A stretch of 62,339 nt of DNA, counting the filler, from Basidioascus undulatus (Eukaryota): the NCBI GenBank assembly GCA_000826855.1. It is 8 parts of 8 records of this genome, joined end to end, with 100 filler letters (N's around TTAATTAATTAA, not from the genome) between each part and the next. Parts side by side here need not be neighbours in the genome. Positions count along the whole stretch, not along the records: positions 15,673 to 23,403 come from JTLS01001503.1; 7 more parts are not named here. One strand, 5' to 3'. Below the pieces are notes generated by a model. That model was not told the origin of the DNA, did not search any database, and saw only the letters and a program-made list of their open reading frames with translations. Positions 1-62,339 of the stretch are shown one piece after another (position 1 is the first letter of the stretch; every line of letters starts with the position of its first letter). The position numbers and the translations under genes were made by a program.

Positions 1-2
1 AT

Positions 3-85
3 TCTTTGGTAGTATAGTGGCTAGTATATCCGCTTGTCATTCAACCTGACCGCGGGCGACCCGGGTTCAATTCCCGGCCAGAGAG
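3..85 (+). tRNA. tRNA-Asp(GUC) with 11-nt intron (40..50)
   Basis: Acceptor stem TCTTTGG(3-9)/CCAGAGA(78-84); D arm GTATAGTGGCTAGTAT; anticodon stem TCCGC/GCGGG with GTC at 36-38; intron one base 3' of the anticodon; T arm CCGGG-TTCAATT-CCCGG; discriminator G85. Confidence 0.95.
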
Positions 86-89
86 CTGC

Positions 90-94
90 TTTTT
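90..94 (+). terminator. Pol III T-run terminator of tRNA-Asp
   Basis: TTTTT a few nt after the tRNA 3' end. Confidence 0.6.
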
Positions 95-352
95 GCCTGA
101 GCGATTGCTACCTAGTGCAGCAATCCGTCGACTCATGCCTTTTTTGGGGGGATTAACTGTGGCGCTGCGGCCATTTGGTATCACAATCTTGCATCAACAC
201 TATTTTTTGTTTGTCCTGGGTCTGAACATGGCAGCACCGGTTATCTCGGCTATTTGCTAGACGTGTTACGCTGCAGGCGAGAAGGCTTCGTTAGGTCAAC
301 ACGAGCCCGCACTCCCATCCATTCCTACCCTCCTTCCCGACACTGCCCCTCA

Positions 353-995
353 ATGACGGACAAGCTCATCCCCGGCGACGGCACCACGGTGACCGTCGGC
401 ACGACCCCCGTCGCGACCGACCGGTCGTTGTTCCACATTCTTTGGTACGGCAAGTACGCCACCCGTAAGCCTGGATTGCTTCTGATTTTATCATACCATG
501 TGCTTAGGGGTGGCGTTCAGGCACTTGGGGGATGCTCACCGCGGACGTGTCCTCTGCATCCTCGGCGTCGTCGGCGGGGTCTGCCTCGCGTACAGCGGCG
601 AATACGCTGAGGCCGCCGTCTATCACCACGTTAACCTGCATTTGATCTTCCTCGGAGTGCCCATCCTTTCCAAGTTTTGAAGATTTACGCCCTCCCGGCC
701 CAACGCGGTAACTCCCATCTACGTCGCGGTTGTCAGATGCGCCGGCCGGGCTAACGCGGCGGCTGTGGACGAGCTCGCAGTCGTCGCGCCGTGGGAGAAT
801 TTCGTTTGCGGTTCTTGCTCTCTCCTGGCTTCTGCAGAAGGGGGGGGGGAGCTCACCTCCTGGAAGCCGTACCCGGTTGCGTGCATCTTCGAGTGTGTCT
901 TCGACGGGGCCGCGAGCGTGGTGGTCTCGTTGGTGGCGGTTCGCTCGTGTCGCTTGTTCATTCAAGAACGCTGGTACGCCCCTTTGCGGGCCTGA
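353..995 (+). pseudogene. Hypothetical small membrane protein gene, probably decayed
   Basis: ATG 353 (MTDKLIPG...LWY); possible GC-AG intron 450..507 joins the hydrophobic segment GVAFRH...VLCILGVVGGVCLAY...; stop at 680; further hydrophobic frame to 995. No family recognised. Confidence 0.25.
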
Positions 996-1763
996 ACTTC
1001 TGAACCTCGGCTGCTGGAGTCACCCAGCAGCTCGCTCTCGTGCAGGACGGGCGTTCCTCGTATGTCAAGAGCATGCCCTGGCACAACAAACTACCTAGTG
1101 GGACCATCTCTTTCTGTAACACCGCATACACGAGTCCAAATCCAACTGTCGTTGTTCACCAGAGTAGATACGTGAATCACATTCGCTCGCACCGTCAGTG
1201 AACTTTGTATGCTTGACAGCGAGAGATGCACTGACGGTCGCATGTCTCATGTAAAAGCGAGTAGTCATACTGTCTGGTATTTCTCGTTCGGGGCCTCAAT
1301 GTCAGAGGGCAGTGGGCACAGTGAAGGGTGGGCTGCATCATCGCGGGCAATTGCAGTTTGTTGTCCGACCCTTTGCTACGAACAACCCTTTAGCAACGGA
1401 CCCAGAGCGTTATACTCACCGAGAAAACATGATAGGAAAGGAGCTTGTTTCTAGGAGGGTCTTAAATCTTGTTGCAGCTCGACGTTGTGGCTGTACGCAT
1501 GACATACCGGCTGGCAAAGCTATCTTGAGCACACAGTCCGCATCATTGAAGGATTCCCAAGAATTGTCCAATGCTTTTTATAAAAAAAAAGGGGGTTTTG
1601 CCCGAGCAGGTCGTGTGGTGTCCTGACCGCGCTGCCGCCCACGCAGACCTGCCCAGACGCACAGCGTCACACAAAAGAAAGCTGCTGGTCCATCCGCCGA
1701 GGGAGTCCATTGAACTCAACAAGCAGGCACTACCGCATCCCAGCGCTCTCCTCACATCCTCCC

Positions 1764-3936
1764 TCACTCCCCCTCCCCATCCAGCTCCACATCGTCAGGC
1801 CAAATCTCCCTCCCCTCCCTGCCCAACACCCACCTCCCCATCACCCCCTCCCCTGCCTGCCAGCGCCCAAACCATCTCCCGACCTCCCTCCGCTCTCTAA
1901 CCAAGCGCGCCGCCTCCTCCGGCTCGAACGCCCGCCCGAGCGAGGAGAGGAGCACGACGTTCTCTTCTGCCACGTACCGCGCTGAGCCGTCCTGCGCGAC
2001 GAGCACGTGGTAGAACGGCTGGTGCCGGCCGCGGGCGAGGCGGTCCACCCCTCGAAACGGAGGAGGGGGTTAGCGAGGGAGAGGGAGGGAGAGGGAAGGG
2101 GGGGGCGCACCCATTTGTTGGATCCAGGCTTCGCTTTGACTGGAGGGCGGAGGAGCGAGTGAGATGCTGCGGAGGAGGGGGAAGGGATGGAGGAAGACGT
2201 ACTCGCACGTCTCGCTCCAGCCGATGATGACCGCCGTGTAAAGGAATCGGCGATGCTGGAACATCTGTCCGACCTTGAACCTTTACTCCTCCACCATCCC
2301 TCAGCCCCCGCCTCCTCAGTCCCCAAACGACCAAGCGCACCTAATGACCGCCCCCTCCTCTCTTCGCCTAGGCACCGGCATCTCCTCGTCCTCCTCCCTC
2401 GCCGCCTCAAACTGGCCCGCATACGCAAGCCCCGTGCACAGCTCGTCCCCCACCGCCATCTCCCTCTCCACCATCCCCACATCCAGGACAAACCGTTCCG
2501 CCAGCACCCCCGCAAGCCATTCCAACGCGCCGCGGGGCTCGCGCGCGCCGAGCCCCCCGCCCGCGAGCGCCGGCCCGAGCCGGTACAGCGCGACGGAGGA
2601 GAGGTATACGGCCTCCATAAGATCCCCCTCGGGCGTGCGCGCGTCCGCGCGGATCGAGTGCCGGATGTTTAGGGCGGCGCGGAAAAGCATCTGCATTGTG
2701 GGCGCGGGGCCGAGGAGTGACGGATCGGGCGAGCCCAGCGCGGGGAGGAGGGAGAGGAGGAGCGGGCGCGGGATGAGCGGGGAGGCGCGCTGGAAGCGCT
2801 GGGAGGGGTCCACGTGCTGCGGTTCGGGGAGAGTGATGGGCGGGGAAGAGGAGGATGGGGGGGTGGGGGAAGGGAGGGTGCCCAGGACAGTGCAGATTAG
2901 GTGGCCTGGGAGGTTGGCAGGGTGCGCGTCGAGCCCGAGCCGCCGCGCGAGGGAGACGAACACGCAGCAGAGCGTCATAGGGAGGGTGCGCTTGTGCGTG
3001 GTTAGGACAAGGTGCAGGTAGTGCCCGGCCATCGCATGGTACTCGTTGTCTGCGAGCGCAACTGCGTCAAGACTGAAGAGGGTGGGGTTGGGGGATCTGG
3101 AGGCATGGGAAAGCACCTTCGGGCGGACCAAACCCCTCGGACTCCATGAACCGTACTATCGCCTCGCAGCGCCCGGGGATGTCGTCCGCCGGGACAGAGG
3201 CATAGCCTGGCCAGGCAGCGCACGCCTCAGCGAGGCTGTCCAGCGTCGAGGTCACCTGGCATCCGCCCACCTATCAGCAATCCAAATCTCCACCGCGCTA
3301 GGAAAAGGGAAGACGCACCTCGCCCATCTCCGCCCCTCGGAAGACGCTCAAGCTCGCAATGCCCTCCTCAAAGCTCACATCTTCGCCCCGCGCCACCCTA
3401 GCCCACACCTTCATCGCCTCCGCCCTCCCCAGCAACCCCAGCATCTCCTGCGCCCAATACCTCCTGCACAGGGCGTCCTCCTTCACCTCGCCCTCGCCCT
3501 CCTCCTCAAAGCCCCTCCACACGCCCCGCGCGTCCCGCTCAAACCACGGCTGCAGCTCATCCTGCACGGGTGCGCATATGAGCGCCCTCAGCCGCTCCCT
3601 TCCCAGCGGACCGACCTCGCACAGCCAGCGGTCGGCCGCGGGGATGCGGCCTTGCGGCGTGGACGTGAGGCGGTCGAGCGTGCGTGAGGTCTCGGTGTCG
3701 AGGAGATGGCGGTGGATGTAGGCTTGTTTGGCGTGGGAGGGGGCTGGGCGGGAGGAGGGCCAGCGCGCATGGAGGTGTGCGTCCCAGAGAGAAGATTGGG
3801 ATGCGAGGTCAAAGGATGCGCGGGATGCGAGGGAGAATGCGAGGAGGGTGCGGATAGAGGTGAATGTGTGCGTCGGCAGGAGGGAGAGGATCGCGGTCAC
3901 TAGCTCGGGGGGGAGCGTCGGTCCCTCGGTGCTCAT
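1764..3936 (-). CDS. F-box protein with SirB1/transglutaminase-like and YccV (hemimethylated-DNA-binding-like) domains, FBXO21-like; multi-exon
   Basis: N-terminal F-box LPPELVTAILSLLP; SirB1-like LPMTLCCVFVSLARRLGLDAHPANLPGH; YccV-like FKVGQMFQHRRFLYTAVIIGW...RGRHQPFYHVLVAQDGSARYVAEENV; GT-AG introns join the ORF pieces. Confidence 0.9.
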
Positions 3937-4402
3937 TGTGGACTTGTTCTGAAGAGCAAATTGCATGAATTGTCAGAACGATGCTAGACCAACGATGGAA
4001 GATCAAGCTGAGGACGGCAGTGACTGCCAGTGACCGTTCCACCTGGTCGTGCCTCCCTCATCTCGCCTCGCAGCCTGATATTTACCTCACACGCACCTGA
4101 ATATTCAACCAAACCTCTCTGTCCTATCGTGTTATTCAAGATGATAGCTGCAAGTGAAGGTGAGGAGATCAAGAGAGCGAGCTGTAAGAACGTCACCGAT
4201 AGCGTATCCGCGGATGATCCCCTGTCCTCCCTTTACCGCCGACACCGCAAACGCCCCTCCGGCCGAAAGGCCCCAGCTGCCTTCTCGCTTCGCACCCTCT
4301 CCTCATCCTCCACATCTCGTCCATCCATCCTACTCCGCGCCCTTCTCTCTAGCGACCCTCCCTTCTTCACCACCTCCCTCCCCTCTCCTCCCCGCTCCCA
4401 CC

Positions 4403-5150
4403 ATGTTTCCCACCCTCCGCCGCGCCGCCGCCCAGTCGACCCGGACCGGGCCGTCCCCCGCGGCGCAGATCGTGCGCGACATCCTCCGTACGAGCGGGCC
4501 CGTGTCCAACAAGGAGCTGCTTAAGCTCGCGCAGGAGAAGGATGCCGAGCTGTTCACCAGCATGTCGTGCGCTTCTCCATCTCCTTCCATCCCATCCCTC
4601 CCTCTTCCCCTCCCCCAACTCCTCTTCCCTGACTCCTCCCCCTCCCCCGCCCGCACCCAGCTACCTCAAAGAGAAGGTCCTCCGGCCGCTGAGCGCGCAG
4701 TCCGTCATCCAGAAGAAGCACTCAATCGTGACAACGCCCCTCGTGGCGGACGCGCCCGTCCCCAAGTCCGCCTCTACCAAGTCTCACTCCTCGCTCCGGC
4801 TCCTCACCCTCCCGGATGGCTCGCGCGCGATCGCGCAGCACCAATGGCACTGGCAGCTGCCCGCCGCGCGCCCCCCGAGCGCAGGCTCCAACCCCGCCGA
4901 CGTGGACCCGTCCCGCATCCGGCTCATGAAGGGGTTCGAGATCCCGCGGCTGCTGCCGCAGATGTTCCGCGACGCACACCACCGCCGCATGACCGAGAAG
5001 AAGACGAACCGGTGGAGGAAGTACTGGATGCGGCAGTCCAACCTCGTCATCAAGGCCGAGCGGGAGAAGCGCCAGGGCGAGGCGGACGCGCGCAGGGCGA
5101 GCGCCGGCGAGGCGCTTAGGCACGGGGAGGAGGTGCTGCGGTCGATTTGA
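4403..5150 (+). CDS. Hypothetical basic protein, probably mitochondrial; intron 4567..4660
   Basis: MFPTLRRAAAQSTR resembles a presequence; the GTGCGC...CCCAG intron splices in frame (FTSMSYLKEKVLRPL); high-GC3 coding pattern. Confidence 0.75.
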
Positions 5151-5279
5151 GGGTGCCGAGGGCGCAGCATGCAGCATTGAGATACCGGTCATGGCTTGCG
5201 CGGTGCGGTGCTTCATGGGAATCTAATGTGGAAGATGCATTGAGAGTCCAACAAAGCGGGTGAGAGGTAACGAAACACA

Positions 5280-7246
5280 TCATGCAGCCACCGCTCCCCT
5301 CACCGCCGTCTTCTCCCGCTCCGCGGCCTTCGCCTCCTCCCCCACCTCCTCCACAACCTCCCTCGGCGTCTCCTCCACCCCAACCTTCTCCTTCTCCTCC
5401 ACCTTCTCCTTCTGCTTATCTTCCACCTTCTTCTCCCACTCCCGCTCCCTCTCCTCCTTCTCCCTGTCCTCCCGCACCAGCTCCTCCAGCTCGCCCTCCA
5501 GCTCCGCGTCGTCCACGCCCACCGCCTCCCCGCCGATCGCCATCGCGTCCTCCACCTCCCGGTGGTCCGCCAGCGCATCCGCCATCGCGTCCATCGTCTC
5601 GTCCACGCGCTCGCGCTGCAGCTCCGACGCAGTGAGGAGCGTGCGTAGCGTCGCTGTCGAAGTTTCGTACGCGCGCATGATCTGTCGCGTCCCACACATT
5701 TTCCATCAGCATCTCCTTTTTTCTGCATCTTCGAACAACTGCCGGAGAGAGGGACCGGGGGGGGAGGGAAGGAAGGGGAAACGTGATACGACCCACCTCG
5801 ATGTCCCCCGCGGCCTGCTCGATCTTGAGCAGCACGCCCTGGAGCGTCTCGAGACTGTGCGTGCGCTTGAGGAGCAGGTCCTCGAGCTGCTTGCGCGAGC
5901 GCAGGTACGACTTTGCGAGCGCGTGCTGCTTTGCGCGGAGGTACTGGTTGATCTTGGCCATGCGTCTTTGCCCCCACCACCTTGAGTCAGTTGCCGAGCG
6001 AAAGGACAAGAGAGGAAAGCCGAGGGTGGGAGAGAAAAAGACAGGGCGAGGGTGGAAGGGAAAGGGAACAACGCACTCGCCAATCTGCGACTCGATCTCG
6101 GTGATCTGCGTGCCGAGCGTGGCAGCGGCAGTCTTCATCGCGAGCACGCCGCGGTCGACCTCCGTGACGGCCTGTGGCGCGGTCGCGTGGGGCTCAACAA
6201 ACTTGATGACCTGTTGTTCCCGACCACCTTCCTTTCAGCTTCGAGCCCGCATCCTCACCACAGGAACTAGAGAGGGAGGGAGAGACAGAGGGAGTCCGCG
6301 CACCTCGCCCTCGACGACCACCACCCGCCGGTCCCTGCTCAGGTACTTCCGGAGCACCTGAAGCTCCGTCTCGCTCAGCTTGCCGAGCCCATCGAGCGCC
6401 CCGAACGCGGACGCGAAGCCCGCGGGCGTGTAGAGCTTCTCGGCGAGGCTGGTTTGCGGCTTGGCGGATTGCGCTTTGAAGACGGCGTCGGCTGCTTTCT
6501 ATACCGGACACCCATGCCCACAGACCACACTGCTCAGCTTTGTTCCAGTTGAATGGCGATGCGGCCGAAGAGGAGAAAGAGAGATGGATTACAGGCGATA
6601 GCAACGCACCTCAAGCAACGGCAGGACCACATAGTCCCCCTTGAACCTCCTCCACTTCGTCGGGCCATCCGAGTAGTCCTCACCGTCCCCGACGAGGCTC
6701 AGCTGCTGGAGCGCCCACCACAGCGGGCGGCCGACAAGGGCGGACGCGAGGCGGCGCGGGAGACCCAGCTGGGCGTCGAGTGCGTCCGGGAAGGAGAGGA
6801 AGGCTTGGAGCGGGTATATGGTTTTGGTTTGGGCGAGCTCGGCCTGCCAGTATCCTCATCCCTTCGTAAGCTCCAAGGTAGTGTGAAAGGCAGAAAGAAG
6901 AAAGGATCAGACTCACCAGCACCGCCCCCATTGCCAGCGGCCTGCCCACGCCGTCCCACCTCAACGACTCAACCATCTCCTCCCCCGCCCTAAGCACGAT
7001 CCTCTCCGCAGCGGGGGATCCGAGCAGCCCGCGCTCGACAGCGCCCAGGAGGACGCCGCGCCACCATGCGACATTGGCGTTGAAGCCCGCGGGGTTGTTG
7101 TGCTTTGCTGCGGTGAAGTCCGAGTAGAGCGACTGGAGGCGCGGGAGGCGCGGGGGGGAGGCGTACTCGGTGAAGGTGAGGAGGTAGGAGGAGAGCGTGC
7201 TGGGCAGGGAGGAGGACGGCGCAGGCGATGGCGTGGAGGAGGACAT
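5280..7246 (-). CDS. CHMP7: CHMP7/Cmp7 ESCRT-II/III hybrid protein (Snf7 family); multi-exon
   Basis: N-terminal LQSLYSDF...NPAGFNANVAWW...GRPLAMGAVL winged-helix region; C-terminal Snf7 domain AKSYLRSRKQLEDLL...IMRAYETSTATLR...VDETMDAMADALAD. Confidence 0.9.
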
Positions 7247-7736
7247 GGTGGTTTGGGGGCGAGATGGGAGATGCAGATTGTGAGGGATTGGAAGTGACAG
7301 TGCTAGGAGAGCGGAGCGAGCGGAGGGTGCGTGTTGGTGCGTGCGTCATTTCCGGCGCGTACCAGGCGCGTCTAGCCTTCTTCTTCCTTCCGCATCACAA
7401 TTAATATCGTAGCAGAGGGTTGCTGAGTCCCAACAAAGTCGTTTGATCGCAGAAAAGGTTGAACGTGGCCGGTATGTTCCAGCGAGTCCCAGTTGGACTG
7501 ACACGCTGCAACACACCAGGCCGCACCGACAGACGAACACACCGTCAGACAAGCATGTGATCGATCAATCAATCACTTTTCGACCATCTAACAACCAAAG
7601 GGTAAGTGTCCGTCTATAAAAATCAAGGGCACTCAAAGCGTGCGTGCGTGCGTGACGTTCGTTGAAAGAAGGGGTAGGGGGCTCTAGAGGGCGGAGGAAG
7701 GCTGATGTGGGGGCTGGGAGATAGTGTTCGACAAGA

Positions 7737-7836
7737 NNNNNNNNNNNNNNNNNNNNNNNNNNNNNNNNNNNNNNNNNNNNTTAATTAATTAANNNNNNNN
7801 NNNNNNNNNNNNNNNNNNNNNNNNNNNNNNNNNNNN
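7737..7836. other. Artificial contig linker (44N-TTAATTAATTAA-44N)
   Basis: Six-frame stop 12-mer flanked by N runs, identical at seven places. Confidence 0.98.
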
Positions 7837-7953
7837 CCGTCCCTTCCTTCCTCCCCTTCCTTCCTCCCCTTCCTTCTTCCCCTCCCCCCCCTCTCTCCCC
7901 CACCTTCCCATACACAGTTAGTTCGCAGGCTTACGGGAGCGTGAGGCGAGCAG

Positions 7954-9679
7954 TGCGTCCACCCCGCCTGCGCAGACTTCGACCTCTGCGCGCCGTGCGA
8001 GGCGGACCCAATTCCGAAGCACGACCGCGCGCACCCGCTGCTCAAGATCCGCGCGCCGCTGCGCAAGACGCCCGAGTCCAAGGCGGCCGTAGCGCGCGCG
8101 CAGGGCATCGCGAACCCGAACGTGAACGCGAGGTCATCCTCCTGGGACCGCCGCCCGACCATCGCGAGGGACGACGTGCGCCAGCGCTGGTCGCACACTC
8201 AGGCGCCCGGCCGCTGGGGCACGTCGCCTAACCAGCCCCCGCGCATGGGCGAATCCGCGCGCGGAACGTCGACGTCCAGCGCTGAGGAGAAGGAGAAGGA
8301 GGACCTCGAGCGCGCGGTCGCTGCGAGTCTGAAGGACCAGGCAGAGCGCGCCGAGCTCGAGCGCAAGCTCGAGCAGGCGCAAACCATCACGCTCAAGTTC
8401 CCCGACGTGCCGAGCGAGTCGCTCCCCTCCCTGGAGAGCGTCGAGGGCACCGTCGACGAGCTCCGCCAGCCCGTCCCGAGCCTCAACAGCAGCGCGGGCG
8501 CTACCGACGTGCCGCCGCTCGTGAGCCTCGGCAACAGCGCGGCGGACCTGCCCCAGCTCGCTTACAGCGCAGGGCTGCGCCCCGCCACTTCGGAAGCGTG
8601 GTCGACAACAACGCCGCTCAACTCGTTCGCGGGTGCGGGCGACGTCCCGCCGCTCGTGTCCCCGATCAGCGCTTCGCAGCGCTGGTCGTCCTCCGCCCCG
8701 CTCGACTCCCTCGCCCCCCTCCGCGCCGCCGCCGGCACAGGATACACGACCGTCCGCCCCTGCCCGTGGGCGACCCTCCCCGGGTCGGCCCGTCCGCGCC
8801 AGCCCTCGTCCGCGTCTTCGACCGAAACGGACAAGGAGAACCTCCACGCCGACCTCGCTGCCTTCGTACGCGCTGCGGATCGGCACCCGCGCTCGGCGAC
8901 GCCCAGCAGGGGGGGAAGCAGGTCGGCGAGCCTGATGGGCACTAGGGGCTCCGAGGGGCAGGAGAAGGGGCAGGAGAAGGAGAAGGAGATGGAGCATGTG
9001 CCGGAGCAGCACACGCCGACGCCCTCGGACGTCTTTGCGCGCGCGGCATCGCCCCTTCAGCTCGCGCCGGGCACGGTGTTCTCGCACACGCTCTACTTCC
9101 GCGTCCAACCCCCGACGCGCTACGTCATCGAGAGCGTGGGCCCCGTACGCTTTGGATATCTCGTGCAGGCCGCCGTGGACGAGAGCGTCGCGGGCTGCAC
9201 CGCCGTCCGAGTGACGGGCTTGGTCGCGCCCGAGTCGAGCGGGCTCGTCCAGGAGGTCTGGGCCCTGCGGGAAATCGGCCCGGGCGGGGTGAGAAGCGTG
9301 TTGGAGACGACCACTATCGCGTTCGTCGTTTTGCTCGCGTTATGTTCGTGCATTATTGCGCGTGAGAGCTGACAGCCATTCCATTCCCCCCTTCTGTTTG
9401 CGTGACAGCGTGAACGTCCTCGACCCCTCCCAGCACTCCTCCTACGCCTCCCTCTCCTCCTCCTCGATCGTCATGCCCACCTCCGCGCCCACCGCCGCCC
9501 CCACCACCCCTTCCGCCGGGTCGTCCTCCGCGCTCATGTACGAGGACTCGCCCGCCAGCCCCGTGCGGTACGATGAGGACGACGTGCGCAGCCTCGACAG
9601 CGAGGGGACGGGCCTGAGCGAGGACGAGTTTGAGATTGTCTGCGATACGGCGAGCACTAGTGCGCGGACGGACGCGTGA
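7954..9679 (+). CDS. NBR1-like selective autophagy receptor (ZZ zinc finger, FW/Ig-like domain, C-terminal AIM/LIR); 5'-truncated by contig edge; intron 9321..9408
   Basis: ZZ finger CVHPACADFDLCAPCEADPIPKHDRAHPLLKI in frame with ORF 8122; FW-like LAPGTVFSHT...GLVAPESSGLVQEVWALR; ends SEDEFEIVCD. Confidence 0.75.
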
Positions 9680-10114
9680 GCGTGAGAATGCTCGAGAGTC
9701 GTTATGAGCGTTTGTCTTCCTTTCACGTCATGTCATGTATTACTTATTATTCTTCCTGTTTCACTCTCCTTCCTCCCCGCCCACCGCTGTCCGTCTTTCT
9801 CGACCATCTCCCGACTTACGCTTTCCTGTTTCTGGCGTTCCCAATCCGACTGTTGACCGCACCATGTACCCCCTTCGCTCGCACGTTTGTTTGTTTCGCA
9901 TCTCGTACACCTCCCCCACCCGCCGCCGCGCTCACCTTTACGTTTGACGCTTGAAACACACGATGATGAATCTGTCTGCCTTGCTTGTCCATCCCGCTGC
10001 GTTGCTGTCCCCTTCCGAGAAGCACCAGCCCCGCTGCCCGATGTCGCTTCTTCCACACGCCGCTCACGATGTTGCAAGGCATCCGCAGCGCAAGCTATGT
10101 CATCAATCCTCGCA

Positions 10115-11270
10115 TTAAACCATCGCCCGCAGCCAAACTACCCACTCCTGGTCCCTCCCCCACCCGAGCTTCGCAAACAGCCCCGCCCCCAGCGTGACGC
10201 CCTCGTTCGTGTCCGCGTGGAGCCACACCTCCCCGCGTTGGGCCCGAGCAGGGGCGCGACGAGTCGCGCGAGCCGGTGCGCGTAGGAGAGCACGCGCGCG
10301 CCGAGTCGCTGGTTGCGGTGGGTGGGGAGGACGTGGAGGGCTGCTATAGACACTGTGGGGGATGGGGCGTCAGATACACGGATACATCGCAGAGGAAGAA
10401 GGGAGACGGAAGATTGGAAGAAAAGGGGAAGGGAGGGAAGGGAGGGAAGACGGGACGCACAGTCGTCGTACGACGCGCAAAACGCGATCGGGCGGGCAGA
10501 GGTGTCCGCAGGATTCCGCAGCGCGGCAGAGAGGCTCCGAGGCGAGGTAAGAAGTCCACGGTGCAGGCCGTGCGTGTCGAGGACCTGAAGCGCACGTCGC
10601 GCATCGAGAATCGAGAACGCGAATGATCAGCTAGGCCTGCGAGCGCATCAGACGTAGCTTGAAAGGAAATCGAACGAGCCCACTGAAGTTCATCCTCCTT
10701 AATCGCTCCCCTCTGCCTCCTTGCTGACAGCTGGTACAGGAACACGAGTCCACCACTTCCTGCTCCGCCATCCTTCCGACCCAGCAGAAACGCGACGCCC
10801 TCCTCCCGGAGAACGGGGAGATTGCACTCGGAAAGGCCGACGAAATGCAGCTTTCGCCCCTTCCATCCCGCCCGCAGGATGCGCACGGCCAAGCGCAGTG
10901 CCGCTTCTCGGGCGGAGGAGGAGGAGGGGGAGGAGATGTAGAGGTGGACCTTGTGCGTCCCCTCGCCTTCGGAAGAGGGAGGAAAGGTGTGGTCACGGCG
11001 GGGAGCACGTATGAGGAGGACCGCCCAAGCCTCGTCTGAGGAGGTGGGCGAAAGAGGGTCGCCGAGGATCCGGATGGTCGTGCCTGGCTCGTAGAGGTCC
11101 AGGAGGGCTGCCCACGCCTCGGCAGAGGAGGGGAGGATTGAACAGGCGGAGAGAAAGGGCGCGAGGAGGACGTGGAAAACGTTGAGACTAGCGGGGGCGT
11201 GTGGGGGCCCGGAGAGAAGGCGGAGGAGCGAGAGGAAGGCGGGGAGACGATCGAGCTCGGTGAGCAGCAT
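10115..11270 (-). pseudogene. FR47-like GNAT acetyltransferase, disrupted
   Basis: Spliced motif PIAFCASYDDLSIAALHVLPTHRNQRLGARVL; in-frame TGA at 10627-10629; the C-terminal pieces VWLHADTNEG, LFAKLGW and EWVVWLRAMV lie in different frames separated by G runs. Confidence 0.65.
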
Positions 11271-11869
11271 GAGGGGTTTGAGGTTGGTTTGATTTGGATT
11301 TGATGAGTGAGTCTGAAAGAAAAAAAGAGTGTTAGTTGAGCGAATTTGGGACAGTGAGTTGGGTTTGATGAGGTGGGCGGAAGAGAAGAGGAGGCGAGAG
11401 GCAAGAGGGAAGAGAGAAGACGCGACAGCGCAGTCACGCCAAGGTCTGTCTGGCAGTCGTCGTGCTTTCGAGGCTCGCTGCTTCTTCCACCAGCCCAGAT
11501 AAAATATGTTCACATTGCTGTGACAGTCAATCCGGCTTGCAAACCTAGAAACCCATCATAGCGCAAACGACTGGACATGTGTGGTTGCACGCAATGTTGA
11601 GCACGTACTTGAGATATCAGCCGTGTTGCAGGATTTTCACAGCACAGAGCACTGCGATGGCCATCTTGACACACACGGCAGCATAACGGGTTTCAGTTCC
11701 AGCAATGAAAACTGCCAGCCATGTTGTAGACCCATACCCACTTACACATGTAATGTCAGGCGGGGAAGATGTCACTGACAGAGATGCGTTGACGTATGAG
11801 TGAAAGAAAATTCTGGAATGAGCCTCTGATCTTTGAGAAAAATCGACAAAAAGGATCAACGGGAAAACG

Positions 11870-12145
11870 GGTGTTTGTGTAGATGTCCATGGGTGTGCCT
11901 GTATCCATGGGGATGTCTATGGGGATGTCCATGTCTGTGTCTGTGATGATGTCTGAGGATGTCTGCAGGGATGTCTGTGAATGTCTGTGTCCATGCTGGT
12001 GTCTGTGAGGATGTCTGTGGGGATGTCTGAGGGGATGTCTGTTGGGTTGTCAGCAGTGATGTCTGTGGAGATATCCATGGCAATGTCTGTGAGGATGTCT
12101 ATGGAGATGTCCATGTTTATGTCCATGTCCATGGGGATGTCCCTT
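11870..12145 (-). repeat. Degenerate 12-bp tandem array (TGTGGGGATGTC)
   Basis: Recurrent GGATGTCTGTG/GGGGATGTCCAT units. Confidence 0.85.
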
Positions 12146-12901
12146 GTCTGAAAAAAATAGACATGGGCCCCAATGAACAAGCGGTCTATTTGAGATGAGG
12201 TGGGACTTTTCCTCAGAAGGTGGTATTTCCCTTCAGCAGGTTGGATTTGCAGATGGGCCACGGCTGAGGTGCATACCTACCATGGCTGAGGGGAAGATGT
12301 CTCAGGGGAAGACAAGTGACAGCTAAGGGGAAGATAAGCTACAGCTGAGGGGAACACAAGCCATGTCTGCACCTGCCATTCTGAGGGTCAGCCAGCCACA
12401 TCTGAGATGCAGACAGCCATGGCTGAGTTGCAGACACACCACAGCTGAGGTGCAAATGAGCCACGGAAGTGGTGCAGCCACACCATGTGTGGAATATCTG
12501 AAGCATAGAATGTGTTTCAAAAACAGACATAGGTCTGGAATTCCAGAGACATGGGTTTAGAATTTCAGACAGAGTGCAGCTGATGGACAGACACCTGTCT
12601 GAAAAATAACATACATCTGAATGCATAGACATGTGTCTGCAATGTCATAAGTTAACTGGCTGGATAGACACAAGTCTGAGTAAATAGACATGTGTCTGGA
12701 AATTCAGAAAGGTTGTGTGTGTCTGGGCAGACATGAGTGTGGAAAAAATAGACACATTTATGGGAGAATACACACATGTTTGACAAAATAGACATGTACA
12801 TACATGTGAGGAAATAGACATGTGTCAGAAGAAAGAGACATGGGTTTGAAATTTCATATACAGAAAATCTGGAAGGATAGCCATATGTCTGAAAAATATC
12901 A

Positions 12902-13152
12902 TCACAGACATCCCCACAGACATCCCCACAGACATCCCCACAGACATGTACATGGACATCCTCATGGACATGCACACTGAAATCGTGATGGAAATCCTGA
13001 TGGACCACCCCTCAGACATCCCCGTGTATCCCCATCCCAACAGACAGCTCCATGGACATCCCCACACAGCTCCACACAGACATGGTCATGGAGATCTTCA
13101 CAGACATATCCACAAATATGGATGGACATTCTCACAGATATTCTTGCAGACA
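12902..13152 (+). repeat. Degenerate 12-bp tandem array (GACATCCCCACA), inverted relative to 11870-12145
   Basis: Three perfect ACAGACATCCCC units from about 12904, followed by degenerate copies. Confidence 0.85.
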
Positions 13153-14877
13153 GACTCCAACTTGTATGGAATCTCATGTCACCTTGTGAGCCGTCTTCAT
13201 CAGCACTGCAGCCACACAATGTTGAGGTTTTGCCAATGACTAGGCTCTGTGACCATCTGGAAGTGTGGTGTTGTCTTGTCAGCAATTTGACCACTATAAA
13301 TGCCATATGGTTGTCATCAGTGTCAGCACATTGGCACTGGAGCTGTTAGTTGGTAGTTATGTGGTACACTCTGCAGCCATTCTAGCTGCATAACAACAAC
13401 TTCAAAGTTGTTCTTTCTCTTTCATTATGGGATAATTTACGAATTGAATTACATTGTATGCATATGTCCGCTCTTGTTACAGAATGTGGAGAATGAGAAC
13501 CACGGTGATCCTTTACTGTCCCCATGCCTGCATCAAGATCCCCAATCCCGTCATACTGCATACTGTAGCTGAAACCACATAGCTTCACACATGATGCTTA
13601 CTTTTCAGGAAGTGGTCAACATTCCAGCACAGCTACTGGAACTGCAATCAATGGATCATGGTGGTATGTACCCTTTCAGGCTCCGGGACACTGTTCCTTC
13701 GGTAATCTCTGCATCATGTGCATCAAGCTGGTCAGGTAGATAAAGAGAGATCAATACCAGTTTTCCTACCTGTGTTCTCAGAACGGTCCTGTGGCTAAAG
13801 GTATCAGTTCATGATAGAGACATGTGAGCTGCCACAAAACTGCAAGAATGAAAGATAGGTAGCTACACACTTTGAAGACCATGAGATGAACATTGAGTGA
13901 TGAGGTCAAGGTGCAAAGAAGGCCTCTGCCCATTTCCCCTTTCTTTCAAAGCAGCTGAAGCAGCACCACAGCTGATCAAGATGGCTCTCATGCTATCTTC
14001 TTTGCATGTGCAGTTGAAACAGTGCCATAGCTGACCCAGAATGGCAGCCATGCAGTCCTTGCTGCTTCCATCCAGGACAGCAACAAAACATAAAGATCAA
14101 TCTTCTGGTAGCATGACCCAGTCCATCTTCCCTGAAAAACAGGATGGATTCTGTTGCCACAACAGTTTATAAATGCTGGGAGTGCCAAGCAGTCAGTGGT
14201 GGGGCTTGGTTGCAAGTTGAATATGACAAGTGGCACACCTGCTCAGCACTCTCGCTTGTATGTGAAAAAAGTGTGCATGAAGGAGAAATTGGCTGGGGCA
14301 GGGTACAGATTGCTTGACTGTGCTCTCACTCGTGCCCTTGCCCTTCTCCCTCACCTTCTCCTGGACTATGTTTGAGTGCTGACACCTGCTGACAGGGAGT
14401 AGATGAGGAAGGGCAGGATTAAGGTGCAGGAGACAGCCAGGGCTTCCTATTCTGTGAGGGGTTTGGGCCAATAGATATGGCTGTTGTGTCATTGAGAGGG
14501 TTGATTAGTTGGTATAAGCAGGGAAGCCGGGGGTACATCAATCAGGTGGAGGACAGTCTCCTCCCGGGTTTGACCTTGATCCTTGAATGCACTGTTCCAC
14601 ACTTTCAGTTTGCTTGTGTGGTAATTTTTAATCAGTTCTTAAGTCTGGCGCTCTTTTCAAAGCTGTCAGAAAAGGTGTTCCAATGCAGCAGAATTTCTGC
14701 ATCTGCCAATGTGCTACCCAACAACAGATTCACACACAAGAACAACTGCATCTGGTGAAGTCTCAAACTGCACTTGTGCAGCAGAACTTCCATGCGTGCA
14801 GAATTTCTGCACCTACAAAACCTGCTGTCAGGCAACAGGGTTGAGAAAATCTGCTGACAAGGGGCAGCATTTCTGCA

Positions 14878-15180
14878 GCAGGACTTCCCACAGTGACATT
14901 GAGGTATCCCACAGGATATCAGGACGTCCTGGAAAGCCCGTACGACATGCAGACATCCCATTGGAGATAAGGATGTCCCACAGGACGTCAGGATGTCTGA
15001 GATGTTCAATAGGACATTGGGACATGAGGCAGTACATCAAAACATCCCATGCGACATCAGGACGTCCTGGATGTCCTGTAGGACATTGAAACGCCCCACA
15101 GGACATCCTGATGTTTGCACACGACATCAGGACATCCTGTAGGATGTCCCCATTGGGAATAGGACATTTCTTTGGGACAC
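14878..15180. repeat. Array of GGACGTCC/GGACATCC/GGATGTCC motifs (probable subterminal repeats)
   Basis: The palindromic 8-mer and its CpG-deaminated variants recur many times just inside a CAGGGG-type end at 15202 (minus strand). Confidence 0.75.
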
Positions 15181-15572
15181 AGGCATGTGCTTAGATCCCC
15201 TGAAGGAGAAATATTTCATAACCGCCCCCAAACGGAGGAACCTTTATGAAACAATTATCTAACTCATTCACAACTGTGCAAGTTCGGCTGACAGTGGTGT
15301 ACTGAAATATTGCCTGCAAGCTCTTTGTAGTTGAACTGAACTGCCACTGCAGAAGCTTTGGCGACCATACCTCCGAGCACACAAAACAATCAAGTTTTCC
15401 GTACAAATTCATGTTTGCAAGCTTTATGTACGAATTGGGTCAACTCACCCTCGGTAGTTTGGCGCTCCCCCTCTCTCAACCTGACACGTCCCCGCGCTCG
15501 TCTCGCGTGGTGCCTGGCTTCCCCTTCTCCCATCGCAATCCCCTCTCCCTCCCCACCCTCCCGGAGGAGGCG

Positions 15573-15672
15573 NNNNNNNNNNNNNNNNNNNNNNNNNNNN
15601 NNNNNNNNNNNNNNNNTTAATTAATTAANNNNNNNNNNNNNNNNNNNNNNNNNNNNNNNNNNNNNNNNNNNN
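15573..15672. other. Artificial contig linker
   Basis: 44N-TTAATTAATTAA-44N. Confidence 0.98.
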
Positions 15673-16363
15673 GCGGCGCGAGAGAGGGAGGAGGACGAAG
15701 CGGTGGGTCGAGGGGGGTCGCCGGTGGGGTTAATGCATGTTACGACAGGACTTGCGTGTCAGGCGGGGCAATCGGCGGAGAAGCGCTATACTCAGCTTTG
15801 ACTCCATCGTAATGCCGAAGAGCGGTAGTTTGCCCAACAAAGGCCAGACCCACGAGGGGCCGACTGCTGCTGCCATTTGCTTTGTTTTCGACAGTGAGCA
15901 TGGCGCCCATGACAAAGTCTCTCGTGCGCCATCGGGCCTATGGAAACTTATCAAAAACCCAGCTGCCTCTATTGCCCAGACCAACAGCTGCTACGGCGAG
16001 GCACTCAAGCCGAAAGCACTTGAACTGAAATCGAAACGCTTTCACCGTTCTGCCCCTTCCTCAGCTTAGCCGTGCGATCGAAGCTGCACGAAAGAGCACA
16101 GGAATTCAAATCATTCGAACCAATTTATATTTATATTTCAACATTCAAACCGAGCAACATTCGTCCCATCATACACCAGCGTGGGCGAGGGTGGAGCTCC
16201 CAGTCGCCAGACTTGACGGACGCAATCACGCTGCCATAACTGCCTAGTACCGCCACTCCCTAGTACCGCCACTCTTCAAACGGGGATGTCACTTGCTTGA
16301 CCGGGTTCGACTTTTCTCGCTCTCATACATCGCTAATTGTCTACCCAGGCGCTTCCACCTCGC

Positions 16364-17193
16364 TCAAGTGCAATATAGCTCTCTCTGATTAAATCCGCTT
16401 ATTTCGTGGTCACTGAAAACCCGAGGATTCCCATCGCTGAATTCAAGGCAGAGCTTCACGCCCAAGGGCCTCATCGACACCATCGACCCCCGCGGGGTCA
16501 AGTTCCACGGTAAGTCGATCCGACAGCTATAGGTCCAGAAGAGCCACAGCTTATCAAGTTTATTGGTGGTTACAGACCTCATAACCCTACAGCACCTTGG
16601 GAGGGGCTCGTTGTCTCGGAGTGGATTCTCGGCCTCTTACAACGTCGAACAGGACAGTGGGACCGGGAGGGCAGCGTCGATGATGAAGAATGTACCACTG
16701 ATTTAGTGCCACAGGTTTCCATTTGCATTCCACCGAGTATTACCAGCAATTAGAAGACAGTGCAGTCCGGCAGCGAGGTCCGTAAGTGACAATGAATGCA
16801 TCCCGCGTGTGTCCCCCCAGCATGTTGATCTCAGGCCGGCTGACAACGTTCTACCGTGCTTCCAGATGCAAAGTTGAGTTCCAAACCTGTGACAACCGGA
16901 AACGTTAATCGCCAGCACTCACCCTACCGCGACAGTGTCGCTGCGTTGCGCTTTATGCGCTTTCCTTCTCGCTGGTTCCTGTCGGACGGGCCACCGTGTC
17001 TCGAAGCCTTGGAAGTCCCAATAAGGCTCCCGAGTGTGGTGGTAATGCGACGGTAGAGGAACCCAGGCGCGCTCGAGGTCGCCGTGGTGTCGACTTCGAA
17101 AGGCGGCGGAGGGGTTGCAGCGACTTGATATGAGGGCGGCGGGCCGACCGGCTTTTTCAGTGGCTGGTCCCCAGGAGGAGTGTTATGCGACAT
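16364..17193 (-). CDS. Possible hypothetical multi-exon gene with PPSY motif
   Basis: MSHNTPPGDQPLKKPVGPPPSYQ... followed by plausible donors and acceptors; exon structure unresolved. Confidence 0.25.
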
Positions 17194-18117
17194 GCTTCGG
17201 GTATAGCTTTGAATGAAATAGAGGACCGAGGAGGTGCAACCTCGCCAGTCAAGAAGAGAGGAATATCGAGAGCTGGTTAAGGCGCTCCGTGGCTTAGCTT
17301 CCTGGACAGCGATCGACCCTTCCGACTCCAGCCGTGACGTGGAGCCCCTGGAAGTCATACATGGAGGAAAAATGACTGATGCCGAATGAGATTGGGCACA
17401 TGAATTCGACCGCTCAGCGAGAAGCCACAGGCGAACATGAGTCATGTCTGCAGAACGGCGCAAGTACTCTGCGTACTAGCACCTGTAAATCACCGGGGGG
17501 ATTCCAGTAGCGGCCGATGGCCCAGAAATTAATCCATACATGTGCTTCGATGACTTGTGATGGTACGTAGGTTGTTCTCGAACAGGATCGAAGAGGGACT
17601 CCGCAGAGGCGGGAGGCGGACTGTCGAGTCATAAATGCTCAGCAGCGGCCTCTGCCAGGAACTACGGTGTTGTTGCCCACACTCCGTTTACTGCATGATT
17701 TGTGACTCCTATTCTAGCTTCTCGGAAATACTGTGGTGTGTCACAAAAAAATGTCGATCTTCGTGACCATGTGCTGCTTGTAAGTGGGACTGCCTGCAAC
17801 GTGATGGCCATCCCTGCTATGACCACAGAGCACTCTGCACCTTGATGGGTATCTTGGATTCCCTTATGCACTCTTTCTGTATTAATAATTACAGAAATTC
17901 CTTCATAATCATCTTGTGAACTGCAAAGGATGTGCACAGTGTTGTCGGGCTTTGTACTCTTCGGCATTGTGTATTCACGCATACCGAAAGGGCCTGCAGC
18001 TGCCTCTCACGTGCCTGAGATTTTGGACCGCCGCTCACCTTTCACCCCTTGCTCTTTGCTCGTCTTCTCAATCGTATTTCAGCTCATACCCAACCTTCGA
18101 CGCCCGTTCACGTAGCC

Positions 18118-19214
18118 ATGTCACGTCCCGAGCACATTGCCCCGCCCGAAATCGTGCGCTTGTCGCTTGAACATTCATAGCGGCAGCGCCTCAGACCCTG
18201 ACAATGCGCTCCTCCGCTCCTGCAGTTCTACGGCGACACCGAAGCCAAGAAGTACACGGCAAACACCCGCATTCAGGCAATCCAGGCCGAGATGACGTAC
18301 CGTGCTCTGGAGCTGCTCAACCTTCCCGACGACGAGCCGAAGCTGCTGCTGGATATCGGGTGCGGGAGCGGGCTGAGTGGAGAGATTTTGGAGGAGGAGG
18401 GACACACCTGGGTCGGCGTGGACATCTCTCCGAGCATGTTGGGTGAGTCGAGGCTGAATAAGTTCCTTACACATAGACCAACTGACGGGCGGGAGCAGAG
18501 GTTGCGATCGATCGGGAGGTTGAGGGGGACCTGTTTTTGCAGGACATCGGGCAGGGCTTCGGTTTCCGGCCAGGTAGCTTTGATGGCGCGATAAGGTGGG
18601 TGGATGATCCATTGGAATGGGTCTCCGCGCATGTCTCCGCTCACATTCCTAATTCGCCATCTCACAGCGTCTCTGTCCTGCAATGGCTCTGCAACGCCGA
18701 CTCCTCCGACCACTCCCCTCCACAACGACTCAACCGCTTCTTCTCTACCCTTTACGCCTCCCTGGCCCGCGGCGCCCGCGCCGTCTTCCAATTCTATCCC
18801 GAATCCGACGATCAAGTGCATTTCATCATGAGCATTGCCATGAAGGCCGGCTTCGCGGGCGGTCTCGTCGTGGACTTCCCCAACTCGCGGAAGGCGAAGA
18901 AGTTCTACCTCTGCTTGTTCGCAGGCGTCGACCCGAGGCGCGTCGAAATGCCGAAGGGGCTGGAGGGCGAGGGCGAAGAGACGGTGGACTATGAGGCGCG
19001 GCGCACGAGGGAGCGCAAGAACAAGGGCAAGGGCAAGCGCAAGAGCGTAAAAGACAAGGACTGGATCCTGCGGAAGAAGGAGGTGCGCTACCATCGCCCT
19101 GTTCTTGCGAGGGGAGCTGATCCGATGTTATTGCAGCTCTACCGCTCCCGCGGAAAGGAAGACGTTCCTCGCGACTCGAAGTACACCGGTCGCAAACGTA
19201 GAACCGTCTTCTAG
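18118..19214 (+). CDS. BUD23: 18S rRNA (guanine-N7)-methyltransferase Bud23/WBSCR22; 4 introns
   Basis: [89 protein letters not shown]. Confidence 0.97.
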
Positions 19215-19491
19215 ACTTTTCGCTGTTGCATCGCTACCTGTATTCTACCACTTGTATCTGCAATAATACCCACGCACATCACTCTTTGCGGTCAATTTGA
19301 GACTGGCGATTGTTTGACGCCTGCGTTCCGGCAGCCGCGGTCGCTGGAAGCCTGAAACGCGCGAATCCAGGGCTTAGGATCGCGGCGCGACTCGCCCCTC
19401 TTTGTCTTCTCTCTCACCTTCAGCCCTTACCTCGCTTGATTCCCCCCACCAAGAGCTACTGACGACTTAACGAAGGTTACGATATCTGGAT

Positions 19492-22400
19492 ATGCCGAGT
19501 ATCTTTGAGCGCGCCCACCCCCCCCGCTCAGCTTCCGAAGTCCTGGAGGAGGTGCGCACGTTGAACGGCTGACGGTGCACGTTACGAGGCTCATCCTGTA
19601 CCTACATTCACAGCTTCGGAAGGCCGAAGCTCGTCGGCAGGTTCTCAGCAGGTCCGCTCAAGCTGGACGTGCTCATCTCATTAGTGTACTCATGCTGAGC
19701 ATCCGCACACGCACCATAATCACCCGCACACGCTGCTTCACTTCGCTTCGAATCTCGTTTCGACTTCATCACATACTCGCTATCGCGACGTCGACGAGCT
19801 TACAGGATAAGCTGGCTTCCCGATATCTTCCGCATCAAGGGATCGACTCTGCCGTTTGTCGCGGGTACGTCCACAGCGACACATGGAACGTCTGCGCGCC
19901 CCACTGACCCTTTCAAGCAGGTCCGGTGCTGACGATGACCCTCGTGCGTGCAATGCACTGCAGCGTTCTTGTATCTCTTGTATCGATGCGCTCACCGCCT
20001 CTTGCCTATAGATCGCAACTGCGGTCGCGGTGGCTAGCATGGTGTACGGGAAGAATCTGGGTAAGAGTGCCCATTCCCTTGCATGGTAAAATGCTCATGG
20101 TTTTCCTGCAGGCTTGACGAACTCGGTCGGTAAGTCGGCGTGGCTATTGCCGGATGGGCGAATGGCTCTGATCATTCATTGACAGTTCCGCTGCTCTCGG
20201 TCGTCGTCGGCTTGTTGCTGGTGTTCCGTAACGGGACTTCGTACGACAGGTACATCAGAATTGCGAAGAATATCATCCGGCGGCCCAACTTACCGCTCCT
20301 GTGCGTTTCCAAGGTATTACGAAGGGAGAAGAGGTGCGCGGATTCGTTCTCCAGCAAGCGCAAGTCCTGTCTAGCTCAACCACAACGCCCATAGACTTCG
20401 GGCAGCTGGTGATTGGACTTTCCAGTTTGTTGAAGAATTGAAACGTACGCTGACGTTTTCGAGGGCCAGATGTCGAACGTGCGCTTCTTGACCGCTCGCG
20501 CTGTTGAGCCGTCGTTGCTCACCTTTTCTTCTGGTAGGTCCGCAACCTGGTGAGTCTGGAGCCATATCATGAGAAAACCCAGCACTTACTAACCGTTTCC
20601 GGAAATATCCAGGCCCGTCTGACCTGGATTCAAGTCGTTCCGAAGAGCGAGCAGGCGCATCCGGCGCGCCTTTTGCCCATCTCTTTCGGAGGGGGCCACG
20701 AGGGACCTGCACCGGCTAATGAGGAGACGGAGAAGGCGAGGGCGCTGCGGGAAGACAAGGCTCGCGCACTGCGACTCATGTGGGATCCCATGTCTCATTT
20801 TTTCCCTTCGGCTTCTGCTCAATGTCGCGGCCTGGTAGGGTCGGATTCGTCTACGCCACTATCCGTTCGTATTCTGGCTTTTCGGAACACTGCTTTCTTC
20901 AGTAACGCGTTCCTCGGCAGACCACCTTCGCGGCGAGCCAGAAGCGGACCTCGAGGACTATGATGGACTGCGTGGGTCAACCTCAGTCGGCTTTAGATTG
21001 ACACGTAGGACTGTCTTCTGCCTATCCAGTGCCTGATGAGATGCGCCTCGGCGGAACTGGTTACGACGTCAACGGCAATTCGAACCGTAGGGACTACGGT
21101 TCTATGGACGACACCTCATCTGGCGGCGCGAGCGGGACGAGCACCCCGCGTCAGTCGACAACGTCGTCGCGGAGCACCATGACCCCGGCGCGCGAGCGCA
21201 AGCCGCTGCTCGTTACAACGTGCGTCCCAGGGCAGGCTGAAGCGCTGAATCTAACAGTGCTGACCATCCGCCTGTCGCAGTCATCAAGCTATATCGATCA
21301 AGTTCTTCCCGCATGCTCCAACGATGCCGCTGCCGCTCCTGTAGGCACGGTTCCATCATGCTAGTGGAGAGAAGCCGAGTTTCTGAACTTCCCCCAGGAT
21401 CACGTTCGAGCTCACGAGGATCTTTACCAAGTGGAAGCGTGAAGGATGCCGTGCGCGTTTGTGGCCTAAACATCCTGTTCTCAACTGATCTTTGGCTTTT
21501 TAGTTGACGCTCTCGGGCCTGCTGGTACGTCGACTGATACTCGACCAATCCCGAAGTACACGCTTATCTGAACTACAATTACAGGCTTCAACCAACTTCA
21601 AACTCTCATCGGTGGGCTGAACGACCAGCTGCAGAATCTGGAGAGGGTAAGGAAGGTCCTTGCGGGTGCATTTACGCCTGGTTGAATGTCCGCTGACTGT
21701 TCGATCGTGCATGCCGAGTAGATCGCGCGCACTCCTATGTCTGTATCCGTCTCCCTCTTGAAACCCAGCGACAACCCGCTGACCACTCCCTGCAGTCCGA
21801 TCGTTTACGGGATCCACTTGAAGCAATGCGTGTCATTCTACCTCTTTGCTCTCCGTATGTCCGCACCCTGCACCAGACATTGTCTACCACGCGTTGACCT
21901 CGTGCGAGCTTCCGAGGACGCAGCTTTCACGTAAGCAGCACGGAACGTGCGCAACATGTATTGAACTTTCGCTGACTTCGATGCATTAGCCTGGTCGGAG
22001 ATCTTGGCTGGAAGGTCAGCCGACGTTCCTAGACGCGCGCCCTTGCCGCTGCTGATGAACAATGCAATCGCGCAGATGATCCCGTAAGCTTCAGGTCTCT
22101 TCGCCCACTCGAACAGAGGGCTGATACTCCTCCGCAGCTTCGTAACGCTCATCTCGTTCACGCTGATGGATAAGCCCTTTCCACCCCTGTCCTTCGCACT
22201 CTCAACGAGCTGACACCCCCTGCCCCAATGCACGGATCGAGGGAATTTGTATGCATCCTATCTCTTCTTGCCATCCTTTTGAAGCTGGACGCTGAATCTT
22301 CGCCCGCCAATACGACAGCAAGCGAGATCGAGAACCGTGAGTCGTTCTGATGTTCCTCGAGCGATTGCGATAACATTGACAGGCTTGATGTGATGCGCTT

Positions 22401-22632
22401 CAGCCTTCGGCCATGACGAGAACGACCTGCCGCTCGACCTTTTTGCTGCGGAAATCAAGCACGAGCTCGAGTGCGCATTGTAGCCCCTCGTGTCTATACG
22501 AGTACTCTGTTGAGACTGATTCCCCGCTTCGTTGTGGACAGATACTACATTCAAGAGTACTGTGCTCGTCTGCGGTTCATCCGATTTTGTGTGCTGACTG
22601 TCGCCGGCCTCCGCAGGCTGCCCGACAACTAG
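19492..22632 (+). CDS. Bestrophin-family (UPF0187/YneE-type) anion channel; about 30 exons
   Basis: Manual splicing gives VPLLSVVVGLLLVFRNGTSYDRYYEGRRDFGQL, LERIARTPIPIVYGIHLKQCVSFYLFALPFTLV and FTLMGIEGISSEIENPFGHDENDLPLD. Confidence 0.92.
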
Positions 22633-22999
22633 ATGCCACTAGTCGATTCGGCTGCTGGTCAGCTCTCGGCTGCTCACGCACTGCGCTCTCCGCCCCTCCG
22701 CATCACCCTGTCACGGCCTGTCCGCATTCCGCACCTCGCACGACCTGCTGTTGCATCGCCACATTCATCTCATCCTCTCATCTTGGTCTCAGTTCAGCGC
22801 TGTCGAGTCATATTCATCAGTCTATGACAGCGTGTAGCCATAAACGAGTGCATGTCAAAGCGAGTGTCTTCGTCAGCATTCCAGTATCAAAAGGGAAACG
22901 AAAAAGCTCCCATAAATCCCAGCATACACTGCATCTCCATTGCCATTGGTTCCACGCCTCCCCGTTCTCTATACAAAGCATCTAATCCAAATACAACCC

Positions 23000-23403
23000 C
23001 TAGCATTCAACGATCTCAATAGTGGGCACCTGCATCCTCACGACGTCCTGGACCCCCGGGAACGCATCAAGCATGTCCTCCACGCTCTCCTCCCACTCGC
23101 CATCGTCGCTTCCCTCGTCGTCCGCCAGGCGCGAGTCGCGGCACCCCGCCTCCCACTCGGACGTCCGCTCGGTCTCCCAGTGCGTCCACGACCACGAGAG
23201 GGACAGCGCCCCGAGCGCGCCAGGGTCGATCGAGTCGCGCAAGTCGCTCGCTGCGATGGTGTCAGAGGTGCTGGGGATAGTGGGCAAGGAGGAGGACGAG
23301 AGGCGCGCCGGGAGGGTCGAGCGCCGGGCGCTCGGACTGTTGTCGGCGCGGAGGGAGGCGCGCTTGGTATGCGAAGAGGTGCCGGAGGCGGAGAAGGAGA
23401 AGA
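23000..23403 (-). CDS. 3' end of hypothetical protein, truncated by contig edge
   Basis: Frame is open from the linker to the stop at 23000 (...MLDAFPGVQDVVRMQVPTIEIVEC*), with coding-like GC3. Confidence 0.55.
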
Positions 23404-23503
23404 NNNNNNNNNNNNNNNNNNNNNNNNNNNNNNNNNNNNNNNNNNNNTTAATTAATTAANNNNNNNNNNNNNNNNNNNNNNNNNNNNNNNNNNNNNNNNN
23501 NNN
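23404..23503. other. Artificial contig linker
   Basis: 44N-TTAATTAATTAA-44N. Confidence 0.98.
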
Positions 23504-24069
23504 GATGAAATGGACACGTTGGTCCATCGGAAGAGGGTGTTCGGGGGAGGGGGGGTCGAGGTCGCGGTGGATGGGTGCGGCGCGGGGGTGGGGTCGAGCT
23601 GCTGAGTCGTTTGCAGGTGCCGAACTGGCGCGGCTACGAGTTTTGGGAGATTTCAGTAATTCGCTCCGAACGTAAGCAAAAAATGAAGCGCACAAGGACC
23701 AGCTCGCGCGACTGCCGGGGCAAGCGAGGAAGGCGCGGAGACCCTAGCGAGGCACTCTGTTCTCGCCCCTCGGATCAGCATGTCGGGTTCCGATACACCA
23801 TATTCCGGAGTCCGCTACGCACGGATCAGGTTTGAGGATATTCTACGAGCCATGGTGGGCGATGGGGATAGCGAGGAGGAGGAGCACGGCGAAGCGAGAA
23901 GGCACTCAGGCGAGACCAAGAGCAAGGCCGCCCGGTTGCGGCTGAAAGGACTTCATGGCGGGGCCTTATCGCCGAAAGACCGGGCCGGAACCGAAGCTGC
24001 CTGCTGCCTTCTCCCTTCCTACCATCAACCTTTCCCCATTCTTTACCCATCTTCATCGCTCAAAGCACC

Positions 24070-24999
24070 ATGGCCAAAGGCAAGAACAAGCAGCAAGCGC
24101 CCAAACCGCCCACAGGTCCAGCCTTCCCCCGAAAAACCCTCCCGCTCGAGCTCACGATGCCTACCCTCAGTCGTCCCAAACCGCGACCTTCACCAGCGCC
24201 TCAACTTTCTTTACCAAGCCTCCGCATTGCTCGCCGCTCCTTCACCCTCTTCTTCAACCTCGCGCACGGCCAACCCAGAACCATCCACCTCCGCACAGCC
24301 CCCGCCGAAGAAGCGCCGGCGGAAGGAAGCCTCGCGGGCCCTGCGCGAGGCGGAAGACGTCGATCGCCATGCTTTAAGGGTGGATGAGCCGGGCTCGGCC
24401 GCGGGGCTCTCGCGCTTCTATGTTAATACGATGCGGACGGTGGCGGCGAAGGGGGTGCTGCGAATGTGAGTAAGCGGCTGGGCACGGCCAGACGCGGCGT
24501 GGCTGATGCCCTCCCTGGACTGGACAGAGACCCCATTGTGAAGCGGTCGCTCTGCAGGAGATGCGACACGCTACTCATTCCAGGAGTGAACAGCTCTGTT
24601 GAAATCCAAGGTGAGTCGCTGCGCAGTCTGTCATCCCGTGGACCGACTGGCTCACTTCGCTCGCACCCATTAGCTTCTCCATCTCACTCCCACCTCATCC
24701 GCCTCACCTGCTCCACCTGCTCCATATCCCGCGCCATCCCCGCACCTCTCCTCGATGCCAACCGACCCGTGCCTGGACCGGCAAGGTCAGCAGGGGAGGG
24801 GCAGGGGGCCGAGGCTGTCCCTCCTCGGCCAGACGCTGCGTCCGAGGCTGCGGCCACTGCCCCGACTTCGGAGACAGCACATCCTTCCGAGGAGACCAGA
24901 CAGCTGATTGGGAGCGCACGCCGTCCTCTGTTCTCGGAACGGTCTGATCTGGGGCATGTGCGGTATAAGGGCATGGAAGTGGTCGAGATTGATGGATGA
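24070..24999 (+). CDS. RPR2: RNase P/MRP subunit Rpr2/Rpp21/Snm1 family; 3 introns
   Basis: NRDLHQRLNFLYQAS; RMDPIVKRSLCRRCDTLLIPG; LTCSTC (zinc-binding CxxC pairs). Confidence 0.9.
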
Positions 25000-25246
25000 G
25001 CGTCGAGCCTTGAACGAGTATCGTGTGTGTTTCACGTCTGACAGCACTACTTGGGAGCTCTTTGGGCGCCCATTGGATTGATTAACATGAATGTGTGAGG
25101 TCGCTCGCGGGACTTCCTTCGGAGCCGTGGAAACGTCGAAGAAGGGCGCTGGTCTCCCCTACCTTCACAGACTGATCCGCTGTTAGGATTCCTGGGGTCC
25201 AATTTCTATGCAGAAGAACAATATAGAACAATATAGAACCCCCTCA

Positions 25247-26700
25247 TCAGCCGACCTCCAGCAGCCCAATCGCAGCGACCGTATCATCCGGAACAGGATA
25301 CGAAGTCTGCAGATCGGACGTTAGGAGGAGGACCGCGGTTCCGTTCAGACCTGTGAGCTTTTGGCCTCAGTATCATTGTTTGATTGGAATCCACGCATGG
25401 TCTTGCCTTCAGGAAGCTCAAACGAGCCTCTCCCAGGACCCGTCATATTCAGCGGGCTGCCGGCATGTCATCCGGTCAGACTCAGTGCAGCTGGCCCATG
25501 CGGTGGGCGGTACTCACGAAGTAGTGACGTTCAAGCCCTGTTGAAGTGCAACCTGTATCTTGTTTGTGCTTACTACCAAGGAATCCACTGCCGCTTTGGC
25601 ATCCCAGCGGAGCAGAACCTTGTTGCCTGCGGGACCAGGCTGAGGCGCAGTCGTATTGTCGGTCAAGTTGAGCCGGGTTGGGAGTTGGACATGCAGAATA
25701 GGGTGGATTTTTAGGTGGAACGGACTGTGATGATTGTAATGTAGTGTCAAAAAGTGAGGCCAGTTTGGAAAGGGAAGGACCAACCGGTCGGCAGAGGAAC
25801 AGTTGTGGATGTATGGTCGCGAGAGCGAGTAAGCTGGAAACAGCGTGGTCAGGCCTGTTTACTCATGGGATTTTTCAGAATTGCTTACCTTGAGCAAGTG
25901 TCAGGGGCGTCTCGAAGCTGTGCACGCCATCGAAGAAGTTGAGGCTACGATTCGCAGCGGCGCGGAAGAGGCTGTTCTGCCTTGCCTCGGAGGCGACTAT
26001 CGCTGTGAGGATCCAGAAACGTATCGGATTACCTAAGTATTTATTTTGCCACAATAACACCGTCATACCAGGGAGAACGCGCAGAGCATCCCCATCCGTT
26101 AAATTCGGAAGAAGCCCGAGAAAAGCACCTGGGAAAGTCATGACGGCCTTCTAAACTTAGGCTGAACGTGGTCCTAGCAGAAGCGGAATTGAGGCACAGT
26201 GGCTCACCCTGAATGATGAATGTGATGCGCTGCCCAAGGTCGAGGTAGGAGGATGGTCCGGTGAACTCGAGATCGTAAGTGCAGTTCGGTTGGGCCTGGT
26301 CGTCGAGGAGTCCTCTCAGCGCGTTACTGCGGGCGCAACCCAGCATGTCAAAAAAAAAAACTATAAATTGAGGGGGATAAATATGGATTGATAAACACAC
26401 TACTGCTTGCATTCTTGATCCCGCATCTCTTCGAGATACGAGTGAAAGCTTCGACCCGGCAGATCCGGTCCGTCAAAGTCCTCCGCCGCGAACGTGTCCA
26501 AGCCGCAGTTTAAAAATGTCTCTTGCAGCAGGATGAGATGTTCTGCTGGACTGAGCGCCGCACAGTCGAACTGCACGGGACTCTTGAGTAGAGCGATCGA
26601 TGCCGAGTGTATGTAACCGACCGACCTGTTGAAGGCTATTGGTGCTGTGAGCGTATATAGCTAGTAGAAATATCAGGAAAATCAACACAAAGCGGAGCAT
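25247..26700 (-). CDS. Secreted ferritin-like (Rds1/desiccation-related) protein; multi-exon
   Basis: Signal peptide MLRFVLIFLIFLLAIYAHS; GLDTFAAEDF...EMRDQECKHNALRGLL...PNCTY; AIVASEARQNSLFR; FETPLT; last exons FELPEGLNGTAVLLLT...VAAIGLLEVG*. Confidence 0.8.
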
Positions 26701-27159
26701 GGTTAGACGGGGGATCTGGTCGAATATATGTGAGGCGTCTGGTCCAGGTACCTGTACGAGAGTCGGAAGAGAACGGCTGCAATGGGTGAGCTCAGCGTTC
26801 AATCTAACGCCCCAGTCTGACTCTGCCTTTGTTGCTTCTAGCGTCGGGTTCTACTGAAGCAGTTTTATCATTACAGTCTGCTAGCGATGAACATCGATGA
26901 ACCTACTGTAACGTAGCAGAGTATCAACGGCATGAGAGCAAGCTGCAAGCAACATGCGGTCCGTTGGAGGGGACAGGATCCGACACAGCATCGATCGCCA
27001 GCATTTAGAGTTCAGGAAACCTACACTGCCTATTCTTGCCGTAGTCTCAGTGTCGAAACTAAAGCGGAAAAGGGACAACAGGAAGAAAACCGCGTGGGAA
27101 AATTGGGCAAGCGTGAAGGTTGCCGCTGCCCGATCGCTGCGTCTTCTCTTATCACGGTG

Positions 27160-28439
27160 ATGCGCGCCTTCCGAGCGCTTCTGCGATCCTCATCGTTATC
27201 CTCACTAATTTCAAGGCGCGCAACATCCAGGATCTCCAATCCATGCGGCTACGCCCCCATGCGATCTTTCAACAATCGTCCCGCACTGCCGTACGACGAT
27301 GAACACGAACTCCAACACCGCGGCGTTGTAACCGGTCGCCGTTTCGAGGCATTCGCCACCGGTCACCTACCACTCGAAACATACGACGACTACCTGCTTC
27401 ATCGAGAGCTAGCGCTCAGCGCAGGATCGATGTCCAAGCTCGGCCGGCCGCCGCCGTGCGATGGACCCCGAGATTGGGTGGGGCTGAGCTGGGAGGCCGA
27501 TAGACGGGCGAGCGAATGGATTTATCGAGGTGTGTAGCTTTCAATCAAGCTACGTTGTGCTGAGGTACAGGCTCTGCAGATAACAACCCCAATGATCTCA
27601 GTTACTGCGTGGACCTGCACGACCTTTTCCAGCGCGAAGCGTCCCCTCGTATCACCGGCGCGCTCGAGCGTGCCGTGCGCGAGGGACTGGCTGAAATGCG
27701 CTTCATCGTGGGCGAGCCGGCAACGTCGCAGAGGGACCTGAGGCGGGGCGCGCTGCGACAGTTGGCCACTGATCTTGCTCATGCGTGGGTGCAGTTTGTC
27801 CACTTTTCCATTTCGCTTTGTGGCTGAAAGCAATCCGTTCGCAGATACGGCCATACTTCCATCGATCGTCGAGGCTACGTCCTCGTCCGATTCCACCTCT
27901 CTTCCACCTCACGACATTTCTCCACCTCCCGGTCTTTCAGCGCGCTCTCTCGGATTCTCGACGACCCACCAGTCGTCGACCCTTCCGCTACCCCACTCTC
28001 GTCCCGGTGCATCGTCCGCAACCTTCCCGAAATCCGGCCGCCAGCCGACGAACCGCCCGCCGCGACCCTCGCGCTCGTCCGCGCCTTCCTCTCCTCCATC
28101 GCCACGCTCACTCCCGCCCAGCGCTCCTCGACCGCTATCGCCGCGTATCGGGTCGAAGACCCCCCAGGGCGTCCACGCTCTGTCGAGGTAATCTGCGCCT
28201 CAGATGCAGACTGCTTCACGCTGGTGGAGGGGTACGCGGACTGGGTGTACCCTGCTCAGCCCAAGGTGCAGGTCCTGTCCGCGGCGTCTAGGCCTGAGGA
28301 GGAGCTGAGGAAGAGGGGGATGCTGAGGTTGAGGGACCGCGCGTTGGCGGAGGGGAGACATGCGAGAGTGGATAAGCAGGGTAGGCTGTATGTCGCGCGA
28401 GATCGGTCGGATACACTCGCCAAATGGCGTCCTCCCTAG
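27160..28439 (+). CDS. DUF1771-Smr domain protein with presequence-like N terminus and a C-terminal LINE ORF1p-like domain; introns 27530..27579 and 27785..27844
   Basis: Spliced ADRRASEWIYRDNNPNDLSYCVDLHDLFQREA...MRFIVG...GYVLVRF matches the fungal DUF1771-Smr pattern; exon 3 is open to TAG 28439. Confidence 0.75.
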
Positions 28440-29156
28440 TTGCGCTTGTCAGAGCATGGGTGTCTCGAGTAAAAAAAGCAGCCGGTACCAAATGCAGACA
28501 GGCTCTGTCAGGCTCGGCTATTGAGCGTTTTATCATTCTGGTCATACAGCACCGAAAGCAGGTCAGCGCCTCGTTCAAGATACCATTACAAATGACAAGC
28601 AGTCTCTGACCGGAACCCTCCAGTGTCATGCAACACATTCGGCCAAAATGCATTGAGGGATGACAACGGTTGCAAGCGCTTGAGTTCGAACGTGAATGTG
28701 TACAGTCGTCTGATGCAGACCTGCCGGAGCATGCGCCCTATGCCTTCTATGTCTTCCAATAATAGGTAAATATGTATTTGTCAAGTTTTGCCCTCGTCGT
28801 TGATCTCTCAACGGCTCCTCGAGCCAAATTCCAGCGGCCGTTGCCTCTCAAACGGCAGTGAACCGCCATGCAAACAAGGCTCGGCCAAGCTGGGCAGTGT
28901 TGCTCGATTGATTTTTTTTTCTTTTTGACGTGAAAACCTGCAGGGGATTCATCGGAACGTTACGGACAGCTTGCGCAACACACGAAATGATGTACTAAAG
29001 CGGCTTACGCCGTCACCGCCTTTCCGTGCGGCTGCTGCTGCTGCCGCTGCGCCTGTTCAAGTGGCAGGAACGCTCCGTTAGCCCTCAACCGCGGACCATC
29101 ATCATCTACCCATATCGGGAAAGTCTCCATCGCTCATACTCACAAAAACGCGCAAA

Positions 29157-30375
29157 ATGTCACTCTCGGTCCCATACGACATCATCGCAGAAATTGTCTC
29201 GCAGCTTGCTACTCGTTCGCATCCGCTCGCCTACGGCCGGCGCAGGGACGTCATAAGTGCGCTTTAGGCCCTCACTCTCGCTCGAGGGACGTCAGAAACA
29301 TCACCTTCCCTATCTCTACCGTACACTCTCAGATTCGGCTCTCACGTCGCTCGCTGGGATCCTGCCTATCGTCACAAGACCGGTTCACCTCATCCAGTCC
29401 TTCGCCTTGAGCGATGTGCCATACTTCCTCGACGCAGCCAGCTGTGTGACTCGGAAAGACCTTGAGATCGCACTGAGCAAGCTCATGTAAGCTGCGCGGC
29501 TAAAGCTGACCGGCCTGGCGGTCGATCCCTACTTTTGCCTTCCCTCTTCCAAGCTGTTGACACGGGCACAGACTTGGTTGACAACTTCGCTCAGGCGCTA
29601 TCCCATCTAAAACTCGAAGAGCTGGCAGTGCTGAACCAAATCAGCCATTCGAGCGCCATGGTCCAGGCCTCCACAAGCCTTCTTGAGACCATTCTGTCCC
29701 AGCCAGTCGCAGCTACCCTTCAGCGACTCTGCCTTGTGGACGCCATTTTCACCATCGGACAGCGTCGCAGGCTTCACCAATTTTACCCGCACAGCTCACG
29801 TTGTCCTGCCTTTCCCCAGGGGAGGCCCCTTCGGCCATCTCGCTGAGTTGTCTGCTCGCAATGCCAGCCCTACAGCGCGTTCTTCTCATCTTTTTCTAGG
29901 GCAGCCCGCGGGAGGATCTTCAATATGTCTATGGTAATGGATTTGAGGATCTCGGTTATATTCAATACTAGCGCGAGGCAGGATCCTTCGCCTTCGGGAC
30001 GCTATCTGCGGAAAAAGTTGCGCGGCGGCACACTGTGGGATACGGAGGGAACGAGCTTGGGGGAGGCGTTAAACATGAATACGTCGAACATTTGGTGACC
30101 TCGAAGAGGGAATGAGTCGAACAGTCAAGTGTTTGTCTTGGACTTTGCAACAGTACGATGTGCTGCTGTGCTGGAAGCTGTCAACTGAAATGCCCCAACT
30201 AAAGTCAATTAAGGGCTTTGGCTTTACCGCGCCCTCTTCATGGTATGGAAACAAGAGGGTGACCAGGCTTGAGAAGCAAAATTCGCACAAGATCAGGGGC
30301 AACAACGTGCAGCGGACTTGGGCAGGTGCAGGAGTTCGACGAAGGACCACCGCACTTGCAGTGAGCCGCGAGTGA
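29157..30375 (+). pseudogene. F-box-like/LRR-like pseudogene
   Basis: MSLSVPYDIIAEIVSQLA...PLAY followed by TAG at 29265, frameshifts and LRR-like fragments (LSHLKLEELAVL, TLQRLCL). Confidence 0.55.
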
Positions 30376-31075
30376 TCCACGGCAACCAATTTGCCTAAAG
30401 AAAAACTTCTCAAATTGTCATTTGCAACTATTGAGGCCAAGTGACCTCGGCTTCACAGCTTGATGGTTTTCGCCAACTCGGCCAGACCCGTCATTGGCGC
30501 GACAAAGCCAGCATGAGCAACGAACTCACAAGCGAACCACAATAAGGCCAGTCCGCTTTGTTGTGTGACGCGCATACCAGGAAGGCGGACTGTCGCACGA
30601 AAAGCATAGCGAACCGCGAAGGCCATAGTGAACTTATTATGTGTCAGCCTGCTCAATATTATCGAATTCCCACAGCTGTCCTCTCTTCGCGGTGTGCCCA
30701 GACACTGCTTTGCCCTTGCTGTTACTTCACAATTTCCTTCAAAGTACAGCACAAGTTGGAGTGATATTGAAAAGAATATCATCATTGTATGTGCCTTTTC
30801 GAGGGAGCGAAACGACCTGTTATTGGCCAGTTTTGCTTTCGGGGACACTGACTGATGAAGGTCAACCGGATGCTGGACAATACGCAGCCCCCAAATTCAC
30901 AAGGTAGACTGCTTGTCGCCAGATGTTGTATGTAGAAAAACATAAGGCTTGAACAAATAGGCGTGGACTCCTGACCCCTCCGCTCCGGAGAGAAGTTCTG
31001 AAGCCCGAAACAAACAGCCACAGCCAACGTATCTGATTATGCGTCTCACGGACGCAGCAAATATGCAATGTGCAG

Positions 31076-31223
31076 ATGATGGCCACAATGACCTAGTCTA
31101 CATTCAAGGAGAGGTTGAGATCTTCCCGGACTCCATGAGTCGTGCCGATCTCTTGCACGACCTCGTCCGCGCCGTCGACAAGTACAATGTCTCACGCGTT
31201 CGAGACAAGATGAGCTGGTCATA
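31076..31223 (+). CDS. Fragment resembling a BTB/POZ-like domain, truncated by contig edge
   Basis: After a CAG acceptor: ...DLLHDLVRAVDKYNVSRVRDKM, similar to the AxDKY motif of fungal BTB proteins. Confidence 0.3.
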
Positions 31224-31323
31224 NNNNNNNNNNNNNNNNNNNNNNNNNNNNNNNNNNNNNNNNNNNNTTAATTAATTAANNNNNNNNNNNNNNNNNNNNN
31301 NNNNNNNNNNNNNNNNNNNNNNN
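31224..31323. other. Artificial contig linker
   Basis: 44N-TTAATTAATTAA-44N. Confidence 0.98.
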
Positions 31324-31363
31324 CCAGCCTCCCAGGTCTCGCTTCGCCTCGCATGTTTTACTA

Positions 31364-31642
31364 GCATTTTCGCACCGTCCGCCGTCGCAGGGGACGCACA
31401 CGACCGACGGCGGGCCGATTTCGTCCGTCGAGGCGATGGCAATGGCGGATGCGTTCCGCCAGGCGCTGCGTAAGCCCGAGTTCCCGCCCGCGGAGGAGGA
31501 CAGCGACGGCTCGACCCCGCCCGAGGGCCAGACCCAGCCCAGTCCGGGTATCCTCGGCCGCGAGCTGATGGACGAGGGGCTCGAGTCGCGTAGCGTCACG
31601 GGCAGGAGGAGGGCCGAGATCGTCGATGGCGACGACGAATGA
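31364..31642 (+). CDS. Last exon of hypothetical protein (5' part lost at contig edge)
   Basis: TAG acceptor, then ...ISSVEAMAMADAFRQALRKPEFP...DDE*; the MADAFRxALRKP tail is recalled from basidiomycete single-pass membrane proteins. Confidence 0.6.
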   Translation, partial: AFSHRPPSQGTHTTDGGPISSVEAMAMADAFRQALRKPEFPPAEEDSDGSTPPEGQTQPSPGILGRELMDEGLESRSVTGRRRAEIVDGDDE

Positions 31643-33418
31643 TCCTCCCTGATTCGTTCCTCCCACTTCCGCCGCCCCCCTCCCCATCCCTTCCATCTCC
31701 GACGCTGCCTCCCCACGTCTTTACTCCTCGCCCCACACTCCGCCGCCCCTTCTCTCTCATTCCGGTTGCTCGATCTGTGTTTCTGTCTCCTCACTCACCA
31801 GATACCCCTTCCCAGCTCTTCCCTCTCTTTTCCCAGCCTTATCCCCATCCAGCTTGACTCCGCTTCACTTCATGTGCCATCGTCCATCGTCCATCCCACT
31901 CTAATCCTCACAGTTGCATATCTTTCCCTTCACTATCCGGTTCAGTTGACGCTTCTTCGTCTTAGATACACATATCACCGCCTCCCCTCCGACTACCCGA
32001 ACGGAACTTCGCCTTTTTACCCCCGGGACTATTTGATTCGCTTAACCCTTTTTTTCGCTTGCCCTTCCTCTTCCTCGCCTCCTCCCCTCTCTACTGCTCT
32101 CCTCGCCCTCTCGTCTCTCGTCTCAAATCTGTTGTCTCCCGGTTCCCCGATCTGTCGCCCGCGCTGCGCGTCTGCCCGCCGCTGGATCTCTTACACTCCT
32201 TTGTTGCTGTCCCTGCCTCTCGAAATCGAACTCTCGTCCGCCGCACCAGGCTTGCTGCACATCTTCTTTCTCCTTCTTCACGATGCCTGGCCTACGCTTT
32301 TTTAAAAGAATGTTTGTTGCTTTGCTGCCAGGCTGGTGCTGTGCGTTTGTGAGTATCGTGCGTGTTCACTGCAACGTCTTGGTTCAACGGGACTCGAGGA
32401 TACGAGATAGAGCGCTTGAAATGCGGGCACACATCTTGCGCGAGTTTGACGCTGCGAAGGCACTCAAGTACCCATGAGACCCTTGAGGACTTGAGACTGG
32501 GGACGGACGTTGTTGACACGCCTTGGGGTGAGTTGTGGCCTCCCGCTTCGGGCTTTAGGCACCAGAAGGTGGCGTGATGAGGGTGTGGTAGGATGCTGAT
32601 TTCCAAAGACAAGACAACGACGGCTGAGCACAAAGCTCCAAAGCTCCTTCGTTGAAGTCGATGGGCAGCTCAAACGGGCCCCTAGAGACTCACCTTGCGA
32701 GCTGATTGAAGGTGGGGTAAAGCCGCTGTCGGCTGCACGCGAGAGCTCGTGGCCTCCCGTCCGCCACAGAAGATACATGAATGCAGGAACAGCTCCACTT
32801 ATCGACTTCAGTACCTGAATATTGTGAAAAGAGCTTGATTCGAGTGGCTTCTCCCGACCCGGGGATGAGGAGAAACGCTTGTGAAAAAAAGACTGCCATC
32901 GGCAACACAATGTGAAGTTGCAATGCACTGAACAGCACTGAATGGGACGGCTTCGCCAGGCGCGAGAGTTTAACTGCCTAATGGAAGAGCACTTACAAGA
33001 TCACCCAGTTGGGTTGCTCACCGCCCGTGCTCCGGGGTCAGTCGCGTCCAAAGCCCAATTGTAGCAACGGCACACTGGTACCTGTTGCCATTTCTGAACA
33101 CCACCGTCTCCAAAAGCGTACCGGCGGCCGCCCTTTGCTGCTCTCCAGGGCAGCGTTATGAGGGAAGGCGCCAGCGCCTTATTGGCCGGGCATGCGTTAC
33201 GTCTACGCTGCTGGCCTCAGCCATATAAACGGTGTTTGTTCATCCTCGTCCTTTGCTCTCCATCCCCTTCTCTCTCCGGGCCTCTTTGGCTCTCGGTCTT
33301 TCGCTTCTCCACTACTACAGCTACTTGCCAGGTGAAACGCTGCTGACACACTCACTTGCATTGCTCCTTTCGTTTTTCGCCACAAAATGAGACCCGTTTC
33401 TCCAACACCCTTTTTTCT

Positions 33419-34210
33419 TTACACACGCACACACCATGCGCAGCTTCGCATCAGACGGACTGCATTGGACAAGTGCTCCCATGGTTTAGTGAATAAAGTT
33501 TGTCCTGAGAGCCGCAAGCCGAGATATGCTTTCTCGCGGTTGAAGGGTCCGGTCTTCCCGCACATTGAGTCCACCCGCAGGCCCGGCTGACGTATGAAAC
33601 TAGATTGCCACTGAGAGTGCGGTATCGGAGCGTCCTCACGGCAGCGCCAGCAGCCGCCTAGAAGCCGAAAATCCTGATCTCCGACGGACCCACCCTCTTC
33701 GCTGGCCGCCTTGTCAATGTGAAGGTACACGAGCGTGCTCAAAGACGGCTGGACGAGCGCGTGAAGGTGGGCGAGCGAATTCCCATGTACGGACGGCACG
33801 TCGACGACCGTGAGACCCTCAAGCCACTGCGGACCCGAGAGTTGCGAGGGCAGTCCGGAGACAGTAGAGTCCCCATCGAAGTAGAGCACCAGCTAGCGCT
33901 GCTGGGGCAAGCCCGCGCAGACCGCTAGGAGCAGGCAAGTCCTCGAAAGCGATGTACGACCCGTACGTCAGAAAGTGAGGCGTTCGCGGTTTGGGAGCGA
34001 GGCGAGAGCTCGAAAGAGTCGAAGTCGGTGCCGATTTGGACAGACCTGGGGTAAGCCATCGAGGTATTAATGCCACTTCCTACTGCACTCGCTTAAGTTG
34101 ACTAGCAGTCGCGAAGACACACCTAATGGTCTCCTTTAATCCCTCGCTCGCGCCCTCCAAAATCTCTATGGACCAGGCGATGTCGTACGTGCGAGACCCA
34201 ACCGGCATGG
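33419..34210 (-). pseudogene. Decayed LRR-like gene remnant
   Basis: Broken frames with Leu-periodic segments (WLEGLTVVDVP, LVQPSLSTLVYLHID); stops and frameshifts. Confidence 0.3.
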
Positions 34211-35721
34211 GCCGATCCTTGTTGAAGATCGCAGAGAGAGAAAATGGAGACGATACGAGAGAGAGTGCGCGAATGTCCTTCGGCTCGAGATAATCAGAGA
34301 GGGAGAGAGCGCGCTCGATGGGCAGCAGCGCAAGGGCAGCTGTGGGCCAGTGTCATTCCCGCGAGAAAGGGCAGTTCGGAATCAGACGGGCTACGTCGCC
34401 AATCCCTACCGGCGTCTCGGGGGCGCCCATCGGTGTCCGGGGCGAGAGGAGGGCGCCCTTGTAGTGCCCTTGTGGGTGGGGCTTTTCAGAGGTGCCCGTA
34501 AGCTGCCCTCAAGCCCAACATGTGAAGGTCCTTCAGCCTTCCTCAAGATCGCCCTCAAAGAACCCTCGAGGTGGCTGGAGGGTTTATTAAGGGCAAATCT
34601 GTGGCGAAGCTGTGCAAAGCTGCCTGCAGAACACTTCGAAGGTGTTGTTGGGGTCTGTCTGGGGTGCGCTTCGGCAATGACATTCTGCAGCCTCCTCACA
34701 GTCCTCCCCCAAGTGAAACTAGAAAAAAATTAAATGAAGAAGGCCAGAAAGAGCCCACTGTTCAATGAAAGACTCCGCTGTCAATCCTCAGTTCGCCTTC
34801 GCAACTTTTTCGCTCTCATCATTGCAATGCCCGCCGTCTGTCTCGACGATGTCGAACAGTTGGAGGCCTGTCCATCACACTTTCGTCCAACTGACAATAG
34901 CCTGTCTACTGCGTCCTCTGAAACTCCTCTGCTATCGCTACATGTCCCGGTTAAAGAAGCACATCGAGAGCCGCGCTCACGGCGAAGCTGTCTCATGGCC
35001 CACCGCCGGCTGCCCCTCCATCTCCTCCTCCTCCCACTCCTCTTCCTTTTCAAACGGCACTTTCCCTATCCACACGGCGGGCAGCGCCCGCCCTCCCGAT
35101 CCCGGCAGGCGAAGACGCGCAAGACACGCCAGTCGACTGGGAGGGCTGCCGGGGGGTCTTCCGGCCCGCTCCACCCAGTGCGTCCTCAGAAGACGAGCGG
35201 AGTCGTCTCGGAGGGTTGTCTAATGATGATGAGGAGGTGTTGGGGGTGCGGGATCAATTTGATAAGATGTGTATGCGCAGGAAGCGTTGCGGCACTGCAC
35301 ATAGCCACCACGCTGTGAGCTCCGAGGCGCCGCGTGCTGTAATGGGGAGTTGCAGTATTTCAGCTCGGTCGAGACCAGTTACGTTGGGACCAAAAAATTG
35401 AAGAAAGACAGCAGGTGTTCTCAGAGGCCCAAGGAGCCGTGGTTGCGGTGGATGTGGTGTCAGCATGTCCGGCTGCATGCTTGACTCATGTTTAAGTAGC
35501 CCAAGTTCCTTCAAGCTGCACAGGTACGGATTCCATCATTTTCCAGCGGCCTTCTAGAAAGTAGCGGCCGTTGCTTCGTGCCGGCCATCATGCACTGCCC
35601 GTGAGGGGCACCTGCTGCTTCACGAGCTGCTCTGGCTCCCACAGCGAAAAAACTTCAGATAAGATCTGTTTACACCACTTTCCAAGCTTTACCCAGCTCC
35701 GTCTTCTCATACCGCGCCTCT

Positions 35722-37279
35722 CTAGGCCCTCCCCTCCCTCTCCCTCACCTGCCTCGCAAGCTCCACCGCCCACCTTGCGGCCTTTCCCATATCCCCCTCA
35801 ACCTCCACGCGTCCGTCACTTCCCAACCACCCCTTCTCCCTTGCCTCCTTCAGCACCTGCGCCGCACGCTCCTCGCCCGTTCCGCGTAGGCGCACCACCA
35901 TCGGCGGCACGTGCTCGCCGCGCTCCAGGCGCGCGCGCACGGCGGAGACGATCCCCTCTGCGATCAGGTCCGTCTTGGTCAGCCCGCCGAAGGAGTTGAT
36001 GAAGATCGCGCGAAGGCGCGGCGTGGAGAAGAGGATCGAGAGACAGGAGGCCACGTTCGCGGGCGTCGCGCCGCCGCCGCCGTCGAGGAAGTTGGCGGGC
36101 TAGTGGCAGACGACGCTTCCATCAATACAAAGCCTTTCGGTTTTTGGGAACAAGAAGAATGGAGACGGAAGGAGGCAGCGTGTCCGACGCACCTTCCCGC
36201 CCGCCAACGTGAGCGCGTCCATCGTGCTCATAGCCAGGCCAGCCCCGTACCCATAGCACCCGATGTCGCCCTGCTGGTCCCCACCACGGGGGAGGTAAAA
36301 TACCCCTGCGTCTTTCGCGACCTTCTCGAGGGCCGTCGGTACCGGCGAGGCGGGCAGAGCCGCGAGTGCCGGCTGGCGGTGCAGTGCGAAGGGATCGATT
36401 TGGATGGTCGGGTTAAAGCTTTGAGATTGAGTATAATTGAATGGTTAGAAATTCAGGACTAGGACGAGTCGAGTTTAGAAAGAGGGAAAACACACAGGAC
36501 AGCCTTCGCCGAACCCTCCTGCACCCCGAGCGTAATCTCAAGCCGCAGCGCGTCGCTCTCCCTCCACACGCTCCAAAGTCCCTTCACGACCTCCGCGACG
36601 CGCTCGCGGGACGCCTGCGGGATGTCGACCCGCTCGAGGAAGTCCACGAGGAGGGTGTCTTGGATTGAGGTGGAGCGGATGTCCAGCGGGAGTGTGGACG
36701 CTTCCCCATTGGAGGTGGTCGCTGTTAGGGCGGGCGTGTGGAGGGACCGCGAGGCGTGGAGGAGAAGGTGGAGGGAGTGGGACAGCGCGGGAAGCGGGGG
36801 AGAGAGGAAGAGCTTCCAGGAGAGGGTTGTCAGAGGTGGGGCGAGGAAGGAAGCTAAAGTGTGCTGGGAACGCACGTTCGTAGGTGCCGGCGTCGGGAAC
36901 GTGTAGTTCGCCGGGTCAAGCAGCTCCTTCGCCGTTCGACGCGCTTCATCCGCACTGCACACCCAAGAATATGTCCCATCAGCGCCATGTTTTACCACCA
37001 CTCCGTATCCATCCTTCTTTCGAAGACTCACCTCTCCACCTCCCTCCCCAGCCTCTGCGCGGGCCCCTCCGCGCCGACCCACACCCTCCCGCCCGCCCCC
37101 GCAGCCGTGTCGTGTGCGTGCTCAGGCGACTTGGCGAGCGCCAGCGGGTGCACAGGGAGGTTGTGCTGCGCCAGGAGGCGGGTCGTGTGGTGCGAGGAGA
37201 GGTGCAAGTTCCGAGCGCCCCTTCGGGAAAGGGAGGAGGCGGTACGGAAGAGCAGTTGGGGTAGGCGCGGAAGGAACAT
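35722..37279 (-). CDS. Divergent succinyl-CoA ligase beta-subunit-like protein, mitochondrial; 3 introns
   Basis: Presequence MFLPRLPQLLFRTASSLSRRGARNLHL; GDIGCYGYGAGLAMSTMDAL; PANFLDGGGGAT; IFINSFGGLTKTD; PMVVRLRGT. Confidence 0.85.
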
Positions 37280-37548
37280 GGGGAGTCGAGGAGATTTGAG
37301 TTGGATGGAATGCAGATGATGGTAGCGAGCAACGAAGGGTCGATGGTCAGGGGGAAGCTGAGCGAGCAAGGTCAAGGGGCAACCGGTTCAGCCGGTCCAG
37401 CGTGCCGACGTGCCGACGGTTAAACACGGCTAGCCAAGTTCCGACTCTCCACATCACCTTAAGCACAATACACACCATACACACAACTAGAAAGCATCGC
37501 ACTAGAAGGCAGTGAATAATCAATCTATATTCCAACGTGTAAGATCCA

Positions 37549-39040
37549 CTAGCAAAGCCCCGCAACCTCCTCCAACAGCTTCTTCACCTCCCTCTTCACC
37601 TCCGGCGCATTCGCCTTCCCCAGCAGCGTCGCGCGCGCATCCAACACCTCCAACAGCGGCTGGAGGGTGTCTGCATAGCGGGGGGAGAGGTGCACGAGGT
37701 GTGCAAGGGCGGCTGCGAGGCGGTGCACTATGATGCGCAAACCCAACGTCAGCTGACAAAACAATCGAAGCGGGAAAAGAGCGCGACGCACCGGCCTCCT
37801 CATTCTCCTCCCTCCCCAGCGCCTCAACCAGCGCACTAACCACCTCCGTCTCCCACTCCCCATCCTGGTCCTCGGCGCCCTCCTCCCCCTCCCTTTCCCC
37901 CTCGCCCCTCTTCTCCCGCCCGTCCTCCGCGCGCTTCCCCCGCACAAACGCTGCCACATTTACCGCCAGACTGGCAGCGGCCGTGCGCACGCCCGCATCG
38001 CTATGCAGCAGCGCGCGGACGAGGAGGGCCGTGAGGTCCGGGCGCGTGTGGTCCGGAGAAAGTACGCGCTGCGCGAGGAGCGTGTGCGCGAAGGAGTTGG
38101 AGAGGAGGCGGAGAGCGGTTAGGGCTGTGGGGCGCGGGAGGGGCTCGGCGTCCGGGAGGGAGGCGAGCGTGCGCAGGATGGAGGAGAGCGGGTCAGAGGT
38201 GGATGTGCCAGCAGAGGACTCGACGGCAAGGTAGGACGAGACCGTCTTGTCTAGGACGCCGAGGCGGAGGAGGTCGAGGACAGGGAAGAGCTCGGGCGGG
38301 TGCAGCGCCCCGAGGAGGGAGGAAGAGGCGCGCTCCCAAGCGTGGATTACGTCGGGGGTGAAGGTCGAGCTTTGGAGAGCGGGGATGATGGTGGTCTCGA
38401 GGGTGGAGAGGGCGTCGACCGGCGCGGAGGGGAAGGAGCGCAGCTTGGCGAGGAGCGCGGTGTAGTCGGGCGGGGTGGTGAAGAGGATGGGCTGCGTGGG
38501 GAGCGCCCGGATGGTCGGGAGGGAGAGGGAGGCGTGGGGGTGAGCTGCCGGACATTGAGTATTACGGACCTTGCGTCAGTGAGCAGGCTCGGAGCGAAAG
38601 GAAGTAGAAAGGGAGACGACACGCACGAGGGAAAGCAGTAAAGATCAGCAGATCCACCGCCGTCCTAAACGCCTTCGCGTCCGCCCCGCGAACCTCCTCA
38701 TATTTCTCGCCCCTCAAAAACGTGATAAAGGTGGGAGTCGCCCTGACCCCATACCGCTCCGCGATCTGCCCCGCCATCCCGACCCCCAAATCGACCTTCA
38801 CAAACGCCGCGCGGTCCGCGTGTTGTCGCGCGGCGTCCTCGAACGCAGGCGCGATGATGCGGCACGGTGCGCACGTCGCGGAGGTGAAGAATGCCACGAC
38901 GCAGGTGTGCTGCTGCAGGAGGGAGAGAAACGTCTGGAGCGAGTTGGGCGTGTGGATGGAGGAGGAGGGGGTGCGCGCGGAGGCGGCTTGAGCCGCGACG
39001 GCTTGGAGGAGCATTGAGGCGATCGGGGAGGGTCCGCCGC
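37549..39040 (-). CDS. Thioredoxin-PUL domain protein (PPPDE/DeSI-Trx-PUL family), 5'-truncated
   Basis: Thioredoxin VAFFTSATCAPCRIIAPAF...YGVRATPTFITF; PUL-like LFPVLDLLRLGVL...VRTAAASLAVN...VHRLAAALAHL; runs into the linker. Confidence 0.85.
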
Positions 39041-39140
39041 NNNNNNNNNNNNNNNNNNNNNNNNNNNNNNNNNNNNNNNNNNNNTTAATTAATTAANNNN
39101 NNNNNNNNNNNNNNNNNNNNNNNNNNNNNNNNNNNNNNNN
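39041..39140. other. Artificial contig linker
   Basis: 44N-TTAATTAATTAA-44N. Confidence 0.98.
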
Positions 39141-40248
39141 CCCTCCTACCCCGCCCCACCCTTCCCCAACCATCTCTCCCAAACCCAAGGGTACCCACCA
39201 ACGTAACTTCCACCCCTCCTCTCCTCTCCGCCCACCACTTAGCCCCCTTCCGTATCCCCCCGCAGAGCTCAACCCCGCCCCTCCTCCGAGCCGCAGTTCG
39301 ACGGCGCGCAGGATTTCGACCGCGAAAGCGAGTACTCGGGCAAGGACGGCGGGTTCTTTGGCGCCGGGCAAGGGCTAAAGGCGTGTTTGTTTGCGGTGGC
39401 TGGGTGCGTGAGTGCGGTGTTGTGCTGCGCTGGGTGCAGTTAGTGGGGGGAGGAGGGGTGGGAGAGAGGAGAGGGGGCGAGGGAGCAGGATGCAGCTGGT
39501 CTGCGTCAGGATCACGCTCGTTTGCTTTGGACTATGCGCTACATGGACGCTGTACTTCGCTTCTTTGTGCTCTAGCTCTGTTAAGCTGGCATCTCTACAC
39601 TCAAGTCGCGATTCCAGTTTCGCGGTGCTTCATGTGGGACCTGATTACTTCAGCATCCCGAATGAGCGGAAGTGAGCAGCGACTGTTCACGCTCGCCTTC
39701 TCCCAACGTCCATCTCCACACACGCCTACATAGCGCACACACACGCACTTGATTTGCCACACGCATTTCGCTTGACAGGAAGCTTAATACGCAGCAGAGT
39801 AGCGGAGGAAGTCGCTGAGCCACCGCAAAAGGAGAGGGTGAGTCGGCTCTGGGTGAGCGCATGCTGGAAGTGGGACTGGGTGATGGCTCGCCGGTGGTGG
39901 AAGAGAGGGCCGGGTGAGCGCCCCAGTATTTGAAAAGAGGGGACGTCCTGCGGCTTTGAAGCTCTCCAGAACGCCAGGGCGTGGTGGCACCTCATGCGGC
40001 GAGCTGTAAGGCCCGTCGTCTCGGGCTGCGCGATGCACGACGGACCTTTGTCGGGACGATGCTGACCTCTCCTGAGTTGGCGGAACAACCAAAACAGCTC
40101 TTGGGATCCGCGCTGGAGCATAGAGCTTGACTACCTGTCCTGAAGGTGAGTATCCCATGGGCTGTGCGCCGGGGTCGAGTGCGTTGAACCGCTGCCTTCC
40201 CAGACCCACCATCTCCCCTATCATCCCCCCTCCTCGCGCACGCGCACC

Positions 40249-43200
40249 ATGTCTTCCATCCCCTCCCCCTCCGACCTCCTCCCCGCGCTCCTCGCCCTCC
40301 CGCGCGCCTCCTCCTACATCTTCGACCCCGCCCGCGCGCAATCGATCACCTACCTCCTGCACCTCACGCTCCTCGGCCCCTACACCTCGCTCTACCTCCC
40401 CACTCTCCCCTCCATGCCCCCCAGCGCACCCTCGCTTTCCGACCTCCAGCGCCCGCGCCGCCGCGCCGGCATGCCATGCGGGCACGTCTTCGCGCGCGGC
40501 GAGCCCGTCTGGCGGTGCCGGGACTGCGCGCTCGACGACTCGTGCGTCTTCTGCGCGCGGTGCTTCCACGCCACGCACCCGCAGGACGACCCCGCGCACC
40601 CGTTCGCGGGACACCAGGTCGCGCTCACGCTCGAGAGCCCGGGAGGCGGTTGCTGCGACTGCGGGGACCCCGAGGCATGGCGGATCGATCCGGGGCGACC
40701 GCCGCACTTGGATGATGAGGCGCAGGAGCAGGAGCCGTTCCCTGCTGAGGCGGAGGAGCGCGCGCGGGCGACGATCGCGGAGGCGCTGGACTTCATCCTG
40801 GACGTGTTGGAGAATAGTCCCGTGGAGTTGCAGCCGCCTATGACCGTCGCGCAGGTCCGCGGGCAGCCGAGCATGCGTGATGGGGTGGCGGGGGAGGAAG
40901 GGGAGGAGGGACCGTGGAGCGTCGTTCTGTGGAACGACGAGAAGCATAGCTTTGATGAGGTTATTAGTCAAGTGTGCGAGGCGACGGGGTGCTCGGCGGT
41001 GCATGCCCGGGCGGTCGCGGAGCGGATCGACGGCTTCGTGCGTCCCCTCCTCCTACCCCCTTCCTCTCTTCCCCTCCCTCCCTTCATCCCTCTTCATTTT
41101 ACCCTTAGAGTTGCTGAATCACTCTCGTGAATGTGGGGGTTGGGTTCTAGGGCCGCGAAGTCCTCCAAACCTCATCAGACATCCCCGCGCTCCTGCGCAC
41201 GGCGATCATCATCGCGCACATCGAGCTCGCCGTGACGCTCCGTCCGGCGTACGACACATTCCTTGAGCAGGCCGCGCACGTCGTCCTCGCCTTCCTCCTC
41301 GACCTCTGCCGCGTGCGCCCCGCGGCCCTCCGCCGCGTCCTCGCGGAGGAGCTCCTCTCCCCGCGCCGCGATGAAGCCTCCAACACGACCAGGCTCGACG
41401 CGCTCTTCGTCCTGGAGTCGAGGATGTGGAAGAAGGCGAGGGGCATCGTCAAGGAGATGCTCATCTCGCTGCTTGCTGAGGGCCAGGACGTGAAGCTCGA
41501 GATTGGTGAGTGGTGGAGAGGAGGGAGGGGCCGAGGGAGGAGAAGGTTACTGAAAGGAAGGTGGGGTATCTAGGCGCCCGCTTTGCATCCGTCTACCAGC
41601 GCATCGTCGAGTCGTTCCTGATGTACGACCACGAGCCGGAGCTGTCGATCATCATGTTCTCAGTGCAGCTCTTTACTGTCCCCTCAGTCGCGCACTACCT
41701 GTGCACCGCGCCCCGTTCCTCCTCCCCCTCGCTCCTCACGCACCTTGTCGAGATCCTCGAGTCATTCCTCACCGACCAGCGCCTCTCCGCGCGCGAGCTC
41801 CTCGTCCCGCCCGACTTCAACCGAAGCATCATCGACGTCGACGCTGCGCCCTTTCGCCACAAGCGCTACTTCTCCGTCTTCGGCGACCTCCGCACCCTCC
41901 TCTCCACCGCGCATGTCAAGCGCGCCCTCCCTGCCCGCCAAGACATCATCCCACACCTCGTCCGATTCCTCGCGCTCTTCATGGGCATGAACGCCGCGCG
42001 GCGCGCGGCGGTCCAGCACGTCGAGTACGAGAGCGACTCGTGGATCAACGCGTTCAACTGCTCGCTCCAGCTCGGGCGCCTCGCGCGCCTGATCGGCCAG
42101 GCGTTCGAGCACGCCACGCCCGCCCAGCTCCGCGCCACCGTTGAGCATGTCCTGTACGAGATCGGGAGCGCGCTGAGGGCCCTCCCCGGCGCTCTGCCCG
42201 GCTACGAGGATGTTGCATTTGGGGGGAACCGCTTCGTCGTCGTGCGCTTTAGCGTCGCCGCCGAGGACGTCAGCTTCCACCACCCGCTCCATTGGCTCCT
42301 TGCGGAGACGCTCAAGCACTCCAACCTCCTCGCCGATGGGGCGCTCGCCCAGACCGGCGTCGCGGACCTTGCGGAGCTTTTTGCGCGCGCGCCGAAGAAC
42401 GAGGTCGCGACTGTTGCGCTGTTTGACCAGCCGCTGCGAGGTGCGTGTTGGGCATTGCGTGGGTGCAGCGCGTACGGACTGGAGCTGATGAATGTGGGTG
42501 GGGCGGGGGGGTGTCCAGTCTGTGCGATGCTCGCACAGATCCGGACGGGTCTGTGGGTGCGCAACGGCCTCGCGATCCGCGGGCAGCTGCACCACTACCG
42601 GGACGTGCAGTGCCGCGAGTACACGCACGATCAGGACCTGTTCGTCGTGCAGGCGCTGCTCTCCCTCGTCGACGCCGACCTCGCGCTCGTCTCCATCCTC
42701 CACCGCTTCGACCTCGTGCGCTGGTTCGAAGGCCTCTCGTACCACGTCGTGTACGACGCGGCGCAAGCCGCCGCCATGGCGGAGGAGGTGCTCCTCCTCC
42801 TTGTCACCTGCCTCAGCGAACGCGCGAACGTCGAGCGTTGGTCCCCCGAGAAAATCATCCGCCGCGAGATCGTCCACGCGCTCTGCCTCGGGCCCTCGAC
42901 GTTCTCGGACCTCGTCAAGCGCATGCCGGAGAGCATCGTGGACGACGCGATGTATGAGCGCGTGCTTGCCCAGGTCGCCAAGTTCAAGGCGCCCGATGGG
43001 ACGTACGACTTGGGCATGTTCGAGCTCCGCGACGAGTGCTTCGACGAGGTCGACCCGTTCTTCTTCCACTACTCGCGCAACTCGCGCGAGACCGCCGAGG
43101 AGGCCGTCAAGGCGAGCCGGCGCCGGCGCGCTGCGGGGCAGAAGGAGCAGGAGGGCCCGGTGTGCGTGCCGAGGCGGCTGGAGGTCGAGCCTGACAGCCC

Positions 43201-46099
43201 CTTCGCTGCGCTCCCGCGCGTCTTCCGCTCCGAAGTCCTCCACCAGATCATCTACACCGCGCTGGCGTTCGCGCTCGACGAGCGCACGCCGACGGGCGAG
43301 CCCGCGCCGACGCTCACGCACGACGCGCTCATCGACGCGTCCCTGCACCTCGTTATGCTCGGCCTCGTCGAGCAGCCCGAGGTGTTTCCGCACCTCGCCG
43401 CGCGCAAGGCGTTCCACGGCGACGACACGCTCGTCCAGCTCCTGTGCCGTGCGGAGGCAGACGATCGCCTCAAGAACGTCCGCCCCAAGGTCGCTTGCGC
43501 GCTCGACCGCATGGCCCAGCATGTCGCGCCCGAGGTCCGCGCGCACCGGCGCGTGGAGGAGGCGCAGCCCAAGGCGGCGAACGCGGCTGCGAGCGCGGAG
43601 GCGAAGCGCGCGGCTGCCAAGGCCCGCCAGGCGGCGATCATGCAAAAGTTTGCGAGCGCGCAGAAGAACCTGCTCGACCAGTTCGAGGACGAGAACGAGG
43701 ACGAGGACATGGACGAGGAGGGCGGGACGCCCGCGGACGCTATCGAGCCCGAGCGCTCGTTCGGCGACTGCATCGTCTGCCAGGAGGCGCTCAACCAGTC
43801 CGAGCCGTTCGGCAGCCTCGCGTTCATCCAGCCTAGCCGCTTCGTCCGCCACACCCCGCCCAACAACGCCGAGTTCGCGCACGAGCCGTTCTACATGCCC
43901 CGCGACCTCGACCGGCCTGTCCCCGACACGCCCGACCCCATGCCGTCCCACCTCCGGCAGCACATCAACCGCCTTCGGCAGCAGCCCAAGGGCGGGCGCG
44001 CGTCGCCTGCGGTGCCGAACCCGTCCACGCCGGGTTTCCCGCCGGAGCACAACAAGCTCGGGCTGCATGCGTCGGCGTGCGGGCACCTCATGCACCTCCG
44101 CTGCTTCGAGACGTACTACGCGTCCATCGTCAGTCGGCACCAGCAGCAGGTCGCGCGCAATCACCCGGAGAACACGGACCGGAAGGAGTTCGTCTGCCCG
44201 CTCTGCAAGTCGCTCGGCAACGTTGTCCTCCCCATCTTCAAGCGCCCGCAGCACGTCGCGTTCAACACCAAGATCACCGAGTGGGTGCGCACGGCGAGCA
44301 TCGACCTCCTCAAGGACGTCAACAGCGCACAGCTCAACGACTTCCAGGAGCGCGAGGCCGGCTCGGGCGAGTTCCTCCCCTGGTACGCCGAGTCGCCCGC
44401 GGCGGGGTCCCCGCCCGCCCGCGGGCGGCCCTCGAGCGACCCGACGCGCTACATGGTCGACCGTCTCCTCGACGTCGTGCGCCCCATGTCGGCCCAGTCC
44501 GCTGACATCCGCCGCCATGCCAAGCCCGCGTCCCAGCCCCTCCCGCCAGAGGGCATGTACCTCCCCGCCGAGCTCGTCGGGTACACGGTCGCCGCGCTCG
44601 AGATCGCGCAGCGCGGGCAGGGCGCGCCGGGCAAGCTCGTCTCGGACAGTGTCTCAGACACGTCGTTCCTCCTGCTCGAGAGCCTGCTCGGCACGCTCGA
44701 CCACCTCGCGACGCGCCATGAGGTCCACCGCGCGCGTGGGCCGGGCATCATCACGAAGGGCATCTACAAGCGCATCCTTCCGGAGTGGGGGCGGGAGGAC
44801 AGCGTCCGGCAACCTCTCCTGCTCCGCGACCCCCTCTCCGTCCTCGTCGAGACCGCCGCCGTCGCGCCCGAGGCCCTGCGCCCGATGGTCACGCTCACGT
44901 TCTATGCGGCGCTCGTCCGCGCCGTCGTCGGCATCGTGCAGGCCGTACGGTCCGAAGGCGGTGCAGAGCAGCTCATGCTCAAGCCGCCGTCTGACCTCGA
45001 GCTGCCCCCCGCCGACGTCCTCGCGCTCTTCGACAACTTTGCGCCCGTCGTGCGCTTCGTCATGCAGTCCTTCCCCGCGCTGCACAGCGACGCCGAGCTG
45101 CTGCTCCGGGCGCTCTCCCCCGCCCAACTCGCCAAGATGCTCTACTCGTACACCCTCCCCTTCCTCCGCCGCGCTGCGATCCTCGATCGCGTAGTGCGCG
45201 GCGGCGCCGCGCTCTCGGGCGCGCGGCCCTGGGACGGCGGCGCAGTGGACGAGCACGAGCCGTGCGAGTACGTGCGCCTGATCCAGCACCTGCAGGTCAT
45301 GCCCCCGAGCGAGGCGCTCGACCCGACGACGGAGCGGCAGACAACGATCCAGCGCATGGTCGAGGGCTGGTGCCTCCACCTCGGCCACCACGTCCAGGAG
45401 CTTCGCCCGCGCGACTACCCGCTCCGCCTCGAGCACCCAGCACCGTACCGCCTCATCCGCCTGCCCCGCAGCCTCGGCCAGCTCATTGAGGACTGCACGA
45501 CGCGCCCGTGCACCCGCTGCGGAAAGGTCCCGACCGAGCCTGCGCTGTGCCTCCTCTGCGGCACGTCGGTCTGCCACCAGAGCTTCTGCTGTCAGGACCC
45601 GGCGAGCAAGCGCGGCGAGTGCAACACGCACATGCTCAGGTGCGTTCTGCTCGGCCTCTGCAGTCTCCCAAAGTTCCTTTCTAACGGGACGACACAGGTG
45701 CGGCGGCTCGATCGGGATCTTCTTCCTCGTGAAGAAAGCCGCGGTCGTCTACCTCTACGCCAACAAGGGCACGTTCGCTCAGGGGCCGTATCTGGACCTG
45801 CACGGCGAGATCGACATCGGCTTGCGGTAAATTCCTCGCCCTCTTTCTGAGGCCTTCCGTGATCAAAGGCTGACACTGTAACGCTCTCACTGTAGCCGAG
45901 GCAGACCGCAGTTCCTCCACCCGCAGCGATACGAGGAGATCCGCAAGCAGTGGCTGTCGCACGGCATCCCCACCTTCGTCGCCAGGCGCCTAGAGGCGAC
46001 GATCGACCAGGGCGGCTGGGTGCGTGCCGGCATGGATGTCTCTATTTGTTTGACTGCGCACTGACTGATGTATCTCTGGCGCTCCAGGTGAGCTTCTAG
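40249..46099 (+). CDS. UBR1: E3 ubiquitin ligase Ubr1 (N-recognin); about 7 exons
   Basis: UBR box CGHVFARGEPVWRCRDCALDDSCVFCARCF...GGCCDCGDPEAW; ClpS-like WNDEKHSFDEVI; VSFHHPLHW; GLWVRNG; RING CIVCQE...CGHLMHLRCF...CPLCKSLGN; C-terminal PYLDLHGEID. Confidence 0.97.
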
Positions 46100-46761
46100 A
46101 ACGGCATCGTCTTTTGCTTTGTCGTCGATTCGTCTGCATCGTGGAAGTCTTCATCTGCATGGCTTTGTTCTTGCGCCGCATCATTATTGCATACATGTTT
46201 CGAGCTTGACAGCATCATAACGTACATCGAGTGTTTCAATTTTCCAACGCGTGCTAGACAAGGCTGAACCTGATCTGGGGATGCAGGCTTTGCAGGCGCC
46301 CGCCTGCCTGCGTCCCCTTGAGCGAAAGATGCCGGCCTGCCACGCCTTGAATGGGGGGTTGGGATGGCTCAAAGGTCTATAGACGTAGGAAAAGGAGCCT
46401 TTCAGGATCAAGGTGTACGTGCAAACCGATTGGGTGCCGAGCCCGAAGGCCTGGCAGTGGAGGTTGCCGTGACCTGCTCCGTACAGGCCGATGTACACTG
46501 TGCACAATGGCGACCTCCATTATCAGCCAGGCAAAGTCTCGCGGCCGCGAATGCCGGTCGGTGTCCTCGGCGCGTTCGCTACTAACGACTGTATTGCAAG
46601 TTTCGGGCAAAGGTGCTTCTGCAGCGAGCGGCGTCTCATTTTACATGTAAAAGCCATCAAACTTTCTAATCGCAGCCTTCGGCGCAAGATGCAGATAATA
46701 TTCTCACAGGGTTTTCTTCCTTTTCTTTGCCTTTTAAAGGCAGCTTGAACAGCATTCCTTG

Positions 46762-46861
46762 NNNNNNNNNNNNNNNNNNNNNNNNNNNNNNNNNNNNNNN
46801 NNNNNTTAATTAATTAANNNNNNNNNNNNNNNNNNNNNNNNNNNNNNNNNNNNNNNNNNNN
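46762..46861. other. Artificial contig linker
   Basis: 44N-TTAATTAATTAA-44N. Confidence 0.98.
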
Positions 46862-46930
46862 TGGAGGGTGAGAAGGCGCACGCAGGAGGGAGGAGAAGGC
46901 CAGGGGCCGGGGGAGGAGATGCGGACGAAC

Positions 46931-47042
46931 AGAACAGCTGCGGCTCCTTGCGGTCCTTGGGGAGGAAGTCTGGGATGGGCACGGACGGGTCGAGGAAGCG
47001 GTAATTGAGGTCGGCGGTCACGTTGTGCGGCTGCGAAGACAT
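46931..47042 (-). CDS. First exon of a gene truncated by the contig edge; N terminus reminiscent of AsaB/CmcJ-like hydroxylases
   Basis: MSSQPHNVTADLNYRFLDPSVPIPDFLPKDRKEPQLF then a GTTCGT donor; the family guess rests only on the VTAxLNY start. Confidence 0.5.
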
Positions 47043-49453
47043 CGTGTAGACTGCTCGGTGTTGAGTGGGCAGTAGGGTGTGTGTGAAGCGTAGAAGATGC
47101 GGGGAATATCGAGCGACGGGAATCTTGGGCAGCGGTTCCAGGGCGGGTGTGAAGGAGAAAAGAGAAGGGGGATATACGCGGTTTATGCGGGTTATATAGC
47201 GCTGGTGGTGGTGGATTGGGATGGAGGTGGATGAGTGAGCAAGGCAGCGAGTGGGAATGGCCGGGACGATTGCGCGATCCTTATCCTTGGCCTGAATGCG
47301 GCGATCAAGTCCACGCGAGGATGACGCGAGGTGGAGGTCGGCGGTGGCGGCGGCGCTGCGGAGGCAGGCTGCCTGCCAGTCGCGGACTTCGGTATTCCTG
47401 GATGGCAAGCACAAACGCGAAGACTGAGCTCCGCGTGAGGATTTGAGATGCTATGCATGCTCGACGGGGATGCCAAATCGATGTCGAGACTCGAGAGAGT
47501 GATTCAGAAACCTCTAACACGACAGCGCTCCCAGCCCTGCCGCATCGGTATAGCCTTTCTTCGTTCACCCTGCATTACGACTGTACGTATCTTGAAAGGT
47601 GGGTAGCTCGATAGGTTCTGGTAGTTACTTTCTTCCCATGAATTCAACCCTGTGAGTGATCCAGTAACAGGTAGCGTCGGGAACCGCCCGGCGTTGTCCA
47701 AACACTTTCGGGAATTCCGCCAAACAGTCGAACAGCTTTATCGCAGCTCTACTCATGTCTAACGTGTAAGAGACGCGACAGCTAAACCATGTCCAGGAAC
47801 CAAGGCTACCCGTTCACCAAAGCCAAGAAACCCGCTTGTAGATCGAGCCCGGCCTGGCGTGCACGACGGACACCAGCATGCACCAACCAAGCCGCTGCAT
47901 GCAAAGCTTGGAGAACAAAGAGCGCTCAAGGTCTTGTCCTAAAGTTTACATATATTCTTTGGTGCCCGGTCTCCTAGAAACCGTACCGTGTTGGGATCGA
48001 GCGTGTGTGGGAAGCTTCGTTCTAACACTGCGAGACGGCCTGTACAAAACCGAGTCCCTCAGGGTTGAACTTGTGTTAATGGGCATACCTAGCTTTAGAT
48101 TCAAAAGGAAAGAAATATAGGTTAAAGAAGCTAGGCCAGCAATGCAGCCGGAGTGCGGAAACATCGAGTTTCGGAATGTGCCCACGCATACTTGCGCCCT
48201 CCCTTCTCCTTTGATCCACTCCTTTGATCCAATCCTCGCCCTCCCAAACCAGCACCTCACTACCACTTGTTAAGATTCTCCAATCCTCGTCGTCGGCACT
48301 CGGCCCGACTGGAAAGACGCCGCCGTCGCGCGCTCGACAACGACATCGTCAAGGCTGCGTCGTGATGGTACCTCCCACCTCATCCCAGATCCCTCTCTCG
48401 AAGATTCGCTGACAATTTTTCGGCGGGAAGGAATTCACTGTCGACATCCTCTGCCAATCCAAGCTCGACCTGCAGTGCACGCTCTTCCACCAGCTTACCG
48501 ACACGCAGGACGCCGCGGCGCTGTTCGCGGTCGATGTGGAGGTCACTTGCTTGACAACAAAAGCATTATTTAGGGGAAGCTGAAGAGGGGGGAGAGGGGT
48601 TCAGGTTTACAAGAGCTTCAAGTTCTTGAAGGGTGACGTGGAGGGAGTGGGCGCGCCGGTGTGGGTGCTGGAAAGGGCGCTGAGGGCTATTCGGGAGGGG
48701 GAAGTCATGGGGGGGCATGCCGGGTATTAAGCTTGAGACAACGGAGACGATTAAAACTTCTTTCTCTAGCTAGATAGGGTGAGCTTGACTTGGAGGGTGA
48801 GGAAATCGCCGAGCGGAAGAAATACAGTCAGATGGAAATGAGCCTTTGGACTTCTAGCTCTCAAGACTTGCACGATGGATGTTGTCTTTGAAAGGACACA
48901 TATTTCATCTTCAAGGGTTTCTTTTTCCTGCTCCCGTCTAGGTTAATGAAGAACGTGGACTGGACAGGCACCACAAACTGGAGTACACGTAGCAGCGCGA
49001 AATTCGAAACTTGCAGGTACAGGTCTGTGTCCCGTACGACCGACGAGCCCGTTTAGAGCCTAGCGTCGCGGTCATGACGGCCCATTTCGGACCCTCTAGG
49101 CTTTTGAAGAATTTCGGACCGTCCATGTGAGTGGTGAACCTTCTCAGTATGCCATGGCCGTCAAGCTCGTGTGTATTGCAGCTGCTGTAGCCTGCATTCC
49201 GCTCCTCAGCTCATGTTACTGACACGTTAGTCTACCTGTCGGCCTACCTTAAAAGAACTACGTAATATAAAGAATTTATGGGTATGTGTCATATACGCGA
49301 AATCCAAAAAATGCATTGTTACATCGTCTGCGGGCCTTACCAGACCTGATACTGCGGATGAGCGACGACCGGTTGTCTGTCGATGGTATCTGAAGTAACT
49401 CTCTTGCCTTGCTGTTTGGGTTCCTTCCGAAGTCAATCAGTATTTGGCTTTCA

Positions 49454-50758
49454 TGTATCAGCCGTTCGAGGGCTTCACGGTATGCACTGTTCCTTTGGAA
49501 CGTGACCCTGCTGTCGTCAGGACGGTCGAAATCGGGTTCGCCGATACAATAATGAGGGAAGGGTTAGCTGACCCAAATATGAGATTAAGACACAAGTTCT
49601 CGCGGACGGACATGCAAACAACGCCTTCAGGGCCGGTGCCGGCGCCGACCACGTGTGTAGCTTCCGGTGCAAATTCTCTTCCCTGTACCATCACCTCTCC
49701 ATCAAAACACTCTCATCACAAAACTCACCGCACTATTCTTTCGGGATTAGCTCCTCTACCGCCTCCCTTATCTATGGGATCAATGTCGACGCCGGCGCTC
49801 TCGTCGCGGTGCGTCATCTCACGCCATACTCAGTGCTTGCCGTTTGCAGTTGGCTCATGCCGGTGTTGGACAGGCCGAGATGGGTTCAGGATGCACATTG
49901 AGTATGCCCTCCCGATGCTTATGGCGCACGCGAGGGGACGGTAGGTTTGTTCCTAGGCTCCTCCGAACCCCCACCGGCGTTCAAGCTCATTGATTGTCCG
50001 GTCGATGGGGCACTCAGGAACTCTGAGAATGGGGCAAAGACTCGCAGAATTTCCTTGCCCGACTGCCGACCGACATCATCTCCATGATTCAGCAGGAGCT
50101 TCTGGATTCTGAGATCGAGAGGTGCGGTGCGTTGCGGTCCTTTCGCCGCGTCCCACTGTGGTCGCATGCGACGATGCTCATAGAGCAAACATGTGATCCT
50201 GTAGAGTTTTACCTCTTCGAAGACGGTAACGCAGAAGAGCATGCAGGCCATTATAACTCTTTCTGGCATTCGCCCAAAGACGTGCGTCCTCTGTTGTAAA
50301 CCACAGTCCCTTTCCCTTCCCTCCCCCAACATGGCGCTTCTGGTGCTGACTGCTGGACAAACCCACTCCACCGTGGCAGCTCAACGACTTCCTCCGGACG
50401 TACTTCCATCTGCACCTCCTCAACCTCCCCAGCTGGTGGAGGCGCCGGAGCAGGTATGTGGCCAGAAGTCGTCGTGATCGCCATTCAAAGTTCAGTCGAA
50501 GCTTACATCATTCGTCTCAATCGCGTTTTTCTTTCGAATCTTCAGCGAGCTCGCTTCTCGCGCTGCGTCGACGTCCTCGGGCTGCGCGACGCAGCCTGGT
50601 CGGTCAGAGCAGACGTCGAGCTCTTTCACGAAAGTCGCATGCCTGACCTGGGGCGAGTAAAAACGCACTGGGAGGAAGAAGATGCCGCAGCCGCGCTGGT
50701 TTCTGACGCATCACCTGAAAGGCGTCGGCAGGGAGGAGGAGGATCCTGGCGAGCTTGA
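49454..50758 (+). pseudogene. Probable decayed gene of unknown family
   Basis: Successive protein-like short frames (49444, 49653, 50084, 50456) on one strand, broken by stops and frameshifts. Confidence 0.25.
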
Positions 50759-51596
50759 TTGGTGAAGGGGCCTGGGTGTACTACTTTTGCTTGAGACGGT
50801 AGTTTGACCATGGCATTTTTGAACAAAGTTGCAAGTTTGGTTTCAGACACTGCCTCGAGGGACTAGTGCTGAAACTGCTGGTTTGACTATATCGCGACTA
50901 GTTTCTCCGCCCAGCGCACACGGTCGTTAGGTAGACTGAGCTACAGCACAAGGCGTGACCTGAAGTAAATTGAGATTGTGACCAAGAACCATTCGGAACA
51001 CGGGTTTTCAAGGAGCACCAGACCTGAAACGCGGATACAGCAACAAGGAAATGTGCGGTCAATGACCCACTCTTCACGTGTATAGTATGTATAGTTGGCT
51101 GCGCTACCCAATTGGAAAGTAGATTGGAACTTTGAAGCAACGTGTTTTGGTATATTTTCCAGGTGGATGTCTGTTGCCCAAACATCACTTCTGATCTCTG
51201 GCGTCGAGGGACGCAGCCTGCACGTACACTTCTTTCAGTGCTTTCAAACTCGCAGATGAAGACACATGGAATGGCATCACGATCAAGCAGCACGTTTGAC
51301 GGACAGAAACTCTGAAAACCTCGCATAATAACATCAAGAACATTTAAGCGCGCAGCGTAAGCCCATCAGGCCCGTTGCACCCAAAGCGGCTTCCACGGCT
51401 TACCCCATGTCCCTTCAATCGCAGCGGTAGCCATACGGGGCCTGACTGGGGCTTTTTGGGACTCTAATTACCCCTCAAAGTCGCAAACTCCGACACGCCT
51501 CTCTCGCAGTGGCGTAATCTTCCTCTTCCGTACCCTAACCCAGGAATAGGCTGCGCTCGATCGGAGGATTTTACTCAATGAACATTGAGTACTTTT

Positions 51597-52247
51597 TTAA
51601 GCGCTCTGATCATACTGGATTAGCCCTGTGAGACCCGATGGTGAGCTTTGGCAGGACCGTGTTGGGGGCAGATGGTCGAGGCTCGGTGGATAGTTCAGGT
51701 GGAAGTTGAGCCAGGGGGTCGCCAAAGGCTGCAAGTGAGCGTCGAACGAAGGGTGGAGCCATACGATATAGTTATAGGTTCTGTCATGTTGCTCGTCCAA
51801 AGATGCACTCCTCAGGCATTCCAAACCTCGCAAGGCGAGCCGGACTGGCGAGCCGGTCATTCAAAGAGGGTGTTTTGAGGATGTTGGTCAGGCTACGCTG
51901 CAGCACCAAGCGCATGAGGGATCGCTTGACAAGGCAAAGGATAGCGGCGACAGGCGACATGGGCAAAGGTTGTGTGATTTCTTGAAGCTCGGGAACGCGA
52001 GCGAGTGGATGAGCGAGGCGAGGGAATTGCGCCCTTCGAGCACCTCCCAAAACCGCCAAAGCTGCTTCAGCAACTTGGGAACCACCTATACGTATAGTTA
52101 CTTTTGAGCGACTGCGTGGACCGAGTGGGAGACGAGGCAGAGGGACGCGAGCGTCTTCCAGTCGCGGCTGTAAGCAAGTGGGCTAGGAGGCTCTGCGACC
52201 AGTTCAACGACATGGTAGACGATATCGAGAGGGACTGTCATGGGCAT
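51597..52247 (-). pseudogene. F-box-like pseudogene paralogous to 29157..30375
   Basis: MPMTVPLDIVYHVVELVAEPPSPLAYSRDWKTLASLCLVSHSVHAVAQK then TAA and TAG where an F-box would continue (xLY). Confidence 0.6.
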
Positions 52248-54008
52248 CTTGTTGAGTTTTGGTCGAAGATGGTGGGCTTTGGGGACCTCTCTACGGAACG
52301 GGGAGTTGTCGCTTGCAAATTTGTTTCCGCCCCTGAACTGGTTCACGGCATTATGGTTAAGCTCGACTGCCCCTAAAGCCAGGAAACCTCAGTTGCTCCA
52401 GCCTAACCATGTTTACCTACAAAAATGCACGACTATAGTACTGTCAAGACGGATGTCAAGTGTTCAACAGTCGCACGTTTGCGCTTCCACAGCACAGCTC
52501 TAGGCGAATATCTGGACACAAGCTCCGTTAAGCGTGTACTGTTCCGAAGAAAACTTCTGGATGCGGGAGAGAAACATGGCAGCGGCAGGGCTCCAGGGTG
52601 CAGGACGAACCGTCGGAGGACTCAAGCCGAATTTTATCCGATCAGTTTGGACTTGCTTACCTATTCTTTGCGAACATACCCAGCATAAATATCTGAACTC
52701 TCTGCTGTAGCAACGCACTGCTCTCGCTGAAACACTAAGAGCAAACGTTAGTGCAAACCTCCAATGCATATCTCGACCGACTCTCCAAAAGTACTCATTT
52801 AAGGTGTGTCCTAGTGAATATTTATGTAAGGCATATCCAGGCAAAGACACATGTCGCAGTTGAACGTGGGCCTTCCGCTGGCGGGGTTGGCCCGAGGGGA
52901 GGGGGAAGAACACCCGCGCGAGTCCCGCCGAGAGCAGATCTGACAGCCTCCATAATTACCACCAGTGTCTGGAGGGCACGTTTTCGCCTGGCAGGATTGC
53001 TTGCCGCCGAAGGAAAGCTGGCTTTGCGTACCCACCGCGTGCGAGAGGAAAGGTCAGTTTTTAGACGACCTTAGATTTCGGGCGTGAAAAGGCATCTTTG
53101 CTGCTGAACATGTTTCTGAGCCTCAGCAAATTGCGAGTTTCGGAGCCCTTTCCATCGACCTCGGGCTACCGCAAAGGTCTGGCACTCAAAGAATTCGACC
53201 TGGTACGGGGTTGGCCTTCTGGAGCTTTGACAGATCCTCCAGGGTCGATGCGAGCTCCTGCGGACATGGCTCGTAGGCATTAATATTCCACATGAGGACT
53301 GTTGCTGATATCTCAGAAACGAAGCACCGTCAAAGGCACAGCTGAAATTGGGAAAGATAAATGCTAACCAGCATAATGCTGTTCTATAGCTCGTTCACCG
53401 AAATCAACGATCGAAGGTGACTACTTTTCAGCATCAAGTAGTCTCGAAGGCGCTGCCATCCTGATGAAGACAAAGGGCATCGCGTCCTCCCTTCGCGCGC
53501 TTGTCTTTCGGCGACGTTGATTTCTTTGGATTGACATCATCGGCTTGATGTCGCGTGCCGGATGTCACATGTGTGTGACGTGACGACGTTGACTGCGCGG
53601 TCTTCTCGCTTGCTGTCGCACACTCGTTCACCCCCTTCCTTATCGTGGGTCATCATCGAACAGCATCTTTTACGAGGTGGGTTGAGGCAAATCCAAACAA
53701 ATAATTATGGATATATTGATGGGAGTACGGCGGACTGCGTTTGTTGATTGTTCGTTGAGAGGGCACGGCGGGCGAACGGCCAACGGCCAGTGATGGGCGG
53801 CCCGCACGCACCCTTGTGCCTTTTCGCAGCAGTCTTGCGAACACGCTGCTCACACCAGGCCATCCCGCCATCCCAATCCCATCTCAACTCCTCTGATACC
53901 CATCCACATCCCCGTACACCCCCCGCAGTGTAACGACATCCCCCTGCATTTCACGAGCACACGACCGACCCCTCCCTCACTCTTCGCATCACAATCCATT
54001 CACCGCTC

Positions 54009-54564
54009 ATGGCCGACCCGACGAACAACTTGACGCCGCACGATCCGTACTTCCGCGCGCAGCGCACGCCCGAGGACGAGCGCCTGCTCGAGACGCTTCG
54101 CAGCGCGGGCGAGGGGCTTGCGGTTGCGCAGCACCCGACCGTGCTCAGGCATGGTGGGTCTTCCTTGGGTCGCAGGGAAGGGGCAGGGAAAGACAAGGGA
54201 CTCAGGGTGGGCGCAACTGGGTAGACTCGGCGAGCAAGACGGCTGAGCAACTCGCGGAGGCGCCGGTCGTTCCCTTGACGGACGAGTCGAGCATGGTCGA
54301 GGAGAATGAGCAGGAGGGGAACCCGAGCACGCATGAGCCGGCGCCTGCGGAGGAGAAGGATGAGGTGCGTTTTTTCTTCATCTCCCTATTCTTCACTAGT
54401 CACACGAGCATTTCCCTCCAAACAGCAGCCCACTTCCTCCGAGCTTACCGAGCCCGCCCTCGAGCCCGAGAAGACGTGCGACCCCTCCGTACTCGACAGC
54501 GTCCCCGCCCCCCTCGCGTTTCTCCTCGCTGCCTGCCACGCACACCCCTACATTCTCTCCACCG
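54009..54564 (+). CDS. 5' part of hypothetical acidic protein, truncated by contig edge; 2 introns
   Basis: MADPTNNLTPHDPYFRAQ...; GTGGGT...TAG and GTGCGT...CAG introns keep the frame open to the linker. Confidence 0.6.
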
Positions 54565-54664
54565 NNNNNNNNNNNNNNNNNNNNNNNNNNNNNNNNNNNN
54601 NNNNNNNNTTAATTAATTAANNNNNNNNNNNNNNNNNNNNNNNNNNNNNNNNNNNNNNNNNNNN
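54565..54664. other. Artificial contig linker
   Basis: 44N-TTAATTAATTAA-44N. Confidence 0.98.
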
Positions 54665-55164
54665 ACTCGTCTCGTAATCAACCATTGCCCCCACAAGCCC
54701 CGGGTAGCCCCCGTTGCGGTCTGCTTCGCTCTGCCGGATCCTGACACATGTTCACTGTTGAGCGAGGTTGGGCACTAAGTACTGGTGGATAACCCAGAGG
54801 ATATTGATGCTAGTCTCTCTGTACCCTTTCTCATAATCAAGTTCTGCATTGCCCGTTACATTGCAATGAATTTTGCCAACAGTTGTGGGCTCGCAGCACA
54901 TCCAGCAGCTGCTAAACCAATGTGATTTACTTGAACTGAACCTTTGCCTATTTGACTTCCAGTATGTTCCAGTCCTATAATGGCCTCAGTGGCAATGCCA
55001 AAAGGGCGCTTCAGAGGCTCTTGCTGAACTTCAACAGCCAGATGAAGCATGCTCCACATGCAGAAACTTGTGCTTACAACTTGCAATCCATCAAATGATC
55101 CAAGGATGCAATTCCAGTGTAGACAGAAGAACAGTGAACCAGTATGACAAAAGAACATAAACCC

Positions 55165-55955
55165 TTAGTTTCCATCCTCATTGCCATCACCGTTGTTGCT
55201 GTTTTCACTGCCACGTCGGCCATCGCCGTCCTCATTGTTGCGGCCATCCTTCTTGTCATCATCCTTCTGATCATTCTTGTTGTCATCCTTCTGTTTATCC
55301 TCCTTGTTACCCTCCTTGTCATCCTTCTTGTCATCCTTCTTGTCTTTCTTCTTATCACCATCCTGTTACCCTAGAGTAAGCAACCATCTTGGACTGTGCA
55401 ATGGAGGAACTGACGCTCGACTGCACCTTTTTCTTGTCCTTCTTGTCCTTCTCCTCATTTTTCTTCTCAGGCCTTTCAATGTACTTGATGACCTCGACAG
55501 GCTTCTCGACGATCTTCTCCTTGATCACCGGCTTCTCAATGACCTTGTATACTGGCTTTTCTACAACCTTGACGATCTCCTTGGGCTTCTCCTACCGCAC
55601 ATCGTGCATTCTGTTAGTCTGTGGCTGGTTTACGGGGTAGAAGAGAGGCAAATAGAGAAAATCCGATGTACCTTATGCTCGACCTTCTTCTTCGGGTAGT
55701 GCTTGAGCTTGTGCTTGAATTTCTTGACGTGGTGCTTCGGTTTGTAGTGCTGAGACGAGGGTGTCGGTATAAGGTGCTGCGGACATTAAGTGTGAAGCCG
55801 AGTATTACCTCTTTCTTGTGATGTTCACTCATGTGGCCATCCCTCTGCACAAGGTGTCCGTTTGCGACGTGAATCCCACCAGCCCCCGGCAAGGCGGCCG
55901 CGAAAGCCGTCGTGGCGGAGAGTGAGAGGACAGAGAGGATGAGGGTGGTGCGCAT
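55165..55955 (-). CDS. Small secreted His/Lys-rich protein with (V/I)EKPV repeats and a Lys/Asp-rich tail; 3 introns
   Basis: Signal peptide MRTTLILSVLSLSATTAFAA; spliced HYKPKHHVKKFKHKLKHYPKKKVEHK-EKPKEIVKVVEKPVYKVIEKPVIKEKIVEKPVEVIKYIERP-...KKDDKKDDK...GNEDGN*. Confidence 0.85.
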
Positions 55956-56586
55956 TGTGCTGATGTAGAAGTGGGAGCGAAAAGTGATGAGTAAGTTTCT
56001 GAGGGAATACAGCTCATGTATTGGGCACTGGGCATTATATACAGCTGCAAGGGTGGACTAGGCCACGCAGCCCAGCGAGCGGGACTTGCTGGCTGCGCGG
56101 TAAGCTGGCGACTTCCTGCCAAGCACCGAACGACTCCCGCTCGAGCTTGAGGCCTCAAACTCACGCCCTTTGCACTTGGACAGCCAGTTCACCCCTAGAA
56201 GTCCAGCGCCGCAGACTAGCTGCGGTCGCTGTGGACAAACGCCTGCCACGAGCGAGCCTTGGCAGATAGACGGGATGCTGAGGGGCCACCGTCGTGCACA
56301 AGAACTTGCTGGAGGAGGTCCTGAAATTACATAGGTTAGGGAAGAATCGCACTGACGGAAGTACGAGTCGCGAAACCAAGGCGGATTGAAGCTCTCCCGG
56401 CTGGACTGCCTAGGCCGCGGCCTTCCCGTTTCCTGGGTACGTGCGAGACTGCGCTGCAAGGGTTGGCGCGCTGCTTGAAACGTACATGAATAAAAGAGCA
56501 ATCACGCTCGTCCCAACATCCTCCAACCGAGCGCGCAAGACCAGATAGCGCACTCTCGGCAACGACCCATCAATCGATCAATCATC

Positions 56587-58502
56587 TCACGCCCCCTCCT
56601 CCCCCTCCTCATCCCCAATCAGACACTCCTCCACGACCCCCCTCATCCGCTCCCTCATGACCCTCCTCCTCTCCTCGCCCCACACGGGCAGCCCCACGTT
56701 CGCCTCCTCATTCTCCACCCCCCGCCGCGCCCGCCCGTCCGTTAGGCCCGTATAGCACGCGTAGCAGAGCAGGCTGCGCGGGTCGTCCGGGTCCTCGCTT
56801 TGGGTGTGCGTCGGGGAGGGCGAGGGGGCGGATGAGGGGAGGGAGGGGTAGTGGTTCATCGCTGGGGCCGCGGGTGTAGGAGGGGCAGATGGGGAGGAGG
56901 AGGGAGGGGACGAGATGGAGATGCTTGACTTCCAGTGGTTTGCGAGGGGATGGGCGGGGCTGCGGTGGCGGGGAGTGAAAGGTGGTTAGCCGAAAGGGAG
57001 AGAGGTGGTTGGGATGGTTTGTGGGGTGGGGAGGGGAAGGGAAGATGAAGGGAGGAGGGACGCACGACCTGCACATCGCGCACGTGCGCTGCAGCTCTTC
57101 GGGCGCGCCGCGGAAGGCGATCTTGTTCCCTGTGCGGGAGACAGTCGAGACGGTCGAGGGGAAGTTGCGCTCGAGGGAGACGATGAGCTCTGAAACACTC
57201 CATCAAGGTAAGTCCATGTCCAGAGGTTGGGCGCGGGGGAAAGGGAAGGAGGGAGTGTGAAGCGGGAGGGAGGGGCCAGGTACCTTCTGTCAAACGCTCG
57301 ATGGAAGACTTAGGGGAAGCAAAGGTGGAGAAGGTCGGGATTGTGAAGGAGTGGATGGGCGGGGAGGACCAGCGCGAGAGTAAGACGAGTTCTTTGAGAG
57401 AGGTTGTGAGGAGGGGCTGGAGGGTCCTGATGCCTGGTTGGTTATCAAAGCATGTCAAACTCAAAAGTCAAGGACAGCAGAATGCCATGGGACGCGGCAG
57501 AAGACAGCAGACGCACCATCTCTCTCATACTCGCTTTTTACCTCCCCGGCGCCCAAACTCCACCCCCTCCCCTGCGCGACGCCCGCGAGCGTGAGCACCG
57601 CCGTGCGGGTGCTGCTGGTGCCTAGGAAGAGCGTAGGCGGGGGCGAGCCCTCTGGCCACTCGACGGATTCGGCGTGCGTGCGCACGGTGTGGTGCAGGAG
57701 CGTCTGCGTGAGGTGGTGCAGGGTGTGCTCGAGGGTCGAGGGTGGGAGGGACGGGTGGAAGGGGGAGGCGGAGGCGGATGAGGATGAGGAGGTGGTGGTG
57801 GGAGTTAGAGAGGGGAGGGAGAGGGCGGTTGCGGAGGTGGAGAAGGCGGAGCGGAAGGGGACGGGGAGGTAGGTGAGTTGGGAGGACGGGTAGGCGGACA
57901 GCAGGGCGCGCAGGGTTTCGGTGGTACTTTGGCCCTGGTGGAGGAGATGTGGGTGAATGGACATTCCCAGCGTTCAAAAGACATAACTTGGATGCACCCC
58001 CGGTACTATGTCCTCCCAATCAACGTGGACGACCACCACCCTCTCCGCGACCTTCTTCTTCTCCCATCTCTCCCCGCGACTCTTCCCCCCCTTGGCGCCC
58101 TTCTCCCTCTCCTCCGCCTCCGCCTCCTTCGACGGGAACAGCGAGTCCATGAGCGACCTAAGCAGCACCATGCTGCTCTGCCCGCCGCTGACGCCGACGT
58201 AGAGCGCGGGCACAATGGGGATCGGCGGGCGGGCGTCGCTCGGGAAGGCCTGCTTGAGCGGCTTGAGCGCCTTCGCTGCGAACGCGCGCTGGAAGCACGG
58301 CTTGCAGTAGAGCGTGTGCCGCGCGAGGATGGACAGGGAAGGGGAGCGGCAACGTATGCATTGGCGGGCTTTGGGCAGGCGGCGGGCTGGGGAGATGGAT
58401 GTCAGCTCAGAGGAACCGGAGGAGGACGAGGAGCAGGTCGGACACACGAGGAGGTGCAGCTGAGCCGGGGTCGTCGGAGGCTGCCGGATTCGAGCAGGAC
58501 AT
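56587..58502 (-). CDS. NCS2: Cytoplasmic tRNA 2-thiolation protein 2 (Ncs2/Ctu2); multi-exon
   Basis: CIRC...RHTLYCKPCF; VGVSGGQSSMVLL; LFLGTSSTRTAVLTLAGVAQGRGWSL; KSSIERLTE...LERNFPSTVSTVSRTGNKI; LCYAC. Confidence 0.93.
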
Positions 58503-61500
58503 GGCAGTGGGTATCGCGAAATAAAATAAAGACGGGTCTTTGTGTTGTGCGGGAGTGAGATACAGGCAAGAGAGCAAGGGACGCAGGAGCAGAGCACGCA
58601 GTCTTCCCGGCTCGACTTTCTGCTGAGTCATCTTTGAAAGGCTGCAGCGCCAAAGTACTTTAAAATCTGGCTCGCCTCCTACTGCAAGGCTCGTTGATGC
58701 ATTGACTCAGATACAACGGAAACTTGTTGTAAAAATCGCGTACTTGAAAGGTTCACTTCCAGGCCGCAAGCGCAGGCCGCGCACGACCGAACCAGCCTTC
58801 AGATCTGACTGTAGGCGGCGGGCCGGGCCGCGACGCATCGTCTTCTTTCCTCTCGACTTCTTTGGTTGCAGCCAACGTGTCTTCCGTATGTTCTTGACTC
58901 ACCTCTCAACATGAAGGTGTGCGGTAATTGGTCATCGTCCTCGCAGAAACATGTCTACCAAGGCGCCCACACGCAAACGCCCGCGCAGAGCAACCGCGTC
59001 TGCCGACGTCGAACCAGCCCAGTCCGATGGGACCGACAAGGTTTCTGGCGAGGTCGAGTCGAGCCGCCGCAGATCGACAGGACGGGCTTCATGGTATTCC
59101 AGATGCTTGTGAGGGAGACGTGCGGATATGCGGGAGGCTTGATCACCTCCCAACCGGCAAGGAGCACGGAATTTGCGAATTTTGAGAAAGCGAAGAACCT
59201 CCTCCTTCCTCCCAGGAGTCGTCCGCGCAGAGAGGTGAGTAATGCGTCACTCCTCGTGTTCGGCAGCCAAAAATTTCACCTTGGATCTTCTTCTGCAGAA
59301 ACTTTGGTAATAAAGCGTCATAGAGGGGTGGGGTCCGGAGCCTGGTCGAGCCGTTCAGAACCATATGCATCTCGCATGCGGCTGTTGCTGTACTTGCTCT
59401 CGCAGTTTATGTCGTTTGGTTGGACTAATCCTTAGACGTATACGTTGGTGTCTCTACTTTGATATGTCCCTTTTGAGCTCTGCTTTGCATGGTGGTCCCG
59501 CGCGAGCAAGGTCGTTTCGCGCGAAACGTGCACACAGGCACTCATTTTTTTATCTTGCGCCCGAGCTCCCTCCCACCTTAAAAACGTATGCAAAGCGTGG
59601 ATGGTGGCTCTGTGTTCCTTTCATATTCCCCATTCACCCTCCGAACAAGTTCGACGCTGCTTTCGCCTTGCACCTCGCCGGCAGCGACAAGCGCCGAAGC
59701 GCACTCGCCTATGGAAGACTTCTGGGTTATTGAGGGTTATGCCGGAGAGGTTTAAGTGCTGATATTGGACTCTATAACTGTACTTTAGAAATCTTTTCGA
59801 TGCATTGGGTGGTGTAATATTGTCAGCTACCAGGACCCGGTCAAGGCGGCAGTCTACGACTTCCACTACATGCATGGCACTGATTGAGCCCAAACATGCG
59901 CATGGCCTTGTTATAAAGGCTGGTAGGTTTTAGGTAAGATTCAAGTGCAATTGCAGAAGGAACATTGTTTTGGTCCTTGCATGGCGACTCAGTTTGCTGG
60001 AAGAAGGACCTGCATGCACGACAAGCTGTCTAGACTCTATTGCAACCCCGTTTCTGAAATGGTGGTGTACGGATTTTCTGCTCACTCCTCGCGTGCACGG
60101 TGGCGGCGGTGGTGGAGATGCTGGTCGTCGCTCCCGGCCGTTCACGCAGACACTCTCCTGCCCCCAGCGTTGAATACCAGACTTTTTCTCCTTTTTCCAA
60201 CTCTACTGAGTATTAATACATCTCCTTTGCCAGTTCTCTAACACTGAGGATGATAAATGTTGATTGCGAGCCGCGACGGGTTCGCGACGGCCCATCAGTG
60301 TGCCTTTCGCTCTCGTGTCACCGCCGTGCACCGGCCTCGCCTGCTCCTCCTCCCCCATTTGCTTTTGTCCCAGCACAATAACCTTTTCTGAACAATAACG
60401 CTTGCCCCACGTCCTCTCCGTCATAAGAACTGACATAAACAACATTCGTGTCGTCGATATTCGATCAAAGGGAAGCGGAGCAGTGTTCTTTGTGTGTTGC
60501 TCATCTGCTACCACAGCTGGCCTCCCCTCTCACCACAGCTGGCCTCCCCTCTCACCGAGTCCTGTGGGTCTCTTCGAACTTTTTCATCCTCGCAATCCTT
60601 TCAACCGTCTCGTGTAGCCCAAAATCAACATCTATTCGACCAACGTCAACCCGAGCTCTCGTCTCTCGACAGCCAACAGGAAGCAGCGCTTTGGCGCGCA
60701 CCGACGTTCGACACTCTTCATCGCGTTCCAGGACTCGACGCCACGACCGACCCTTGATGCGACGCGCGCCTCATCCAGGCTCAGAGTTCTGGCCGCTCGC
60801 CGCAGGCACGACTCGACACGACGTCGACGCGACACCCCAAAAGAAAAAAAAAGCAAGAAAAAGCCTGCATACGGCACACGCCCTTCACTGCCCTCGCGCA
60901 ACCTCCGTCGACCCCCAACACCTCGCGACCTCCAGACGCTGTGAGTAGCGTTCATCATTAGCCGCCTGCGACGCAGGTGGATAAAAGCTCCAGGGGCGAG
61001 GGTGAGGAGGTGCGACAGCATCGTGCAGCATCGTGCGGCACGGTTTGGGTGCGTTGGAAATTGACCGGCTCACCGGGCACGGTCCCAGGCGCTTTGAGCG
61101 CTTCCTCCTCTCTCGAGCACTCCCTTCCGCCGAACGCTGAGCATCTTGTGCGCTCCGTTAATATCCTCATGTTGTGGTCGAAGCTTGGCTTCATCTGCGA
61201 GAAGGTCCGCAGGCGAGCGGAGGGCGAGGGCGGATTGAGGGAGCAGCGTCTTCTCTTGCAGGCTAAGCGTGTTGCATGCGCTGCCTGTCGCCCTCTCACA
61301 CGTCGCGCAACCCAAATGCTTTTACTGAGGCGCTCACTGACACATCTTAATACCCTTCGTCCGGCTTCTAGGATCACTTAGCGTCCCCCCTTCAAACGCA
61401 CCTCGCTTGCCCTTGCCCACCTGTACCCTCGCTCTCCCGACGCCGCTGCTGGAGCTGCACCACGTCAGCTGCCCAACAATCTCTTCATCCAGCCTTGCGC

Positions 61501-61564
61501 AGCCTCGTCCTGCCTCATCCGCTCCTCCTTTACCTCCATCCCCCTTTCCTCCCCCGCTCCCGAC

Positions 61565-62339
61565 ATGCCTTCCTCCTCCGTCCCCACTCCGACCTCGCCA
61601 GAGCGCTCTTCGCGGCCGGCCCACCTCTGCCATCTCCCCGTCCGCCGCTCCAAGCTCGCTCAGTCGTCCCTCCCCGAGCCGCCCTCGCCGTCACCAGACA
61701 GCGACTTCGTGCCCCGCAAGGCGAACAGGGACAGCATGGCCACCCTTGTCTCCTTCCGCTCCACGGCGTCTTCCACCGCCTCGTCTTTCGGCACCTCGTC
61801 TTTCCTCTCTCAGCCCCCGCTCGGCCGCAGACGCGCAGATTCCAGCATCAGTGCAGCGAGCACGCTTTGGGATCCCGTCGAGGCCGAGCGGGCATCCGCG
61901 ACGGGCTGCGGGAAGAGGAGGAGCGAGACGCTCAGGCCGGACAGTGTCTTGCTTGGTGGTGACTCGAAGGAGTGGGACAAGGCGCGTTCACATCGCCTTC
62001 TTGCGGCTGTCCCTTGTTTACGGGGACGTTCTTGCCCGGGATACGAAGCTCTGACGTGGAACGGATGCATAACAGTTGTCATCGCTGGACACGTTCATTC
62101 CGCCGAAAGTTGTCGAAGAGCTCGTCGAGGACGACGACGTGCCTCCGCGACCTCCATCCAAGTTGCCCAACCTGGATGACGTCTACAACCGTCTTCTCGA
62201 CGTGCGTTTCCTTTGAATTCCTTCTTCCCGCTCGCTCGTCAAAGCGGCTCATGCCGAGCCCCTATCGGAACAGATTATCGGTGACGATTGGCGGGAACCT
62301 CCTTCCCCGCTCCTCACGGACGAGAATTCGAACTTCACG
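61565..62339 (+). CDS. 5' part of hypothetical Ser/Pro-rich protein running off the window
   Basis: ORF from 61565; GC-AG intron 61982..62075 and a GT-AG intron near 62202..62274 give a continuous frame (...EWDK-LSSLDTFIPPK...YNRLLD-IIGDDWREPP). Confidence 0.65.

Follow-up and report, generated by a model that had tools for sequence, protein, structure and literature searches.

Introns that begin with AT and end with AC but are removed by the ordinary spliceosome (type II AT-AC introns) have been described in human SCN4A and SCN5A, and the SpliceRack set comprises 15 human, 6 mouse and 3 Drosophila examples (PMC1557818). AT-AC introns make up 0.019% of annotated fungal introns (PMC7072748). 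Ganoderma lingzhi carries 13 of them (0.014%), one of which, in the DNA polymerase delta gene, was confirmed by Sanger sequencing; the paper assigns no spliceosome to these introns (the term 'U12' is absent) and never names bestrophin (PMC11590231). The nested AT-AC intron of Saccharomyces cerevisiae RPL30 does not follow the type II consensus and yields an isoform that makes up 1–2% of the mRNA (PMC5029451), and an AT-AC intron was engineered in yeast by Parker and Siliciano in 1993 (cited in PMC5029451 and PMC11585973). We found no paper pairing 'bestrophin' with 'AT-AC'; further cases from fungi may be tabulated in the supplements of PMC7072748 and PMC11590231. A search for literature on 'AT-AN' introns in Rhodosporidium returned no paper; the Rhodosporidium toruloides genome paper was considered as their source and set aside, as the string 'at-a' is absent from its main text, and in papers on Malassezia and Coprinopsis AT-AC occurs just as one of the permitted types.

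The intron analysed here lies in a bestrophin gene of the fungus Basidioascus undulatus and belongs to a rare but already known kind, most likely the type II class long known in animals, and it reveals no new mechanism. With the animal type II introns it has in common the AT-AC termini and a donor that is otherwise U2-type (ATAAGC, the consensus being ATAAGT); it differs from them in being fungal, 64 nt long, placed in a bestrophin gene and found in a lineage without minor introns, and its putative use of the U2 machinery is read from its splice signals. Like the Ganoderma introns, it is an AT-AC intron from a basidiomycete and upsets gene prediction, and both genomes have an AT-donor intron in the DNA polymerase delta gene, possibly at different sites. 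The parallel with RPL30 and the engineered yeast intron, as far as these sources describe them, is AT-AC splicing with an A-C terminal pair in a fungus that would have no minor spliceosome; unlike the RPL30 junction, that of bestrophin has to be used for the protein to be made, and it is close to the consensus. U12-type AT-AC introns share with it the terminal dinucleotides alone, since no ATATCCTT donor, TCCTTAAC branch site or minor snRNA was found here.

The bestrophin gene and its AT-AC intron

The window, i.e. the whole stretch of 62,339 nucleotides that was analysed, consists of eight contigs of about 7.7 kb each, separated by seven linkers (N runs around a 12-nt spacer) across which genes are unreadable. 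The bestrophin gene sits on one of these contigs (G000:C561), in an assembly of 32.1 Mb in 2992 contigs. The following features, all on the plus strand, are given in coordinates of the window:

19492..22628, plus strand: Bestrophin_2 (PF25539) gene; 30 coding exons, 424 aa, with 28 GT-AG introns and one AT-AC intron
22138..22169, plus strand: upstream exon, 32 nt, a piece of spliced contig record 5
22170..22233, plus strand: AT-AC intron, 64 nt, phase 1 in the Gly382 codon; intron 25 of 29
22170..22175, plus strand: 5' splice site ATAAGC, matching the type II consensus ATAAGT at 5/6 and the U12 consensus ATATCCTT at 4/8 positions (both consensuses taken from PMC5029451)
22209..22214, plus strand: U2-type branch motif GCTGAC, recognised as a motif only; predicted branch A at 22213 (-21)
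22231..22233, plus strand: 3' splice site CAC (YAG with G>C), seen in the sequence and in the spliced contig
22234..22248, plus strand: downstream 15-nt microexon, followed by a GT-AG intron at 22249-22318

The 30-exon model was built from the joints of a spliced public run (X3, see below) and by inspection, and some of the 5' microexons (51 letters between 20252 and 20612) were positioned by length only. Two of five exon pieces match the family: exon 20185-20250 scored 28 bits with PF25539 (cut-off 27), and a second search with this profile gave 28.8 bits. The gene product is 39–48% identical to all 120 listed homologues (the best 120 of 314). These were retrieved via an exon of a paralogue, and the named set is skewed to Agaricomycetes by its seed, P0126; homologue searches using single exon frames of the bestrophin gene itself produced no match. 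One homologue (P0151) matches solved bacterial bestrophins with an E value of about 1e-20; the gene product is a putative pentameric anion channel.

Upstream of the bestrophin gene, on the same strand, a gene at 18119-19215, presumably BUD23/WBSCR22-like, carries a methyltransferase motif (one exon was scanned, without a Pfam match). Downstream, the minus strand at about 23000-23403 holds what seems to be the 3' part of a convergent gene, truncated where the contig stops. The bestrophin gene is very fragmented, with internal exons as small as 7, 8, 9, 12, 14, 15 and 15 nt; microexons of such size are described as common in mushroom-forming fungi (PMC12230235).

The AT-AC intron at 22170-22233 is genuine: it is present in the DNA and is excised at exactly these borders. 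The proof comes from the reading frame together with the transcript; the motif alone does not rise beyond chance. The flanks of the intron (G|A and C|G) make sliding of the junction impossible. A script that combined GT, GC, AT or GA donors at 22158-22181 with AG or AC acceptors at 22218-22245 returned three frame-keeping, stop-free junctions (AT-AG, GA-AG and AT-AC), none of them with a GT or GC donor, and the AT-AC junction is the only one to retain the residues G-I-E. The two other candidates, GA-AG (22169-22241) and AT-AG (22166-22241), lose G-I-E and are absent from the spliced contig. Spliced alignment of a Mycena (agaricomycete) homologue, which is independent of the gene model, selected exactly 22170-22233, with a score of 322 when AT-AC was permitted versus 281 with GT/GC-AG only. 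The residue whose codon is split by the intron, Gly382, is glycine in 143 of the 144 homologues aligning over the region (150 fetched), and the surrounding nine-residue motif is intact in all 120 homologues listed in the second search (the best 120 of 314 matches). Retention of the intron leads to a stop 15 codons past Met381, i.e. to truncation inside the conserved core.

Three public runs hold the stretch (X1, X2 and X3), none of which is listed as RNA. X1 and X2 provide one DNA contig each, spanning 19600-22900 with zero differing letters; they come from two studies, possibly both of the source strain, and exclude assembly error while saying nothing on polymorphism. X3 is marked 'DNA?', yet splicing at intron borders is evident in its contigs (13 of 15 tabulated joints are GT..AG and the other two bridge small exons; the AT-AC joint is not one of these 15 and is read from the letters of a single record). 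In record 5 of this run (825 nt), exactly the 15 letters of 22234-22248 stand between 22169 and 22319; the pieces up to this point total 567, and the next begins at record position 568, as the exon chain requires. Because both the letters and the coordinates of record 5 match the exon chain, the AT-AC junction is used in the transcript, the RNA support being one contig from one run, which comes without strand or read counts.

The preliminary description had placed the intron at the same coordinates, with the same sequence, donor ATAAGC, branch motif GCTGAC and CAC end. Its view that the junction does not slide and that no GT-AG or GC-AG solution keeps G-I-E is confirmed by the flanks and the script, sequencing error is excluded by the identity of X1 and X2 over 19600-22900, the predicted splice is the one found in record 5, and its expectation that gene predictors would mis-model the intron is borne out by the erring GT/GC-AG-only alignment.

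At 64 nt the AT-AC intron compares with a median of 61 nt for introns of this gene, its branch distance (-21) falls within the range of the gene, and its donor agrees with the U1 target at 4 of the 5 places from +2 to +6, a level reached by 11 of the 29 donors. The acceptor reads ...TGCAC. All three features of the type II class that were tested are present, namely AT and AC termini in a spliced transcript, a donor that is U2-like apart from +1, and a U2-type branch motif at a normal distance. A U12-type character, which had also been denied in the preliminary description, was not detected: the donor matches ATATCCTT at only 4/8 positions, the best branch-site match in the last 40 nt is 5/8, and the best TCCTTAAC-like match anywhere in the intron (6/8) lies 44 nt from its end and is without both As. 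Judging from these signals, the AT-AC intron is therefore very probably of type II (U2-type), and it would be the ordinary major spliceosome that excises it.

A genome-wide pattern for AT-AC introns gave 1033 matches versus 1224 for the reversed control, so that such introns cannot be counted by pattern. One further candidate, in the DNA polymerase delta gene (G000:C1829, L059, minus strand, 670-584), was read from the sequence alone: an 87-nt phase-1 intron, ATGAGT...CAGCAC, for which a frame-keeping GT donor was not found and which has an in-frame AG acceptor 3 nt upstream of its AC end. A further part of this gene lies on C1556, and those of its introns there that were read by eye appear to be GT-AG. 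Stretches of FKBP genes read by eye at four loci, one of them cut by a contig end, contained no AT-AC intron.

Paralogous introns and the history of the termini

Three bestrophin paralogues were identified in the genome. The one on contig G000:C2303 has a 62-nt GT-AG intron (38517-38578, L020) at the same codon and in the same phase as the AT-AC intron, and it shares with the AT-AC gene 8 of the 17 intron positions in its model, which was likewise drawn from sequence alone. The Gly382 codon is uninterrupted in the other two paralogues, which are more distant. The C2303 paralogue is fast-evolving and its C-terminal acidic motif is altered. In a FastTree analysis the proteins of the AT-AC gene and the C2303 paralogue are sisters (support 0.90), beside Agaricomycetes, with branch lengths of 0.33 and 1.07, respectively, and the protein of the AT-AC gene groups with agaricomycete homologues with a support of 1.0; the tree holds 33 sequences (the two models plus 31 homologues, picked by similarity and name from about 270 that were fetched) and is without a close relative of this organism. 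Proteins of Wallemia and Atractiella are among the best matches of a paralogue exon; from these and from the tree the organism is taken to be a basidiomycete. A metagenome pattern scan for orthologous introns yielded 31 hits, none of them in bestrophin (best tblastn E 1.2).

Since the intron of the C2303 paralogue interrupts the matching codon in the matching phase and is GT-AG, the termini switched in one copy, probably after a duplication within basidiomycetes. An intron at this site would predate the duplication that gave the two genes, and the more likely course would be that GT-AG gave way to AT-AC by way of an intermediate with a single substitution, itself poorly spliced. A GT-AG ancestor is thus favoured, on the basis of the frequency of GT-AG introns and the intact agaricomycete annotations, with the direction read from two gene copies. 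We tentatively propose, as one possible history, that, following the duplication and in a lineage with the major spliceosome only, two compensating substitutions turned a GT-AG intron into an AT-AC intron that is obligatory and is today removed with about the efficiency of the canonical introns next to it. The natural double-substituted intron of the preliminary description fits the GT-AG intron at the paralogous site; the direction of change assumed there is not fixed by it.

A different past can be envisaged, in which the intron is a relic of the minor (U12) type that kept its termini and acquired U2 signals on the loss of the minor spliceosome, with the paralogue completing the conversion to GT-AG. 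Such a relic would still be U2-spliced today, so that it rivals the proposed history and not the mechanism. Its phase would suit this origin, minor introns being biased away from phase 0 (PMC10639083), and so would the presence of AT-AC in the slowly evolving copy and the AT-donor intron of DNA polymerase delta in the same genome. We nevertheless consider it unlikely. No trace of a U12 donor (4/8) or branch site (best 5/8 in the last 40 nt) is left, and the two more distant paralogues are intronless at the Gly382 codon. An AT-AC intron spread across the phylum would, moreover, often break the motif in annotations, most of which are automated, whereas all 120 agaricomycete homologues listed keep it whole; this is a weak argument, drawn from the best 120 of 314. 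The switch from GT-AG after duplication is retained as the preferred reading.

Retention and expression

The preliminary description had further suggested that the AT-AC intron is possibly rate-limiting for channel expression. Weak termini would then slow its removal, and retention, which would truncate the protein in its conserved core, would limit or tune the output of the channel. Experimental work offers a precedent, as G1A is rescued by G-1C and the compensated pair is spliced less efficiently (PMC1557818). We estimated retention by subtracting the exon pieces from the depth table of X3 (26 bins). The exon pieces accounted for 24 of the 26 bins, including that of the AT-AC intron (observed 11.4, expected 11.4), and the two unexplained bins both fall at another intron:

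20972..21029, plus strand: GT-AG intron 15, retained in the RNA run in record 4 (20942-21059); retention shifts the frame into stops

The retained arm at intron 15 has a depth of 44.4, and subtraction gives about 22 for the spliced arm. This visible arm indicates that the X3 assembly can reveal abundant retention. The AT-AC junction, in contrast, lies inside an unbranched spliced contig, and its depth leaves no remainder for a retained form, which differs from the lower efficiency of the A-C pair reported in PMC1557818. The depth comparison is weak evidence against a regulatory throttle, coming from one sample in which contigs drop rare forms, depth is rough and NMD could hide retained RNA. 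There is no sign that the AT-AC intron regulates the channel, and a throttling role appears improbable, more so than a U12 ancestry; the claim of rate limitation is not upheld. Intron 15 appears to be a better candidate for limiting expression. Its donor is weak.

The spliceosome involved and the meaning of the finding

Searches of the genome (an assembly of 2992 contigs) for U11 and U12 genes gave no match at E<=1, and those for U6atac gave three weak hits, all under the cut-off, two of which are U6 genes; each snRNA search scored about 40–48 candidates, the set searched being U11, U12, U6atac, U1 and U6. This was a check proposed in the preliminary description, and it brought up no minor snRNA over the cut-off. 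The four U1 matches (L008-L011) are below the Rfam cut-off, and all four have the canonical 5' end. Among the five U6 matches (L005-L007, L070, L071), three of which are cut by contig ends, the canonical ACAGAGA box is present in four, and the fifth is cut before the box. A profile search with PF18036, which we take to be U11/U12-25K, gave no match anywhere, controls included, and so carries no information. The minor spliceosome is likely to be absent from this genome.

On the major spliceosome, the donor would be read by U1, then by U6, via positions -1 and +2 to +5, all of which match the consensus; U2 would pair with GCTGAC, and the A at -21 would act as the branch point. In the second step, the first and last bases of the intron would form a non-Watson-Crick A-C pair replacing G-G, so that the two changes would compensate each other. 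PMC11585973 describes such a pair of terminal bases, normally G-G, and A-C in AT-AC introns. The earlier attribution to the U2 machinery agrees with the major-type signals and with the failure to find a minor snRNA, and dependence on this machinery is what we infer from them.

Splicing by a surviving, diverged minor spliceosome or by a variant snRNP is very improbable: the AT-AC termini, the fragmented assembly and the limited number of scored candidates speak for it, but the donor and branch site are major-type, no minor snRNA exceeds the cut-off, no variant U1 or U6 occurs among the copies read, and surveys report Basidiomycota without minor introns (PMC10639083; PMC11347168). An artefact (assembly error, a template switch of the reverse transcriptase or RNA editing of the termini) is scarcely credible even though X1 and X2 may both derive from the source strain and a 4-nt repeat is present at both ends (22168-22171 and 22234-22237), as X1 and X2, from two studies, are identical at every base, a switch at the repeat would delete 66 nt and shift the frame whereas the contig has a 64-nt junction, and editing, to which nothing points, would require two unrelated changes.

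A predictor limited to GT/GC-AG introns swaps the conserved G-I-E-G-I for intron-derived residues, and the annotation of this gene therefore needs correction by hand. The bestrophin intron adds a transcript-backed, obligatory fungal example to the small AT-AC class, and the GT-AG intron at the same position in the paralogue provides a ready pair for testing the switching of termini and the cost of the A-C pair. If the proposed history is true, the two paralogues would represent a natural before-and-after of a terminus switch without U12 ancestry, and basidiomycete spliceosomes would accept an A-C terminal pair at little cost.
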